Both the position numbers and the translations under genes were made by a program. The notes beneath the pieces are model-generated. The model saw only the letters and a list, made by a program, of their open reading frames with translations, did not search any database and was not told where the DNA came from. Positions 1 through 64,000 of a stretch of 64,000 nucleotides of DNA are shown here, piece after piece. Position 1 is the stretch's first letter. Each line of letters begins with the position of its first letter. This DNA comes from Bacteroidales bacterium (lineage in GTDB: Bacteria > Bacteroidota > Bacteroidia > Bacteroidales > GCA-2748055): assembly GCA_016936975.1 (NCBI GenBank), contig JAFGWU010000025.1, positions 361-64,360 of the forward strand. Reading direction: 5' to 3'.

Positions 1-2289
1 ATGGCCGATATAACCTCCACCGAGGCACGGGCCAAATATCATAACTACGTGGCGAACAACAAACGGGGCAAATACCAGGGATTGACCTTCTGGTCGCCCA
101 ATATCAATATATTCAGGGATCCGCGGTGGGGTCGCGGACAGGAAACCTACGGAGAGGATCCCTACCTGACCGGCGAGCTGGCTGTACAGTTTATCAGGGG
201 ACTGCAGGGTGATGATCCCAGGTACTTTAAAGTGGTGGCCACCTCAAAACATTATGTGGTCCACAGCGGGCCGGAACCATTACGGCACCAGTTTGACGCC
301 GTTGTCAGTGACCGGGATTTCAGGGATACCTACCTGCCGGCATTCAGAAAAACGGTTCAGGAGGCAAACGTCTATTCTGTCATGTGTGCCTACAACCGCA
401 CTCTGGGTGAACCCTGCTGCGGCAGTTCAGGGTTGCAGGAAGAGCTCCTGCGGGGCGAACTTGGATTCGAAGGGTATATCGTGTCGGATTGCGGCGCCAT
501 CAGGGATTTCTACAGGGGACACAATGTGGTCGCCACCCCGGAGGAAGCCTCTGCACTGGGTATTCAGTCGGGAACCGACCTGAACTGCGGCAATGTCTAT
601 CCAAGCCTCGTAAAAGCCGTTGAGCAGGGACTGATTACTGAAGAGGAGATCGATGTCTCGGTTAAGCGGTTGATGCTGGCACGCATGAAACTGGGGATGT
701 TCGATCCCGATGAAATGGTTCCGTGGTCAGATTACCCGGCAGATACCATAGCCCATACGGCCCATAACCGGCTTGCCCTGGAGATGGCCCAAAAGTCCAT
801 TGTATTGCTGAAGAATGAGAACCGGGCCCTGCCGCTATCAAAAAACCTGAAGAAGGTGGCCGTCATCGGACCGAATGCGCACAACCGGCATGTGCTGTAC
901 GGAAATTATAACGGAACCCCCGTAAATCCGGTTACGGCGTACGAAGGGATCAAAGCCAGGCTCGGAGAAACAGCCGAGGTACGCTATGCGCAGGGCTCAC
1001 CCCATCATGAAAACCTCCCCTACCTTACACCCGTTCCGTCATCGGCACTCTTTGCTGACCCGGAACTCATAATCACAGGAGTGAAAGGGGAATACTTCAA
1101 TAACCTTACCGGTGAGGGAAAACCGGTATTCGAACGGATCGATCCGACCGTTAATTTTCACTGGTTCGACGATACTCCGCCTGACGGACTTAAGAACGAC
1201 AGCTTCCTGATCCGGTGGAGCGGCTTCCTCGTCCCTGAAAAATCGGGTGATTACTATATCGGCGTCGAGGGGAAATATATTGAATTTGAATTCAACGGTC
1301 AGAAACTGATTACCTTTGACAATGTACACCATCCGAATCAGATGTTCAGGCCCCTCTCCCTTGTTGCGGGCAACTCCTATCCCATCACCATTTCCCTGAA
1401 GGATAAGCACGTGGATGCCACATGTGTTCTCCACTGGCAGGAACCCGGTCAGAACCTTGCATGGGAGGCTCTGAAAACGGCACTCTGGGCCGATCACGTC
1501 ATCCTGGTCATGGGACTGAGTGCCGGACTGGAGGCAGAGGAGATGGGCGGATTTCAACTCGACGGTTTTGAGAAGGGTGACCGGACCTCCCTGGACCTGC
1601 CCGCTATCCAGCAGAAGCTCATCAAACAGATATATTTCACCGGCAAACCGGTTACGCTGGTCCTGATGACCGGCTCTGCCGTCTCCATAAACTGGGAAAA
1701 CGAGCATATTAAAGGGATTGTTGAAGCCTGGTACGCAGGAGAAACAGCCGGAACCGCCATTGCAAGCGTCCTCTTCGGGGACTATAATCCCGCGGGCCGG
1801 TTACCCGTAACTTTTTACAAATCCGCGGAAGATCTGCCTCCGTTTGAGGATTATGACATGGCCGGAAAAACCTACCGCTATTTCGATGGTGAAGTGCTTT
1901 ATCCCTTTGGCCATGGTTTGAGTTACTCGTCTTTTTCCTGTGAGAATCTGATTCTCGACAAAAACGAGGTTGCCACCGGTGAAACGGTAACCGTAAGCGT
2001 GGATGTCACCAATAACGGCCCGATGGATGGCGAGGAGGTAGTGCAGCTCTATATCGGTTACCCCGAATCATCCATCACCAAAGCTATAAAGGACCTCCGG
2101 GGATTCGAGCGTGTGATGGTCAAAACGGGGCAAACCAGAACGGTAACCATGGAGCTGTCACCTGACGACCTTGAATTGTATGATGAAGAGACGTCGGAAT
2201 ATATTGTTGTAAAGGGAACCTATCAAATCATGGTCGGCCCGTCATCGGATGCGCAAAAATTGATGGCCACCACCTTAACGGTGAAATAG
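1..2289 (+). CDS. GH3 beta-glucosidase/beta-xylosidase with PA14 insert and Fn3-like C-terminus (5'-truncated by window edge)
   Basis: WSPNINIFRDPRWGRGQETYGEDP, KH motif, nucleophile VSDCGA, PA14-like insert, YPFGHGLSY and EVVQLY motifs; no signal peptide, so the real start is probably upstream of the window. Confidence 0.92.
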   Translation: MADITSTEARAKYHNYVANNKRGKYQGLTFWSPNINIFRDPRWGRGQETYGEDPYLTGELAVQFIRGLQGDDPRYFKVVATSKHYVVHSGPEPLRHQFDAVVSDRDFRDTYLPAFRKTVQEANVYSVMCAYNRTLGEPCCGSSGLQEELLRGELGFEGYIVSDCGAIRDFYRGHNVVATPEEASALGIQSGTDLNCGNVYPSLVKAVEQGLITEEEIDVSVKRLMLARMKLGMFDPDEMVPWSDYPADTIAHTAHNRLALEMAQKSIVLLKNENRALPLSKNLKKVAVIGPNAHNRHVLYGNYNGTPVNPVTAYEGIKARLGETAEVRYAQGSPHHENLPYLTPVPSSALFADPELIITGVKGEYFNNLTGEGKPVFERIDPTVNFHWFDDTPPDGLKNDSFLIRWSGFLVPEKSGDYYIGVEGKYIEFEFNGQKLITFDNVHHPNQMFRPLSLVAGNSYPITISLKDKHVDATCVLHWQEPGQNLAWEALKTALWADHVILVMGLSAGLEAEEMGGFQLDGFEKGDRTSLDLPAIQQKLIKQIYFTGKPVTLVLMTGSAVSINWENEHIKGIVEAWYAGETAGTAIASVLFGDYNPAGRLPVTFYKSAEDLPPFEDYDMAGKTYRYFDGEVLYPFGHGLSYSSFSCENLILDKNEVATGETVTVSVDVTNNGPMDGEEVVQLYIGYPESSITKAIKDLRGFERVMVKTGQTRTVTMELSPDDLELYDEETSEYIVVKGTYQIMVGPSSDAQKLMATTLTVK

Positions 2290-2292
2290 GCG

Positions 2293-4221
2293 TTAATCCG
2301 ACACCTTGATGATTTTTTCGATGATCCGGTTTTCGTCATCCCTGATAACCATGAGGTACGGTCCGTCCTGTAATTCCGTGAGGTCGAGCCATACCGGGTT
2401 CTGGTATAATTCATAGCGCCGGACCTCCCTGCCATCGAGGGAGGTAATGATCAGTTTTTTGTTGCCGGTATGATTCCTGAACCGGATATTGATTTTGCCG
2501 GTAAAGGGGTTCGGTCCGAATACATAGAGCCGGTTTTCGGGAATCTCCTGCCTGACGGAGGATGAGCAGAGCAGGTTTCGACCGGGATCGAATTCAATAT
2601 CCCCGATCATCTCCGGTACGGCAATAACAAAAATGTTTTCGTTATCAGACTGGTACAACCGTACCGGGTACTCCCCGCCGGTGCCCTTCAGAAGCAGGTC
2701 AAAATGGGTGCGGAAGAAAGGCGTATTTTCCGAAGTGCCGGTCTGGGAACTGAAGATGTAGAGGGAATCCGCCTCCTGGTACCATGAAACGGAGAAGCTC
2801 GGGTACCCCGATCCATAATACCACTGATCGAAAAAACAGGAAAAATCCATTGCCGTTACCTCCTCCAGGACCTCCCTGAACGCTTCGGCCGTTGCCTCCC
2901 TGTTTGCAAACCGTTCGAGATAGGTGCCCAGTGCCCTGAAAAAGAGTTCGTCGTTGTTAATTTCATACCGGATCATGTGCAGTAATACCGCCCCCTTTTT
3001 GTAGGAAAGACTCAGGTTGAAAAGCCTGGAGGGGTTATCCGTCTCCCCGGCCGGCACAAAAACCGACCGCTCCTTATCAGACAGGGCCAGCGACATGGCC
3101 TGATCCATCCAGACCGTTGCAGGGTCCTTCCCGACCAGGTTCTCGAGGGCCACATACTCCATATAGGAGGCAAATCCTTCGTTTATCCAGATATCCTGCC
3201 AGTTACCGCAGGTAACATAATCCCCGAACCACTGGTGGGCCAGCTCGTGGGCCACCAGGGTAAATGAAAAATTGGTCAGGGTGGTCATGGTCTGGTGCTC
3301 CATCCCGCCCCCCATGGGAGCCATGGCATGACCATATTTCTCCGCGGCAAAAGGATAATCGATCAGCAGGGTGGAAAACAGCCGGATAAGTTCCCCGGTC
3401 TGCAGAATGTTTTCTTCCCAGTCGGTCAGGACCGCCGGGTTATCGTATATAAAATTCTGAACCAGAACCGAATCTTCTGTCCCCGGGAGCGGTACCCGGA
3501 AAGAGTAATCAATGTAATCGGCAACTGTAAAGGAAAGCAGGTAATAGGCCGTGGGAAAACGGGTCTTCCATTTAAAACGGTGTCTGCCTGAGCCCAGTGG
3601 CTCAACCGTTTCGAGGATGCCATTGGAGGCGGCCATCAGGGATCGGTCGCAGGTAATATCAATCCATGCAGAATCGCATTTGTCCTTCAGAACCTGTTTA
3701 ACCGGGAACCAGTCTTTTGCGTTGAAGGGCTCCGAAAGGGTATAGGTCACCTCTGCATTATATTTTGTATCCCGGGCAGAGGATATCCCGGCAAAAAAGC
3801 CCCTGTTCTGTCCGGCCTCTCCCCCGTACCAGACGGTCACTGATATTGCCTCGCCGGGTTGTTTGGGAGCCTGTAGCGGTATGGTGAGCACACCGGCCGC
3901 GTGCCCGAACGGGGCATTGTAAAGGCTGTCGACAGTCACCCGGGTAACGGTGAGGCTGTCCTGCAGTTCCAGGACGAATGTGTCGAGCAACGCGAGCGCC
4001 TCGGCCGTTACCGTGGTAAATCCGTCAATCTGCGTGGAACGGTTATCCGCCTCCAGGCTGATGTGATAAAACTTCACATCGTAACCCGAGAGCCACTCCT
4101 CATAGAGCGGATTTTCATAATCCCTCTCCGGATGGAGCGGACAGCTGTGATGAACCTGACCTGCAGCAGGAAGAAAAAAAATTGTCAGAATGACACTGCA
4201 TATCAGGAGTCTGTTTTTCAT
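2293..4221 (-). CDS. M1 family Zn aminopeptidase with T9SS C-terminal sorting domain
   Basis: Signal peptide; GGMEH, HELAHQW and NEGFA zincin motifs; C-terminal FGPNPF...SLDGR...GPYLM CTD; start overlaps the galM stop. Confidence 0.88.
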   Translation of the reverse strand: MKNRLLICSVILTIFFLPAAGQVHHSCPLHPERDYENPLYEEWLSGYDVKFYHISLEADNRSTQIDGFTTVTAEALALLDTFVLELQDSLTVTRVTVDSLYNAPFGHAAGVLTIPLQAPKQPGEAISVTVWYGGEAGQNRGFFAGISSARDTKYNAEVTYTLSEPFNAKDWFPVKQVLKDKCDSAWIDITCDRSLMAASNGILETVEPLGSGRHRFKWKTRFPTAYYLLSFTVADYIDYSFRVPLPGTEDSVLVQNFIYDNPAVLTDWEENILQTGELIRLFSTLLIDYPFAAEKYGHAMAPMGGGMEHQTMTTLTNFSFTLVAHELAHQWFGDYVTCGNWQDIWINEGFASYMEYVALENLVGKDPATVWMDQAMSLALSDKERSVFVPAGETDNPSRLFNLSLSYKKGAVLLHMIRYEINNDELFFRALGTYLERFANREATAEAFREVLEEVTAMDFSCFFDQWYYGSGYPSFSVSWYQEADSLYIFSSQTGTSENTPFFRTHFDLLLKGTGGEYPVRLYQSDNENIFVIAVPEMIGDIEFDPGRNLLCSSSVRQEIPENRLYVFGPNPFTGKINIRFRNHTGNKKLIITSLDGREVRRYELYQNPVWLDLTELQDGPYLMVIRDDENRIIEKIIKVSD

Positions 4222-5252
4222 CCGGCAGAGAATCTGTAAACAATCAATTCATTGTATTTTTCTCCCGGATTCAGAAGTGTGGAGGGGAAAGAGGCCTGAT
4301 TGGGGGTATTCGGGAAATGCTGTGTTTCCAGGCAAACCGCCGAATGCTTATTGTAAACCTTTCCATCCTTCCCTTTAATGCCACTGACATAGTTTGAGGT
4401 GTAGAGCTGAACGCCCGGTTGGGTCGTCAGCACCTCCAGGGTTCTTCCGGACCGGGGATCATGCAATACCGCTGCCTTCTCAAGCTCGGGTCCCTTTTTA
4501 TTCAGTACATAATTAATATCGTAGCCCATATCAAGGCGGCGGATATCCTGCCCGACAGGTTTTGCCTCCCTGAAATCATAGGGCGTCCCATCCACCTTCC
4601 TGATCTCACCGGTGGCAATGTTTTCCGCATCCAGCACCGTATAACCATCTGCATCGATCATCAGCAGATGATCATAAACCGGCCTTTCAGAATCATCCAG
4701 GTTGAAATAGCTGTGGTTGGTGAGGTTCACATGGGTGGGCCTGTCGGTTTGCGCCTGCATGGAAATAGCCAGCTCATTGGCATCATTCAGTGTATAAACC
4801 ACCACCGCCTGCAGGTTACCGGGATATCCCTCCTCCCCGTCGGGACTCAGGTAACTGAAGGTGACGGAAACCTCATCCGGACTTTTCACGGTATCAGGGG
4901 TCCACAGCACTTTGTCAAAACCTTTATGGCCGCCGTGTAGCTGGTTCTTTCCCTCATTCGCAGAGAGACGGTACAAATGTCCGCCAATTTCAAAGGAGGC
5001 ACCCCCGGTCCGGTTGCACACCCGGCCGATTATCGCACCGAAATAGGGATGGTCGGAAAGGTATCCCTCCAGGGTGTCAAAGCCCAGCACCACATCGCCC
5101 GGCTCGTGATGGCGGCCGGGAACCTTCAGAGCGGTAATGATCGCGCCGTAGTTGATCAGGCAGACCTCCATGCCGTTATTGTTCCTTAAAATGAATTTCT
5201 GAACCTCTCTGCCGTCGGGAAGGATTCCGAATGGATATTGTTCGATGGTCAT
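4218..5252 (-). CDS. galM: Aldose 1-epimerase (galactose mutarotase)
   Basis: GAIIGRVCNR, LHGG, NLTNHSYFNL and CLETQHFP motifs. Confidence 0.93.
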   Translation of the reverse strand: MTIEQYPFGILPDGREVQKFILRNNNGMEVCLINYGAIITALKVPGRHHEPGDVVLGFDTLEGYLSDHPYFGAIIGRVCNRTGGASFEIGGHLYRLSANEGKNQLHGGHKGFDKVLWTPDTVKSPDEVSVTFSYLSPDGEEGYPGNLQAVVVYTLNDANELAISMQAQTDRPTHVNLTNHSYFNLDDSERPVYDHLLMIDADGYTVLDAENIATGEIRKVDGTPYDFREAKPVGQDIRRLDMGYDINYVLNKKGPELEKAAVLHDPRSGRTLEVLTTQPGVQLYTSNYVSGIKGKDGKVYNKHSAVCLETQHFPNTPNQASFPSTLLNPGEKYNELIVYRFSAG

Positions 5253-5284
5253 AATGCGTAATTGAATTAATGGATTTGAGGTAT

Positions 5285-5292
5285 CAAATATA
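5285..5292 (-). promoter_or_regulatory. Bacteroidota -7 promoter box (TATATTTG) for galM
   Basis: Matches TAnnTTTG about 32 nt upstream of the galM ATG. Confidence 0.6.
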
Positions 5293-5344
5293 GTTAAAAT
5301 GGACGAATGGGCGACTGCGTAATCCGAAGCCTTGGTGAAGGATT

Positions 5345-5432
5345 AATGGGCAAATGGGCAAATGGGCGAATGAGCGAATGGGCGAATGGGCGAATGGGCG
5401 AATGAGCGAATGAGCGAATGGGCGAATGAGCG
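5345..5432. repeat. 8-bp tandem repeat AATG(G/A)GC(G/A) x11
   Basis: Counted directly; two further units near 5298-5313. Confidence 0.95.
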
Positions 5433-5448
5433 ATTATTGATGTGCAGG

Positions 5449-5900
5449 GTTTTTAAGCCGTGATCAATGGCCGGAAGGTCGTGTACAGCACTTTTAAGGC
5501 CGGTTGCAAAGGTCGGAAGGTCGTGTACAGCATTTTTAAGGTCGGTTTCAGCGGTCGGAAGGTCGGTTTATGTGGTCGGAGGGTCGGTTTATGTGGTCGG
5601 AGGGTGACGCATTGTCAGGTGCACCCCCTTGCACAGCGATCGGAAGGTCGGTTTCAGCGGTCGGAAGGTCGGTTTCAGCGGTCGAAAGATCGGTTTCAGC
5701 GGTCGGAAGGTCGGTTTCAGCGGTCGGAAGGTCGGTTTCAGCGATCGGAAGGTCGGTTTCAGCGGTCGGACAACCGGTTTCAGCGATCGGACAACCGGTT
5801 TCAGCGATCGGAAGCTGACGTATTGTCAGGTACGCCCTCTGCATAGCGGCCGGAAGGCCGGTTTCTGAGGTCGCACAACCGGTTTCAGCGATCGGACAGC
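5449..5900. repeat. 21-bp tandem repeat array, consensus GGTCGGAAGGTCGGTTTCAGC, about 21 units
   Basis: Units stay in 21-bp register except one 22-bp unit (5616-5637); no unique spacers. Confidence 0.9.
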
Positions 5901-5935
5901 AGTGTTCAGGGTGATGCCTGTCGCCTCAATTATTT

Positions 5936-5943
5936 TATCTTTG
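5936..5943 (+). promoter_or_regulatory. -7 promoter box (TATCTTTG) upstream of AEC transporter
   Basis: Matches TAnnTTTG. Confidence 0.5.
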
Positions 5944-6063
5944 ATGCTTAATTACAAAAATTGTTGGAAAATCAATCCATTTTATGAAATTTATAGACGG
6001 AACACTAATGGAATTAGCACCTTTCATTCAGGAGACTTCAAAAAGCATTATACCTGAAGGGTA

Positions 6064-6107
6064 TTACAGACTTTATGGACTTTACAGACTTTACAGACTT
6101 TCAGACT
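6064..6107. repeat. 9-bp imperfect tandem repeat TTACAGACT, about 5 copies
   Basis: Directly visible immediately before the TTG start at 6115. Confidence 0.8.
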
Positions 6108-6114
6108 AAATAAA

Positions 6115-7080
6115 TTGGAAAACCAGATTATACTCCATCAGATCATCATCCTTGCCATCCTGGTGGCTATCGGGGTACTGGCCACCAAGCTCAGGGTGAT
6201 CAACGAGTCGGTGAAGGATGGCATGGCCAGGCTGATATTTCAGATCACCCTGCCGCTTTATATCATTACCTCAATGGCCCGGGTCGATCTTACGACCGAG
6301 ATCATTTTTAACAGCAGCCTGCTGTTTATGTATGCTTTCCTCGCCTTTTTCATCATGTTTCTTACCGGAACGTTGTTTGCCAGGGTCACCCGGTTGAAGG
6401 GCCCGCAACGCGCCGTTTTTATCAATCATCACATCTTCGGGAACATCGTATTCCTTGGATTTCCCCTCATGGATGCATTGTTCCCGGGTGGAGAGGGATT
6501 GCTTTATGCCGCCATCTACCAGCTGGCATCAAACATCATCATGTGGTCCTTTGGCATCTGGATTTTCATCAGGGGAAACGGGACCCCGACAAAAGACCTG
6601 CTGAAGAATTTGATCAATCCCAATACCATTGCACTTTTTCTTGGACTGATCATCATGTATTTCAGGGTTGGGATCCCGGATGTGGTTTATGAACCCCTGA
6701 ACGGACTGGGAAGAACCACCACGTACCTCTCCATGCTCTATATCGGGGCCATGCTGTCCTATATGGCCATTGGAAATGCCCTGAAGAAATTTCACATCTA
6801 CCTGCTCAGCTTCAATAAACTGCTGTTCGTACCGGCCATTCTGACAATCCTGGTCTACGGAATATCCGAATGGATTACCCCCGGATTTGGTCCTGTCGCC
6901 AGGAAGGTACTGATCATGGAAGCTTCCATGCCCTGTATGGCCATCATTGTTGTGCTTGCCAGACGATTCAATTCCGATGATGCCCTGGCTGCAGAAAATG
7001 TCTTCTTTACCACCATTGCCAGCCTTTTTACATTACCCCTTGTTTATTCGGGACTTTTATGGATTGAAAGCTGGATTTAA
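6115..7080 (+). CDS. AEC (auxin efflux carrier/malate permease) family transporter
   Basis: About 10 TM segments; FGNIVFLGFP, LINPNTIA and ASMPCMA motifs; TTG start. Confidence 0.85.
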   Translation: MENQIILHQIIILAILVAIGVLATKLRVINESVKDGMARLIFQITLPLYIITSMARVDLTTEIIFNSSLLFMYAFLAFFIMFLTGTLFARVTRLKGPQRAVFINHHIFGNIVFLGFPLMDALFPGGEGLLYAAIYQLASNIIMWSFGIWIFIRGNGTPTKDLLKNLINPNTIALFLGLIIMYFRVGIPDVVYEPLNGLGRTTTYLSMLYIGAMLSYMAIGNALKKFHIYLLSFNKLLFVPAILTILVYGISEWITPGFGPVARKVLIMEASMPCMAIIVVLARRFNSDDALAAENVFFTTIASLFTLPLVYSGLLWIESWI

Positions 7081-7282
7081 ACACCCCATTTTGAGCACCC
7101 GGAGGATTTTTTTTGAAAAAAATTCCGCTTCCCTTTCGATTTTGCCTTTCCTCATCACATTAATACCCGGATGACCTCCTTATTCATGAATAATTGATTA
7201 CCGCACGTTTCTGATCAGATTTTTTTCACGGCGCAAACCGAAAAGCCTTAAAAGAGTAGGTACAATCATTAAACCTAATGAA

Positions 7283-8023
7283 ATGAAAACACTTTTTAAA
7301 GTGCTGTCAGCTGTATTGTTTGTTATGCTTCTGGTATCCTGTTCAGAAACGGATGAAGTTCAGGATAACCGGATTGAACAGATTTATGAAAACCGCTCGA
7401 ATGAATCCAAACCAAACCCTTCCCTTCTTGAAGATAACCTGATCAGCGTGGAGCGAATCGGGAAAGATCACCGGATAAGTAAAGAGATAAGGGATGAATT
7501 GAACCGGTATGGTATCCCTTCAGCCTCATATGACCTGAGTTCAGTCAACCGCTTCCGCTTTAATTACAGCAGGTGCAACCTCTATTCCCTGCAGGCCAAC
7601 AGCGACGGGGAAAGATTTATCCTCTATGAGTACGACGGTCAGTACCTGCTGATGCAGGCAAAACTGGAAACCGTGAGTGATACCATTCGTCTTTTCGAAC
7701 TCCATACTGCCGACGGTGTGCTCTGTTACAGCATGGAGGTTTCGGAGTCAAACCTTCTGGGGACGATTGTGATTGGGGACAATCCTGCATTGAATGCTTT
7801 CAGGGAGTCGGTATCGGAACAAATTGAGAGAAAAAGAGTGTTGAAAGGAACAAAGGCCGATTACTGCCGGCAGGAAGCCAGCTGGAGTGCCTGCTTCGAA
7901 TGCAGCCTGGAGTACTGTGCATCAAAATGGTACTGTTCCGCAGCTATTTCAATTTATCCAATGGAGTTTCTGGCAGGTTTCGCAGCCTCCTGCATCGGAG
8001 CGAGTCCCGATGCAATGGCATAG
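7283..8023 (+). CDS. Lipoprotein with Cys-rich hydrophobic C-terminal peptide, function unknown
   Basis: Lipobox LVSC followed by acidic SETDE; six Cys in the last ~52 aa. Confidence 0.75.
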   Translation: MKTLFKVLSAVLFVMLLVSCSETDEVQDNRIEQIYENRSNESKPNPSLLEDNLISVERIGKDHRISKEIRDELNRYGIPSASYDLSSVNRFRFNYSRCNLYSLQANSDGERFILYEYDGQYLLMQAKLETVSDTIRLFELHTADGVLCYSMEVSESNLLGTIVIGDNPALNAFRESVSEQIERKRVLKGTKADYCRQEASWSACFECSLEYCASKWYCSAAISIYPMEFLAGFAASCIGASPDAMA

Positions 8024-8137
8024 TGAAAATGCCCGGAAAATCAGGAGCGGGTTTTTAAGCGGTCGACTGAACCTGATTATGCTTTTAGAATAGAGTGCTC
8101 ATAACCCAATATTTTTTAAATAAAACCACAAAACATC

Positions 8138-8323
8138 ATGAAAAAACTGGCTAATATAAAATTCTGGAGTTTCCTGGCTGCCGGCATTCTCTGTGTGCTG
8201 GGAGGTACCTACGTGTTAATTTCCGGCATCATGTCGGAGCCGGTAGCGATCATGCTGATTATAGCTGCTGTGGTACAGCTGACTATATTTTACCTGCTTC
8301 TGTTTTTCTGGAAAAAGAAATAG
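8138..8323 (+). CDS. Small two-TM membrane protein (61 aa)
   Basis: A-rich leader and ATG start; two hydrophobic helices; basic termini MKK...KKK. Confidence 0.65.
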   Translation: MKKLANIKFWSFLAAGILCVLGGTYVLISGIMSEPVAIMLIIAAVVQLTIFYLLLFFWKKK

Positions 8324-8352
8324 GACTCGACACCGGTATCCTTTTTCAGCAA

Positions 8353-8404
8353 ATATTACCCGGCACCCCCTGTTTCATCCTGAAATCCGGAGCGCCGGGT
8401 AATA
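8353..8404. terminator. Inverted repeat between convergent genes
   Basis: TATTACCCGGC...GCCGGGTAATA arms; no clear U-tract. Confidence 0.4.
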
Positions 8405-8416
8405 CCTTCAATATTG

Positions 8417-9238
8417 TTAAGGATTGATGATAACCTCATCCTCGGCATAAAACAGGCCCGTATTCAGAAGGATATCATTGGCTGTATTCCCGTCATTGCC
8501 GCTGTCGGCATACACCACAATCTGACCGTTCACCACGATCAGGAAGTGGTCGGAAGCGGCTATATCCGCTGAAACTGTGGTGAACTGGCTGATCCCGCCG
8601 GAAGGAAAGGTACTGGAAGCGATCTGTTTGCCGGTCCGGGTATCAATCAGTATTACAAGACCTTCATATTTATAGAGGACCGGGATATTCCCCAGTTCCT
8701 GAATCTCGGGATTGGCATATACAATGGCAGTGGTATTTAATTTTCCTCCTGAAATGTTGGAAATAATGGTTACCGTAGGGCTGACACTCAGTCGCGGCAC
8801 GATTTCAAAGAATACAGTATACTGTTCCTCGCCGTAAAAGGGTGAGGAAGTGAGAAAAGTATTATCCTTGTCTTCCGCATAAACCTCCAGCTCTCCCTGT
8901 GCCCAGATGATAAAATCGTTGATCCCGGCTGTATCCGCAGAGATGCTGAAAATTTGTGTGGCCCCCTCGCTTTCTATCAGATTATAGGCAAGCTGTGCCC
9001 CGGTCTCCGCATCGATAATGGAAGCCGAACCGTTATACTGATAGGTCAGTTTCACGTTTCCGGCCACCAGAACCGTTGTCACCGAATTCAGGGTGATGGT
9101 GGCGTTGATTTTACCATTGGCTATATGGGTGGTTATCGTAACAGCGGGTTCCACTGATACAATGGGAATGTCTTCAATTTTAATACATCCTGTCAGAAAC
9201 ATACCGGTCAACACCAATAATACAATGCCTCGTTTCAT
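8417..9238 (-). CDS. Lipoprotein of unknown function with two tandem ~125-aa beta-rich repeats
   Basis: Lipobox LTGC; the two halves align by eye; TATATTTG box at 9269-9276. Confidence 0.7.
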   Translation of the reverse strand: MKRGIVLLVLTGMFLTGCIKIEDIPIVSVEPAVTITTHIANGKINATITLNSVTTVLVAGNVKLTYQYNGSASIIDAETGAQLAYNLIESEGATQIFSISADTAGINDFIIWAQGELEVYAEDKDNTFLTSSPFYGEEQYTVFFEIVPRLSVSPTVTIISNISGGKLNTTAIVYANPEIQELGNIPVLYKYEGLVILIDTRTGKQIASSTFPSGGISQFTTVSADIAASDHFLIVVNGQIVVYADSGNDGNTANDILLNTGLFYAEDEVIINP

Positions 9239-9329
9239 CTCAAAAGCTTTTTAGGTAGATTTTCAAAACAAATATACAATAATACGTAAATTACCCGTCA
9301 ATATGGTTCAAAACGTTCTGTTTATCATC

Positions 9330-10124
9330 TCATCCGGATGTATGCTTTCCTTGTTCAGGTTGCTGTTCGGTAACCAGTGCTGAAACGAGATCAAGGGAGG
9401 TCCATTCGAATAACGGATGTTCCTTTATCCTGTTTGCACCGGTTCCCGCCGCCGGTCGCTTCCGGGATTCGGTAAGCACCAGGAAGGGTATTTTGTATTT
9501 CAGGGCCAGTTCAGCAATCCGCCCGGTCCCCTTTTTATTCAGGAAGCGGTCCTCCAGCAATGTATCACACCCCACCAGAACGCCGTCCGTTTTATACAAA
9601 ACCTGCTCCACATCCTCATCGTGCACCAAAACCGACTCGATGCCCATACCGGCAATTTTCTTTTTTGAAAGGAGTCCCTCGCATCCGGGTATGGAAACCG
9701 TCTGGAAAATCCTGAAGATGGTTCCGTTTTCCTTTAGTTTTTCAAGAACGGAAAGAATGGTTCCGCTATGGCTGTGGGTCAGGAAGGTTTTGTTGTTCAG
9801 TTCGATCTGATGCTTCAGATTCAGGGCAATCTTTTCAGGGGCAGAGGCCCAGAACAGTTCGTAATCGTCGAGGTATTTAAGCACCGTTGACGGAAAGACG
9901 AAAGGTGGTTCCAGCCTGATAAGCAGGTCGCCGCAAAGATTAACGACAGCGGCAAAGCGATCCATCTCCCTTTGCACCGTTACCATACAGCTTCTGAACT
10001 GTTCCCGCTGAATTGCCGGATTTAAAGCCAGTTTTCTCAGGACAAACACGAGCTTTCCGGTCAGGACTGCCGAACCCGATTCCCTGTCGTTTATAATGCG
10101 TATTAATTCCCCCGGAAGCTTCAT
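9330..10124 (-). CDS. eIF-2B/MtnA/ribose-1,5-bisphosphate isomerase superfamily protein
   Basis: RESGSA, LTHSHSGT, PGCEG, VLVGCD, NKKGT, FEWTSLDLVSALVTE motifs. Confidence 0.75.
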   Translation of the reverse strand: MKLPGELIRIINDRESGSAVLTGKLVFVLRKLALNPAIQREQFRSCMVTVQREMDRFAAVVNLCGDLLIRLEPPFVFPSTVLKYLDDYELFWASAPEKIALNLKHQIELNNKTFLTHSHSGTILSVLEKLKENGTIFRIFQTVSIPGCEGLLSKKKIAGMGIESVLVHDEDVEQVLYKTDGVLVGCDTLLEDRFLNKKGTGRIAELALKYKIPFLVLTESRKRPAAGTGANRIKEHPLFEWTSLDLVSALVTEQQPEQGKHTSG

Positions 10125-10244
10125 CTTCTCTCTTTATAGCCAGTCAGGCGAACGAAGTTATAAAAGAATACCATATGGTCTGAATTTCCTTTGTATATTT
10201 ATTACGGAATTAATTGACTGAAGAACCGATTTCTCTGATCTCAA

Positions 10245-12308
10245 GTGAAACGAATCCTCATTACAGTCGTCACGCTCCTCTGGTCTGTTCCATCCCTGCA
10301 GGCAGGCGATACGCTCGATCTGGCAGCGGCACCTTCTGCGGGCAATCTCATAATTGCCCCTCATGCCGGCGCTCTGAACCTCGAACAGATCGGGATCTGC
10401 GGCAAACCATTTGAAAGTCCCCTGGAGGTAAGGGTCACCGATGAGAACCGGAATCCCGCTGCAGGCATTACGGTGGTTTATGAATTGATCTCCCAGCCGG
10501 ACGGCTCAGAGAATGCAGTCGTGGCACCCGTTATCACTGAAACCGATTCCTCCGGGACAGCCACTGCCCGCTTTACGCCCGGCACAAAACCCGGTGCGTA
10601 TGTCATCGCTTCCAGAATTGAACCGGGATTTCCCCGGAATGAGATCATCTTTACCATTGAAGCCCGCAGGCCGAACTGGATCTATATGCTCCTGATCGGT
10701 CTGCTCGGGGGACTGGGGTTGTTCCTGTTCGGCATACATGCACTGAGCGAGGGGTTACAAAAATCAGCCGGACACCGGATGCGATCCATCCTTTCCAATG
10801 TCACCAGGAATCGCTTTGTCGGCGCAGGCATCGGAACCTTCGTGACCATGATCATTCAGAGCAGCAGTGCAACATCCGTCATGCTGGTCAGCTTTGTCAA
10901 TGCCGGCCTGATGCGTTTCCGCCAGACGATCCCGGTACTGCTTGGGGCCGCCATTGGAACGACCATCACCGCCCAGCTTATTGCCTTCAAAATAACCGAA
11001 TATGCGTTGCTGATGATCGGCATGGGATTCTTCCTGCAGGCCTTTTCAAAAAATGAGCAGGTAAAGTCCGTTGGTTATTCGGTTTTTGGATTCGGGGTTC
11101 TTTTTTTCGGGATGCACATCATGTCGGATGCCATGTCTCCCCTGAGAGACTGGCCGCCTTTCATTAACCTGCTCATAAACCTGGAGAATCCTCTTTTCGG
11201 TATCCTGGCCGGGACCTTGCTTACCGCCCTGATACAATCAAGCAGTGCCTTCATCGGAATCATGATCGTGCTTGCATCACAGGGCCTGCTGACCATGGAA
11301 GCCGTCATCCCCCTGATCCTGGGCACCAATCTCGGAACACCTGTCACGGCTCTGCTGGCCAGCCTGAAAACATCAAAGGAATCCAAGAAAGTGGCGGTCA
11401 CATTTATCCTCATCAAATTATTGATCGTCATCATTTTTGCCGGATGGACGGTCAGGTTCGGGGAACTGGTCAGGAGCATTTCCGGTGACGCCTCCACACA
11501 GCGCATGATCGCCAATGCCCATACCCTGATAAATGTTTTCATGATGATCCTGGTGCTTCCCTTTACAGGCGCACTGGCCAGGCTCATTGACCGCATCATG
11601 GGCCCTGAACGGGTAGAAAAAATTGAAGGCTTTAAACCCTATTTTCTTGATCCGGGCATGATCCATGCCCCTATCCTGGCCCTGAACCTGGCCAAACAGG
11701 AGATCATCAGAATCGCGAATATTGTCAGCTCCATGTTTGATAAAATTCTGTTACCGTTCATTGAAAAACAGTCCCATGTCCTGAACCAGATTTACAGGAA
11801 TGAAAAAGAGGTTAACTTCCTGAGGGATGCGGTCAAGGAATATTTGCTGAAGATAAGCAATGAAGCATCCTACAGGGAACGAAACAATGAATCCTTCCAG
11901 ATGATCTACTCGCTGAACGAATTCGAGAAGATTGCGGATATCATCTCCGGGGACCTCGCTAACCGGGCTGAGAAATGGATCGCCTTTCATTATGAGTTTT
12001 CCGCAAAGGGAAGAGAGGAACTGGTCCAGTATCATAAGAAAATTGCGCATCAACTTGAGCGTGCCATCGGGGTCTTTGAAGAGACCAATCTCCAGAAAGC
12101 AGCTGTAATGCAGGCAAAGCACCGGCAATACAGGAATATGTCTGTTGAACTGGAACGACAGCATTACAGCCGGCTGGTTGAAGGACTGAAAGAGTCCATA
12201 GAAAGCAGCAAAACCCACCTGGAGATCCTGGCACTGCTGAGCTCCATCGACAGCCATGCCACCAATATTGCCCGGATTGCCCTTGAGTGGGAAAATAATA
12301 AACCGTGA
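10245..12308 (+). CDS. Na+/Pi cotransporter (NptA type, PhoU C-terminus) with N-terminal Ig-like domain
   Basis: Two QSSSA motifs, LGAAIGTT and LGTNLGT, IANAHT, helical PhoU repeats; signal peptide plus Big_1-like N-terminus; GTG start. Confidence 0.88.
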   Translation: MKRILITVVTLLWSVPSLQAGDTLDLAAAPSAGNLIIAPHAGALNLEQIGICGKPFESPLEVRVTDENRNPAAGITVVYELISQPDGSENAVVAPVITETDSSGTATARFTPGTKPGAYVIASRIEPGFPRNEIIFTIEARRPNWIYMLLIGLLGGLGLFLFGIHALSEGLQKSAGHRMRSILSNVTRNRFVGAGIGTFVTMIIQSSSATSVMLVSFVNAGLMRFRQTIPVLLGAAIGTTITAQLIAFKITEYALLMIGMGFFLQAFSKNEQVKSVGYSVFGFGVLFFGMHIMSDAMSPLRDWPPFINLLINLENPLFGILAGTLLTALIQSSSAFIGIMIVLASQGLLTMEAVIPLILGTNLGTPVTALLASLKTSKESKKVAVTFILIKLLIVIIFAGWTVRFGELVRSISGDASTQRMIANAHTLINVFMMILVLPFTGALARLIDRIMGPERVEKIEGFKPYFLDPGMIHAPILALNLAKQEIIRIANIVSSMFDKILLPFIEKQSHVLNQIYRNEKEVNFLRDAVKEYLLKISNEASYRERNNESFQMIYSLNEFEKIADIISGDLANRAEKWIAFHYEFSAKGREELVQYHKKIAHQLERAIGVFEETNLQKAAVMQAKHRQYRNMSVELERQHYSRLVEGLKESIESSKTHLEILALLSSIDSHATNIARIALEWENNKP

Positions 12309-12335
12309 TAACGTACAATTAAAAACCCATAAGAC

Positions 12336-13259
12336 ATGAAAAAATGTATTATTATCCTTTTTGTCCTGACTTCCGGACTGGCCTGCCATCCTGATCAAAA
12401 AAACAGGCAGGATGCCGGCAATGATTTTACCTTCGCCTTTCTCACCGATATTCACCTTCAGCCGGAACGTGGCGCGATCGAAGGCTTTCAGATGGCCATT
12501 GATTGCGTCAACACGCTGAAACCTGATTTCGTGATTACCGGAGGGGACCTGGTGATGGATGCTATGGGAGTTACCCATGAAAGAGCCGATTCCCTTTACG
12601 ATTTGTACGAAACGATGATGAAAAAATTCAGTATGCCGGTTTACAATGCCATCGGGAACCACGAATTATACGGGATAGATAAAAGAACCGGAACCAATCC
12701 GGAGCACCCGGACTACGGGGAGAAGATGTTTGAAAACCGGTTCGGTAAAAGGTATTATTCTTTTGATCATAAAGGCTGGCATTTCATGATCCTTGACGGA
12801 ATTGAGGAAGGAACCGGTGAATGGGGTAACTATATTGGCATGGTGGACTCCGTTCAGCTGGAATGGATAAAGGAAGATCTGTCAGCAACCGATACGGTTA
12901 CACCGATTGCAGTGTGCATCCATATTCCCCTGATCACGGTCATGCCCCAGGTATTGCACGGACCATTGTACAATGAAGTTTACAGCAGTGTGGTGATTAA
13001 CTCCCGGGATGTTCTTTTACCTTTTGTTAACCATAATCTCAGACTGGTCCTGCAGGGGCATCTGCATATTCTTGAAGAAATTACCATTGCTGAAAAAACC
13101 ACCTTTATCACAGGCGGGGCTGTTTGCGGAAAATGGTGGAACACTCCTGAAGATACGGATATCCAGGAGGGTTTTGTAATGGTAAGGGTGAAAGACGGGG
13201 ATTTTTCATGGGAATATATCGATTACGGCTGGGAAACGCTTCGGGAAAAGGAGCAATAA
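12336..13259 (+). CDS. Calcineurin-like metallophosphoesterase, lipoprotein
   Basis: DIH, GGDL, GNHE and GHLH motifs; lipobox LAC. Confidence 0.88.
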   Translation: MKKCIIILFVLTSGLACHPDQKNRQDAGNDFTFAFLTDIHLQPERGAIEGFQMAIDCVNTLKPDFVITGGDLVMDAMGVTHERADSLYDLYETMMKKFSMPVYNAIGNHELYGIDKRTGTNPEHPDYGEKMFENRFGKRYYSFDHKGWHFMILDGIEEGTGEWGNYIGMVDSVQLEWIKEDLSATDTVTPIAVCIHIPLITVMPQVLHGPLYNEVYSSVVINSRDVLLPFVNHNLRLVLQGHLHILEEITIAEKTTFITGGAVCGKWWNTPEDTDIQEGFVMVRVKDGDFSWEYIDYGWETLREKEQ

Positions 13260-13271
13260 AAATTAAATCCG

Positions 13272-14681
13272 ATGAAAATGATTCTTAACATCTTCCCCAT
13301 CTTATTGATTATTTGCTGCTGCGCTGGAGACAGAACCGGAAAAAATGCTGAGCCGGATGGCCCGGAAGCAGACTCATTATTCCATAGCTCGTTTTTTACC
13401 AACACACAATGGCCCTCATACAGGGGTTACCATGCATGCGGCTTTTTAAGAAATGCCGATTTGCCGGACAGCTTCAATATAGAAAAATCGGAAAATGTCT
13501 TATGGAGGCTTCCTGTTCCTGGAATGGGACTCTCCTGCCCTGTCATCTGGGATGATTATCTTTTCATCACCACGGCAGTCAGTGAAAAAGATGATTTCGG
13601 TTTCAGAACGGGAATGTACGGAGATATAGAACCGGTGAACGACAGTTCTGTCCATGAATGGCTGGTCTATTGCATCGACAGGTATAGTGGAGAGGTACAG
13701 TGGAAAAGAACTGCTCATAAAGGCATCCCGATGGTTAAACGTCATCCTAAATCCACGCACGCCAATACTTCTGTTGCAACAGACGGCAATTATGTCGTTG
13801 TTTTTTTTGGTTCGGAAGGACTCTATTGTTACAGTTTTTCCGGGGACCTGGTCTGGAAACACGATTTTGGATTGATCAACTCCGCCTGGGATGTATATGA
13901 ATCTGCCGAGTGGGAATTCAGCAGTTCTCCATTGATTTATGACGGAAAGGTTATTATTCAGGCTGATGCCCTGAACACTGCGTTCGTGGCAGTGATTGAT
14001 CTTCCATCCGGTGAAATTATCTGGAGAAAAGAAAGAGATGAAATCTCCACATGGTGCACTCCCAATGTATACATGAATGATGGTACCGCATACGTGGTTG
14101 TTAACGGATTCAGGCACAGGGGGGGCTATGATCTGGAAACCGGTGAGGAGCAATGGACCATGTCGGGTGGAGGAGATATTCCAATTCCTGCTCCCGTCAT
14201 CTGGAAAAACCTGGTTTTTTTCAACAGTGCACACGGCAGGGATCGTCCTCTGATGGCTATTCGCAATAGTGCCACCGGAATCATCCCCTTTCCGAAAAAT
14301 GAACAGTCGTTACATGAAGCCATTGCCTGGTTCGATAACCGGAGCGGCCCATATATGACTTCACCCCTTGTCTATGAGGATCTTCTGTATTGCCTGAGAT
14401 GGAACGGCAATCTGTCCTGCCAGGACCCGTCAACCGGATATTTACACTACAGGAAAACCGTTGATCCCGGAAGCTTCATTGCATCTCCTGTGGCAGCCGA
14501 TGGAAAAATATTCCTGGTTCAGGAAGAGGGAACAGTTTACATCATTAAGGCAGGGAATCAGTTTGAATTGATTCATAAATGCTCCCTGGGCGAAGTATCC
14601 CTGGTTACACCGGGTATAGCCGCAGACATGATCATTTTCAGGACAGCAGCCGGATTGATAGCCGTTTCAGAAACAGAATAA
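13272..14681 (+). CDS. PQQ-like beta-propeller repeat protein (probable lipoprotein)
   Basis: WPSYRG; repeated D..SG...W and SSP blades. Confidence 0.82.
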   Translation: MKMILNIFPILLIICCCAGDRTGKNAEPDGPEADSLFHSSFFTNTQWPSYRGYHACGFLRNADLPDSFNIEKSENVLWRLPVPGMGLSCPVIWDDYLFITTAVSEKDDFGFRTGMYGDIEPVNDSSVHEWLVYCIDRYSGEVQWKRTAHKGIPMVKRHPKSTHANTSVATDGNYVVVFFGSEGLYCYSFSGDLVWKHDFGLINSAWDVYESAEWEFSSSPLIYDGKVIIQADALNTAFVAVIDLPSGEIIWRKERDEISTWCTPNVYMNDGTAYVVVNGFRHRGGYDLETGEEQWTMSGGGDIPIPAPVIWKNLVFFNSAHGRDRPLMAIRNSATGIIPFPKNEQSLHEAIAWFDNRSGPYMTSPLVYEDLLYCLRWNGNLSCQDPSTGYLHYRKTVDPGSFIASPVAADGKIFLVQEEGTVYIIKAGNQFELIHKCSLGEVSLVTPGIAADMIIFRTAAGLIAVSETE

Positions 14682-14786
14682 CCGGAATTATCCCTTTCCG
14701 GATCATTCTGTGTGATAGAAAACATTTTCTTAAATGTGAAATAAAGGAATTGAATTTCTATATTTACGGTTGCTGGGAATTTGACC

Positions 14787-17189
14787 ATGGTAAATACAAA
14801 TCTGTCACTGGCTTTTCGAAGGCTGAGAACCAATGTCCTTTATTCAGTTCTGGTCATTTTTGGTCTTGCGGCGGGAATAGCAACCTGTATCGCCACCCTG
14901 CAATGGTCGTCATGGCACCTGACATTTGACCGTTCCTACCCTGAATTCCGGTCCATCTACCGTTTGACCCTCGAAGAAGAGAAAGATGGATTCTACAGGC
15001 ATATGGCCAGGGTGATCCATGGAGATATCATCAGAAGCATCGCCTTCTCGGATGCCTTTGCGGAGATTGATAAGATTGGCCGCCTCTCCCCTTTCAGAAA
15101 GGCCATTGTTAAAATCGAAGAGAATGAATTTTATGAGAATTTTGCATACAGCTGTGATGCCTCCTGGGTTGAGATATTCAGTCCGAAGGTTATCAAGGGA
15201 AGCGCCCTGAACCTGCTTAAGGAGCCCAAAACCGCTGTCCTTACCGAGCATGCGGCCAAAAAATATTTCGGAACAGCGGATCCCATCGGCAAATCGTTCA
15301 AAATTATTCATCAATTCAATATCGAACCCGAGGAGTTTACCGTAACCGGACTGATTGAGGATTTCCCGGATAATTCCCACCTGAAAGCAGAGGTGCTCAC
15401 ATCCCTGGAAAACCCGGTGCAATACGAAGGCACGGCCTGGACCTACCTGAAGCTAAAACCCGGTGCCTTTCCCGACCAGCTTGAGAAGAACCTGAAGCTC
15501 TTTATCGACAGTAATTTTGAGGAAGATTATACCTCAAGGATGCAACCCCGGCTGCAACCCCTCCATGAAATCCACCTGTATTCCCACAAACCCAGGGAAA
15601 TTGTTCCTAATGTGCAGTTCAAGTCGGTCATCATTCTTCTGCTTACCGGCATGTTCGTTTTCATGCTCTCCTGGTTTAATTTTATGTTGCTGTCGGTCAG
15701 CCAGCACCAGTTAAACATTCATAAACTGGTTATTCAATGGCAAATGGGCGCAGGAAGAAAGGAACTGTTCAGGCAATTCCTCATCGATTTCCTGCTGATC
15801 GGGGGCATCTCGCTTCTTCTGGGCCTGTTCCTTGTTCTGCTTCTCAGGAATGAAATTATCGGATTAACAGGAGAATATATCTTCGGGGATATGAAACTGA
15901 ACATCCTGATCTTTGTGGCCCTCCTGGTCCTGCTGACGGGTTCGGCATTAATAACTTCCTGGTACACCACCTTCAGACTTTACAGGTACCTGAGATACAA
16001 ATATCTGTCGGCGAAATCCTCAGCCCCTCCCGATGCAGCCATCAGGAATTATTTCATACGGGCAGTTATCATCACCGAGTTCATTATCACCTTCATCCTG
16101 AGTTCAAACCTGTTCCTCATTAAGAAACAAACCGACTATATCATTTCTGAACAGATGGGGTCGAAGGATCCCTCTACCATTCAGATTCCCAACCTTCACC
16201 GTTACGTGATCGACCGCTTCCCCGCGTTCAGGGAGGCGATCCTCAAAAGCCCCCACTTCCCGGAAGTGACCGGGACGATGGAACAGCCAACCGGATTGGC
16301 AATGGATGCAGTGCAATTTCAAATTACCGGAATGCCTGAAACCGGTCAGCGGCTATACCTGTTCCCGGTAGAAGAAAATTTTATCCGGTTTTATGACATC
16401 CCGGTAATCTGCGGAGATGATTTGCCGGTAAACTATCATCCCGGTGATTCAACAGAATACTTCCTGCTCAATGAAACAGCGGCCCTGATGATTGCCGGTT
16501 CCAATTTTGAAAACCTGGTCGGACGGGAAATCGATCTCGATTTTGCATACCCTGATCTGATAGGCGATGGCAGGATTATGGGAATCGTTAAGGATTTTTA
16601 CCTTTCCGGGCTTGATTACGAGGTGATACCCATGATCATCTTTCCCAAATATACCTGGCTGTACTGTTTCTCATTGAGGATCAATGGTAACCACGATGAA
16701 GCCCTGGCTTATCTCGAATCGGTCTGGAACGATCTGTTCCCCGATTTCCCGCTAAACTACCAGTACACCCAGGATATCATCGATGACTATTACAGGTCTG
16801 AAATATCTGAGATAAAAATCCGTTCGGTTTTTTCCATCCTGTCCTTCATCATTGCCGGAACGGGACTGTTCGCTTTGAGCGGCATCTTCCTGAACCGGAA
16901 ACTCAAATACGCCGCTATCAGGAAAATTAACGGGGCCTCCCTGTTCCATATCCTGATTCCCGAGCTGTTGTACTATTTTTACATGGCCCTGATCGCCGGG
17001 GCCATTGCGGTAATCCCTTCCTTCTTCCTGATGGAACACTGGCTGAGGAACTTTGTATACAAACTGAAAATCCCTGTGAGCCTTTTCCTGCTGACCACGT
17101 TAGTGCTGGTTTTATTCAGCTGGATATCGGTCATTTATCACTCCTGGAAACTGGCAAAATCAAATCCCGTTGATATATTAAGGCAATAA
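14787..17189 (+). CDS. MacB/FtsX-like ABC transporter permease (double module)
   Basis: LQPLHEIHL, GIVKDF, IRKINGAS, WLRNFVY and NPVDILR; two groups of 4 TM; alternative TTG start at 14781. Confidence 0.85.
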   Translation: MVNTNLSLAFRRLRTNVLYSVLVIFGLAAGIATCIATLQWSSWHLTFDRSYPEFRSIYRLTLEEEKDGFYRHMARVIHGDIIRSIAFSDAFAEIDKIGRLSPFRKAIVKIEENEFYENFAYSCDASWVEIFSPKVIKGSALNLLKEPKTAVLTEHAAKKYFGTADPIGKSFKIIHQFNIEPEEFTVTGLIEDFPDNSHLKAEVLTSLENPVQYEGTAWTYLKLKPGAFPDQLEKNLKLFIDSNFEEDYTSRMQPRLQPLHEIHLYSHKPREIVPNVQFKSVIILLLTGMFVFMLSWFNFMLLSVSQHQLNIHKLVIQWQMGAGRKELFRQFLIDFLLIGGISLLLGLFLVLLLRNEIIGLTGEYIFGDMKLNILIFVALLVLLTGSALITSWYTTFRLYRYLRYKYLSAKSSAPPDAAIRNYFIRAVIITEFIITFILSSNLFLIKKQTDYIISEQMGSKDPSTIQIPNLHRYVIDRFPAFREAILKSPHFPEVTGTMEQPTGLAMDAVQFQITGMPETGQRLYLFPVEENFIRFYDIPVICGDDLPVNYHPGDSTEYFLLNETAALMIAGSNFENLVGREIDLDFAYPDLIGDGRIMGIVKDFYLSGLDYEVIPMIIFPKYTWLYCFSLRINGNHDEALAYLESVWNDLFPDFPLNYQYTQDIIDDYYRSEISEIKIRSVFSILSFIIAGTGLFALSGIFLNRKLKYAAIRKINGASLFHILIPELLYYFYMALIAGAIAVIPSFFLMEHWLRNFVYKLKIPVSLFLLTTLVLVLFSWISVIYHSWKLAKSNPVDILRQ

Positions 17190-17202
17190 AATTCTTCTGC
17201 CG

Positions 17203-17628
17203 ATGGAAATGAACTTCTCTTATAAACCCGATATTCAGCAGATCCCGGTTATTCAGAACGATTTTGAATTGCTGTGGAATAACTGGGGGGTCCCCAGGCC
17301 TGAAAGCCGTCAGATTCTGATGATAATTGAGGAACTTTTCGCATCGATGATTCGTAATTCTTGTCCCCCTGAGCGGGAACATCTTGTGGAAATTACCCTG
17401 AATAAGAACGGTAATGTGATCCGGGTTGTCTTGCAGGAAAACGGGGGTCCCTTCAATCCGGTAACCCATGACCGGAAGAAGCCCCGTGATTTATTGTTCA
17501 GTGATTCAGGGAATCTGGGTATTGAACTGATCAGAACCTTTGTGGATTCCATGGCCTATCAAAGAAATTCGGATAGAAATGTCGTATCATTTCAAAAGAT
17601 GATAAAGCGTTCCGGAGATAAGGCATAA
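17203..17628 (+). CDS. RsbW/SpoIIAB-like anti-sigma factor (HATPase_c_2), degenerate
   Basis: IEEL, ENGGPFNP and GNLGIELIRTFVD. Confidence 0.72.
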   Translation: MEMNFSYKPDIQQIPVIQNDFELLWNNWGVPRPESRQILMIIEELFASMIRNSCPPEREHLVEITLNKNGNVIRVVLQENGGPFNPVTHDRKKPRDLLFSDSGNLGIELIRTFVDSMAYQRNSDRNVVSFQKMIKRSGDKA

Positions 17629-17652
17629 CGAATCCTTTTTCAATAATTTGTC

Positions 17653-20061
17653 ATGAGTATGAGGCTATATTTTTTGGTATTGATGCTGGCCTGCAGGAGC
17701 GTTACCGGACAGCTTCTTCCGGAGCCGGTTCTTCCCGAACAGCTATTAACAGGAAAATGGGATGCCGATTGGGTTAAAATGCCCGGAATCAACGAAGATG
17801 TGTATGGTGTGTTCCTTTACCGCAACCGTTTTCATCTGCCGGAACGGCCCGACAGTTTCATCATCCACCTGTCAGCGGACAGCAGGTACCGGCTTTTTAT
17901 TAATGGCCGTATGGCCGGTTTTGGTCCCGCAAAAAGCGATCCCAATCACTGGATCTTCGATACCTATAATATCGCCGGATTTCTGGATGGGGGGATCAAT
18001 GTAATAGCCGTGATGGTATGGAATTACGGCGCATACCGGCCGGCCTCGCTGGTCAGCAGGGATACGCGTTTCCTGTGCCAGGGAAACGGCCCGGATGAAG
18101 CCTTCCTTAATACACCGGGAGCATGGAAGGTTATACAGGATGAATCGATCGGACCGGTACCCATCGACCACGGCCTCTTAAAAACCTACATCGTTGTTCC
18201 TCCGGGAGATTACTTCACTGCATCCCTCCATCCATGGGGTTGGACAGAACGGGATTTCGATCACTCAGGATGGGAAAATCCCGAATCGCTGGCTGACGCC
18301 TGCCCGAGGGGTACGGGCGATATCATTGACCATGCCCTGATCCCCCGCCAGATTCCTGCAATGAAGATGGCGCATCTCATCGGTCCAGAAATACGGCGGA
18401 TCGACAGGGATCTGCCGGAGGAATCCGGAATGGTCCTGAATAATATGGTTATTCCTCCCGGCACCAGGAAGAAAATATTGCTCGATCATAAACTCCTCAT
18501 CAATGCATTCCCGGCATTAACCTGGTCCGGAGGAAACGGGGCAACCATTACGGTTACCTACAGCGAATCGCTCTTTGATGCAACCGGACAAAAAGGGAAC
18601 AGGAATACCATCGTGGGAAAAACGATGACCGGCTACAGTGATATTATCAAACCGGACGGAGGAACCAACAGGCAGTATACCCCACTCTGGTTCAGAACTT
18701 TCAGGTATGCTGAACTGGAGATTGAAACTGAAGGGGATTCATTGGTTCTGAACCGCTTTGATCTGATCAGAACCGGTTATCCCTTCATGGAATCGGCATC
18801 TTTCCAATCGAGCCATCCCCGGCTTCACGAAATCTGGCAGACCGGATGGAGAACGGCCGAACTTTGTGCCGGGGAAACCTATTACGATTGTCCTTATTAC
18901 GAGCAGCTGCAATACGTGGGAGATACCCGGATCCAGTCTCTGATATCCCTGTATGTTTCGGGAGATGACCGGTTGATGCGTAAGGCCATTATCGATTTCT
19001 ACCACTCCATTCTCCCCGAGGGCCTTACACAGAGCCGTTACCCGTCGGAACCGCAGCAGATCATCCCGACCTATTCCCTCCTCTGGATATTCATGTTAAA
19101 CGATTATCTGTGGCACCGGCCCGACTACGAATTTGTCTTCGGATTCCTGATCCCGGTTCAGAATATCATTTCGTGGTTTGAAAAACGGATCGATGAGGAT
19201 ACCGGAATGGTTGGTCCGGTGGAATTCTGGCCTTTCATTGACTGGACCCCTGAATGGGAGTCCACCATGGGAGCTCCTCCGGAGGCTTTTACCGGCAATT
19301 CGTCCATCGTAACACTGCTTTTTGCCATGGCTGTCGGACATGCCGCAGAAATCTTCACTTTTTTCGGATATGAAGATATCGGAACCTCCTACGACAGGCT
19401 GGCTGAAAAATTGACATCCGCAACCGCTGACCGGTGCTGGAACACTACCAGAGAATTGATGGCAGACTCTCCTTCTCATACAAATTTCAGCCAGCATGCC
19501 AATGCCCTGGCTGTGCTTACCGGTGCCATTCCGGAGGATATGCAGGCTCTGCTGATCGAACGTGTGCTGAGATCGAAAGAGATAGTACAGGCCGGATTCT
19601 ATTTTAAATTCTACCTTAACCGCGCTCTGATCAAAGCCGGATTGGGCAATAAATATCTTGAACAGCTTCACCCCTGGTTTAGCATGATCGACTCAGGACT
19701 TACAACCTTTGCAGAGAAGCCGGATCCATCCCGTTCGGATTGTCATGCATGGTCGGCTTCTCCGCTTATTGAACTTATTTCGACCGTAGCCGGAATCCGG
19801 CCGGGCAATTACGGATTTGAATCGGTCATTATAGAACCAAAGCCTGGAAACCTCAGGTGGATCAAGGCAACAATGCCCCACTACAGGGGAGTTATTCAAA
19901 CAGACCTGGAATTTTCAAAAAAGAGAGAAGCATCCGGCACCATTACCCTTCCTCCCGGCCTGACGGGAATATTCATATGGAACGGCAGTGTCAAAGATCT
20001 CGTACCCGGGAAACAGAAGATACATCTTAAAAGCCTGGAGGCGGAATTTAAGATCAAATAG
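17653..20061 (+). CDS. Alpha-L-rhamnosidase (GH78 family)
   Basis: SADSRY, DCPYYEQLQYVGD, GLTTFAE and RSDCHAWSASP motifs; signal peptide. Confidence 0.88.
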   Translation: MSMRLYFLVLMLACRSVTGQLLPEPVLPEQLLTGKWDADWVKMPGINEDVYGVFLYRNRFHLPERPDSFIIHLSADSRYRLFINGRMAGFGPAKSDPNHWIFDTYNIAGFLDGGINVIAVMVWNYGAYRPASLVSRDTRFLCQGNGPDEAFLNTPGAWKVIQDESIGPVPIDHGLLKTYIVVPPGDYFTASLHPWGWTERDFDHSGWENPESLADACPRGTGDIIDHALIPRQIPAMKMAHLIGPEIRRIDRDLPEESGMVLNNMVIPPGTRKKILLDHKLLINAFPALTWSGGNGATITVTYSESLFDATGQKGNRNTIVGKTMTGYSDIIKPDGGTNRQYTPLWFRTFRYAELEIETEGDSLVLNRFDLIRTGYPFMESASFQSSHPRLHEIWQTGWRTAELCAGETYYDCPYYEQLQYVGDTRIQSLISLYVSGDDRLMRKAIIDFYHSILPEGLTQSRYPSEPQQIIPTYSLLWIFMLNDYLWHRPDYEFVFGFLIPVQNIISWFEKRIDEDTGMVGPVEFWPFIDWTPEWESTMGAPPEAFTGNSSIVTLLFAMAVGHAAEIFTFFGYEDIGTSYDRLAEKLTSATADRCWNTTRELMADSPSHTNFSQHANALAVLTGAIPEDMQALLIERVLRSKEIVQAGFYFKFYLNRALIKAGLGNKYLEQLHPWFSMIDSGLTTFAEKPDPSRSDCHAWSASPLIELISTVAGIRPGNYGFESVIIEPKPGNLRWIKATMPHYRGVIQTDLEFSKKREASGTITLPPGLTGIFIWNGSVKDLVPGKQKIHLKSLEAEFKIK

Positions 20062-20147
20062 ACTTCCCGCTCCATTCAGATTCTGATTTTTTTATTATTT
20101 TCAGCATTCAAAATGAAATTCGTTTTCAGAAGAAAAACCATCTCTTT

Positions 20148-20642
20148 ATGAACAGACCGACTTTTAAAAACACCCAGTTAACCGTGCTGGTCATCCTCAG
20201 GGTGGCTATTGGGTGGCATTTCCTGTATGAAGGATTTGTCAAACTGCTCAATCCCAACTGGACCGCTATCGGATATCTGGTGGATTCCCGGGGGCTCTTT
20301 TCAGGTTTGTTTCAGAATATGGCCACCCATCCCGGCCTGCTGGATGTTATCGATTTTTTGAATATTTGGGGATTGATACTGATTGGCATGGGATTGATGC
20401 TGGGTATATTTTCAAAAGCCGCAACTTATGCCGGCATGGTTTTGCTCCTGTTTTACTATTGCTCCCATCCCCCATTACTGGGGGTGGAATATGCCATGCC
20501 AAGTGAAGGAAATTACCTGATTGTCAATAAAAACCTCATTCTTTTCCTTTCACTCTGGATCCTGGCCCTCTTTCCCACCAGTCATATCATTGGCCTGGAC
20601 CGATTGATTTTCAACAGGAATGAGAAAACAATGCAGGAGTAA
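20148..20642 (+). CDS. DoxX family membrane protein
   Basis: LRVAIGWHFLYEG and VNKNLI; 4 TM. Confidence 0.85.
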   Translation: MNRPTFKNTQLTVLVILRVAIGWHFLYEGFVKLLNPNWTAIGYLVDSRGLFSGLFQNMATHPGLLDVIDFLNIWGLILIGMGLMLGIFSKAATYAGMVLLLFYYCSHPPLLGVEYAMPSEGNYLIVNKNLILFLSLWILALFPTSHIIGLDRLIFNRNEKTMQE

Positions 20643-20669
20643 TCGTCCCTGATTTACTATAGTGCGGAA

Positions 20670-22265
20670 ATGGATAAAAATGAACGTAATATGAATATAA
20701 AAGGCAAGAGATATACCAGACGGGATATTATCAAAGGACTCGCCACAGTGCCTGTTGCCGGGGCACTTGCCTATGGCCTGTGGAGAAAGTCGCGATACGA
20801 TCGCTACCGGTCAGGCCGTTTGAGCAAAGAACTTAATATGAGCGAACCCGTATCATTCGAACCGCCGAAAACCCGTGGTGGTGATCCGCTGCGTATTGGA
20901 TTGATCGGGTATGGAATCCGCGGCGAACAACTGCTGAGGGCTGCAGGATTTGCCCATCCGGAACTCCTCCAGTCCTGGAAAGAGTATGCTGCAATGGACA
21001 GTCAGGATAAGCGCTACAGCGATTTCCTGGAGCAGGATGACCTGAATATTGTGGTAAAAGGGGTATGCGAACTGTTTGATGTGCGCCTTGAGCGGGCATC
21101 TGTGGCGTCTTCTAATGTCGGGCGCGAAGGATTGAATGGAAAAATGGGAGAGCCGGCAAAGAGATACGGGGATTACCGTGACCTGCTTGCGGCAGATGAT
21201 ATTGACGCAGTAATTATTGCCTCACCCGACCACTGGCATGCCAGGATGGTCATAGACGCTGCCAGGGCAGGGAAACATGTTTACGTGGAGAAGGGACTAT
21301 CCCGAACCCTCGAAGAGGTCTATGCCATCAGAAAGGCTGTCAAGGAGAGTGGGATCGTTTTTCAGCTGGGCCACCAGGGAAGGCAAACCGAAAGCTATGT
21401 AAAGGCACGGGAAGCGATTGATAAAAAAATTCTCGGCAAGATCAGCCTGGTAGAGGTCTGTACAAACCGGAACTCCCCGAACGGAGCATGGGTATATGAT
21501 ATCGATCCACGGGGTAACGAGCAAACCATCGATTGGAGGCGGTTTGAGGAACCCTGCGAAATAAAGCACCCCTTCAGCCCCGAACGCTTCTTCAGGTGGA
21601 GATGCTGGTGGGATTACGGGACCGGACTCTCAGGAGACCTTCTAACCCATGAATACGATGCCATTAACCAGATCCTGGGCATGGGAATACCGGAATCGGC
21701 GGTCTCCTCCGGAGGTGTATACTTCTATAAGGAGAAGGAACATTATGTGAAGGAAGTCAGGGAGGTTCCGGATGTCTGGAATGCCGTGCTTGAATATCCC
21801 GACAGGGACCTTACCCTTTTATACAGTGCGACCCTGTCGAACAATCGCGATCGGGATAAGGTGATTATGGGACACGATGCCTCAATGGAGGTGGGCAGTA
21901 ACCTGTCCATTTATGCCTGCCCGGAAAGCACGCGGTATAAACAGCAGATTGAAAGCGGTCTGATCAGGCCTGAGGTCCCCATATACTCCTATATTCCCGG
22001 ACGAAAGGATGTCGATGCCGTGGCTACCGCAACGGAACAATACTTTGCCGGCCGTGGTCTTCTTTATACTTACAGAAACGGGAGACGTTTCGATACTACC
22101 CACCTTCACATCGCAGAATGGATCGATGCCATCAGGGAAGGCAAACAAACGAGCTGTAATATCGACCAGGCTTTTGAAGAGGGCATAACCGCTGCCATGG
22201 CCACAATAGCATATAAGGAAAACAGGAAAGTATACTGGGACAGGGATAAAGAGGAGGTGGTTTAA
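20670..22265 (+). CDS. Gfo/Idh/MocA family NAD-dependent oxidoreductase with Tat-like N-terminus
   Basis: TRRDIIK, IGYGIRG, ASPDHWH, HVYVEK and WRCWWDYGTGLSGDL. Confidence 0.88.
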   Translation: MDKNERNMNIKGKRYTRRDIIKGLATVPVAGALAYGLWRKSRYDRYRSGRLSKELNMSEPVSFEPPKTRGGDPLRIGLIGYGIRGEQLLRAAGFAHPELLQSWKEYAAMDSQDKRYSDFLEQDDLNIVVKGVCELFDVRLERASVASSNVGREGLNGKMGEPAKRYGDYRDLLAADDIDAVIIASPDHWHARMVIDAARAGKHVYVEKGLSRTLEEVYAIRKAVKESGIVFQLGHQGRQTESYVKAREAIDKKILGKISLVEVCTNRNSPNGAWVYDIDPRGNEQTIDWRRFEEPCEIKHPFSPERFFRWRCWWDYGTGLSGDLLTHEYDAINQILGMGIPESAVSSGGVYFYKEKEHYVKEVREVPDVWNAVLEYPDRDLTLLYSATLSNNRDRDKVIMGHDASMEVGSNLSIYACPESTRYKQQIESGLIRPEVPIYSYIPGRKDVDAVATATEQYFAGRGLLYTYRNGRRFDTTHLHIAEWIDAIREGKQTSCNIDQAFEEGITAAMATIAYKENRKVYWDRDKEEVV

Positions 22266-22345
22266 TAGACTTCTGCATTATCCTGAGCCGGACCTGCAAA
22301 TTTCATTCAGTAGTTTACGACTGCAATAAAATTGGGGCCGGGTGA

Positions 22346-23155
22346 TTACTGCTCTTTATAAGCCTCATGGAGTCTGTATATTTCAGATAATATTTCGAAC
22401 TCACTGCAATTGAAATCACACGTAAGGCTGGAATTCAGATAAGCCATAAAATCATCAAGAGCCTTCCCGGTCAGCCCTGTCATTTCAGATACCTTCTGAG
22501 AATTTACCAGTGCCCAAAAACGTTCAATTCTTTCGCTGTTTTTATTCAATTTGTAAACCTTTCTTGCCGATTTCTCCTTTTTGCTCAATTTGTAATAGAG
22601 GTACGATAACGGGCTATGAATCAAAAAACCGGCACTCTTCAGTTTCTCTTCATCCATGTCGAAGGGAACATAATCCGGATCCTGCCGGGGAAGACCCAGT
22701 TTTTCACCAATCGGTTCGGGAACCTTCAGTTTGACGAATGCCTCTTTAAAATCTTCATAAGTGGAACCCCATGAAAAAATTTTTGCTTCAGGTAACGGGT
22801 ATATCCTGTTTCTGAGTTGTATAGCCAGGGATTCCGGTTTTCTCGAAACCGCCACAATCGTGTCTCTGAATGCAATATTTCTGAACCAGAGGGAATCTCC
22901 CTCCATAAGAGGGATGCTGAAAATCCCAAGCGTATCGGTAACATCCGCGTGATGGGATCTCAATCCTATCACATGCGTATAAGGCAGGGGATGATATAAT
23001 TCGTCGTAAACGATGCCCGATAGAAAAACCGCTGTATCGTTTCCAGATATCTGCGCGGCGGCATCAGTCAGAAAAAATAGGATGAATGTCAGGGAAATCA
23101 GCCTCACAGGTTTAAAATTAGTAAAATTGAAGTTACGGCTCCCGCTTCTTAACAA
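22346..23155 (-). CDS. Carboxypeptidase-like regulatory domain protein
   Basis: LSGIVYD...PLPYTHV...TDTLGIF...GDSLWF; SPLSYLY; start codon uncertain. Confidence 0.7.
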   Translation of the reverse strand: MLRSGSRNFNFTNFKPVRLISLTFILFFLTDAAAQISGNDTAVFLSGIVYDELYHPLPYTHVIGLRSHHADVTDTLGIFSIPLMEGDSLWFRNIAFRDTIVAVSRKPESLAIQLRNRIYPLPEAKIFSWGSTYEDFKEAFVKLKVPEPIGEKLGLPRQDPDYVPFDMDEEKLKSAGFLIHSPLSYLYYKLSKKEKSARKVYKLNKNSERIERFWALVNSQKVSEMTGLTGKALDDFMAYLNSSLTCDFNCSEFEILSEIYRLHEAYKEQ

Positions 23156-23263
23156 TTCTTAACCTGAGGCCGGATACAGCAGGAGGAAAACAGGATTGAA
23201 CCAAACCACCGGTGGAAATGTTTTAAAGAGTAGCTTTATGGTATCAAAAATCATCACCCGATT

Positions 23264-24229
23264 ATGGAAATTGTTTTTTTGGATGTTGGTACAACAGGCA
23301 GGGTAAACAACCTGAAACTGATCGAGAAACTTGGGAATCTGGACCTTTACGATGCCACGGAACCACAGCTGGTTGTGGAGCGATGCACCGGCAAGGAAGT
23401 GATAATAACCAACAAAGTAAATATTACCCGGGAGGTTATCGATCGCCTGCCCGATCTCAGGTTAATTTGCGTGGCAGCTACCGGTGTGGATAATGTGGAT
23501 ACGGCCTACGCAAAAAAGAAAGGAATTGAGGTTAAAAATGTTTCGGGTTATTCCACCGATTCGGTGGCACAGGTAACCTTTGCCATGCTCCTGCACCTAG
23601 TTAACAGGCTCAGTTATTACGACGATTACGTAAAATCGGGTGCCTACTCCCGAAATCCTTCCTTCACCCACCATGGAAAACCCTTCTGGGAACTGAGGGG
23701 AAAACGGATCGGAATCATCGGCCTGGGCACCATCGGGAGACAGGTTGCCCGAATTGCAGAATCCTTTGGGATGGAAGTGGTTTTCTATTCGGCTTCAGGA
23801 AGGAACAACCATATCAGTTACAAGCGGTTTGAGCTGAATGACCTGCTCATAAGTTCGGATGTGGTTTCCATTCATGCGCCCCTGACCGACAGGACAAGGA
23901 ATTTGATCACCTATGAAAAAATGAAATTGATGCGGCCCTGTGCCGTTCTTCTCAACCTGGGAAGAGGCGGAATCATTAATGAGAGTGATCTGGCCCGTGC
24001 GTTGAATGAAAACCTGATTGGTGCTGCCGGAATTGATGTCATGGAACATGAACCCATTGAAACCGGAAATCCGCTTCTTAAAATATACAACAGGGACAAA
24101 CTTCTGATTACCCCGCACATGGCATGGGCTTCCAGGGAATCCCGTGAACTGCTTCTTGAAAAAATTGCCGGCAACATTGAAATGTACCGGGAAAACAAAC
24201 GATCTGCAGGACGCGCGTCCGGGAATTAA
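23264..24229 (+). CDS. D-2-hydroxyacid dehydrogenase (glycerate dehydrogenase-like)
   Basis: ATGVDNVD, GIIGLGTIG, HAPL, NLGRG and TPHMAW. Confidence 0.9.
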   Translation: MEIVFLDVGTTGRVNNLKLIEKLGNLDLYDATEPQLVVERCTGKEVIITNKVNITREVIDRLPDLRLICVAATGVDNVDTAYAKKKGIEVKNVSGYSTDSVAQVTFAMLLHLVNRLSYYDDYVKSGAYSRNPSFTHHGKPFWELRGKRIGIIGLGTIGRQVARIAESFGMEVVFYSASGRNNHISYKRFELNDLLISSDVVSIHAPLTDRTRNLITYEKMKLMRPCAVLLNLGRGGIINESDLARALNENLIGAAGIDVMEHEPIETGNPLLKIYNRDKLLITPHMAWASRESRELLLEKIAGNIEMYRENKRSAGRASGN

Positions 24230-25137
24230 CCCTTTAATTGCTGTCCGGCCCTGATGAGCAGGTTTTTGGTGGCCATGATCCCTTCGGGTTCGCTCAGCCT
24301 GTTCCCCTCATACTCAATTCCGATATACCCGGAGTATCCACTCTCCTTTACTATTTTAAGCATTCTGAAATAATCAATCTGTGTCTCCTCTCCGTCATCG
24401 TTGAAATCGTGAGATTTAGCACTTACACCCTTTGCAAAGGGCATCAGTTCCATCATGCCAAGGTATCTGTCGTATTCAACTCCTGCGCTGACACTGAAAT
24501 TTCCAAAATCGGGCAGGGTGCCGCAATTTTTCATGCCGACACCGGAAATGACTCCTGATAACCATTTACCGTCGGAGGAATATCCCCCATGATTTTCAAC
24601 AAGTACATTCATCTGAAGCTTTTCGGCAAATGCACTTAATTGACCCAGACTCCTGACAGCAGCATCAGCCACCTCCTCCCGGCTGCCATTCCCCCCGGCA
24701 TTGACCCTTATGGAGTGGCATCCAAGGATCTTTGCACACTCGATCCACTCCAGGTGGCGTTCAACCGTTCTGCTTCGTTTAGGTTCGTAAAGCTCTCCCA
24801 GGTCACCTTCCTGGTCAATCATTATGAGAAGGTTCTTGACGCCCGCGTCCTGCGACCGTTTTAAAAGCTCATTGGCATATTTTGACCCGGATGAAGGAAA
24901 AAACTGGTTGACATACTCAACCGCATGAATGCCGAACTGATTGGCAGCAACGGAGGGAAACTCCAGGTTGGTCAAACGGCCCCCAAAAATGGCCTTGTTC
25001 AGGGACCATTCTGCAAGGGATATTTTAAAAAACAAATCTTCTTCTTTCACCATCTTAAATGAATATAAAGGTATAACAGCAACCGAAGCCAAACCTGCAG
25101 TTGCTGTTCTGATAAACTGTCTGCGGGAGTTATCCAT
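24226..25137 (-). CDS. Sugar phosphate isomerase/epimerase (xylose-isomerase-like TIM barrel), Tat-exported
   Basis: SRRQFI Tat motif; ISLAEWS, VENHGG, LPDFGNF and GIEYEG. Confidence 0.88.
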   Translation of the reverse strand: MDNSRRQFIRTATAGLASVAVIPLYSFKMVKEEDLFFKISLAEWSLNKAIFGGRLTNLEFPSVAANQFGIHAVEYVNQFFPSSGSKYANELLKRSQDAGVKNLLIMIDQEGDLGELYEPKRSRTVERHLEWIECAKILGCHSIRVNAGGNGSREEVADAAVRSLGQLSAFAEKLQMNVLVENHGGYSSDGKWLSGVISGVGMKNCGTLPDFGNFSVSAGVEYDRYLGMMELMPFAKGVSAKSHDFNDDGEETQIDYFRMLKIVKESGYSGYIGIEYEGNRLSEPEGIMATKNLLIRAGQQLKG

Positions 25138-25142
25138 CCTGA

Positions 25143-25895
25143 TTATAATTCTTTAATCTTAATATTTCTGTACCACACATCATCCCCGTGGTCCTGCAAT
25201 CCGAAATATCCCTCTTTTGCCACATTGGCCCAGTCAGGATTCAGTCCGGGGAATTTTGAATTCGCCACCAAATCATTCCATTCCTTGGTCCATAAATGGT
25301 ATTCCAGTACATTCTCCCCATTCATTTTGTGTACTACAGTTCCCTTAAAACAGATAATTTCCACCTGGTTCCATTCACCAAAAGGTTTTGCATTCTGGGG
25401 AACGGCCGGGATGAGGTCGTAAAGCGAACCTGACTGTCTGTTGCCTGCAATTCCGAGAACGGCATCGGGGTGATTCTCATTATCGAGTACCTGCATCTCA
25501 GGAGCCGTGTAATAAATCTTATCAAATTGCGGATTTTCCTGGCCGAGGTAGAAAATTCCGGAATTACCTCCTTCAGATATCTTCCATTCCAGCTTCAGAT
25601 GAAAGTTTGAGAACTTTTTATCGTAGAGGATATCGCCACCCTCCTCCGCGCCGGCTTCTCCCATTCCGGATCCTTTGCAGTGAAGGGATCCATCTTCATC
25701 AATAACCCAGTTTGCAGGAAAATCATTCCGGAGATATCCCCGCCATCCATCGGTGGTTTTACCATCGAAAAGCAATACAAAACCCTCCTTCTTTTCCTGG
25801 CTGGTCAGGGTATTCGGTTCATCTCCGCCAGAACATGATTCAAACATTATCATTCCAATCATTAAAAGTGCAACAATGTGACTGATCCGTTTCAT
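25143..25895 (-). CDS. DUF1080 (3-keto-disaccharide hydrolase-like) lipoprotein
   Basis: LFDGKTTDGW, GGNSGIF, PEMQVLD, GSLYD and LQDHG...YRNIKI. Confidence 0.9.
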   Translation of the reverse strand: MKRISHIVALLMIGMIMFESCSGGDEPNTLTSQEKKEGFVLLFDGKTTDGWRGYLRNDFPANWVIDEDGSLHCKGSGMGEAGAEEGGDILYDKKFSNFHLKLEWKISEGGNSGIFYLGQENPQFDKIYYTAPEMQVLDNENHPDAVLGIAGNRQSGSLYDLIPAVPQNAKPFGEWNQVEIICFKGTVVHKMNGENVLEYHLWTKEWNDLVANSKFPGLNPDWANVAKEGYFGLQDHGDDVWYRNIKIKEL

Positions 25896-26065
25896 TTTTT
25901 AGAAATTTAATTAAAACACCGTTAATAAATAATTCTGCAAATTATAAAAAAATCATTTTAAAGAATGGGCTGATATAAAGTATTTATTGGCAGAAAAGGT
26001 TTAATTTGAGTTCTTCCGATTTATTTATTAACTTATAGGCTGCAAGATCAAACTTACGTGAATTA

Positions 26066-26572
26066 ATGAACTGTTATACCCAGAACGATTTTACAGGGCA
26101 TCTCCTCTTTATGCAGGATCAGCTGTTCTATTATGCCCTTCAGTTAACGGAAAACCAGCATGATGCCAGGGACCTGGTACAGGAAACAAGCTATAAGGCA
26201 CTAAGACACCGTAACAAATTGCTCAATGAGGAAAACATCAGAGCCTGGCTCTATACCATTCTCAGAAATTCTTACATCAATTTGCTGCGAAGCAGTCATA
26301 ACCGCAAAACGATCATCGAAGGGAACCTTCCCGATCCAGTGATTATCAATACCCTTGCAGGAAAAGAGTATTCTCCGGATGAACTGCTCATGAGAAAAGA
26401 GCTCCATGAAATAATCGGCCTGCTTCCCGAAACATACGGAGAACCGCTTAAGATGTTTCTTTCAGGTTATTCCTATAAGGAGATTTCTGAAAAAATAAAT
26501 ATTCCCATAGGAACGGTGAAAAGCAGGATCCATCTTGGTAAAAAGAAGATCAGAAAGGTTTATCTTGCCTGA
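26066..26572 (+). CDS. ECF-type RNA polymerase sigma factor
   Basis: DARDLVQET, AWLYTILRN and GYSYKEIS...IGTVKSRIH. Confidence 0.9.
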   Translation: MNCYTQNDFTGHLLFMQDQLFYYALQLTENQHDARDLVQETSYKALRHRNKLLNEENIRAWLYTILRNSYINLLRSSHNRKTIIEGNLPDPVIINTLAGKEYSPDELLMRKELHEIIGLLPETYGEPLKMFLSGYSYKEISEKINIPIGTVKSRIHLGKKKIRKVYLA

Positions 26573-26579
26573 TGGTAAT

Positions 26580-27170
26580 CTAAACAAGGTCGCAAGCATC
26601 GGCCGGCATCCAGTGTTTATCTTTTCCCTCCCACTTCACGTTGCACCCAATCGGATTGGTCACGGGAACCGATACCGGTTGGCCGGAAGTTAACTCTTCC
26701 AGTGCACGGTCCAGGTCGTTGACTGTAATTTTGGAAGCATCCCTGGGATTATCCACTCCGCGACCGGTATATACCAGTTTTCGATCCTTATCAAACACGT
26801 AAAAATGAGGTGTTCTAAGGGCCCCATAAGCCAGGGCTACCTCCTGAGACTCATCCCTCAGATACACCCAGGGGAACCGATGCTCTTCCATCCTTTTCAC
26901 CATGTAATCAAATCCGTCGATTTCATAAGTGTGCTCACTGTTGGAATTAATTCCCACAAATCGGACACCCCTGTCCGCAAATCTGAGTGCGGATGCCCTG
27001 GTTACCTCATCTGAACCCAGCACATAGGGGCAGTGATTACAGGTGAAAAAGATGACGAGAAAATCAGCTTCAGAAAAATCACTTAAACCATAGTGCCGGC
27101 CATCTGTTGCAGGGAGATAAAAATCGGGGGCTGTTGAGCCTGTTTTCAGTGTAAATGCCATATTCATCAA
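26580..27170 (-). CDS. Thioredoxin/AhpC-TSA family protein, cytoplasmic
   Basis: [14 protein letters not shown] and PIGCNVKW. Confidence 0.88.
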
Positions 27171-27266
27171 GTGTTTATCTGTTCAATCATTATTTACCCA
27201 CGGTGAAAAAGAAAAATACCTCATGGGATTGTTAAACAAATTGTATGTATAAAATGTTTAAAAGCT

Positions 27267-27746
27267 ATGACAAAAGCTTTTTTAACCATCCTTTCTGTCC
27301 TGATGCTTCAGGTTATGCTTTCGGGACAGACTGTAGCCCTTACAGATAAGGACGGGTTGGTTGATATCCTTCTCGCGGAAAGCGACACAACTTATGTGGT
27401 AAATTTCTGGGCCACCTGGTGCGCCCCATGTATTCAGGAAATCGGTTATTTCCAGGAGCTTCATAATCACTATGTCAATCAGAAGGTGAAAGTGATACTT
27501 GTCAGTCTCGATTTTCCCAGCCAGCTGAAGCAAAGATTGACACCCTTTCTTGATGAAAATAATATCACAGCCGATGTGCGGCTCATGACCGATCTGGATT
27601 ACAACAGCTGGATCAACCTTGTGGACCCCGGATGGTCAGGAGCCATTCCTGCCACCCTGGTGTTCAATAACCGCAAAAGAACCTTTGTTGAAAAAGCCCT
27701 CTCAAAAAATGAACTTTTCGATATTGTCAAACAAAACCATTACTAA
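27267..27746 (+). CDS. TlpA-like thiol-disulfide oxidoreductase
   Basis: NFWATWCAPC and WSGAIPAT; signal peptide. Confidence 0.88.
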   Translation: MTKAFLTILSVLMLQVMLSGQTVALTDKDGLVDILLAESDTTYVVNFWATWCAPCIQEIGYFQELHNHYVNQKVKVILVSLDFPSQLKQRLTPFLDENNITADVRLMTDLDYNSWINLVDPGWSGAIPATLVFNNRKRTFVEKALSKNELFDIVKQNHY

Positions 27747-27747
27747 C

Positions 27748-28347
27748 ATGAAAACAATTCTTTTAACCTTCGCCGGATTTCTGATGTTCACTGTTTTTGC
27801 AGATGCACAGCTTAAGCCGGGAGACAGAGCGGTTGAATTTAACCTAAAGAATATAGATGGTAAAATGGTGTCTCTTTCTGATTACAGCGATCAGAAAGGT
27901 GTTATCGTTGTATTTACCTGTAATCCCTGTCCTTTTGCCAAAGCCTATGAAAACAGGATCATTCAGCTTCACAATAACTTCCTTGAAAAGGGATATCCTG
28001 TTGTGGCCATTAATCCGAATGATGAGGAAATCTCTCCTGAAGATACATTTGAAAAGATGAAAGAACGTGCCGGGGAGAAAAATTTTCCGTTTCCGTACCT
28101 GAAGGATGAGACCCAGGCGGTCTATAAAGCCTACGGGGCTACGAGAACACCCCACATCTATCTTCTGCAGAACGACAGGGGAACCTTCAGGGTGGTCTAT
28201 ATCGGGGCAATCGATGACAATGCCATGGATAGTGCAGCAGTGATCCAACGCTACGTTGAAGATGCGATTGCCTCACTTGAAGCCGGCGCGAAACCGGATC
28301 CCGAGTTCACCAAAGCAATAGGGTGTACCATTAAAACCAAAGATTAA
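27748..28347 (+). CDS. Thioredoxin/AhpC-TSA family protein, exported
   Basis: ATG at 27748 gives signal peptide MKTILLTF; FTCNPCPF, TRTPH and AIGCTIK. Confidence 0.88.
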   Translation: MKTILLTFAGFLMFTVFADAQLKPGDRAVEFNLKNIDGKMVSLSDYSDQKGVIVVFTCNPCPFAKAYENRIIQLHNNFLEKGYPVVAINPNDEEISPEDTFEKMKERAGEKNFPFPYLKDETQAVYKAYGATRTPHIYLLQNDRGTFRVVYIGAIDDNAMDSAAVIQRYVEDAIASLEAGAKPDPEFTKAIGCTIKTKD

Positions 28348-28366
28348 TAGTGTCTTTCAGCCGGAG

Positions 28367-28399
28367 ATAGCCGGGCCGAAGGGTCCGGCTATTTTTTTT
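28367..28399 (+). terminator. Rho-independent terminator
   Basis: ATAGCCGGGCC-GAAG-GGTCCGGCTAT hairpin followed by a T-tract; overlaps the stop of the convergent gene. Confidence 0.8.
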
Positions 28400-29309
28400 G
28401 AAATTTCAGGAAGGTTCGTTTTTTATCATTTGACAGAAACAGGATATAGAATCCGGCAGGTAAAAAATCGAGATATACAAAACCAGGGCTTATAAAATTC
28501 GGAAGAAACAGGACAACTCTCCCATTTAAGTCATAAACCCGGACCTCTGTATAACTGGATTCTTCGATAATCAGATAGTCGACAGCCGGGTTGGGATAGA
28601 TGAAACCATCTGATTCACTGGCAGACTCGGAGAAAGTAGTAAAAGGAGAATAAACAAAATTCATGATATTATCCACCCACCTGCTATATTGAATCCCTGA
28701 GGGATGAAGTCCATCAGAGGCAACATAATCCGGCCTGTCCAAACCCATTCTCGAAATACCGGTGATATCCACATAGGTAACTCCATATTCCATGGATATC
28801 TGTCTGTTGATGCTGTTATATTGATCAATGCCCGAACTGATCGTTTCGTTCCCGCCACCATAAGGCGTAAAGGCGTAATCGGGAATCGAGAGCACCAGGA
28901 CCCTGCCGGTGTCCCCTCCGGCAATTTGAATGGCTTTGTCAAGAAGATACCGGAAATCCGTCTCATACAGTGCAATATCCATTCCCTGGTACTGGTTATT
29001 GACCCCTATTAAAAGCGAGACCAGATTATAGGCAACGGAGGTATCCAGGGATGCATTGATAGCTTCTTTTAAATTCCGTGTGGTCCATCCGGTCCTTGCA
29101 ATGATATCCAGCCTTTCAACTTCAGTACCATTACTCTTAAGCTTTTCAGTAAATTGAACCGGCCACCTCTCCGACTCTCCCACACTGGCTCCGATGGTAT
29201 AGGAGTCTCCCAATGCAAGCATCCTCACCGGAGGTTCTACCAGCAAAAGCTGGGCGGAGAGGATTGCTCCCTTCAACAATAGAAGGGTTAGTGTAATCAG
29301 ATTCTTCAT
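28389..29309 (-). CDS. SGNH/GDSL hydrolase with T9SS C-terminal domain
   Basis: LGDSYT, GWTT, GVNNQY and DGLHPS; CTD IYPNPA...YDLNGR...GFYIL. Confidence 0.88.
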   Translation of the reverse strand: MKNLITLTLLLLKGAILSAQLLLVEPPVRMLALGDSYTIGASVGESERWPVQFTEKLKSNGTEVERLDIIARTGWTTRNLKEAINASLDTSVAYNLVSLLIGVNNQYQGMDIALYETDFRYLLDKAIQIAGGDTGRVLVLSIPDYAFTPYGGGNETISSGIDQYNSINRQISMEYGVTYVDITGISRMGLDRPDYVASDGLHPSGIQYSRWVDNIMNFVYSPFTTFSESASESDGFIYPNPAVDYLIIEESSYTEVRVYDLNGRVVLFLPNFISPGFVYLDFLPAGFYILFLSNDKKRTFLKFQKK

Positions 29310-29318
29310 GTCATTTCA

Positions 29319-29326
29319 TATATTTG
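29319..29326 (+). promoter_or_regulatory. -7 promoter box (TATATTTG) upstream of marC
   Basis: Matches TAnnTTTG about 195 nt before the ATG. Confidence 0.45.
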
Positions 29327-29522
29327 CAATAACATTTTTTTGGGAATATTGTTTCAGAACCATACTGATTATTAATCCTTGTGGCAATTAGTGTTCAGGG
29401 GTCTCCCTCAGAACTGGCTCCAGAGGGGCCCCGGAAGCCCTTAACAACTGGTAAAAAAAGAGCTAATTCGGCATCCAGGGAAAAACCTGAAAAACCTGAT
29501 TCAACATACTAACGATTAACGA

Positions 29523-30107
29523 ATGGATATGCACCTAAGTTTTATGGAGATCCTGGCATCGTTTATGGTGCTGTTCGCCATCATTGACATATTCGGGTCG
29601 ATTCCGATAATCCTGGATATTAAATCGAAGACCGGGACGCTGCAGGTTATGAAGACCACCCTGGTGGCATACGGCATCATGCTGTTGTTCCTCTTTATTG
29701 GGGAACCGCTTCTCGGGATTTTTGGAGTCGATATCTCCTCATTTGCCATTGCAGGTTCCTTCATTCTTTTGCTCATGGGAATGGAGATGGTGCTGGGGAT
29801 TGAGTTATTCAAGCATGAATCGGGAGGAACCGGTTCTATTGTACCCATTGCATTCCCCCTGATCGCAGGAGCGGGATCCATTACCACCCTGCTGTCGCTA
29901 AGGGCTGAATACCACTCGGTGAATATATTGATTGCCCTTACTGTGAATATGGTGGTTGTATACCTGGTATTAAGACTCACCTCCTGGTTTGAGAGGTTGT
30001 TAGGGCCGAATGGATTACATATATTAAGAAAGTTCTTCGGAATTATTTTGCTGGCCATCGCCATCAAACTTTTCCTGTCCAATACCGGAATTGAACTCTC
30101 ACATTGA
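29523..30107 (+). CDS. MarC family membrane protein
   Basis: LFAIID..GSIP and IVPIAFPLIAGAG; 6 TM. Confidence 0.9.
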   Translation: MDMHLSFMEILASFMVLFAIIDIFGSIPIILDIKSKTGTLQVMKTTLVAYGIMLLFLFIGEPLLGIFGVDISSFAIAGSFILLLMGMEMVLGIELFKHESGGTGSIVPIAFPLIAGAGSITTLLSLRAEYHSVNILIALTVNMVVVYLVLRLTSWFERLLGPNGLHILRKFFGIILLAIAIKLFLSNTGIELSH

Positions 30108-31283
30108 TTATCCGATTGCGGAGGAAAGTATTCTGTACAACTCGTCACCGGAAAAGGTGACCGGATGAAGTTTATGGGATGTATTCTTAATGACCTTTTC
30201 CAAAGCTGTTTCATTCAATCCAAACTCAGATAATTTAGGTAATTCGAGCATTTTTGAGATATGGTCCAGTTTTTCCTTGAAGGCCATCAGGTATTCTGTT
30301 TCTTCCTTATATTTAAAATCCGAAAACACTTTGCTGGCGATAACCAGTTTTTTATAGGCGGGATTATCTTTCTGATCGATTAACTTATCAATGGTCATTG
30401 AAAAAACGGGTGCCAGAAGCGCCCCACAAACGGCCCCGTGGGGAATCTCATAATAGCCTCCCAGCGGAGAGGCAAATCCATGAACCAGTCCCAATCCGGC
30501 ATTCGTGAGTGTGATTCCTGAAAACATGGCGGCGATTGCCATACCTGCACGGGCCTCAAGGTTTTGATCACCTTCAAGATAAGCTCTTAGCAGGTGCTTC
30601 TTGATTTGCTTGAGCCCTTGAAGGGCAAGGGCGTCAGTAAACGGATTCGACTGGGTTGAGACATAGGATTCAAGCAGCTGACTGAAGGCATCCATTCCAC
30701 TCGTGGCAGTTAACCTGTCTGAACAGGAGATCATCATTTCAGGGTCGATAATAGCATGGTCCGGAATAAAATGATCATGCCGGAGCGATTTTTTAAATCC
30801 TGCCTCCCCGACCTCCGAGATAACCGCATTTTTGGTCATCTCACTTCCTGTTCCAGAGGTCGTGGGCATCGCAATAAACGGAACTTTCGATCCTGGGTGC
30901 TTCAGGTCACCTATGTCTTCAAGATATCTTTTTATTCCGTATTCCACCAATAAAAGGGCGGAAACGGCCTTGCCGGCATCCATCACACTGCCTCCTCCAA
31001 CTGCAACAACCACCTCAATACCGGAGTGCCTGTACCTGGAGACAATCTCATCCACCAGCTCCGGCGAAGGTTCTCGTGCCACCAACTCATGAGTAAGGTT
31101 AATATCCGCCTGCTTCAGTCCATTGAGGATCTCTTCCCCGTGACCGGCGTTGTGGATAGAGGAGGAACCCGTCAGAATCAGGACCCCGGAACCATACTCC
31201 CTGGCTATTCCCGGCAGGATACTTCTTTTCCCGGCACCAAAATGAATGACAGGTAACGTGGAAAACTTAAATGATGGTATCAT
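30108..31283 (-). CDS. Iron-containing alcohol dehydrogenase
   Basis: GGGSVMDAGK, PTTSGTGSE and GLVHG...PHG. Confidence 0.9.
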   Translation of the reverse strand: MIPSFKFSTLPVIHFGAGKRSILPGIAREYGSGVLILTGSSSIHNAGHGEEILNGLKQADINLTHELVAREPSPELVDEIVSRYRHSGIEVVVAVGGGSVMDAGKAVSALLLVEYGIKRYLEDIGDLKHPGSKVPFIAMPTTSGTGSEMTKNAVISEVGEAGFKKSLRHDHFIPDHAIIDPEMMISCSDRLTATSGMDAFSQLLESYVSTQSNPFTDALALQGLKQIKKHLLRAYLEGDQNLEARAGMAIAAMFSGITLTNAGLGLVHGFASPLGGYYEIPHGAVCGALLAPVFSMTIDKLIDQKDNPAYKKLVIASKVFSDFKYKEETEYLMAFKEKLDHISKMLELPKLSEFGLNETALEKVIKNTSHKLHPVTFSGDELYRILSSAIG

Positions 31284-31306
31284 GACAATTAAGTTTCTGT
31301 AAATAT

Positions 31307-31344
31307 AAAAAAAATGAAAGCCACTGTGAAAGCGGCTTTCATTT
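31307..31344 (-). terminator. Rho-independent terminator after tRNA-Arg
   Basis: Minus strand AAATGAAAGCCGCT-TTCAC-AGTGGCTTTCATTTTTTTT. Confidence 0.8.
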
Positions 31345-31362
31345 CTTTAATAAACCCTCCGG

Positions 31363-31436
31363 TGATTCCGGCGCGATTCGAACGCGCGACCCACAGCTTA
31401 GAAGGCTGTTGCTCTATCCAACTGAGCTACGGAACC
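31363..31436 (-). tRNA. tRNA-Arg (anticodon TCT)
   Basis: Cloverleaf: GGTTCCG/CGGAATC acceptor, GCTC/GAGC D-arm, ACAGC-CTTCTAA-GCTGT anticodon arm, GCGCG-TTCGAAT-CGCGC T-arm; CCA not fully encoded. Confidence 0.96.
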
Positions 31437-31528
31437 ATTTTATTTCACAATTAATACATGCAAATATGGGTCCGGAATAAGCTTACTGCCTCCCGGAGAA
31501 GAGCCTGACAGTTTCCCGTCAGGCGGTG

Positions 31529-31536
31529 CAAATATA
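31529..31536 (-). promoter_or_regulatory. -7 promoter box (TATATTTG) for tRNA-Arg
   Basis: Matches TAnnTTTG about 92 nt upstream of the tRNA. Confidence 0.6.
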
Positions 31537-31560
31537 AGAAAATTGAGAAAATAAGAGTAA

Positions 31561-33333
31561 TCAGTTCCTTTTAATCCAGTTCACTAATCCTTTTACACTG
31601 AGTATCTCCAGCAATTTATCGGGAAGCGGCTGAAAGGAGTAGACACGATCCCCTATAAAAATGTTACCCCCTGTAAAATCAATATCCAGCGGCTCGCCCC
31701 TCCTGTAACTGGCAACCGCTTCAGGATGGACAATGAGAGGTAATCCCTGATTGATAGATGACCTGAAGAATATACGATTTACAGATTTCACTATCACTGC
31801 TTTCACACCGGCATGCACCAATCCGACAGCCGGATGCTCCCTTGAACTCCCGCATCCAAAATTTTCACCGGCCAATATTACATCTCCTTCCCTAACCTCT
31901 TTGGAAAAACGCGGATCAAAACCTTCAAAAAGATGCGGGAGGATTGCCTCAGGGTCTGAACTCAGAACATTATAGGTCAGGTTTCCGGCAAACATCTGGT
32001 CGGTGTTGAAATGATCCGTATCGGAATAGTCCCATACATCGTTGTGCCGCCGTTTATCCTCCGGAGCAATTTCAGTGGTAAGCGACTGCTCCCCTGCAAA
32101 GGGGAACTGTTCCGAACCCGGAGTGGACCTGGGATCCTGAATCCTGCCGAACAGGGCACTGTATGCCACCGTAGCAGGAGATGCGAGGAAGATTTCAGCA
32201 TTCTTATTTCCCATTCTGCCTAAGAAGTTTCTGTTGGCAGTGGATATAACCCGAAACCCATCGGCCGGGATACCCTGACCGGTTCCCAGGCATGGGCCAC
32301 AGGAAGCACTGAGAACGTTTGCGCCTGCCTTAAGAAATATGGTAATCAGGCCTTCTTCAACAGCCTGCAAATATATATCCCTGGAGGCAGGAACAATCAG
32401 CAGCTGAAAACCAGGTGACACCTTCCTCCCATCAAGAATAGCTGCTGCCTCACGTAAATCCTCAATTCTTCCATTGGTACAGGTCCCGATCAATCCCTGG
32501 TGAACCTCTGTACCGGCAACCTCTGCCACGGCTTTGATGTTATCCACATGATGGGGAGCAGCCACCAGCGGAAAGACCTCATCCAGATGAATAAGAATCT
32601 CATCTGCATACACGGCGTCCGGGTCCGCCCACACTCCTTCAACCTTTTCTCCAAGGTAATCCTGCAAAATCCCATCACAGGGAAATACCGCATTCTTGGC
32701 GCCCATTTCCGAAGCAAGGTTTGCCAGCGTCATTCTATCTGATATGGAAAGAGAGGCACATCCGTCACCATGAAATTCCATGGAATTGTAATTTGCACCG
32801 GAGGAACCAATTATTCCGATTATCCAGAGTGAAAGGTCTTTTGCATATACCCTGTCATTGAGCTTTCCCTGCAGGGATATCTTAAGGGTTTCAGGAACCC
32901 TGAACCATGTTTCTCCGCGCTTCCACAACCCGGCGGTCTCGGTACGGTCAATTCCTACAGCCAGGGTATTAAAAGCTCCTGCCGTACAGGTATGACTGTC
33001 ACTTCCCACGATGATCATGCCGGGCCGGGCATGCCGGGCCATCATCTGATGGCAGATTCCGGCCCCTGCATCATAGAATTTCTTAATCTTCTGTTCCCCG
33101 ACAAACTCCCGGATCTCTTTATAGCTGTTGGCAAGGGCAGCAGTGGTCGGAGGCGCGTTATGGTCGAGCACAACCAGAAGCTGATCGGGATCCAGCACAT
33201 CCGTACCTCCCATTTTCAAAAATGTTTTCTTGATGCTTGCCGTATTGTCGTGCGAGAGAACGATATCCGGTTTTCGGAATACAATTGACCCTGCAGGGGC
33301 ACCCAGTATTTTTTCAACGAAGGTCTTTCCCAT
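31561..33333 (-). CDS. Single-chain (fused large+small subunit) homoaconitase/isopropylmalate dehydratase family enzyme
   Basis: SHDN, LDH, GICHQ, DSHT, GTCTNGR, SCGPCLG, NRNF.GRMG and swivel-domain NFGCGSSREH. Confidence 0.88.
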   Translation of the reverse strand: MGKTFVEKILGAPAGSIVFRKPDIVLSHDNTASIKKTFLKMGGTDVLDPDQLLVVLDHNAPPTTAALANSYKEIREFVGEQKIKKFYDAGAGICHQMMARHARPGMIIVGSDSHTCTAGAFNTLAVGIDRTETAGLWKRGETWFRVPETLKISLQGKLNDRVYAKDLSLWIIGIIGSSGANYNSMEFHGDGCASLSISDRMTLANLASEMGAKNAVFPCDGILQDYLGEKVEGVWADPDAVYADEILIHLDEVFPLVAAPHHVDNIKAVAEVAGTEVHQGLIGTCTNGRIEDLREAAAILDGRKVSPGFQLLIVPASRDIYLQAVEEGLITIFLKAGANVLSASCGPCLGTGQGIPADGFRVISTANRNFLGRMGNKNAEIFLASPATVAYSALFGRIQDPRSTPGSEQFPFAGEQSLTTEIAPEDKRRHNDVWDYSDTDHFNTDQMFAGNLTYNVLSSDPEAILPHLFEGFDPRFSKEVREGDVILAGENFGCGSSREHPAVGLVHAGVKAVIVKSVNRIFFRSSINQGLPLIVHPEAVASYRRGEPLDIDFTGGNIFIGDRVYSFQPLPDKLLEILSVKGLVNWIKRN

Positions 33334-33337
33334 AAGA

Positions 33338-34372
33338 TTAAATCAACCTGATGTTGCACTTCCGGCAATGATCGACCATCTCTCCGGGCCAGATTGCCGA
33401 TTGTATTTCGCCGATATGAGCTTTCTGCAACAGGATCATTGCAGTCCTGGACTGCCCGATTCCCCCTCCAATAGCATGCGGCAATTCATCGTTGAGCAGC
33501 CTGCGGTGGAACATCAGATCCTTCCGATCCAATTCACCGGCGATTTCCAGTTGTTTCAAAAGTTCTTCCCTGTCTACGCGAATGCCCATGGAAGTAAGTT
33601 CACAGGCGCATTTCAGCACACTGTTCCAGACAATGATATCCCCGTTCAAACCTTTAAATCCTTTTTCCGTTTCCGTAGACCAATCATCATAATCGGAAGC
33701 CCTCCGGTCATGAGGTTTTCCGTCTGGCAATTCGGAACCGATGCCTATGATGAATACTGCCCCGTACTTTTCGGCTATTTTATCCTCCCTTTCTGCTGCT
33801 GGAATATCCGGATACATTTCAAAGAGCTCTTCCGAATGTATGAAGGTAATCTCTTCCGGTAAACGCGGTGTGATATGGGGGTAAAAGGTATGAATAAAGA
33901 ATTCACTTCGCTTGATATTGTCCCAAACCTTCAGGGCGGTCCGTTTTAAATAATCCAGGTTACGATCTTCCAATGATATGGCTTTTTCCCAGTCCCATTG
34001 GTCCACATATATCGAGTGCATGTTATCAAGCTCCTCATCAGGGCGAAGTGCATTCATGTCCGTAAAAATTCCGTAACCGGTTTGTATGTCGTAATCCCGG
34101 AGCATCATCCGTTTCCATTTTGCCAGAGATTGAACCACTTCTGCTTCCATATCCCTCAAATCTTTCATTTTAAATTTGATGGGGTGTTCAATCCCGGTCA
34201 GGTAATCATTTAATCCGGTTCCACTCAGCAGAAACAGGGGGGCAGTCACCCTTCTCAGCCGCAGGTCGTTGGATAAACCATCCTCGAACTGATCCTTCAG
34301 CAGTTCAATAGCCCTTTCTGTCTGCTTTAATCCGATTAAAGGAGCGTATCCTTCCGGTAATATCAGTCTCAT
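33338..34372 (-). CDS. asnA: Aspartate--ammonia ligase
   Basis: QSLAKWKR, HSIYVDQWDWE, RASDYDDW and IGGGIGQSR. Confidence 0.95.
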   Translation of the reverse strand: MRLILPEGYAPLIGLKQTERAIELLKDQFEDGLSNDLRLRRVTAPLFLLSGTGLNDYLTGIEHPIKFKMKDLRDMEAEVVQSLAKWKRMMLRDYDIQTGYGIFTDMNALRPDEELDNMHSIYVDQWDWEKAISLEDRNLDYLKRTALKVWDNIKRSEFFIHTFYPHITPRLPEEITFIHSEELFEMYPDIPAAEREDKIAEKYGAVFIIGIGSELPDGKPHDRRASDYDDWSTETEKGFKGLNGDIIVWNSVLKCACELTSMGIRVDREELLKQLEIAGELDRKDLMFHRRLLNDELPHAIGGGIGQSRTAMILLQKAHIGEIQSAIWPGEMVDHCRKCNIRLI

Positions 34373-34384
34373 AGGTAAAAAATT

Positions 34385-36190
34385 TTAAAATAATCCGTTA
34401 TTTTGATACAGTTCCATCTGAATTTCCGAAAATGGTTCGGCCTGAATGCTCATGCCGTTTCGCAGATTCTGAATGATCCCTGTTTTAAAATTGACCCTGA
34501 GTTCATCTCCCTGTTTGAGCTTAAGGGTCTTGATATCCCTGCAAATTATAACCGGAAGGGCTGCATTGATTGCATTCCGTTCATAGATAGCCCCAAAAGA
34601 CTCTGCAATAATGCACCCGATACCCAGGGATAAAAAACAGTCAACAGCCTGCTGACGGGAACTTCCCGAACCAAAATTCTTACCTGCAACAATAATGTCC
34701 CCGGCCCTGGCATTTGCGGCAAACTCTTCATATCCCTCAAGATTATCCAGCGCAAATTTACCCATTTCCCCAATAGCCGTAACAGTCAGGTACCTGTTAT
34801 GATAGATCATATCGGTATCAATATTGTCTTTTTCAATATACCATGTTTTTCCGGTAATCTCAAAAGGTTTCTCTCCTTGCACCTGTTTAGAGGTAGAATC
34901 TTCCTCCTTTTGCAAGACTTCCTTAAAACTACGAACAGGTGGCTTTTCAGGAATGGAATCCATATCGGTAATAAACCCTGAAACGGCGGAAGCTGCCACC
35001 GTTGCCGGAGAAGCCAGGTACACGCTTCCCTGACCCTGCTTTCCGGGAAAATTTCTGTTACCTGTGCTGATTGTCACTTCTCCCGGTCCGTTCTGGCCTA
35101 CCTGACCGGCTGCACATCCAGCACATCCTGCATTCGAAACCAAAGCCCCCGATTCCTTGAATATCTCTATCAATCCCTCCTCAAGGCACTGGTTCCATAC
35201 CCGGTCAGTAGCCGGAACAATCTTTAAAACAACCCCATCCGCAACGTGTCGCCCCCTGAGTATCGAGGCAGCTTCCCGCAGATCCTCAATCCTGCCGTTG
35301 GTACAGCTTCCAATAAATGCAGAATCTATCCAAATCCGGTCTGCCGGAATGAGAGCCGTATCATGCGGTTTTCCGGGCAGAGAAATCCTTGTCTTGAAAT
35401 CTGAAACATCAATTTTATGAACCATAGCATATTCAGCGTCCGGATCGGCAAAAACCGGAACAATTTTCCGTCCTGTCCGTGACTCGCAGTAACGAATGAC
35501 CTCAGGATTCGGTGGAAACAGGATGGTTATGGCTCCCAGTTCCGTGGCCATACTGGCAATGGTCAATCGTTCATCCAGTGACAGGTTTTGAACAAATTCC
35601 CCTTCAATCTCCACGGAATATCCCAGTAAAGTATTGGCTCCGAACAGATCCAGGAGATTTAAGACAATATCTTTCGCACTTATCTTTTTATGCGGCTTTC
35701 CTTCCAGGATCATTTTTACCGATGGAGGCACCTTGAACCAGATTTTTCCTTTATGCCATGCAGCCGCAATATCCTTATCCCCCATTCCCTGCCCGAATGC
35801 ACCGATTGCACCAAGAATATTTGCGTGTGAATCGGTCGAAACAGCTGTCGAACCGGGAACTACGAGTCCCTCCTCAATCATCAGATGCGTCCCGATCCCT
35901 CTGTCAATATCATAAACCCTTATCCTATGTTTACGGGCAAATACTCTGCATTTATGCTGGTTTGCCGCATATTTTTGATCGGAGCCCGTGGGATTGCAAT
36001 CGAAAGTAAAAAACGTTTTATCCGGATCATCAATGTCAAGATTGTATTTCTCTATATTGTTGACCACATTGGCACCTCCAAAATCCCTGGCCACTCTGGC
36101 ATCGATGCGAACATCCAGGATATCTCCCGGAAATATCATTTTCCGGCCGCTGTGAGAAGCCAGAATCTTTTCAATTACAGTCAACCCCAT
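34385..36190 (-). CDS. Second single-chain LeuC/LeuD-type aconitase-family protein with atypical active site
   Basis: DSH, GSCTNGR, GCAGC, NRNFPG and NIDTD present; variants RDFGG, FDC, GIGTH and GSGSSRQQ. Confidence 0.85.
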   Translation of the reverse strand: MGLTVIEKILASHSGRKMIFPGDILDVRIDARVARDFGGANVVNNIEKYNLDIDDPDKTFFTFDCNPTGSDQKYAANQHKCRVFARKHRIRVYDIDRGIGTHLMIEEGLVVPGSTAVSTDSHANILGAIGAFGQGMGDKDIAAAWHKGKIWFKVPPSVKMILEGKPHKKISAKDIVLNLLDLFGANTLLGYSVEIEGEFVQNLSLDERLTIASMATELGAITILFPPNPEVIRYCESRTGRKIVPVFADPDAEYAMVHKIDVSDFKTRISLPGKPHDTALIPADRIWIDSAFIGSCTNGRIEDLREAASILRGRHVADGVVLKIVPATDRVWNQCLEEGLIEIFKESGALVSNAGCAGCAAGQVGQNGPGEVTISTGNRNFPGKQGQGSVYLASPATVAASAVSGFITDMDSIPEKPPVRSFKEVLQKEEDSTSKQVQGEKPFEITGKTWYIEKDNIDTDMIYHNRYLTVTAIGEMGKFALDNLEGYEEFAANARAGDIIVAGKNFGSGSSRQQAVDCFLSLGIGCIIAESFGAIYERNAINAALPVIICRDIKTLKLKQGDELRVNFKTGIIQNLRNGMSIQAEPFSEIQMELYQNNGLF

Positions 36191-36258
36191 GTCATCTAAT
36201 TTTCGTCAAAGATACGTACATTGAGATTGTGCCGGATATATTATAAAACATTTCCGGA

Positions 36259-37020
36259 TCAGATTTCCACTACCAGTCCGTCATAGGCAGCTGTTATGCC
36301 CTCCGGTAAGTCTTTGCAGAAATCCTCATGCCGGCCCATCTGGTGGGAAATATGGGTCAGAAGACCGTATTCAGGATTCAGTTCATTTATGAGTTCAACC
36401 GCCTCTGAAAGGGTAAAATGCGAAATATGTTTCTCCCTTCTCAGCGCATTAACAACCAGGACCTTTAATCCTTTTAATTTTGCTTTCTCTGATTCGGGTA
36501 TGAAATTCGCATCCGTGATGTAGGCAAAATTATCTATCCTGAAGCCCAGAACCGGAAGATGGTAATGCATAACCCGAATGGGCACAATGAGTATATCTTC
36601 CACATGAAAAGGAATCACGGAAATGATATGTTCATTTATCCGGGGTATGCCCGGATAATTCTTCCCGGCAAAAACATATGGAAATTCATACTTCAAAGCT
36701 TTGAAAACACTCTCCTCTGCAAACACATCCATGGATTGTTTCTGAAGATAATTGAAGGCTCTTATATCATCCAATCCGGCAATGTGGTCCCTGTGCTCAT
36801 GGGTGAAAACCACAGCATCGAGCCTCGTAACTGCATGACGCAGCATCTGCTGACGAAAATCAGGACCGGTATCGACCACTATTTTCCTGCCATCCATCTC
36901 CACCAGGATGGAGGAGCGGAGTCGATTATCCCGGGGATCCGTTGATTTGCATGTTTCACAGCTGCACCCAATAACCGGGATTCCCTGCGATGTACCGGTT
37001 CCCAGAAAAGTTACCTTCAA
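36259..37020 (-). CDS. MBL-fold metallo-hydrolase (PhnP-like)
   Basis: LGTGTS.GIP, DTGPDFRQQ, THEHRDH and THISH; TTG start. Confidence 0.9.
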   Translation of the reverse strand: MKVTFLGTGTSQGIPVIGCSCETCKSTDPRDNRLRSSILVEMDGRKIVVDTGPDFRQQMLRHAVTRLDAVVFTHEHRDHIAGLDDIRAFNYLQKQSMDVFAEESVFKALKYEFPYVFAGKNYPGIPRINEHIISVIPFHVEDILIVPIRVMHYHLPVLGFRIDNFAYITDANFIPESEKAKLKGLKVLVVNALRREKHISHFTLSEAVELINELNPEYGLLTHISHQMGRHEDFCKDLPEGITAAYDGLVVEI

Positions 37021-37082
37021 TTGTTATCTTATTTATATGAGCATTTTCACGAAGTTATAACTAATTTTAGAAAAAAATAGGT

Positions 37083-37790
37083 ATGAAGGGAACTCTCTAT
37101 CTCATCCCCAACACCCTTGGAAATCCTGATCCCCGGCTTACAATCCCTGAGTCGGTGAGCCGGCTTGCCACACGATTGTCCGTTTTCATTGTTGAAGATT
37201 TAAGGAATGCCAGAAGGTATTTGAAAAAGCTTGACCCTGATTTGGATATCGACGCATTGAAATTCCACATTATGAACGAGCATACCCCCGATGGGGAGCT
37301 GCATGGAATGCTTACTGAACTGATGCAGGGTGATTCAGCCGGAATAATCAGTGAAGCAGGGATGCCGGGAATTGCGGATCCCGGAGCAAAGCTGGTGAAA
37401 CTGGCTCATGAAAACGATATCAGGGTGTTACCTTTAACAGGCCCCTCTTCTATAATGATGGCCCTGATGGCTTCCGGATTGAACGGACAGCAATTCCGGT
37501 TCCTTGGATATCTGCCTGTTAAAAAGCCGGAACGTATAAAAATGCTGGTTGAACTGGACAGAATCATTTCAGGAAGCCATGAGACACAAATATTTATTGA
37601 AACTCCCTACAGAAATAATGCGCTTTTTGATGATATAGTAAAACATTGTAATCCGGCCACGTTATTAACCATTGCGCTGGATATCTCATTGGAATCGGAG
37701 GAGATACACACCTGGTCCATCGGAACATGGAAGGCGAAAAAACCGGAACTTCATAAACGTCCGGCCGTATTCCTTTTGGGAGAGTCATAA
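37083..37790 (+). CDS. RsmI-like tetrapyrrole-methylase-family SAM methyltransferase
   Basis: LYLIPNTLG, SEAGMPGIADPG, GPSS and FIETPYRN. Confidence 0.85.
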   Translation: MKGTLYLIPNTLGNPDPRLTIPESVSRLATRLSVFIVEDLRNARRYLKKLDPDLDIDALKFHIMNEHTPDGELHGMLTELMQGDSAGIISEAGMPGIADPGAKLVKLAHENDIRVLPLTGPSSIMMALMASGLNGQQFRFLGYLPVKKPERIKMLVELDRIISGSHETQIFIETPYRNNALFDDIVKHCNPATLLTIALDISLESEEIHTWSIGTWKAKKPELHKRPAVFLLGES

Positions 37791-37818
37791 GGGATATCCA
37801 GCAAAACTTGCATAAATT

Positions 37819-38790
37819 TTAATCCTGGTCCGCCTGATCATTCACAACTTCCATATCAAAAACCAGGGTCTCGCAGGGAGGAATGGAAACCTTTCCGTTG
37901 TAGTTTAATTTCCCGGCTTCTCCGTATCCAAGTGGATAGGGTATTATGAGCCTGCCCTTTCCTCCTCTTTTAAAGCAGGTCAGTCCCAGTTCCCATCCAC
38001 TGATTACCTTGCCTTTTCCAATGGTTACCTCCAGTGTATCGCCTCCCACATTAGTGTCAAAAACCCGCTGGTCCATAAGGTATCCTGTATAGATCACACG
38101 AACCACCGTATCATTCGCAATCTCAAATCCGGATCCTTCTTTATCTTCGATATAATACAGTGTGGCCCCGATCTCCTCATCGAATTTCCCGGTGATTTTT
38201 GAATCCGGGACCGTATCAAGGTATTCATTGATACGGCTCGATTCATAGGTATCAATATCACCCAGAACCTTCATCAGGTGAACATCATAAATAAGTGATG
38301 TATAGGGATTCACCAGGGAGGTCCCCTTCGACCCGAAACCGAGGTCACTTGTGAACATGAGTCTTGTCTTACCGCCCTCTTTCATAGTGGACAGGCCCTC
38401 CTTCAGTCCCCTCAATTCCTGTCCGTGCATGAATTTATAGGAGCCGTAAAGCACATCTTTTTCATAAAGGCCATGTTCAATGGCCACCTTCTCATAGTAA
38501 GTATCCAGAACTGCACCGGTGGTTTTGTCAGAGGGGATGGAAGAGATTACATAATTGATCAGCACCCAGTCACCGGAATCGGGAACGGGCCCGGACCCTT
38601 CCTCAATGAGTTTAATATAAAGCCCGCTCTCAGTGGGAGATAATCCGGGATAGTGAGAGGTTATATACAGATCAAAATAGCGTTTCTCATTCTCGGCTTT
38701 TGATTGACCTTCATCTTTCTCACAGGAGTGAAAAAGCATTCCGAATGCCAATACGAGCCCGATTATTGAAATATATTCATAAACCTTCAT
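37819..38790 (-). CDS. Two-domain FKBP-type peptidyl-prolyl isomerase, lipoprotein
   Basis: Lipobox HSC; TESGLY...GLKEGL...LGFG and VISGWELG...IIPYPLGYG. Confidence 0.87.
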   Translation of the reverse strand: MKVYEYISIIGLVLAFGMLFHSCEKDEGQSKAENEKRYFDLYITSHYPGLSPTESGLYIKLIEEGSGPVPDSGDWVLINYVISSIPSDKTTGAVLDTYYEKVAIEHGLYEKDVLYGSYKFMHGQELRGLKEGLSTMKEGGKTRLMFTSDLGFGSKGTSLVNPYTSLIYDVHLMKVLGDIDTYESSRINEYLDTVPDSKITGKFDEEIGATLYYIEDKEGSGFEIANDTVVRVIYTGYLMDQRVFDTNVGGDTLEVTIGKGKVISGWELGLTCFKRGGKGRLIIPYPLGYGEAGKLNYNGKVSIPPCETLVFDMEVVNDQADQD

Positions 38791-38896
38791 TATGCATTAC
38801 TTTACCATATTTGCAATCAAGAATCACGTTTCTCAGGGCACTCATGTTTCAGACCGGTATCTGAAACCTGCATGCAAAATTAGCAGAAAATTGCAG

Positions 38897-39430
38897 TTAA
38901 TTCACCCTGAGCACCCTCACTTTATATATTATAACTGAATTGCCCGGGATCTTATTATGATCCCCGAAATTTCCATGGCCCATGTGCGGGGGAATAATGA
39001 AAACGGCAGAATCTCCTCCTTTCAGTTTAAGTATTCCTTCCGTCACACCCGCCATCACGTTCCCCTTTCCGGCAATGATGGTTTCGGTCTTTCCCGGAGG
39101 GGTTTCATAGCATAATGTTCCATCCAGCAACAGGGATGATTGGGTGAGTGTCACCCTGCTGTTCATTTCAACAGATTTTCCCCGGCCTTCCTCAATAACA
39201 TTGAACCAGAGCCCTGTGGGTGTCTGTTCCATCGTCCATCCCACCCGGTTGATAAAGGCCCTGATATGATCCTGGTGTTTATCCTGCAGATACCTGTTCA
39301 AATCGAGGAACTTTTCCTCAACCGGGTCCGGACCTTTCTCTTGCGACTCCTGAACCGGAGTGGTGCAGGCAATAACCGGACCGGCCATAAACAGATAAAT
39401 CAGATTACGCTTTACCCAATGCTTCTTCAT
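38897..39430 (-). CDS. FKBP-type peptidyl-prolyl isomerase (GldI-like position)
   Basis: TPTGLW, GVTEGI and IIPPHMGHG...KIPGNS. Confidence 0.85.
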   Translation of the reverse strand: MKKHWVKRNLIYLFMAGPVIACTTPVQESQEKGPDPVEEKFLDLNRYLQDKHQDHIRAFINRVGWTMEQTPTGLWFNVIEEGRGKSVEMNSRVTLTQSSLLLDGTLCYETPPGKTETIIAGKGNVMAGVTEGILKLKGGDSAVFIIPPHMGHGNFGDHNKIPGNSVIIYKVRVLRVN

Positions 39431-40439
39431 ACTCCGGCAGTAAGTTTACAAACTTCTCTATACACTCTTTCATGGAGTCCTTAAGTTCTCCCCCGGCGGC
39501 GTTCAGATGTCCGCCTCCGTTAAAATGCTTTTCAGCAAATTCGTTTGCCGGAAAATTGCCTTTCGAGCGAAAGGAAACTTTAATAATATTCCTTTTTTCA
39601 ATAAAAAGGGCTGTAAAACGGATACCGTCAATTGAGAGGGGAATATTCACGAATCCCTCCGTATCCCCTTTTCTGTAATTAAATCTTCTCAGCTCAGCAG
39701 ATGAAAGAGCAATATATGCTGTATTATATTCCGGCAGGACGACCATCTTGTGGTGCAGACAGTATCCCATCAGTCTCATCCGGTCTGCGGAGAAGTTTTC
39801 ATAAACTTTGGCATAAATCTCATCCTTATCGATTGGAAACTGCATGAGTTCCCCTGCTATATGAAAGATCTCCGGGTAGGAACAACCATATCTAAAATTT
39901 CCTGTATCGGTCATTATAGCCACGTAGAGTGCCGTAGCAATGTCCTTATCCAGGATGTCATTACCGAATACCTTCTTAATAAAGAGGTAAATCATCTCCC
40001 CGGCGGAACCTCTCCATGGTTCTGAATAAGTAATATCCGCAAAATCGGAAGGATCCCGGTGGTGATCAATTAATACTTTCAGGGCGGCGGATTGCTTTAC
40101 CATCTCGCCAACAGCATTTATCCTGTCGGGATCGTTAAAATCGAGGCAAAAGATTATTTTTGCCTCAGAGAGCATTCCTGTTACGGCGGATTGATTGTCC
40201 TTGTGAATGGTGATAAGATCGTTTCCAGGCAGCCATTCGAGGAAGACGGGAATGGCATCAGGAATAATTATATTTACAGGAATGTTCGATTTTCTGAGAG
40301 CAAGACCCAGGGCTATACTTGAACCAACAGCATCCCCGTCGGGATTGGAATGCGTCAGGATAACCACCGGCTCTCTCTTATCAATTATATTTACAATCTT
40401 TTTTATTTTCTTTGAATCCATCTTACCTAAAAGGTTCAT
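39405..40439 (-). CDS. nrnA: DHH/DHHA1 phosphoesterase (nanoRNase/pAp phosphatase)
   Basis: HSNPDGDA, DHH, DTGNF and SFRS...GGGHLNAAG; TATCTTTG box upstream. Confidence 0.88.
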   Translation of the reverse strand: MNLLGKMDSKKIKKIVNIIDKREPVVILTHSNPDGDAVGSSIALGLALRKSNIPVNIIIPDAIPVFLEWLPGNDLITIHKDNQSAVTGMLSEAKIIFCLDFNDPDRINAVGEMVKQSAALKVLIDHHRDPSDFADITYSEPWRGSAGEMIYLFIKKVFGNDILDKDIATALYVAIMTDTGNFRYGCSYPEIFHIAGELMQFPIDKDEIYAKVYENFSADRMRLMGYCLHHKMVVLPEYNTAYIALSSAELRRFNYRKGDTEGFVNIPLSIDGIRFTALFIEKRNIIKVSFRSKGNFPANEFAEKHFNGGGHLNAAGGELKDSMKECIEKFVNLLPEYEEALGKA

Positions 40440-40519
40440 TCCGGAAGGAAATTAAAGACAAAGATATCAGATATCGTTTAACAATGGACAAAATTACTTT
40501 TTAACATAATTTAAAACTG

Positions 40520-40951
40520 ATGCAAAAATCAATGAACGGGAGATACACACTGACCATCGTCAAACCAAGGGCTGTCGAGAAAGGCTATACCGCCCCGATT
40601 CTGAATATGATCCATGAAGGCGGATTCAGGATATCCGCCTTGAAGATGCTAAGGTTCAACCGCGATGATGCCGAACGGTTTTACGAGGTTCACAGGGGCA
40701 GACCGTTTTACGAGGGTCTGATTGAGTTTATGATATCCGGACCAATCGTTGTGGCCATCCTGGAAAAGGAGCATGCGGTTGAGGATTTCAGAAAGCTGAT
40801 CGGCAATACCGATCCGGCCCTGGCAGAGGAAGGGACCATTCGGAAACTCTATGCAGAATCGGTGAGATCCAATGCGGTACATGGTTCTGATTCCGATGAA
40901 AACGCCGCCCGTGAAGCATCCTTCTTTTTTTCAACTGCAGAAAGGTTCTGA
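40520..40951 (+). CDS. ndk: Nucleoside diphosphate kinase
   Basis: TLTIVKP, FYEVH..RPF, GTIR and NAVHGSDS. Confidence 0.95.
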   Translation: MQKSMNGRYTLTIVKPRAVEKGYTAPILNMIHEGGFRISALKMLRFNRDDAERFYEVHRGRPFYEGLIEFMISGPIVVAILEKEHAVEDFRKLIGNTDPALAEEGTIRKLYAESVRSNAVHGSDSDENAAREASFFFSTAERF

Positions 40952-40953
40952 TC

Positions 40954-41244
40954 CTATCTCAATACTATATCATCAATCACACTTTTTCCGGCAGCTGCAT
41001 TCAGACGGGCAATCAGGGATTCTTTCATCATGGATAACTCATTCCTGATAACCGACGAATGGAGAGTAACAATCAGCTTTCGGTTCCTCACCGAGAGATC
41101 CCTGGTCTTCTTACTGACCGACACACCCAGCAGCTCGCGCCATGACTTCATAATTCTGTATTCAGCCAATCCGTCTTCCAGGTTGTAGGCCCGAACATAC
41201 TCCTCCAGCAGAGAATTTATTTTTTTGACTTCTTTTCGTTCCAT
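40954..41244 (-). CDS. DUF721/DciA family protein
   Basis: W.ELLG...SSVIRNEL pattern; directly downstream of recF. Confidence 0.8.
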   Translation of the reverse strand: MERKEVKKINSLLEEYVRAYNLEDGLAEYRIMKSWRELLGVSVSKKTRDLSVRNRKLIVTLHSSVIRNELSMMKESLIARLNAAAGKSVIDDIVLR

Positions 41245-41251
41245 GGAATGT

Positions 41252-42364
41252 TCAGTTTTTTAATTCTTTAATTTCCCCTTCCGGACCAATCTTATAAACG
41301 AGATGGTCGGCCGGTATCTCCTTCAGGATATCAAATAACCGGTTTTCATTTGTATCGGTAATAAAAATCTGACCGAAATTGTTTTCAGCTACCAGTTTAA
41401 TAATTTGCTTTACCCTGAACTCATCGAACTTATCAAAAATATCATCAAGGAGAAGAATGGGCGGAATGGTCATGGTCTGTCTTATAAACTCAAATTCCGC
41501 AAGCTTCAGTGCCACAAGATAGGTCTTCTGCTGTCCCTGTGATCCCACTTTTTTTAGGGGGTAATCTTCCAGCTGCATATCCAGGTCATCTTTGTGAATG
41601 CCAAACGTGGAATATTGCAGGACGCGGTCTTTTTCTAAAGATTTCCTGATCCCGGAGGGAAAATCCCTGCTATTAAGCTGGGAATGATATTTCAGGCTCA
41701 CCTGCTCCTTCCCTCCGGATACCATCTGGTAATACTCCCTGAAAACGGGAATCATTCGCTCGATAAACTTTGTACGCGCTTCATGAACAGGTATCCCATA
41801 ACGGATCAGCTGTTCATCCCATACCTCAAGCAGGTCTGGTGGAAATCTGCCCGAGGCATTAAAATCCTTTAAGAGCTTGTTCCGCTGGGACAGGGCTCTG
41901 TTGTACTGAATAAGATTTTCGAGATATAAATTGTCATACTGGGCAATTACCCCGTTAATGAATCTTCTCCGCTCTTCACTTCCTCCGTTAATCAATTCTG
42001 TGTCATTAGGGGATATCATTACCAGGGGAAGCAATCCGATGTGTTCCGAGAGCCGGTCATACTCTTTCCCGTTTCGCTTGAACTGCTTCTTCTTCTGATG
42101 TCTGACACTGCAAAAAATATTCTCCTCTTTTTCTTTTCTCACAAAAATGCCCTGAATCACCATAAAATCGCGTTCATGAAGGATATTCTGTGTATCCACG
42201 GGATTCATACTGCTTTTGCACAGCGAGAGGTAGTGGATGGCATCCAGAATGTTTGTCTTTCCAACCCCATTTTCACCGACAAAACAGTTGATCTTTTCGC
42301 TTAATGGAATATCAACCTGTTCATAATTCTTAAAATTCAGAAGGGAGAGCGATTTCAGGTACAT
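41252..42364 (-). CDS. recF: DNA replication/repair protein RecF
   Basis: NFKNY, GENGVGKTN, GSQGQQK and LLLDDIFDK. Confidence 0.95.
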   Translation of the reverse strand: MYLKSLSLLNFKNYEQVDIPLSEKINCFVGENGVGKTNILDAIHYLSLCKSSMNPVDTQNILHERDFMVIQGIFVRKEKEENIFCSVRHQKKKQFKRNGKEYDRLSEHIGLLPLVMISPNDTELINGGSEERRRFINGVIAQYDNLYLENLIQYNRALSQRNKLLKDFNASGRFPPDLLEVWDEQLIRYGIPVHEARTKFIERMIPVFREYYQMVSGGKEQVSLKYHSQLNSRDFPSGIRKSLEKDRVLQYSTFGIHKDDLDMQLEDYPLKKVGSQGQQKTYLVALKLAEFEFIRQTMTIPPILLLDDIFDKFDEFRVKQIIKLVAENNFGQIFITDTNENRLFDILKEIPADHLVYKIGPEGEIKELKN

Positions 42365-42473
42365 GGATCAAGTCATGGATGAGCTACAAATTTAAGTGTT
42401 TATGTGTATTATTTATTTATAAAAAACAATTACTTTTGCGGGTGTTTTTGAGAAATGAAAAAAATTAGGTGAT

Positions 42474-43169
42474 ATGGCAAAGAAAAAGAGTGCACCCCAA
42501 TCTGATAAGAGCCTTGAAGGGATTGAATCCGCGTTAACGCGATCCGAACAGTTTATCGAGGACAATCAAAAGATCCTCACTTACATACTTGCAGGAATCC
42601 TTCTGGTTGTTCTGGCAATTATCGGGGGCAACCGGTATTACTTCAAACCTAAAAACGCTGAAGCCTCTGCCAACATGTACATAGCAGAGCGCTATTTTGA
42701 AATTGATTCTTTCAGCCGGGCACTTTATGGTTATGGCACTTACCCCGGTTTTCTTCAAATCATTGATGATTATGGCATCACCCGCTCTGCCAGGCTGGCT
42801 AAATATTATTCCGGGATTTGTTTTCACAACCTCGGACAGCATCAGGAAGCCGTTGAATACCTGTCGGAATTTAAAACGAGGGATATCCTTGTAGGAGCCG
42901 CTAAATTCAGTACCCTGGGAGATGCCTATGCAGAACTTCAGGATTACAACAGCGCCATTAAGATGTATAAAAAAGGCATTCAGAAATTCGGCAACTCATT
43001 CTCCAGCCCGATTCTTCTCAAAAAGCTTGGGATTCTCTATGAAGAGACCGATGAACTTGATAATGCCCTGAATACTTACCGGGAGATTGAAAAGCGGTAT
43101 TCCGAGAGTCCGGAAGGAAGGGAGATCAAGAAATACATCGGACGTGTCGAGGCGAAATTAACCCTTTAA
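42474..43169 (+). CDS. Membrane-anchored tetratricopeptide repeat protein
   Basis: N-terminal TM and TPR-like helices; conserved position before ribH; TACTTTTG box at 42431-42438. Confidence 0.82.
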
Positions 43170-43171
43170 CC

Positions 43172-43657
43172 ATGGCTACCAACCTGAAGAACCTGTCGGA
43201 TTATGATCCCGGCAGGATTCCGGATGCATCGAACTTAAAATTCGGGATTGTGGTTTCTGAATGGAATGAGGAGATCACTTCTGCTCTTCTTGAGGGAGCT
43301 GTCAATACCCTCAAAAAACATCAAGCCGCTCCTGAAAATATATTTATTAAAACTGTTCCCGGAAGTTTCGAGCTGACATTCGGAGCACGCATTGTAGCCC
43401 GGAATTATTCACCGGATGCAGTGATATGCCTGGGGTGTGTGATAAAAGGAGAAACCCCCCACTTCAATTATATCTGCCAAAGTGTATCGCAGGGTATTAC
43501 CGAACTCAATCTCGATTATGAGATCCCTTTTATTTTCGGGGTTCTGACAACCAACAATCTAAAGGAGGCCAGAGATAGGGCCGGAGGCAAATACGGGAAT
43601 AAAGGCGACGAAGCAGCCGTAACCGCTATCAAAATGGCTTTGCTCCGCCACGTATAA
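43172..43657 (+). CDS. ribH: 6,7-dimethyl-8-ribityllumazine synthase
   Basis: [23 protein letters not shown] and GNKGDEAA. Confidence 0.95.
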
Positions 43658-43675
43658 TAAGTCCCGGAAGCTTCC

Positions 43676-45556
43676 CTATCGTTTTCTTCTCTGGACTGCC
43701 TGCTTGCGTGCCTGCTGCTGCTGTTGCTTCTGCAATTCCTCAAGCCTTCTTTGAAATCCCGATTTCTTTTTTGGCTTATCTTTTTTAGCATTGATCTTTT
43801 CAAGAATCTTCTCCTCATCCGTAAATCGCTTGAAAATGGCATTCTGACCCAACGTTATCAGGTTTGCCAGGAAATAGTAGTATGTCAGTGCCGCTGAGAA
43901 ATTATTTAAAATCAACATAAACATCACCGGCATAATATACATCATCGTTTTCATGCCCGGCATCTGGTTGGTTCCTGCAGAAACCTGATTGCTGATCCGC
44001 ATGGAGAGAATGGTTGTAACCGTCATCAGAAGTGTGAACAGACTCACATGATCGCCATACATCGGAATGGTAAAAGGCAGATCGAGGATGGAATCGTAGG
44101 TTGAAAGGTCTTTTGCCCAGAGGAAGCTCTCCTGCCTTAATTCAATCGATGTGGGGAAAAACCTGAACATCGCATAGAGAATCGGCAGTTGAAGCAGCAT
44201 CGGCAGGCATCCCCCCATCGGATTGGCGCCTGCTCGTTTATAGAGGTCCATGACAGCCTGCTGTTTTTTCATGGCATCCTCCTTCTTCGGATATTTTTCA
44301 TTTATCTCATCCACCTGGGGTTTAAGTACCCGCATCACAGCCTGAGACTTATAGGACCGGTAGGTAAGGGGAAACAGGGCGACCTTAAGAATAATGGTAA
44401 GCAGAAGGATGATGATGCCAAAATTGGCGATCCAGTTGCTCAGCCAGTTAAATATGGGGATAATGACCCATTCATTCAGCCATCGTATCATAGAACCTCC
44501 AACGGTAACCACATTCTCAAGCTTCAGATCTTCATAACTCTTAAGGGTTTTATGGTGATTGGGACCTAAGTACAGATTCATGGAGAGCGTCTCTTCCGGG
44601 GAGTTATTAAAGGGAAGATCCACACTTGCAGAAAACCGGCGGATGTATTTGCCGGGATCGGCAAACCTTTCCTGCACCATATATGCCCCTTCAAAGTAAT
44701 CACCGGCTATGATAATCGATGAAAAGAACTGGTGGCTGAAAGCAATCCATTTTAACCGGGTGGTTACGGTTTCCTCCTGTATCTCCTTTTTCGTTCTTGA
44801 GCTGAAACTTTCAACATCCCCATCATGGTAACGGTAATACAGGGTAGTATAATTGCTTTCATTCTGGAAACCCCTTTCGGTAGAGGGGGCATAAAATTCC
44901 CAGTTGAACTGGATCTGGTCGGTCCTGTAAGTGTTCATTCCTATGAACCTGATATCGAAATCAATCATGTACTGGCCTTCAATCAGACGGTAGATATAGT
45001 CAATATGCGCCGTTTCAGTTATATTGAGACGCATCGTAAGCTGTTGCACATTTCCCCGGGAGTCGGTATAGGACTCCTCTATTGGTTCAAAAAAAAGTTC
45101 CCCTGTGTTGATCCGCCTGTTATCAGCAAAAAACTGAAGGGAGAAAATTGTGGAATCCCCGTCGAACAAGATCAGCGGCAGGGAATCATGCGTTTGATAA
45201 TTCTTCAGGTTTACCCTGTAGGGGCGGCCTCCCTGAGTAGAAAAAGAAATTTCCATAAGATCGTTTTCCATGACGATCTTTTCTTCCTCACCTACTGAAC
45301 TTCCTGCAAAATCGCCCAGCTCACGGACCCTCTGGTCCAACTGTGATTCCTGTTCCACAATGGTATCGCGCAGTTCCGGAACAAACGCTTCCTGCTGCAG
45401 TGTGGTTGTTTCCGGTTTAAGTTGCTCAATCCGGGCAATTGAATCCAATCGTCTCCTCTCCTCTGCCTGTCTATCCCTGGCCGGTTTTGTAAAGATGCTG
45501 TACCCGATAAGTATCAGCCCAATCAACACCAGTCCGATTATAGAGTTCCTGTCCAT
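43676..45556 (-). CDS. yidC: Membrane protein insertase YidC
   Basis: NPMGGCLPMLLQLP and FLWAKDLS; start placed at MDRNSIIG because a TACTTTTG -7 box lies inside the longer ORF-track extension. Confidence 0.93.
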   Translation of the reverse strand: MDRNSIIGLVLIGLILIGYSIFTKPARDRQAEERRRLDSIARIEQLKPETTTLQQEAFVPELRDTIVEQESQLDQRVRELGDFAGSSVGEEEKIVMENDLMEISFSTQGGRPYRVNLKNYQTHDSLPLILFDGDSTIFSLQFFADNRRINTGELFFEPIEESYTDSRGNVQQLTMRLNITETAHIDYIYRLIEGQYMIDFDIRFIGMNTYRTDQIQFNWEFYAPSTERGFQNESNYTTLYYRYHDGDVESFSSRTKKEIQEETVTTRLKWIAFSHQFFSSIIIAGDYFEGAYMVQERFADPGKYIRRFSASVDLPFNNSPEETLSMNLYLGPNHHKTLKSYEDLKLENVVTVGGSMIRWLNEWVIIPIFNWLSNWIANFGIIILLLTIILKVALFPLTYRSYKSQAVMRVLKPQVDEINEKYPKKEDAMKKQQAVMDLYKRAGANPMGGCLPMLLQLPILYAMFRFFPTSIELRQESFLWAKDLSTYDSILDLPFTIPMYGDHVSLFTLLMTVTTILSMRISNQVSAGTNQMPGMKTMMYIMPVMFMLILNNFSAALTYYYFLANLITLGQNAIFKRFTDEEKILEKINAKKDKPKKKSGFQRRLEELQKQQQQQARKQAVQRRKR

Positions 45557-45664
45557 AATAAACTTTTTTGTATTTCCGCCACAAAAGTAATGGTTTACAG
45601 AATAAAACCCCTGCATTTGGATTTAAATTCTGTAAATCTTCGGTAAAAATTGGGAATCACCTTT

Positions 45665-47308
<1,644 letters not shown>

Positions 47309-47312
47309 CTAT

Positions 47313-49388
47313 TCAATTTTCATTCTCCATATCATCCAGGATCCTTATTTTCTCTTCAAGCAGTTTGATTCGCATATGGGCCTCATCTATTTTTTCCTGG
47401 AACCCATTAATGGTATCCTGGGAGCTCTTTGATTCTTTGAAGAAGCCTATATTGTTCTCCCAGACACCTATATCACTCTTTAACTGCTGCAGCCGGTTTA
47501 CAAGTTTATCACGCTCGAATCTGATCTTCATTTCAGATCTCGGAGACTGCAGAATATTTCCGATGCGGTTCTTAAAATTCAGTATGCTCCTGTCGTGTTC
47601 ACTGATTCCCATTCGTTTCAGAAGCCTGTCCTGGGCATCCCGGAACTGGTTTTTTATGACATCTTTCATTTCGTTCGGCACAAAACCAATCTCTGCAAAA
47701 CGTTTCTGGAAATCTTCCAATGCCCTCATGTTCTCATCCGATTTACTCTTAACGGCAAATACTTCCATTTCCTGTATAAGATCCTGTTTCAGCTTAAGGT
47801 TATCAGTAAATGTAGTATCAATATCCTCAAAAAAATGTGCTTTTCTGCTGAAAAAATGGTCGCAGGCCAACCTGAAACGTTTCCACAGTCTATCGGATTC
47901 CCTCTTCGGAACAGGGCCAATCTCTTTCCATTTCTTCTGCAGGGCAATCATTTCTGAGGTCGTTGCTTTCCAATCCTCACTTTCTTTAAGGGACTCCGCT
48001 TTTTCTATGATGGCAAGTTTTAATTTCAGATTCTCCTGCTGTTTGGTAAATGTTTCTGCGTAAAATCTGGCCTTCATATCAAAAAAGGCATCACAGGCTC
48101 TTCTGAAACGGGCATAAACGGCATTATTCTCCCTTTTGGGAGCATATCCAATCGATTTCCAAAGCTTCTGCAATTTTATCAGTTCATTGGTTTTTTCAGC
48201 CCAGTCTGCATGGTTTTTGTAATCCAGTGCAGCTATCTTTTCAGCTTTTTCACATAACTCGATTTTTTTTGCCAGGTTTTCCTGCAGCGCCTCTTTCAGC
48301 TTTGAATGATACTCCTGATGTTTTTTATTGATGACGGCGGTTGCGTTTTTGAACCGCTCCCATACCTCCTCTCTGTTTTCCCGGGGAACGGGGCCTATCT
48401 CACGCCACCTGGTGTGATACTTCTGCAATGTTTTAAAGGCATTGATGATGCTTTTCTGCTCATTGAGCTTTTCAGTCCTTTCACATAACTGCAGTTTCAA
48501 TTCCAGGTTTTTCTTCAGGTCCAGGGCCCGCAGTTCCCGGTTTATCCTGACGTAATCATTGAACTTATCAACAAAATAATTATAGTTGTCCCACAGGTCT
48601 TTTACATTTTGCTGGGGAACGATTCCTACTGAAAACCATCGTTTCTGAAGTTCCTTAAACTTCCTGAATGTTTTTTCAAAATTGTCCTGCCCCTCCATCA
48701 ACTCCCGAAAGGCTTCCAGAATCTCATTTTTCTTTTCCAGATTCTGGGTCTTGGTAATTTCTAACTGCTTGTTATATTCTGCCTTAAGACTTTTATATTG
48801 ATCCAGCAGCTCTTTCATCTGTTTCTCTGCCGGGTCCTCAAAAGGCTTAAAATCTTCGATATTGCCTCCTTCATTCAGGAATCGCTTCTTTTTCTCCTCA
48901 AGCTCGGTTTCATGCTTCTTCTGAAAGGCCTCGGTTATATCATCAATATCGATCCTGATTTTTTCCAGGTCCTGACTTTTAATCTTTTCAGCAAAAATCT
49001 TGACGATATCCTCTTTGGAAAGCAATTCATAATTAATCTTCTCCTCCTCGTGCTTCTTTTCCTGATGAACCGTTGCTTCTTCGGTACCGGGAGTCTCACC
49101 ATCCAGCTCATCATAAACTGCGTTACTGGAATTTTCTTCCTCGTCATTTACGAATCCGGAGTCCCTGGAGTCAGACTCTTTTCCTGTATCAATTTCAGGC
49201 TCCTTATCTGATGAACGGGATGGTTGTTTCTCTTCCTGGCCGGAATGATCGGGGGTATCCTTTCCGGATTCTTTATCCGGTACCGGTTGATCCTCTTTTT
49301 CTGAGTTCTCTATGCTTTCTGGTTCTTCGTTATTGCTGATAAAATTTTGATCGTCAAGAGGATTTATTTTATTTTCTGTATGTTTCAT
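47313..49388 (-). CDS. DUF349 domain protein
   Basis: Repeated W..IG.VP...W.RF motifs; acidic disordered N-terminus. Confidence 0.88.
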   Translation of the reverse strand: MKHTENKINPLDDQNFISNNEEPESIENSEKEDQPVPDKESGKDTPDHSGQEEKQPSRSSDKEPEIDTGKESDSRDSGFVNDEEENSSNAVYDELDGETPGTEEATVHQEKKHEEEKINYELLSKEDIVKIFAEKIKSQDLEKIRIDIDDITEAFQKKHETELEEKKKRFLNEGGNIEDFKPFEDPAEKQMKELLDQYKSLKAEYNKQLEITKTQNLEKKNEILEAFRELMEGQDNFEKTFRKFKELQKRWFSVGIVPQQNVKDLWDNYNYFVDKFNDYVRINRELRALDLKKNLELKLQLCERTEKLNEQKSIINAFKTLQKYHTRWREIGPVPRENREEVWERFKNATAVINKKHQEYHSKLKEALQENLAKKIELCEKAEKIAALDYKNHADWAEKTNELIKLQKLWKSIGYAPKRENNAVYARFRRACDAFFDMKARFYAETFTKQQENLKLKLAIIEKAESLKESEDWKATTSEMIALQKKWKEIGPVPKRESDRLWKRFRLACDHFFSRKAHFFEDIDTTFTDNLKLKQDLIQEMEVFAVKSKSDENMRALEDFQKRFAEIGFVPNEMKDVIKNQFRDAQDRLLKRMGISEHDRSILNFKNRIGNILQSPRSEMKIRFERDKLVNRLQQLKSDIGVWENNIGFFKESKSSQDTINGFQEKIDEAHMRIKLLEEKIRILDDMENEN

Positions 49389-49565
49389 AACAGGAAGAGG
49401 ATTAAATTAGGTCGCTTCGGTTAACAAAAACAGGGCAAATTACAACAAATGTCGCAAATTATTAATAAAATAGCACAATTATGATGAAGCCGACCGACTT
49501 TTATCACCTGTTATTAATGGGAAATAACCCCCTGCAGCAGGTTCGGTTTTTTTGAGTGAACAGCC

Positions 49566-50261
49566 ATGATGCGCCTGGATATCATAACGGTTCTGCCGGA
49601 ATTATTTGAGGGTCCATTCAACCATTCAATCCTGAAGCGTGCCCGCGAAAAGAGATTGGTCGACCTGGTTGTTCATAATCTGAGGGATTTTTCTACCGAC
49701 CGTCACAAAAGGGTCGATGATTATCCTTTTGGCGGGGACGCCGGCATGGTACTGAGCATTGAACCCATTGAAAGGGCCCTGAACCATCTGAAGAGCCAGC
49801 GTGCTTACGACGAGATTATTTATACCAGTCCGGACGGATTGCCATTTAACCAGGCAGAAGCAAACAGGCTCTCCACCCTCAAACATATCATCATCCTGTG
49901 CGGCCATTATAAAGGAGTCGACCAGAGGGTCCGCGACCATCTCATTACCAGGGAAATTTCCATCGGAGATTACGTGCTTACCGGAGGAGAGCTTGCTGCA
50001 GCGGTGATTGCAGACAGTGTCATCCGTCTGCTTCCTGGCGTCATATCCGATGAGACCTCCGCCCTGATGGATTCTTTCCAGGACCGACTGCTGGCTCCCC
50101 CGGTTTATACGCGTCCTGCAGATTATAAAGGATGGAAAGTCCCCGAAATACTGCTCTCGGGCCACGCCGGCAAAATCGAAAACTGGCGGTATGAGCAATC
50201 GTTAGAGCGAACCAGAAAACTGAGGCCCGATCTGTTGGAGGAATATCCTGATAAAGATTAA
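49566..50261 (+). CDS. trmD: tRNA (guanine37-N1)-methyltransferase
   Basis: [18 protein letters not shown] and [11 protein letters not shown]. Confidence 0.96.
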
Positions 50262-52000
50262 CGCAGTATTTTTCTTACAAATGCAACCGTGAAATAAGCC
50301 ATCAGGAACAATCCCGCAAATCCCTCAAAGGCGGAAACCCATCTTATGGAACCATAAGGATAATGATCCCCGTAACCAATTGTAAGAAAAGTGATGGCGC
50401 TGTGATAAAAAGCTTTTGCCGCAGGACTTAATAAATCATCCACGGTTGGAACAATATCTGCCGGTGTATAAACCATCAGGACCATATAGAACAGGCTGAA
50501 AAATACAAATGCGATCAGCATGGTCAGTAATACCCTTAAAGGACTGGTTGCATACAGTCCGGCCCTGTCGAATAGAATTAGCTTAAACAGGTAGAACGGA
50601 TAGTGCCACAGGGCATTAATTTTTCGCCTTTTCACCGAATCTTCGAGTTCAGCCTTCAACTCGTGTCTTTTAAACGCCACATAGGATTTGTCCTCATCAC
50701 TGTATTGCCCCAGGTTCTTAAAGTTCTCTTTCAGGAGTCTGAACTGTTCTGCCTTCAGGCGGTTACCAGAATATTCCTGACCGGCAATCATGGATTGTAC
50801 ATGGTTCTGCTTCCAGTCAAGGTATATTTTACCAACCAGGCGCATACCCGCAAAAACAGTCTGTTCAACATCCAGTTCAAATTCATAAGGCTGGAGATCA
50901 ATAATATCCCTGACAACAGTATTTGACAGGTCAATTTGCCTGCAGTGAGCCACCCTCAGATCGGTATATTCATCAAGATGACAAAACCTGAAGGAGAGTG
51001 CATTGAAACCTGCCCTGTAAAATGAGATTGTTCCGGGCCCAAATTCTGTTCTTTCAAAGCTTACATCTATTTTGTCATACACCGCCATTTCGAAGCTCAG
51101 TGTACCCCTGCCAAACCGTACCCTTTTGAAACTGAATTTCCCCGCTTCCTTTTCACTCGATTCAAATGAGACATCTCCATCCCCGAAGGAAGCCCTGTTA
51201 AAATTGACTTTCCCTGTTCCAAATTCAACCGTCCTGAAATCCACCCTGCCGTTTCCGAACTCCGTTCTTTCAAAACTCAGGTTACGGGTTTTGAATTTTG
51301 CATAATGAAAATCCACCTTTCCATCCCCGAATCGTGCGACCTTAAAGGATGTATTTTCAGATTCAAAATGAACGTTAATAAAATTTACGGGTCCATCATT
51401 GAATTCCGTGTTGATAAAATTTAATTCCCTTCCTCCAAACCGGCTGTACTGAAAATCCTTTACTCCTCTTCCGAATATGGCATTCTTAAAAATCACATCT
51501 GCATGTACCACCGTAACATTCTGGAAATCGAAACTATCATCGGAGAATCTCAAGTAACTGAAATCAAGAAGCGTATTCTCAAATCTGCTGGAATTAAAAG
51601 AGATACTTCCCCGGTTAAACCAGGTATGGGCCAGACTGAAACTGCCATCCTTTATCATGGAGTCTGAGAAATCAACAACCACCTGGGAATCAAAAAATGA
51701 GTGTCTGGCTGAAAAACCCTTAAGGTTAATTTTCTCTTTAGGAGAGAGACCTCTTGAGGCACGATAATCTGATAATGAAAAGCGGGGGATGTAACAATAA
51801 TCGAGTATGATAGGTGCCGCTTCATCAATCCATCTGTAGACCGATTCATCCTCAATATATCCGAGTAGTTCCATCACGGGCTGGTTTTTCCCCGGAACAT
51901 CAAATAAAATAATGGCGGTTTTCGGATAAACGATCCCTGATTCACTTTTGAATTTCAGGTTCTTGATATCCACCTTAAAAGAGGTGTATCTGGGAAACAT
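50258..52000 (-). CDS. K+-channel pore (Ion_trans_2) fused to a 12-residue repeat domain
   Basis: [15 protein letters not shown] selectivity filter; 18 contiguous 12-aa repeats; ATG at 52000 (ORF track gives TTG at 52030). Confidence 0.82.
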
Positions 52001-52032
52001 AAAAAAGGATTTAGGATAAAAATATAACAATT

Positions 52033-54894
52033 CTAAGAAAACTGATTCTTAAGACAGATATTTTGATAATCACAGTTCCTGCAGAGATCCCTGTTTTCTG
52101 TCTGAATAAAAGGCAACTCTTCGCTGAAAAGAGCCTCCAGAATCCCAATCAGGTTTGAGAGAAAAAGCCCCTCAACCTCAACGAAGGAGGACAGAGCCTT
52201 TTTATCGTTTCTCCGGCCAGTAGTAAATCCTGGTGAAAAACCTTCCGAGAAGAGCTGTTTCATCACATAGAGTCCCGGCATCACCGGTTCACCGGGATAT
52301 TTCGCCCCCACGAGCCATGCATAAAGCAGTGTCTGAAATCCGGCCCTGTTCCTGCTTCCGGAGCCCCTTTCAAAAAGTTCTTCCACCGAAGGAATAGATA
52401 GGCTCGCAGAACCGGTCTTGTAATCAATAACCCTGAGAACATCCTTAACCCTGTCAATTCGGTCTATCCTGCCCCCTATTCGAACCGTTCCGCCCTTCCC
52501 TGACGCAGGCAATTCGACTTCTCGGGAAAAAAACTCCTCCATAGAAACCAGTTCAAATGGTGCTACCTCAATATCCTTTTCGATAATCTTAAGCAGATAC
52601 TTTAACATGACCCTGAAAATAATGATGTTTCTACCGGTCAGTTCTTTCCCGCTTCTTCCCCTTAAAAATACCTTCCGGGTAACCTCCTTCAGAACCCTTT
52701 CGGGTGTGCCGTTTTTAAGCAGATCCTGCAGTGAGGCAACGTCTATCCTCCGGGATACGGATTCAAGAATATCCGTGTAAAGGATTCTAATGGTCTCGTG
52801 AATTATCGTCCCAAAATCAGTCGGTTCTAAAGACTCAGCAACTTCCTTTTTTTCAGTTATTCCAGCAATGTATTTAAAGTAAAATTTTAAAGAGCAGTCG
52901 ATATATGTGTTCAATGCCGAGGGAGAGAGGTAGACCCCGCTACCGGGATCGCAGTATAATCCCAGCTGTTGCATGACCACCGGATCTTTTTCAATTGCAA
53001 TGGCCGAAGGCTCAGAGGATTTGATTTCGAGTGTGGGCCTGATGGTTTCCAGGTTGTGCTCAAACTTGAGCTGATACAGATACCTGCTCATCTCTCCGTT
53101 CCTGACCCCTTCCGTATTGCTGTTATAGAGAAGTTCCACACGGTCGGCCCTCTGAATAAGCCTATAGAAATAATAGGCATAGATGGCATCCCTGTCTTCC
53201 CTTGTCGGCATTGAAAAGGCGATGCGGAGGGAATAAGGAATAAATGACATTGGGGAATGCCCGCGGGGCATAATTTCCTCATTCATGGACAGGAACAGGA
53301 GGTTTTTAAAATCAAGCAACCGTGTTTCCAGGATTCCCATTATCTGAAGGCCTGCCAGCGGTTCCCCGGAAAACGGGATGCGCAAACCGGACAAAATCTT
53401 TTTGAAAAGCCGGATAAACGTTTTGACATTTAAATCTCTTCTGCCTGAGATCAACTTTTCCATCCGGTTCAGCATCAGAATAAACTGGAGGATATATTCC
53501 CTGTCGAGAGATACCCGGAAATCCTCTTCCGTGTCATTCAGTTTCGACAGAATAAGCTCCGACAGGTTGTTTAAATAGGGAAAAAAGTCCTCCACCCGAT
53601 CCATTCTTCTGAATATCTGTTTTTCAACCTCTCCGGACACCTCCGATTCGTCTATACTGGTCAGATTATCCCGGATGATGATTTCGGCAAGCACCGATTC
53701 ACCAATACCGGTAAGCGACCTCATAAAAGGGTGGTTTAACAATCCCATCACATCGCGGTAATGGAAGCCCCGTTGTTCCTGATCCTGCATATTCATCTGC
53801 ATGTTCAGCAATTGATCCACGAAACCGAAGGCAGGAGTATTCCTAAACGGGTATCCCATGGTTATATTCACCTCGTCGGTATTATGGGGCAGTGACATCA
53901 TAACCGGGACCAGCAGTTCCTCGTCGCAAAGCACCAGCGCAGTATCAGCAGGATTGCTGAAGCCTGGCGGAAAATCATTGCTCAGGATGGAAGTAATCAT
54001 CTTCGCCTGCAGCACATCATCCGGAAGATCGAAAATCCGGATCTGGATCAGCCGGTTCAAATTCCGAAAATCCTCCAGCTCTACCGGCGGTTTATAGACC
54101 TTCAGATTCTCCCTGATAAATCTCCCTGCCTCCCAAAACGCCTCATCCACATACTTCCGGTCATAATCCCAGAAGAAAAGACCTTTCCCTGATTCCCTCA
54201 GGTGGTTGAAGACTCTCTTTTCACAACTGTTAAGGGCATTGAATCCTGCAAAAATCACAGGACCCGAACCCATTCTCTGAATGGCATCACTCAGAAAATT
54301 CTCAGCCACCTGTCTGTATATCATGCCTTCATATCCGATCCCTTTTTTTTCAAGTGTCCCGACAAGTTTTTTATACAGCACGGCAAGGATTTTCCAAAGA
54401 TCAAGAAACATGCTTTTCTCAGAAGTCGTCCCGCCGCTGTTGAAGGTTTCCCAGAATTGCCTTACGAACGCAATCTGGTCCTCCTCCAATCCCCCGAAAC
54501 GGGCATCAATCTCCCTGATATCCGATATATTGCTGTACAACTGTTCCGCATCCACCAAATATTTATCAATGTCATCAAAATCATTGATCATCATTTCTCC
54601 CCAGTAATAAAACGAATCGAAATCCCCCGGATTCTGAACAGTGGTTTTGTAGATATCGTATAATTCAAAAATGACCTCGAGCGGGTCGGCCGGCCTTAAA
54701 CGGCTGAGCCTGTTCATAAAATCATTAATCGTGGTGATTTCAGGAGCCCAGACTGTTTGCTCCGTTCTTTCCAGGAGGTAATGCCTGAAAAAAAGCCCCG
54801 ATCGCTTATTTGGAAAAACAATGCACAGTTCGCCCATCCCGGTCCCGCAGGTCCCGATAACATAATCTGCCAGTGACTCCAGAAACGGTTTCAT
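52033..54894 (-). CDS. AddB-like inactivated helicase + PD-(D/E)XK nuclease
   Basis: VFPNKRS, QIMGILETR, SPSAL...DC, GRIDRID, IDYKTG and CRNC...IC Fe-S staple. Confidence 0.87.
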   Translation of the reverse strand: MKPFLESLADYVIGTCGTGMGELCIVFPNKRSGLFFRHYLLERTEQTVWAPEITTINDFMNRLSRLRPADPLEVIFELYDIYKTTVQNPGDFDSFYYWGEMMINDFDDIDKYLVDAEQLYSNISDIREIDARFGGLEEDQIAFVRQFWETFNSGGTTSEKSMFLDLWKILAVLYKKLVGTLEKKGIGYEGMIYRQVAENFLSDAIQRMGSGPVIFAGFNALNSCEKRVFNHLRESGKGLFFWDYDRKYVDEAFWEAGRFIRENLKVYKPPVELEDFRNLNRLIQIRIFDLPDDVLQAKMITSILSNDFPPGFSNPADTALVLCDEELLVPVMMSLPHNTDEVNITMGYPFRNTPAFGFVDQLLNMQMNMQDQEQRGFHYRDVMGLLNHPFMRSLTGIGESVLAEIIIRDNLTSIDESEVSGEVEKQIFRRMDRVEDFFPYLNNLSELILSKLNDTEEDFRVSLDREYILQFILMLNRMEKLISGRRDLNVKTFIRLFKKILSGLRIPFSGEPLAGLQIMGILETRLLDFKNLLFLSMNEEIMPRGHSPMSFIPYSLRIAFSMPTREDRDAIYAYYFYRLIQRADRVELLYNSNTEGVRNGEMSRYLYQLKFEHNLETIRPTLEIKSSEPSAIAIEKDPVVMQQLGLYCDPGSGVYLSPSALNTYIDCSLKFYFKYIAGITEKKEVAESLEPTDFGTIIHETIRILYTDILESVSRRIDVASLQDLLKNGTPERVLKEVTRKVFLRGRSGKELTGRNIIIFRVMLKYLLKIIEKDIEVAPFELVSMEEFFSREVELPASGKGGTVRIGGRIDRIDRVKDVLRVIDYKTGSASLSIPSVEELFERGSGSRNRAGFQTLLYAWLVGAKYPGEPVMPGLYVMKQLFSEGFSPGFTTGRRNDKKALSSFVEVEGLFLSNLIGILEALFSEELPFIQTENRDLCRNCDYQNICLKNQFS

Positions 54895-54920
54895 TCACGT
54901 TTCATTATTTGCCTTTACTT

Positions 54921-55871
54921 TTAACTTTTCACCTCATACAACCTTCCCTGCCAGGTATCCCTGACTTCCAATACATTCTCAAACCGCCTCAGAACCTCAT
55001 CGTAACGAACGCCCCAGCCTCTGGTGAGAGCCAAGCCCGGGTTGATCTCACCAGCAATTCGTTCCACGATGAACTTCGGGTTTAACCGTTCAAGGATATC
55101 GGCTATAATGGACAGATAGTCATTCAGTCCCAGGTGCGTGAAATCCCCGGGATTGTCCAGGAACTCTTTCGCCATAACCGTTCCTTTAATAATTTGAAGC
55201 TGGTGGAATTTTATATTGGACAAGGGCAAGTGTGAGAGAATTCCTGCTTCCTCAATCCAATCCTTAACCGTTTCGCCGGGAAGCCCGACAATAATGTGTC
55301 CGCCGGTCCGGATACCTCTTCCGGCAGTCGCTTCCAGCGCTTTTACCGAGGCTGCAAAATCATGTCCCCTGTTTATCCTTAAAAGCGTCCGGTCGTATAC
55401 CGACTCGATGCCATACTCCAGAACCACATAGCGGGTGCGGGAAAGTTCTTCAAAATAATCGAGTATGGCATCATCGATGCAATCCGGCCGTGTCCCAACG
55501 ATAATTCCAACGATATCCGGGTGATCCAGTGCCGGCCTGTAAATTTTTTTCAACTCCTCCAGCGGAGCATAGGTATTGGAATAGGCCTGGAAGTAGGCCA
55601 GGTACTTTTTGACCTTCCTGTATCGCTTTTGGTGAAACCGGATTCCCTGATTAATCTGCTCCTCAACCGTTTTACCCGGTACGGCATAGGAAGGAATAAA
55701 AGCCCGGTTATCACAGTACGTACATCCTCCCCATCCGCAGGTACCATCCCTGTTCGGACAGGTGAATCCTGCATTAATGGTTATTTTCTGGATACGCTCC
55801 CCGAAAAGGGCACGGAAATAATCACTGTATGCATTAAATCTTCTCGTTGAGTTCCAGGGATACCTCATCAA
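54921..55871 (-). CDS. TIGR01212 (YhcC) family radical SAM protein
   Basis: FTCPNRDG...GGCTYC, YFQAYSNTY, GTRPDC and INRGH. Confidence 0.9.
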   Translation of the reverse strand: MMRYPWNSTRRFNAYSDYFRALFGERIQKITINAGFTCPNRDGTCGWGGCTYCDNRAFIPSYAVPGKTVEEQINQGIRFHQKRYRKVKKYLAYFQAYSNTYAPLEELKKIYRPALDHPDIVGIIVGTRPDCIDDAILDYFEELSRTRYVVLEYGIESVYDRTLLRINRGHDFAASVKALEATAGRGIRTGGHIIVGLPGETVKDWIEEAGILSHLPLSNIKFHQLQIIKGTVMAKEFLDNPGDFTHLGLNDYLSIIADILERLNPKFIVERIAGEINPGLALTRGWGVRYDEVLRRFENVLEVRDTWQGRLYEVKS

Positions 55872-58800
55872 TCTATCATAATTATTTCGTTCAATATCAC
55901 ATACCAGATATATCCTTTCACTTTGGGATAGCCCATTTTTCTCAAAAGTCCGACATACCTTCCAACCTGATCGTGATACCTTTTTTCCATGCCGGACCCG
56001 AACTTAAAATCAACTATGAAGGTGCAATCTGTTTCGAGAATAACCCGGTCCGGCCTGTAAATCGATCCCTCTTCTGTAAGAATGTCCCGCTCCCTGATCA
56101 CCTTCAGTCCCGGTTGAAACCATGCTGCCACCTCGGTCCGGGACAATGCCTTTTCCAGGTACCGAACCAGTTCATCAACCTGCCGGGTATTTACCAGTCC
56201 CTCTTTCAGCACGTTATCCACAGCCTCCCGGATATCCCCGGTCGTCCTGATATCCGAAAATATCCTGTGCATGATGTTTCCAAACCCTATTTTGCTGTCA
56301 AAGGATCCATCCTCCCTCATAAAATAGGTTCTGCTCTGCAATTTCACATTCAATTTTTCACTTCTGACGAATACCGGGTAATGTTCAAAGCTCCATTCGG
56401 TTGATGGGATCGCTCCGGGTCCCCTCCTTTTCAGTTCCCCGTGCAAAAACGGATGTTCTTCATCGATGGCATGCCACTCCCTTATAAAGGGTTCCTGAAC
56501 CGGTTTCCTATCAAAAGATTTAATAACCAATTCCCCGATCTGTTTAATACCGTTTTTGCCGGATGGGGGCAATCCAACAAACAGAGCTTCCTGTGCCCGG
56601 GTAAAGGCAACATAAAGCAGGTTCAGGTTATCCAGGTATCCTTTCACCAGTTCCTCTGCATAGCAGGCCAGGAAAACCGAATTTTTCAAACCGGAAGAAA
56701 ATTTAACAGGAACCATTGAAATGCCGCTTACCGAAGTATCTGAAGGATCACACCAGAGTAATGTATCTTTCCTTGAATCTGTGGTCACCTCCCAGTTACA
56801 GAAAGGAACAATGACCGCTTTAAACTGCAATCCTTTCGACTTATGAATGGTCATGATCCGGATGGCATTCATCTCTTCTGAGATGGTGACGGATTTATGG
56901 GAACCCTTTTCCTCCCAATAGTGAAGGAACGAATAGATACTCTGAGGTTCCCGACGCTGGGACTCCAGAATAAGATCCTGGAACGCCTGGATGTAGGCCA
57001 GATCTTCCACCCTTTCATTCAGATGAAGGATCCGGATGATCCATTCGACAAGTTCGAAGAGAGGCATTCTTTTTAGATGCGGAATCCGGCTGACAAACTC
57101 TGCTGGAAGGATATCCCCTGCAGGGGTCCCGTCATCAAAAATCTTTCTCAGGTTTTTCTCTTCGGTTAATCCGCATAAATAAACCAGGTATTTCAATTCG
57201 GCCCTGTTCACACTGTCATTTGGAAAACTGAAATATTTGAGAATTGAGACTATAAGCCTCACAGCATTGTTACCTGCCAGGACCAGAGATTCGTTTGAAA
57301 TGAGCCTGAATTCAAAACCGGTCCTGTTATCACGGGTATACTCCAGCAGTTTTTCGGCAACCCGGGAGCCTTCGCTCTGTTTTCTCACAAGGATGGCTAT
57401 CTCCCCGGGAAGATATCCTGCGGATCTCAGTTTCTCGACCTGCACCGTTAATCGCTCCAGCGCCTTTTCATAAAATTGGGAACTATTTTCCGATGGATGA
57501 ACCCTGCACTCGATATACCCTCCTGATCGATCCTCCCCGTCGGGGATCTCCTGAACCACATCTCTGTATGCATTCTCAAAAATCTGCAGCCAATCGTTCA
57601 CCCGGCCGGGCAGGAATCCCGAATTGATAAGCTCAAGGTCCAGCAAATTTCTTATTAGCAGCGGCGCTACCTGGAACAGGGAGTTATTGAACCTCACGAT
57701 CTGTTCCAGGCTCCGGCGGTTCTCCGAAAGGTTTTCGATCCGCACCGGCTGATGCCTGAAATCTCTTTCCACATCGGTCGACAGGATGCGCCAATCTGAA
57801 TTCCTCCAGCGGTATACCGATTGTTTGACATCACCCACCACAAGGCATTGCTCCCCTTCCCCGAGGCTGTTTTCGAGCAAAGGCTTAAAATTTTCCCATT
57901 GAAACAGCGAAGTATCCTGAAACTCATCCAGCATGATATTTTCAAAACGGTTCCCAACCCGCTCAAATATAAAAGGTGCCGGATTATCCGCAATAATTCC
58001 CTTCAGGAACCTGTTTGCATCATTCAGCAGAAACAGGTTCCGTTCTTTGGTGTATTGGTTTATGCTCTTTGAAATATCGCTCAGTATGCCCAGGGTATAA
58101 AGATTCTTCCTGACCAGGCTGCAACTGTTTGCCACAATCTGTGCATCAAAAATCTTCTTCAGCAGGGGTTGAAGCTTTTCTTTAACCAGGGTTTCAAGAC
58201 CATCCGGAGAATCGCGCTTCAGCCACTTTGACGGATCCGGTATCGCCCTGAAGCGTGCTTCGCTGAGTTCGTAACGGGGATCCTCAGAGGCCGTCAAGAA
58301 AAAACCGGCCACCGACCGGGCCCCCCCGCTGAAATCTGAAAGAGCGTAACCATTCATCCCGATTTCCCTGATTGCTTCAGAAGAAAGGGCGGTTATGGTT
58401 TCACAGGCATTTTTTTCAATCCCATCAATCCGAAACCGGTACCCTGCGAGCGACTCCTTAGTCATCAATTCGGACTTGTCCGATAACCTTAATGCCTGAA
58501 ATTCCTCCCTGAAAAGCTGGTTTCCCAGCCGGAGTATCTCTTCCCTGAAATTCCAGTTTTCCGCATTCTCTATTTTCTCCTCGGCGTACCTGATAAGCCA
58601 CTCCTGCAGATCAGTGTCTTTATCAACATTCATGAACAACCGGTCCACTGCTGCCCCGAGTACACGATCCGTATCAAGTTCAAGGTTATATCCCGGCTGA
58701 ATGCCTATCTCCCTGGTAAAGGCACGAATGACCATCTGAAAGAACCGGTCGATGGTTCCGACCGAAAAGGCGCTGTAGTCGTTCAGGATGGTATTCAACA

Positions 58801-59080
58801 AAACTCCCGACCTGTTCACAATGGTCTCCCTGTCCAGGGGGATCCTTTTAAGCAATTCGGTCAGCTCCTTCGGATTTTCACCGGATTTCACCTGCGACAG
58901 TTTATGCAGCCATGTAAGGATTCGCATTTTCATCTCCCCTGCGGCCTTATTGGTGAATGTGACAGCCAGAATATTGCGGTGCCGTCCGGGATTCATGAAG
59001 AGCAGGCTCAGGTATTCCCGGGTAAGGGCATGGGTTTTTCCTGATCCCGCGGAAGCTTTGTATATGGTCAGAGGAGACAT
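55868..59080 (-). CDS. addA: AddA-like UvrD helicase/nuclease
   Basis: ASAGSGKT, TFTNKAA, DEFQDTS, VGDVKQSVYRWR, TIHKSKGL, LYVAFTRA and RPDR...VDFK. Confidence 0.88.
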   Translation of the reverse strand: MSPLTIYKASAGSGKTHALTREYLSLLFMNPGRHRNILAVTFTNKAAGEMKMRILTWLHKLSQVKSGENPKELTELLKRIPLDRETIVNRSGVLLNTILNDYSAFSVGTIDRFFQMVIRAFTREIGIQPGYNLELDTDRVLGAAVDRLFMNVDKDTDLQEWLIRYAEEKIENAENWNFREEILRLGNQLFREEFQALRLSDKSELMTKESLAGYRFRIDGIEKNACETITALSSEAIREIGMNGYALSDFSGGARSVAGFFLTASEDPRYELSEARFRAIPDPSKWLKRDSPDGLETLVKEKLQPLLKKIFDAQIVANSCSLVRKNLYTLGILSDISKSINQYTKERNLFLLNDANRFLKGIIADNPAPFIFERVGNRFENIMLDEFQDTSLFQWENFKPLLENSLGEGEQCLVVGDVKQSVYRWRNSDWRILSTDVERDFRHQPVRIENLSENRRSLEQIVRFNNSLFQVAPLLIRNLLDLELINSGFLPGRVNDWLQIFENAYRDVVQEIPDGEDRSGGYIECRVHPSENSSQFYEKALERLTVQVEKLRSAGYLPGEIAILVRKQSEGSRVAEKLLEYTRDNRTGFEFRLISNESLVLAGNNAVRLIVSILKYFSFPNDSVNRAELKYLVYLCGLTEEKNLRKIFDDGTPAGDILPAEFVSRIPHLKRMPLFELVEWIIRILHLNERVEDLAYIQAFQDLILESQRREPQSIYSFLHYWEEKGSHKSVTISEEMNAIRIMTIHKSKGLQFKAVIVPFCNWEVTTDSRKDTLLWCDPSDTSVSGISMVPVKFSSGLKNSVFLACYAEELVKGYLDNLNLLYVAFTRAQEALFVGLPPSGKNGIKQIGELVIKSFDRKPVQEPFIREWHAIDEEHPFLHGELKRRGPGAIPSTEWSFEHYPVFVRSEKLNVKLQSRTYFMREDGSFDSKIGFGNIMHRIFSDIRTTGDIREAVDNVLKEGLVNTRQVDELVRYLEKALSRTEVAAWFQPGLKVIRERDILTEEGSIYRPDRVILETDCTFIVDFKFGSGMEKRYHDQVGRYVGLLRKMGYPKVKGYIWYVILNEIIMID

Positions 59081-59192
59081 ATGGTAAATATAAAAAAGAA
59101 ATTCGGGTTCCCGGTTCAGGATTCAAAGGGACTCATATTTGAATTGATAACAACCGTTAGACACGTAATGTATTGCTTGGCGGGGAAAGATT

Positions 59193-59318
59193 CAGGGTGC
59201 AGGGTGCAGGGTGCAGGGTTCAGGGTCCAGGGTGCAGGGTTCAGGGTGCAGGGTGCAGGGTGCAGGGTGCAGGGTTCAGGGTCCAGGGTTCAGGGTGCAG
59301 GGTCCAGGGTGCAGGGAT
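59193..59318. repeat. 7-bp tandem repeat CAGGGT(G/T/C) x17 plus one degenerate unit
   Basis: Counted directly. Confidence 0.96.
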
Positions 59319-59398
59319 AGAGGAAAATCCCCATCCCGAAAACTGGAAAGCCCTGGCAAGTAACACCCGTGTCTTATCATTCAAGGAGTAGCATAATC

Positions 59399-59413
59399 TG
59401 ATAATAATTATCA
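59399..59413. promoter_or_regulatory. Perfect 7-1-7 palindrome TGATAAT-A-ATTATCA (Fur-box consensus)
   Basis: Exact match to tGATAATnATTATCa; target gene unclear. Confidence 0.45.
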
Positions 59414-59466
59414 CCTCAAAACTACCCTCTGCCGACTGCCGACTATTTTTTGGCTGCGGAGTGTAA

Positions 59467-59505
59467 GCCCCGGGAAGACAGGGATATCCTTCAGCACCCC
59501 GGGGC
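59467..59505. other. GC-rich inverted repeat downstream of the T9SS cargo gene
   Basis: GCCCCGGG...CCCGGGGC arms; the A/T tract is on the wrong side for a canonical minus-strand terminator. Confidence 0.4.
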
Positions 59506-59528
59506 AAAAAAATCTTAATGAAGCCCGT

Positions 59529-62500
59529 TTATTTCAGTATAAATAACCTGACCGTCCGGGTAAAGCTGCCGGCGGTGAGTTTACAGAAATATACCCCATC
59601 ACTCAGGTCCCCGGCATAGAATGTGACCTCCTGTTCACCCGGGGGATAGGGAGAATCTGCCACTGTACCGATCTTTTGTCCTGACAGATTAAACAGCTCA
59701 ATCGTAACATGTTCCTGCCATGGCAGGGCGAAGCGGATCGTGGCGTAGGTGCTGGCAGGATTCGGATAAGCTCTGATATAAGACTCCTCAGCCCCGGGAT
59801 TCTTTACATGGATGTAATTCTCAGGATACGCACAATCCGCACAATCAACAACTCGCAGGACATTCCATCCTGTGTTATTGTTTTCATGGATCTCCTCATA
59901 TTCATTTTCCGGGTCAATAACAGCATAAATCCGGGGAGAACAGGTAAGCGTATCGGGGACTTTCCAGTTAAACGAAAGGTAATCCTCAAAATCGATATTG
60001 GCTTCGGAAGCCCCGTAAATCATGGTGCTCGGTTTGGAGGTTCCTGCCACACCGAAGACATCCGATAATTTAATGCCTCCGTCTTCCGGATCGCCCAGAT
60101 AGAAATCTGCCTTCAGCTGATTGTCAAATGTAACCAGACTGTAGTTATGAACACGGGTTACAATACACACGGTGTCTCCCGGAAACACGATGCGCGGATA
60201 AAACTGTATCTCATTCGTTCTTTGAAGTTTGGAAGGCTTGATATGGTCCGTGCCTTTCTCCACGGCATACCTCCAGGGAAGGATAAAGGCAAGATCGGGT
60301 TTCTGACCGTAGTTATCGACCCACCACTCCTTATTATTTTCATCCAGGTCGATCATATAATCAAGCACCAGGGCACCGCTCTGTGACCGGTATATATACG
60401 GTGTAATGAAATACCTGGCCACATTATCGTAGTATTCATTGAGACGGCCGATCTTCCCGTCTATCTGGAATGAATTCCTCAGTTCAGTATTATGGGTGGT
60501 TAATGACGAGGCATTGAAATAGGAGGAGAGTTCACTGGATACACCCACCCTCACATCGCTTCCGACGGAAACACCTACCCCGAAGGGTGCCGCTTCAACC
60601 GTTACTGTTGTTTCAAGGCCAACTTTCATAAACATGTCAATGCCGACACCTGCCGAGAAAGAAAAGGAACTTCCCTGACTGGTAATGTTCTCAAATGTAA
60701 ATTTGAAGCTTCCGGTTCCGGTATTGGTTACAGGCACCTTTGAAAACTCGTAGGACAAAAATTCGGATGGCTCTTTAATGAAATCGATGGAATTTTTATA
60801 GGGTTTGTAGGAAAAGATATTTCCCGTTTCATGGTTGAATATATATCCCGGGTGATCCCAGCTGTTCCCGCTTCCCCATATCGACCGGAAATTTTCAGAT
60901 TCAGGATTCAGCACCCCTATATGCCCTATTAATTTAAGCGCTTCATTGTAAACAGGATACCTGTAATAGCTGTAGTCCAAGCTGGTATATAATACAAAGT
61001 CCTCGGTATAGACCTCTTTGCCCTCCTCAATCGAGGTGTTGTGACTTTTGGCTTTATAATACGACTGACCCCTTTCCCAGTTTGATGTTACCGAAGCCTC
61101 AAACCCGGTCCCTCCTGTCATGGCATAGGCCCGGAAATCGGAGGAAAATCCCATACTGGCGTTAATTTCAACACCGGTGGTACTGAGCTCATTAATTTCC
61201 GTATAATAAAGGGCAGAAAAAGCAGGATTCGCATCCTCCACAAATGCGTCACAAATATCATGGACAGACCCGTTTAATACATCAAAGTGCACCGGGGGTG
61301 CATTCAGAATGACAAGGGGGTACTGCAGATCGGAGACCGGTATCACCTCCGGGATCCCAATCCAGTATAGATCGGAATTTGCCAGGTCAAAATCACCGGT
61401 AACCATAGCCGAAATCTCAATATCTGCATCGCCAAACGGCAGGTCATGCGGCTCACCGGGAGGCAAGAAAGCAATGGTATCCGCGCTGACGGTATCGATT
61501 GTCAGAATTTCAAATGATGGAATATCTGCAACCTTATTCAATTGATCAACCGGTGATTTGTTTGACAGCAACAGAATAACCTCCCTATTGAAGTTAAGGG
61601 TGGCTGTATCCGGGTTCAGATCAGCCACCAGGAATGCTTCAGTTCCCTCTATATTGAGATATCCACCTGATGCCGGCTGTTCCACTTTCTTCTCAAGTTC
61701 CATATCTTCGTCACCCGAGCCAAACACACAGAAGTTGCTGGCCCCGTTTACCAGGACCTCATCCCGACCAAAATTATCCATCTTTTCACATTTTAGTGAA
61801 AGGGCTATTCGTTAGGATGCAGAACCGCCCCTGGTTCCAAAATCAGATTGGGTCGCAAACAGATTCTGGACATTTTCTATCTCCCCTGAAGGCATGGCTA
61901 AGCGGAATGTATTCAGGAACACCGCATCATGGAAATAATATCTGTAAGAGTATTCAAAGCATACACCCAGTACTTCATAGCTGCAATACCGGACCCGGTA
62001 ATGACTGTAATAAGCGGACCATCCAACCACGATTTCATCTTTGCCATCAATGTTCAGATCGCCGCATGCGATTCTCATTTCATTCATCATCATCCCTCCC
62101 CAATAGTCGCCTGAAGGGGATTCATTATTCAGCCTGACGTTTGGCAGCTCTTTTATCTTAGTCAGTTCTCTCAGGAGCGTATCGAATTTTAAAATACAGA
62201 GGTCGTATTCTGATATAAAAACAGGGGGATTCGTGGCACTATTCTCTTCATAGGGCAGGGCTTCATTCTTCACCACAGCTATTTCATCAATTCCATCACC
62301 ATCCATATCACCGGCGGCAATGTCGAAATTATAATCATAGTAAGCTATCTCATTATAAGAATCGATCAACGTTATGTTCAGGTCCGAATCCGTTTCAAAG
62401 ATCATCAGCCTGATGGTTTCTCCCGGCCATCCATAACATATTGCAAATTCATCCTGCAGGTCGTCATCGAAATTACCGGAGCAGATCCTCAGCCGGGTAT

Positions 62501-62921
62501 AATCCATCGTATTCAGTTCCTCGAGGATATACTCCCTCTCGCCACCCATAATCAAATCCGTACCTATGAGGGGGATGGTTATTTTGATTCCTCCGGAAAC
62601 ATTGTCACGAACAGTTACCACGTCATCAAGGCCGTCACCGTTAAAATCGCCGGTAGCTGCAGCCGTTTTCCTGATGTCGATAAATTTGTACTGGAACGCA
62701 TCTTCCTTTTTTATAATATCATTCAGATTTGCCGGAACATCCAGCACACCCTGTTTGGTAAAGTTATTGCCGGAGGTTGAATAACCAAAGAATATCTCCG
62801 AAGAGCCGCCGATTTTATAAAGGTTGGTTATGGGATCCTCGGCAAACTGACCGTTTAAAAAAGTAAACGAGAGGAGCAACGATCCAGAAATCATAATTTT
62901 AAATGCAGATGTTTTCATCAT
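59529..62921 (-). pseudogene. Large T9SS cargo (FG-GAP repeats, S/T-rich beta core, CARDB-like domain, CTD) interrupted by one in-frame TAA at 61812-61814
   Basis: ORFs 61812..62921 and 59529..61781 are in the same frame with an open 10-codon gap; signal peptide only on the first, CTD (AYPNP...GVYFCKL) only on the second. Confidence 0.8.
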
Positions 62922-63264
62922 AGGGTGTATAGGGTTAGATTAGGTAAAACCACGATAAAAGCAATGGGCTTGCTTCGGGCATTTTCATTCTTAATAATCT
63001 TAAGAGAGGAAGAATTTTCAGCTCAGCCAGCTGAAATTAATAATCAAAAAGAGGAATGATGAACAGTCAAAATAAGTGGTTGATAGCATAAAATTACATA
63101 TTTTTTTTGACAATGTCAAGTAAACTGCTCGATTTCTGCTGACCGGGTTACCGATTTATGCTTCAGGGTTCGGGATACAGGGTCCCCTCGATTATGTCCG
63201 GTTTTTATTAATTTTATCATATATTGTGTTTAAACCGGAGCACTAAATCTTAATTCCTGATACA

Positions 63265-64000
63265 ATGCAGTACCTATACATCTTTGCAATTTCCGTTCTT
63301 TGCCTTTTGTCCTGTAACCGGGCCGACAGAAAGGAAGATCACTTCCGCAGGAATGATGATCGTCCCAACATCGTGTTTATCATGACCGACGATCATGGCT
63401 TCCAGGCTTTGAGTGCTTATGATTCCACCCTGATCAGAACACCGAACCTCGACCGGGTTGCGCGGGAGGGCATCCGGTTTGACAGGGCCTTTGTCTCGAA
63501 CTCCATCTGTGCACCGAGCCGGGCCGTTCTGCTGACCGGTAAATTCAGTCACCTGAACAGTGTCAGGGATAACGTCGATATTTTTGATACCGCACAGGTA
63601 ACCTTCCCCGGGATATTGCACGAACATGGTTACGAAACCGCCATTTTCGGGAAATGGCATCTGAAGTCGCAACCCACCGGGTTCGATTACTGGAAGGTTT
63701 TGCCCGATCAGGGGCAGTATTACCATCCCGAGTTCCTTACGCCGGGAGGAATTGTGAAGGAAGAGGGTTATGCCACGGACATTATCACCGACCTGGCCAT
63801 CCATTACCTGGATTCCCTGCGGGACAAATCCAAACCGTTCCTGCTGATGGTCCATCACAAAGCACCCCACAGGGAGTGGCTTCCGCCTTTGGAATATCTG
63901 GATGCGTTCCACAACAGGAATATCCCGGAACCGCCCACCCTCTTCGATGATTACCGGAACCGGGGAACAGCGGCACGATCGGCGGAGATGAGGATTGCGG
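63265..64000 (+). CDS. Sulfatase (Cys-type formylglycine motif), lipoprotein; runs off window end and is absent from the ORF track
   Basis: Manual translation MQYLYIFAISVLCLLSC...RPNIVFIMTDDH...TPNLDR...SICAPSRAVLLTG...FGKWHL...HHKAPH. Confidence 0.92.
   Translation, partial: MQYLYIFAISVLCLLSCNRADRKEDHFRRNDDRPNIVFIMTDDHGFQALSAYDSTLIRTPNLDRVAREGIRFDRAFVSNSICAPSRAVLLTGKFSHLNSVRDNVDIFDTAQVTFPGILHEHGYETAIFGKWHLKSQPTGFDYWKVLPDQGQYYHPEFLTPGGIVKEEGYATDIITDLAIHYLDSLRDKSKPFLLMVHHKAPHREWLPPLEYLDAFHNRNIPEPPTLFDDYRNRGTAARSAEMRIA

What the first reader, a model, noticed from the sequence alone, without database searches (positions are those of the whole stretch)
31561..36190. Pair of single-chain aconitase-family hydro-lyases around asnA, one with a rebuilt active site
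Seen: one apparent operon (gaps of 12 and 4 nt) encodes fused LeuC+LeuD-type protein A (34385-36190), AsnA, and fused protein B (31561-33333). B is canonical (SHDN, LDH, GICHQ, DSH, three cluster Cys, GCGSSREH). Its SHDN and NTD...G..TY segments recall fungal single-chain homoaconitase Lys4, from memory and not aligned. A keeps the three Fe-S Cys, DSH and SSR but has RDFGG for HD, FDC for DH, GIGTH for GIxH and RQQ for REH. Known: the DH histidine (aconitase His101) is the general acid. Bacterial LeuCD/HacAB are normally two genes. Fungal homoaconitase performs only the homoaconitate-homoisocitrate step and needs a second aconitase for homocitrate dehydration. No leuA/leuB or lys genes are adjacent. 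Inference: a two-enzyme relay splitting dehydration and rehydration of citrate, homocitrate or another acid, or a new Fe-S hydro-lyase or sensor with a Cys at the catalytic position. Linkage to asnA hints at amino-acid/nitrogen metabolism.
Basis: partly seen in the sequence, partly recalled or inferred. Interest (0 to 1): 0.72.

Follow-up and report, generated by a model that had tools for sequence, protein, structure and literature searches.

The report
Paired aconitase-family enzymes, one rebuilt
Two neighbouring iron-sulfur dehydratase genes, one normal and one that has lost the usual catalytic histidine, belong to a widespread but unstudied enzyme set of anaerobic bacteria that probably reshapes and splits citrate-like acids, and the asparagine synthetase gene between them is a family-specific passenger.

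Summary
On the minus strand lie A (34385-36190), asnA (33338-34372) and B (31561-33333), with 12- and 4-nt gaps. Both A and B are fused LeuC+LeuD-type proteins.

- **B** is canonical; its best solved relative is the M. jannaschii homoaconitase large subunit.
- **A** keeps the three cluster Cys, DSH, NRNF and SSR, but has Q72R, H101C, H147T/Q148H, N258S and R452K (aconitase numbering). This is not decay: 42-44 of 44 distinct orthologues keep each motif. The signature marks a 24-member clade (support 1.0) that also holds split 408-422-aa forms.
- **Co-occurrence.** In 80 relatives, 47 of 49 A+ genomes have B, 49 of 49 have CitF, 48 of 49 have an odd homoisocitrate-dehydrogenase-like Iso_dh, and 39 of 49 have L-piperidine-6-carboxylate dehydrogenase (5 of 31 A- genomes). 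In other lineages these genes form one operon.
- **asnA** follows A in 37 of 40 A+ genomes of this family, and in none of 43 loci elsewhere.
- **This genome** is the only A+ genome of 72 without CitF, that Iso_dh or the HD-like protein; it is 89.9% complete.

Best reading: a two-enzyme relay, probably on homocitrate-type acids. It is untested and I found nothing in print. The scan met this module before on other DNA.

The parts
34385..36190 (-). Gene A: fused LeuC+LeuD-type aconitase-family protein (601 aa) with a rebuilt active site (R72, C101, T147/H148, S258, K452 in aconitase numbering). The three cluster Cys, D100, D165-S166-H167, E262, N446-R447 and S642-S643-R644 are kept.
   Evidence: The signature is kept in 42-44 of 44 distinct orthologues. 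It marks a clade of 24 with support 1.0.
33338..34372 (-). asnA: aspartate-ammonia ligase (344 aa), 12 nt after A and 4 nt before B. It is a second copy in this genome.
   Evidence: TIGR00669 gives 380.3 bits against a cut-off of 292.8. The gaps are read. A paralogue at 62% identity lies at G000:C25:131249-132277. asnA lies next to A in 37 of 40 A+ genomes of the family.
31561..33333 (-). Gene B: fused LeuC+LeuD-type aconitase-family protein (590 aa) with the canonical active site, of the HacA/IPMI archaeal-type subfamily.
   Evidence: The best solved relative is 4kp2, M. jannaschii homoaconitase large subunit (336.6 bits), ahead of IPMI 4kp1 (316.3 bits). The catalytic motifs are kept in 26-27 of 27 orthologues.
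36207..36214 (-). TAtcTTTG, ending 16 nt before the ATG of A. It matches the Bacteroidetes -7 promoter element TAnnTTTG; that consensus is recalled, not tested.
   Evidence: Sequence read. The sigma-70 scan is not suited to this phylum.
31361..31436 (-). tRNA-Arg(TCT), directly downstream of B.
   Evidence: ARAGORN; sequence.
31308..31348 (-). Terminator-like hairpin (18 pairs, T-run) after the tRNA. It closes the unit before the Fe-ADH gene (30108-31283).
36259..37020 (-). MBL-fold metallohydrolase gene, 68 nt upstream of A on the same strand. It is a conserved neighbour and is not shown to belong to the unit.
   Evidence: Pfam and NCBIfam. Present upstream of A in 10 of 11 loci of the nearest relatives.

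Best explanation
A and B are the two hydro-lyases of a conserved, uncharacterised six-gene tricarboxylate module of anaerobes. The module consists of a CitD-CitE fusion, CitF, an odd Iso_dh, an HD-like 181-aa protein, A and B.

Inferred mechanism:
- B, with a complete aconitase-type active site, interconverts the cis-alkene and the isocitrate-type secondary alcohol.
- A keeps the [4Fe-4S] ligands, the Ser base and most carboxylate binders but lacks the His101 general acid. It handles only the citrate-type tertiary alcohol half-reaction.
- Together with the dehydrogenase and the ACP-dependent lyase, the set would convert a 2-oxo acid plus CO2 into acetate plus the next shorter 2-oxo acid.
- The most likely conversion is 2-oxoadipate to 2-oxoglutarate through homoisocitrate and homocitrate, downstream of lysine breakdown.

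asnA is a true asparagine synthetase A. It was captured behind A in the ancestor of this Bacteroidales family and is co-expressed as a passenger.

Shown here: gene structure, conservation of the rebuilt site, pairing and co-occurrence. Inferred: substrates, direction and the division of labour between A and B.
For: 1. The rebuilt site is under selection. RDFGG, NRNFxGK, SSRQQ and the Cys motifs are kept in 44 of 44 distinct orthologues, and FDC and GIGTH in 42 of 44, across Bacteroidales, Cloacimonadota, Delongbacteria and Armatimonadota. The motifs are also present in 119-121 of the 121 A-family sequences, query included.

2. A and B are paired.
- B lies downstream of A in 33 of 43 loci. Nine of the other ten end within or less than 700 nt after A. 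One (L009) has B on another contig.
- Among 80 relatives: A+B+ 47, A+B- 2, A-B+ 2, A-B- 29.

3. The module co-occurs with A.
- In 22 A+ genomes: CitF 22 of 22, the Iso_dh 21 of 22, the HD-like protein 21 of 22.
- In 80 relatives: CitF in 49 of 49 A+ against 5 of 31 A-; the Iso_dh in 48 of 49 against 4 of 31.
- All six genes form one operon in L024, L027 and L029, and partly in L014, L018, L038 and L040.

4. This is a third function. Many carriers also have a LeuC of about 470 aa and an aconitase of about 750 aa.

5. Hints of a C7/lysine link.
- L-piperidine-6-carboxylate dehydrogenase (793.9 bits, cut-off 730) and a saccharopine-dehydrogenase-family gene follow B in L027 and L029, and that dehydrogenase also in L051, which is nearly identical to L029.
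- That dehydrogenase occurs in 39 of 49 A+ against 5 of 31 A- relatives, and outside the family in 5 of 9 against 4 of 23. This genome has it too, together with the saccharopine-dehydrogenase homologue.
- B's best solved relative is a homoaconitase.
- The Iso_dh scores best on AksF/HICDH-type models. It has Ile where E. coli IDH has N115, and Val where Thermus HICDH has R85 (the roles of these residues are recalled).

6. There is precedent. Fungal and Thermus homoaconitases catalyse only homoaconitate to homoisocitrate, and an aconitase makes homoaconitate from homocitrate (PMC3556520: abstract and sections 14-15). Monofunctional AcnX dehydratases lack His101 and use a Lys as the acid (PMC8184944: passages).
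Against: - No enzyme of the set has been assayed, and no RNA evidence was obtained.
- His101 protonates the leaving hydroxyl in aconitase. An enzyme without it may not be a hydro-lyase at all.
- In the wider A-like clade the residue at the His101 position varies (C, L, Y).
- Neither small-domain loop carries the Arg of the methanogen homoaconitase loop YLRTT. A has YL[A/T/S][I/V]T, closer to IPMI's YLVYT, and B has NLTY.... This argues for an uncharged side chain rather than homocitrate.
- Piperidine-6-carboxylate dehydrogenase is over its cut-off in only 5 of 22 carriers from other lineages, with one further partial match at a contig end. It is missing from 10 of 49 A+ relatives.
- CitF of L029 passes the citrate-lyase equivalog cut-off (518.5 against 501.45), which fits citrate.
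- This genome shows no CitF, no such Iso_dh and no HD-like protein.
- In about half of the family B is inverted relative to A-asnA. Co-transcription of A and B is therefore not required.
Confidence: 0.5

Rival explanations
1. The module and the relay are as described, but the substrate series is C6. 2-Oxoglutarate (from glutamate) is reductively carboxylated to isocitrate, isomerised to citrate by B and A, and split by a true citrate lyase into acetate and oxaloacetate. Oxaloacetate then feeds aspartate/asparagine or the succinate-propionate route.
For: - CitF of L029 is over the citF equivalog cut-off.
- asnA sits directly behind A in 37 of 40 family genomes. This would make sense if oxaloacetate/aspartate is the product.
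- In Bacteroidales the CitDE-CitF genes follow a methylmalonyl-CoA decarboxylase/epimerase cluster.
- Five carriers examined have no citrate synthase (0 of 5) and no Iso_dh other than the module's. They have no other aconitase-family gene either, so the module is their only citrate-type enzyme set.
Against: - The Iso_dh has Ile at the position of IDH N115, which binds the gamma-carboxylate (role recalled), and it scores best on homoisocitrate-type models.
- A and B are of the LeuC/HacA type, not the aconitase type.
- Many carriers already have a standard aconitase.
- One aconitase suffices for citrate, so two enzymes would be unexplained.
- The co-occurrence with piperidine-6-carboxylate dehydrogenase would be unexplained.
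Confidence: 0.2
2. A is not a hydro-lyase. It is an Fe-S-dependent isomerase or another third step. An example would be shifting or flipping the double bond of the alkene intermediate, by analogy with AcnD + PrpF + AcnB in the 2-methylcitrate route, possibly together with the HD-like protein.
For: - A has lost two of the three His-carboxylate pairs of aconitase (H101, H147) while keeping the cluster ligands and carboxylate binders.
- A degenerate HD-family protein (the HD doublet reads AD) is strictly linked to the set: 21 of 22 genomes.
- The AcnD/PrpF precedent is recalled, not read.
Against: - The Ser642-equivalent base and the D165-S166-H167 water/hydroxyl binders are kept, as expected for hydration chemistry.
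- This genome keeps A and B without a detectable HD-like protein.
- No isomerase of this fold is known to me.
Confidence: 0.13
3. A and/or B are ordinary biosynthetic isomerases, standing in for LeuCD (leucine/isoleucine) in this genome. The assembly has leuB and one cimA/leuA-like gene but no separate leuC/leuD.
For: The only aconitase-family genes found in the 89.9%-complete assembly are a 767-aa aconitase, A and B. leuB (474 bits, cut-off 353) and a CimA/LeuA-like gene are present.
Against: - leuB lies 219 nt from the end of contig C24, and the cimA/leuA-like gene lies 253 nt from the start of C52. Both are on the minus strand, which is just where leuC-leuD would fall in an assembly gap.
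- In relatives A and B coexist with a canonical LeuC.
- A and B are below all LeuC/LeuD equivalog cut-offs.
- The rebuilt site of A is not that of any known IPMI.
Confidence: 0.07
4. A is a catalytically silent Fe-S partner, chaperone or sensor of B, for example with the extra Cys as a fourth ligand that closes the cluster.
For: A Cys replaces His101 next to the cluster site. Degenerate A-like relatives that have even lost the cluster Cys exist (P0126, P0128, P0130), which shows that the clade can drift to non-enzymes.
Against: - Substrate-binding and base residues (S166, N446, R447, S642-S643-R644) are kept in 44 of 44 orthologues, or nearly so. A silent partner would not need them.
- The Cys is replaced by Leu or Tyr in split A-like forms that keep the rest of the signature.
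Confidence: 0.07

Closest known systems
Two-enzyme isomerisation of homocitrate to homoisocitrate in fungi and Thermus thermophilus (aconitase or Aco2p, plus homoaconitase Lys4/HacAB)
   Same: Two aconitase-family enzymes share one isomerisation, and one of them is restricted to the alkene/secondary-alcohol half (PMC3556520: abstract and sections 14-15). An active-site Arg->Lys change tunes the homocitrate-side enzyme Aco2p. A also carries an Arg->Lys change, but at another position (R452 rather than the Aco1p R604 site).
   Different: In those systems both enzymes keep the full catalytic set, and the pathway is biosynthetic with a homocitrate synthase. Here the citrate-side candidate has lost His101 and His147. 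Both proteins are fused LeuC/LeuD-type chains, and the partner C-C enzyme is an ACP-dependent lyase of the CitDEF type.
Methanocaldococcus jannaschii homoaconitase (4kp2/2pkp) and isopropylmalate/citramalate isomerase (4kp1, 4nqy/3vba)
   Same: These are the closest solved relatives by sequence. B: 336.6 bits to HACN large and 316.3 to IPMI large. A: 264.5 to IPMI large and 224.1 to HACN large. The small domains align end to end.
   Different: Those enzymes are two-subunit proteins that each perform both half-reactions, and all have the canonical H..DH..H site. Neither A nor B has the YLRTT loop of the homoaconitase small subunit.
AcnD + PrpF + AcnB of the 2-methylcitrate cycle (recalled)
   Same: A dedicated aconitase-family dehydratase for the tertiary alcohol, a helper protein, and a second aconitase-family hydratase for the other half.
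   Different: AcnD is a canonical AcnA-like enzyme and PrpF is not an HD protein. No sequence relation was tested here.
Aconitase X (AcnX) monofunctional dehydratases
   Same: Superfamily members that perform one dehydration only. They do without His101 and use a Lys to protonate the hydroxyl (PMC8184944: passages).
   Different: They have a different domain order and cluster chemistry and act on unrelated substrates. A is a LeuC/HacA-type protein, not AcnX.
Citrate lyase CitDEF and its citramalate-lyase analogue (context genes, not in this window)
   Same: A CitD-CitE fusion and CitF accompany A/B in 71 of 72 carrier genomes. CitF of L029 passes the citF cut-off.
   Different: CitE of L029 is far below its cut-off (282 against 443). 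The set is joined to an Iso_dh and two hydro-lyases, which known citrate-lyase operons do not have (recalled).

Membership tests
Aconitase superfamily (Pfam PF00330 + PF00694) | Catalytic and swivel domains over the Pfam gathering scores | tested here: met
   A: 269.2 and 53.8 bits. B: 297.3 and 55.0 bits. Cut-offs: 28.7 and 22.8.
Aconitase superfamily | Three Cys ligands of the [4Fe-4S] cluster (C358, C421, C424) | tested here: met
   Present in A and B. Kept in 44 of 44 A and 27 of 27 B orthologues.
Aconitase superfamily | Ser642 base within GSSR | tested here: met
   A has GSGSSRQQ and B has GCGSSREH.
Aconitase superfamily, canonical hydro-lyases (Acn, IPMI, HACN) | Asp100-His101 general-acid pair and His147 | tested here: not met
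   A has D-C and T (with His shifted to position 148). B has D-H and H. So B meets this feature and A does not.
HacA/IPMI archaeal-type large-subunit subfamily (NF001614, TIGR01343) | Score over the subfamily cut-off | tested here: met
   A: 405.0 against 385 and 385.9 against 385.7 (borderline). B: 471.9 and 461.4.
Homoaconitase equivalogs (NF040615 HacA_Meth; TIGR00139 fungal) | Score over the equivalog cut-off | tested here: not met
   A: 280.4 against 550 and 275.2 against 529.9. B: 389.7 against 550 and 306.1 against 529.9.
3-Isopropylmalate dehydratase LeuC/LeuD equivalogs (TIGR02083, TIGR00170, TIGR02084) | Score over the equivalog cut-off | tested here: not met
   A: 333.8 against 610.65, 197.3 against 560.25 and 122.1 against 245.85. 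B: 385.5, 192.4 and 118.2.
Fused aconitate hydratases (NF005558 PRK07229, TIGR01342) | Score over the cut-off | tested here: not met
   A: 285.4 against 612 and 243.8 against 719. B: 369.7 and 295.7.
Asparagine synthetase A (TIGR00669) | Score over the equivalog cut-off, full length | tested here: met
   380.3 bits against 292.8, residues 19-335 on profile positions 9-325 of 330.
Two-enzyme homocitrate isomerisation system | Each enzyme restricted to one half-reaction | not testable with these tools
   This needs anaerobic enzyme assays.
Six-gene CitDE-CitF-Iso_dh-HD-A-B module (defined in this scan, not in print) | All six genes in the genome | tested here: not met
   G000 has A and B only. 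CitF, the L029-type Iso_dh and the HD-like protein were not found in the 89.9%-complete assembly. In relative G036 all the missing genes lie within one 21-kb stretch.

The most novel reading that the evidence does not exclude
Anaerobic Bacteroidales, Cloacimonadota and other phyla run the alpha-aminoadipate pathway backwards as a lysine-catabolic cycle. Saccharopine and piperidine-6-carboxylate dehydrogenases give 2-aminoadipate. 2-Oxoadipate is then reductively carboxylated to homoisocitrate. B and the histidine-less A convert it to homocitrate, and a 'homocitrate lyase' of the CitDEF type releases acetate and regenerates 2-oxoglutarate. A would be the first aconitase-family [4Fe-4S] dehydratase of the LeuC/HacA type that works without the His101 general acid. 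It would found a large clade that also includes split forms in Zixibacteria and Anaerolineae.
Probability: 0.3. Interest if true: 0.85.

Novelty: new variant of a known kind. Interest (0 to 1): 0.7.

Why it matters
- **A new active-site solution.** The aconitase superfamily is a textbook case of a fixed active site. More than 15 of about 20 active-site residues are identical across Acn, IRP, IPMI and HACN (PMC8184944, passage). A large, conserved clade that has exchanged the general acid and four other residues, yet keeps the cluster and the base, points to a new catalytic solution or a new reaction.
- **A possible new pathway.** A is strictly paired with a canonical paralogue, a citrate-lyase-type enzyme and an unusual beta-decarboxylating dehydrogenase. 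This makes an undescribed 2-oxo-acid shortening pathway directly testable. It may be the missing anaerobic fate of lysine-derived 2-oxoadipate.
- **Annotation.** These genes are currently annotated as leucine-biosynthesis enzymes in hundreds of metagenome-assembled genomes (names). That distorts metabolic reconstructions.

Tried and rejected
- **Decay of A:** rejected, because the motifs are conserved.
- **asnA as a one-off insertion:** this was my first reading, where 0 of 43 loci had it. It was rejected when the nearest relatives were fetched: 11 of 11 loci, and 37 of 40 genomes.
- **A/B as the only aconitase or only LeuCD of their hosts:** rejected for most carriers.
- **RNA evidence:** no RNA holder was listed. 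Laying one metatranscriptome of the same study gave only the tRNA and one 162-nt contig inside B, and nothing can be concluded from that.
- **The acyl-CoA carboxyltransferase at the start of contig C26:** I checked whether it marks a broken Mmd-CitDEF cluster. It is followed by a biotin carboxylase and a BCCP, so it is a different carboxylase.
- **Names and taxa of the split A-like proteins:** The listing of cluster members could not be made because the database was switched off. A homologue search gave only generic names, from Zixibacteria and Anaerolineae MAGs.
- **Protein Atlas look-up of A:** generic aconitase-family clusters only.
- **The sigma-70 promoter scan:** uninformative, with 16 sites against 13.9 expected.
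- **Literature:** 'homocitrate lyase' gave 0 papers. Combinations of lysine, saccharopine, homoaconitase, citrate lyase, 2-oxoadipate and homoisocitrate gave nothing relevant. A search on fused LeuC/LeuD in Bacteroidetes gave nothing relevant among the 15 of 71 papers listed.
- **Not attempted:**
  - Structure prediction and fold search, because the tools return no coordinates and the fold is clear from sequence.
  - Complex prediction, because A plus B exceeds 1000 residues and a pass would reflect likeness to solved dimers.
  - A tree with named AcnA/B, LeuCD, HacAB, LysTU and Lys4 references, because no such sequences could be brought in.

Full report
**What is in the window**

Three tightly packed genes lie on the minus strand: A (34385-36190, 601 aa), asnA (33338-34372, 344 aa) and B (31561-33333, 590 aa). 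The gaps are 12 and 4 nt. Sixteen nt before the ATG of A stands TAtcTTTG. It matches the Bacteroidetes -7 element as I recall it.

B is followed by tRNA-Arg(TCT) (31361-31436) and an 18-pair terminator-like hairpin. The Fe-ADH gene further down is therefore a separate unit. An MBL-fold hydrolase gene lies 68 nt upstream.

The surroundings are ordinary. They include T9SS-tailed proteins, which place the organism in the Bacteroidota. There are no leu or lys genes.

**The two aconitase-family proteins**

Both are single chains with Pfam Aconitase followed by Aconitase_C. Both fall in the archaeal-type HacA/IPMI subfamily, where A is borderline on one model. Both stay far below every equivalog cut-off for LeuC/LeuD, methanogen or fungal homoaconitase, and fused aconitases.

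B has the complete catalytic set. Its best solved relative is the M. jannaschii homoaconitase large subunit (336.6 bits), ahead of the isopropylmalate/citramalate isomerase (316.3 bits).

A aligns end to end with the same structures (264.5 and 224.1 bits) but is rebuilt. The changes, in pig aconitase numbering, are:

| Position | In A |
|---|---|
| Q72 | R |
| H101 | C |
| H147 | T, with a His shifted to position 148 |
| T168 | A |
| N258 | S |
| R452 | K |
| REH | RQQ |

D100, D165-S166-H167, E262, the three Cys, N446-R447 and S642-S643-R644 are all kept.

The substrate-recognition loop of the small domain has no Arg in either protein. It reads YLTVT in A and NLTYNVLSS in B, against YLVYT in the IPMI small subunit and YLRTT in the homoaconitase small subunit.

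**Not decay, but a clade**

- All 120 best homologues of A are about 600 aa long and 67-72% identical to it. They keep the motifs: each is present in 119-121 of the 121 A-family sequences, counting the query.
- Among 44 distinct full-length orthologues from the fetched loci, RDFGG, NRNFxGK, SSRQQ and the Cys motifs are present in 44 of 44, and FDC and GIGTH in 42 of 44. B's catalytic motifs are present in 26-27 of 27.
- I built a FastTree on the large domain of 155 sequences: A's best library representatives plus A and B from ten loci. A falls in a clade of 24 with support 1.0, in which nearly every member has R72, a non-His at position 101, H148, S258 and K452. None of the 131 sequences outside has this signature. 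B sits elsewhere among canonical sequences.
- This tree samples only A's nearest relatives and carries no named references.
- The clade also holds unfused 408-422-aa forms in which position 101 is Leu or Tyr. The Cys is therefore not the common denominator.
- Relatives of one split form occur in Zixibacteria and Anaerolineae MAGs under generic names.
- Three clade members have lost cluster ligands (P0126, P0128, P0130).
- NCBIfam gives the clade only the broad subfamily name.

**Pairing of A and B**

Pattern scans gave 22 loci from species genomes and 21 from metagenomes. Some are duplicates of one another, for example L013/L039 and L029/L051.

- B lies downstream of A on the same strand in 33 of the 43 loci.
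- Nine loci end inside A or less than 700 nt after it.
- One locus (L009) has 6 kb of flank without B, but that genome has a B-like gene on another contig.
- In 7 of the 33 loci, one or two unrelated genes sit between A and B. These include a DUF3800 protein, a nucleotidyltransferase/HepT pair, a 23S-rRNA-intervening-sequence protein and a peptidase.
- Among 80 relatives of the window's genome: A+B+ 47, A+B- 2 (G064 at a contig end; G096, 100% complete), A-B+ 2, A-B- 29.

**The wider module**

In L024, L027 and L029 (and in L051, where the contig ends earlier) the order is:

1. CitD-CitE fusion
2. CitF
3. An Iso_dh of about 396 aa
4. An HD-like protein of 181 aa
5. A
6. B

In L027 and L029 an aldehyde dehydrogenase and a saccharopine-dehydrogenase-family protein follow. 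That aldehyde dehydrogenase passes the L-piperidine-6-carboxylate dehydrogenase equivalog (793.9 bits against a cut-off of 730). Parts of the same order recur in Cloacimonadota, Delongbacteria and Armatimonadota loci.

In many Bacteroidales the set is split into two places:

- [AraC or a C69 dipeptidase]-A-B at one place;
- [methylmalonyl-CoA epimerase and Na+-decarboxylase genes]-CitDE-CitF-(dipeptidase, opposite strand)-Iso_dh-HD at another.

Co-occurrence at genome level:

| Gene | 22 A+ genomes from other lineages | 80 relatives: A+ | 80 relatives: A- |
|---|---|---|---|
| CitF | 22 of 22 | 49 of 49 | 5 of 31 |
| The module's Iso_dh | 21 of 22 | 48 of 49 | 4 of 31 |
| HD-like protein | 21 of 22 | not searched | not searched |

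Kin are not independent. However, the same pattern holds outside the window's family: CitF in 9 of 9 against 3 of 23, and the Iso_dh in 9 of 9 against 2 of 23.

The HD-like protein has AD in place of the HD doublet but keeps several conserved His.

The Iso_dh scores best on AksF/homoisocitrate-type models, below their cut-offs. It has Ile at the position of E. coli IDH N115 and Val at the position of Thermus HICDH R85. From memory, N115 binds the gamma-carboxylate of isocitrate, and R85V abolishes isocitrate use while allowing homoisocitrate and 3-isopropylmalate.

**Not a stand-in for aconitase or LeuCD**

Many carriers also have a LeuC of about 470 aa and a mitochondrial-type aconitase of about 750 aa. 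The window's genome has the latter.

Six of the 22 carriers (G002, G005, G006, G009, G010, G011) have only A and B. I examined five of them (all but G005). They have no citrate synthase (0 of 5), and the module's Iso_dh is their only member of that family.

**The lysine link**

L-piperidine-6-carboxylate dehydrogenase is found in 39 of 49 A+ and 5 of 31 A- relatives. Outside the family the figures are 5 of 9 against 4 of 23. It is over its cut-off in only 5 of the 22 carriers from other lineages, with one further partial match.

The window's genome has it (790.8 bits, contig C97). It also has a homologue of the saccharopine-dehydrogenase-family protein (50% identity, contig C90).

**asnA**

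None of the 43 more distant loci has asnA. All 11 loci of the nearest relatives read MBL(10 of 11)-A-asnA-B. By coordinates, asnA follows A in 37 of the 40 A+ genomes of the family. In the other three, A lies at a contig end.

B is co-directional in the window's genus and in g2, g4, g6, g11 and g14. It is inverted, and so convergent, in g3, g5, g7, g9 and g13.

The window's genome has a second asnA (62% identity, contig C25) and AsnB-type genes. Genera g3, g5, g9 and g13 have only the copy next to A. The nine A+ genomes outside the family have no asnA at E <= 1e-60.

The simplest reading is a single capture of a true asnA behind A in the family's ancestor, retained since. A metabolic tie (ammonia-rich growth, or oxaloacetate/aspartate as a product) is possible but not shown.

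**This genome is the exception**

Of 72 A+ genomes examined (22 + 49 + this one), only this one shows no CitF. It also shows no module-type Iso_dh and no HD-like protein.

In relative G036 all the missing genes, together with the methylmalonyl-CoA decarboxylase genes, lie within one 21-kb stretch. No gene of that stretch's core was found here. The one carboxyltransferase hit, at the start of C26, belongs to a different carboxylase.

The assembly is 89.9% complete in 102 contigs. It visibly breaks operons: leuB sits 219 nt from a contig end, and the cimA/leuA-like gene sits 253 nt from a contig start, just where leuCD would be. One assembly gap or one deletion would explain the absence. I cannot tell which.

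**How it most likely works**

Shown:

- two intact, conserved Fe-S hydro-lyase-type genes, one canonical and one rebuilt;
- their pairing;
- their co-occurrence with an ACP-dependent lyase, a beta-decarboxylating dehydrogenase and an HD-like protein.

Inferred:

- B catalyses the alkene/secondary-alcohol half-reaction and A the tertiary-alcohol/alkene half. Fungi and Thermus likewise need an aconitase for homocitrate -> homoaconitate and a homoaconitase for homoaconitate -> homoisocitrate (PMC3556520).
- Loss of His101 need not kill dehydration. AcnX enzymes, which only dehydrate, use a Lys in place of His101 (PMC8184944, passage). A has gained Lys452, Arg72 and His148 near the site.
- Because the lyase equilibrium favours cleavage (recalled), the set most likely runs 2-oxo acid + CO2 + NAD(P)H -> isocitrate-type acid -> alkene -> citrate-type acid -> acetate + shorter 2-oxo acid.

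For the substrate I favour the C7 series (2-oxoadipate to 2-oxoglutarate), on four grounds: the lysine-gene linkage, the Iso_dh residues, B's nearest relative and the known need for two enzymes.

The C6 series stays open, and so does a hydrophobic series (citramalate or isopropylmalate type). The loops without Arg point to the hydrophobic series. The citF score and asnA point to C6.

**Comparison with what is known, and novelty**

I found no paper describing this pairing, the rebuilt clade or a homocitrate-type lyase. The library lacks most subscription journals.

The scan itself met the same module before on other DNA. Notes e1-5128343, e1-5249544, e1-2189455 and e1-4689179 agree with what I derived independently before looking them up.

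New in this window:

- the family-wide asnA capture;
- the inversion of B in half of the family;
- the second asnA copy;
- the apparent absence of the rest of the module from this genome.

I class it as a new variant of a known kind: an aconitase-family hydro-lyase pair with a two-enzyme division of labour.

Noticed in passing
window 31308-31436 (- strand): tRNA-Arg(TCT) lies immediately after B, followed by an 18-pair terminator-like hairpin. A TAtatTTG motif stands just after the stop codon of B and before the tRNA.
   Followed up: partly
G000:C25:131249-132277 (outside the window): A second asnA paralogue, 62% identical to the operon copy. Genera g2, g4, g6 and g14 of the family also have two copies, while g3, g5, g9 and g13 have only the one next to A.
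   Followed up: partly
L012, L013/L039, L030, L038, L040, L041 (between A and B): The A|B junction repeatedly holds inserted, unrelated genes: a DUF3800 protein, a nucleotidyltransferase/HepT toxin-antitoxin pair nearby, a 23S-rRNA-intervening-sequence protein, an S41 peptidase and a Fib_succ_major protein. It looks like an insertion hot spot.
   Followed up: no
proteins P0126, P0128, P0130 (library representatives): A-like clade members of 489-605 aa that have lost the cluster Cys ligands and DSH. They are probably non-enzymatic derivatives.
   Followed up: no
G039:C8:287864-289637: In one 99%-complete relative, B is split into two overlapping frames and the module's Iso_dh was not found. The module may be decaying there. 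B also carries in-frame stops in G053 and G094.
   Followed up: no
G000:C24 end and C52 start: leuB lies 219 nt from a contig end and the cimA/leuA-like gene 253 nt from a contig start, both on the minus strand. leuCD is probably lost in an assembly gap.
   Followed up: partly
L058-L061, L074 (Bacteroidales relatives): CitDE-CitF directly follows a methylmalonyl-CoA epimerase/Na+-translocating decarboxylase cluster. A PepD-type dipeptidase gene on the opposite strand separates CitF from the Iso_dh in four of four loci.
   Followed up: partly
L029:5449-5994 and 15 further homologues: The 181-aa HD-family protein of the module has AD in place of the HD doublet (ILADVGK). It keeps other invariant His (RHPFSG, CHIIA.HAGEG, HHADF).
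   Followed up: partly
window 26066-28347: An ECF-type sigma factor gene stands next to three thioredoxin/peroxiredoxin-fold genes. Two of these ORFs overlap as listed (27267-27746 and 27619-28347), so one start is probably miscalled.
   Followed up: no
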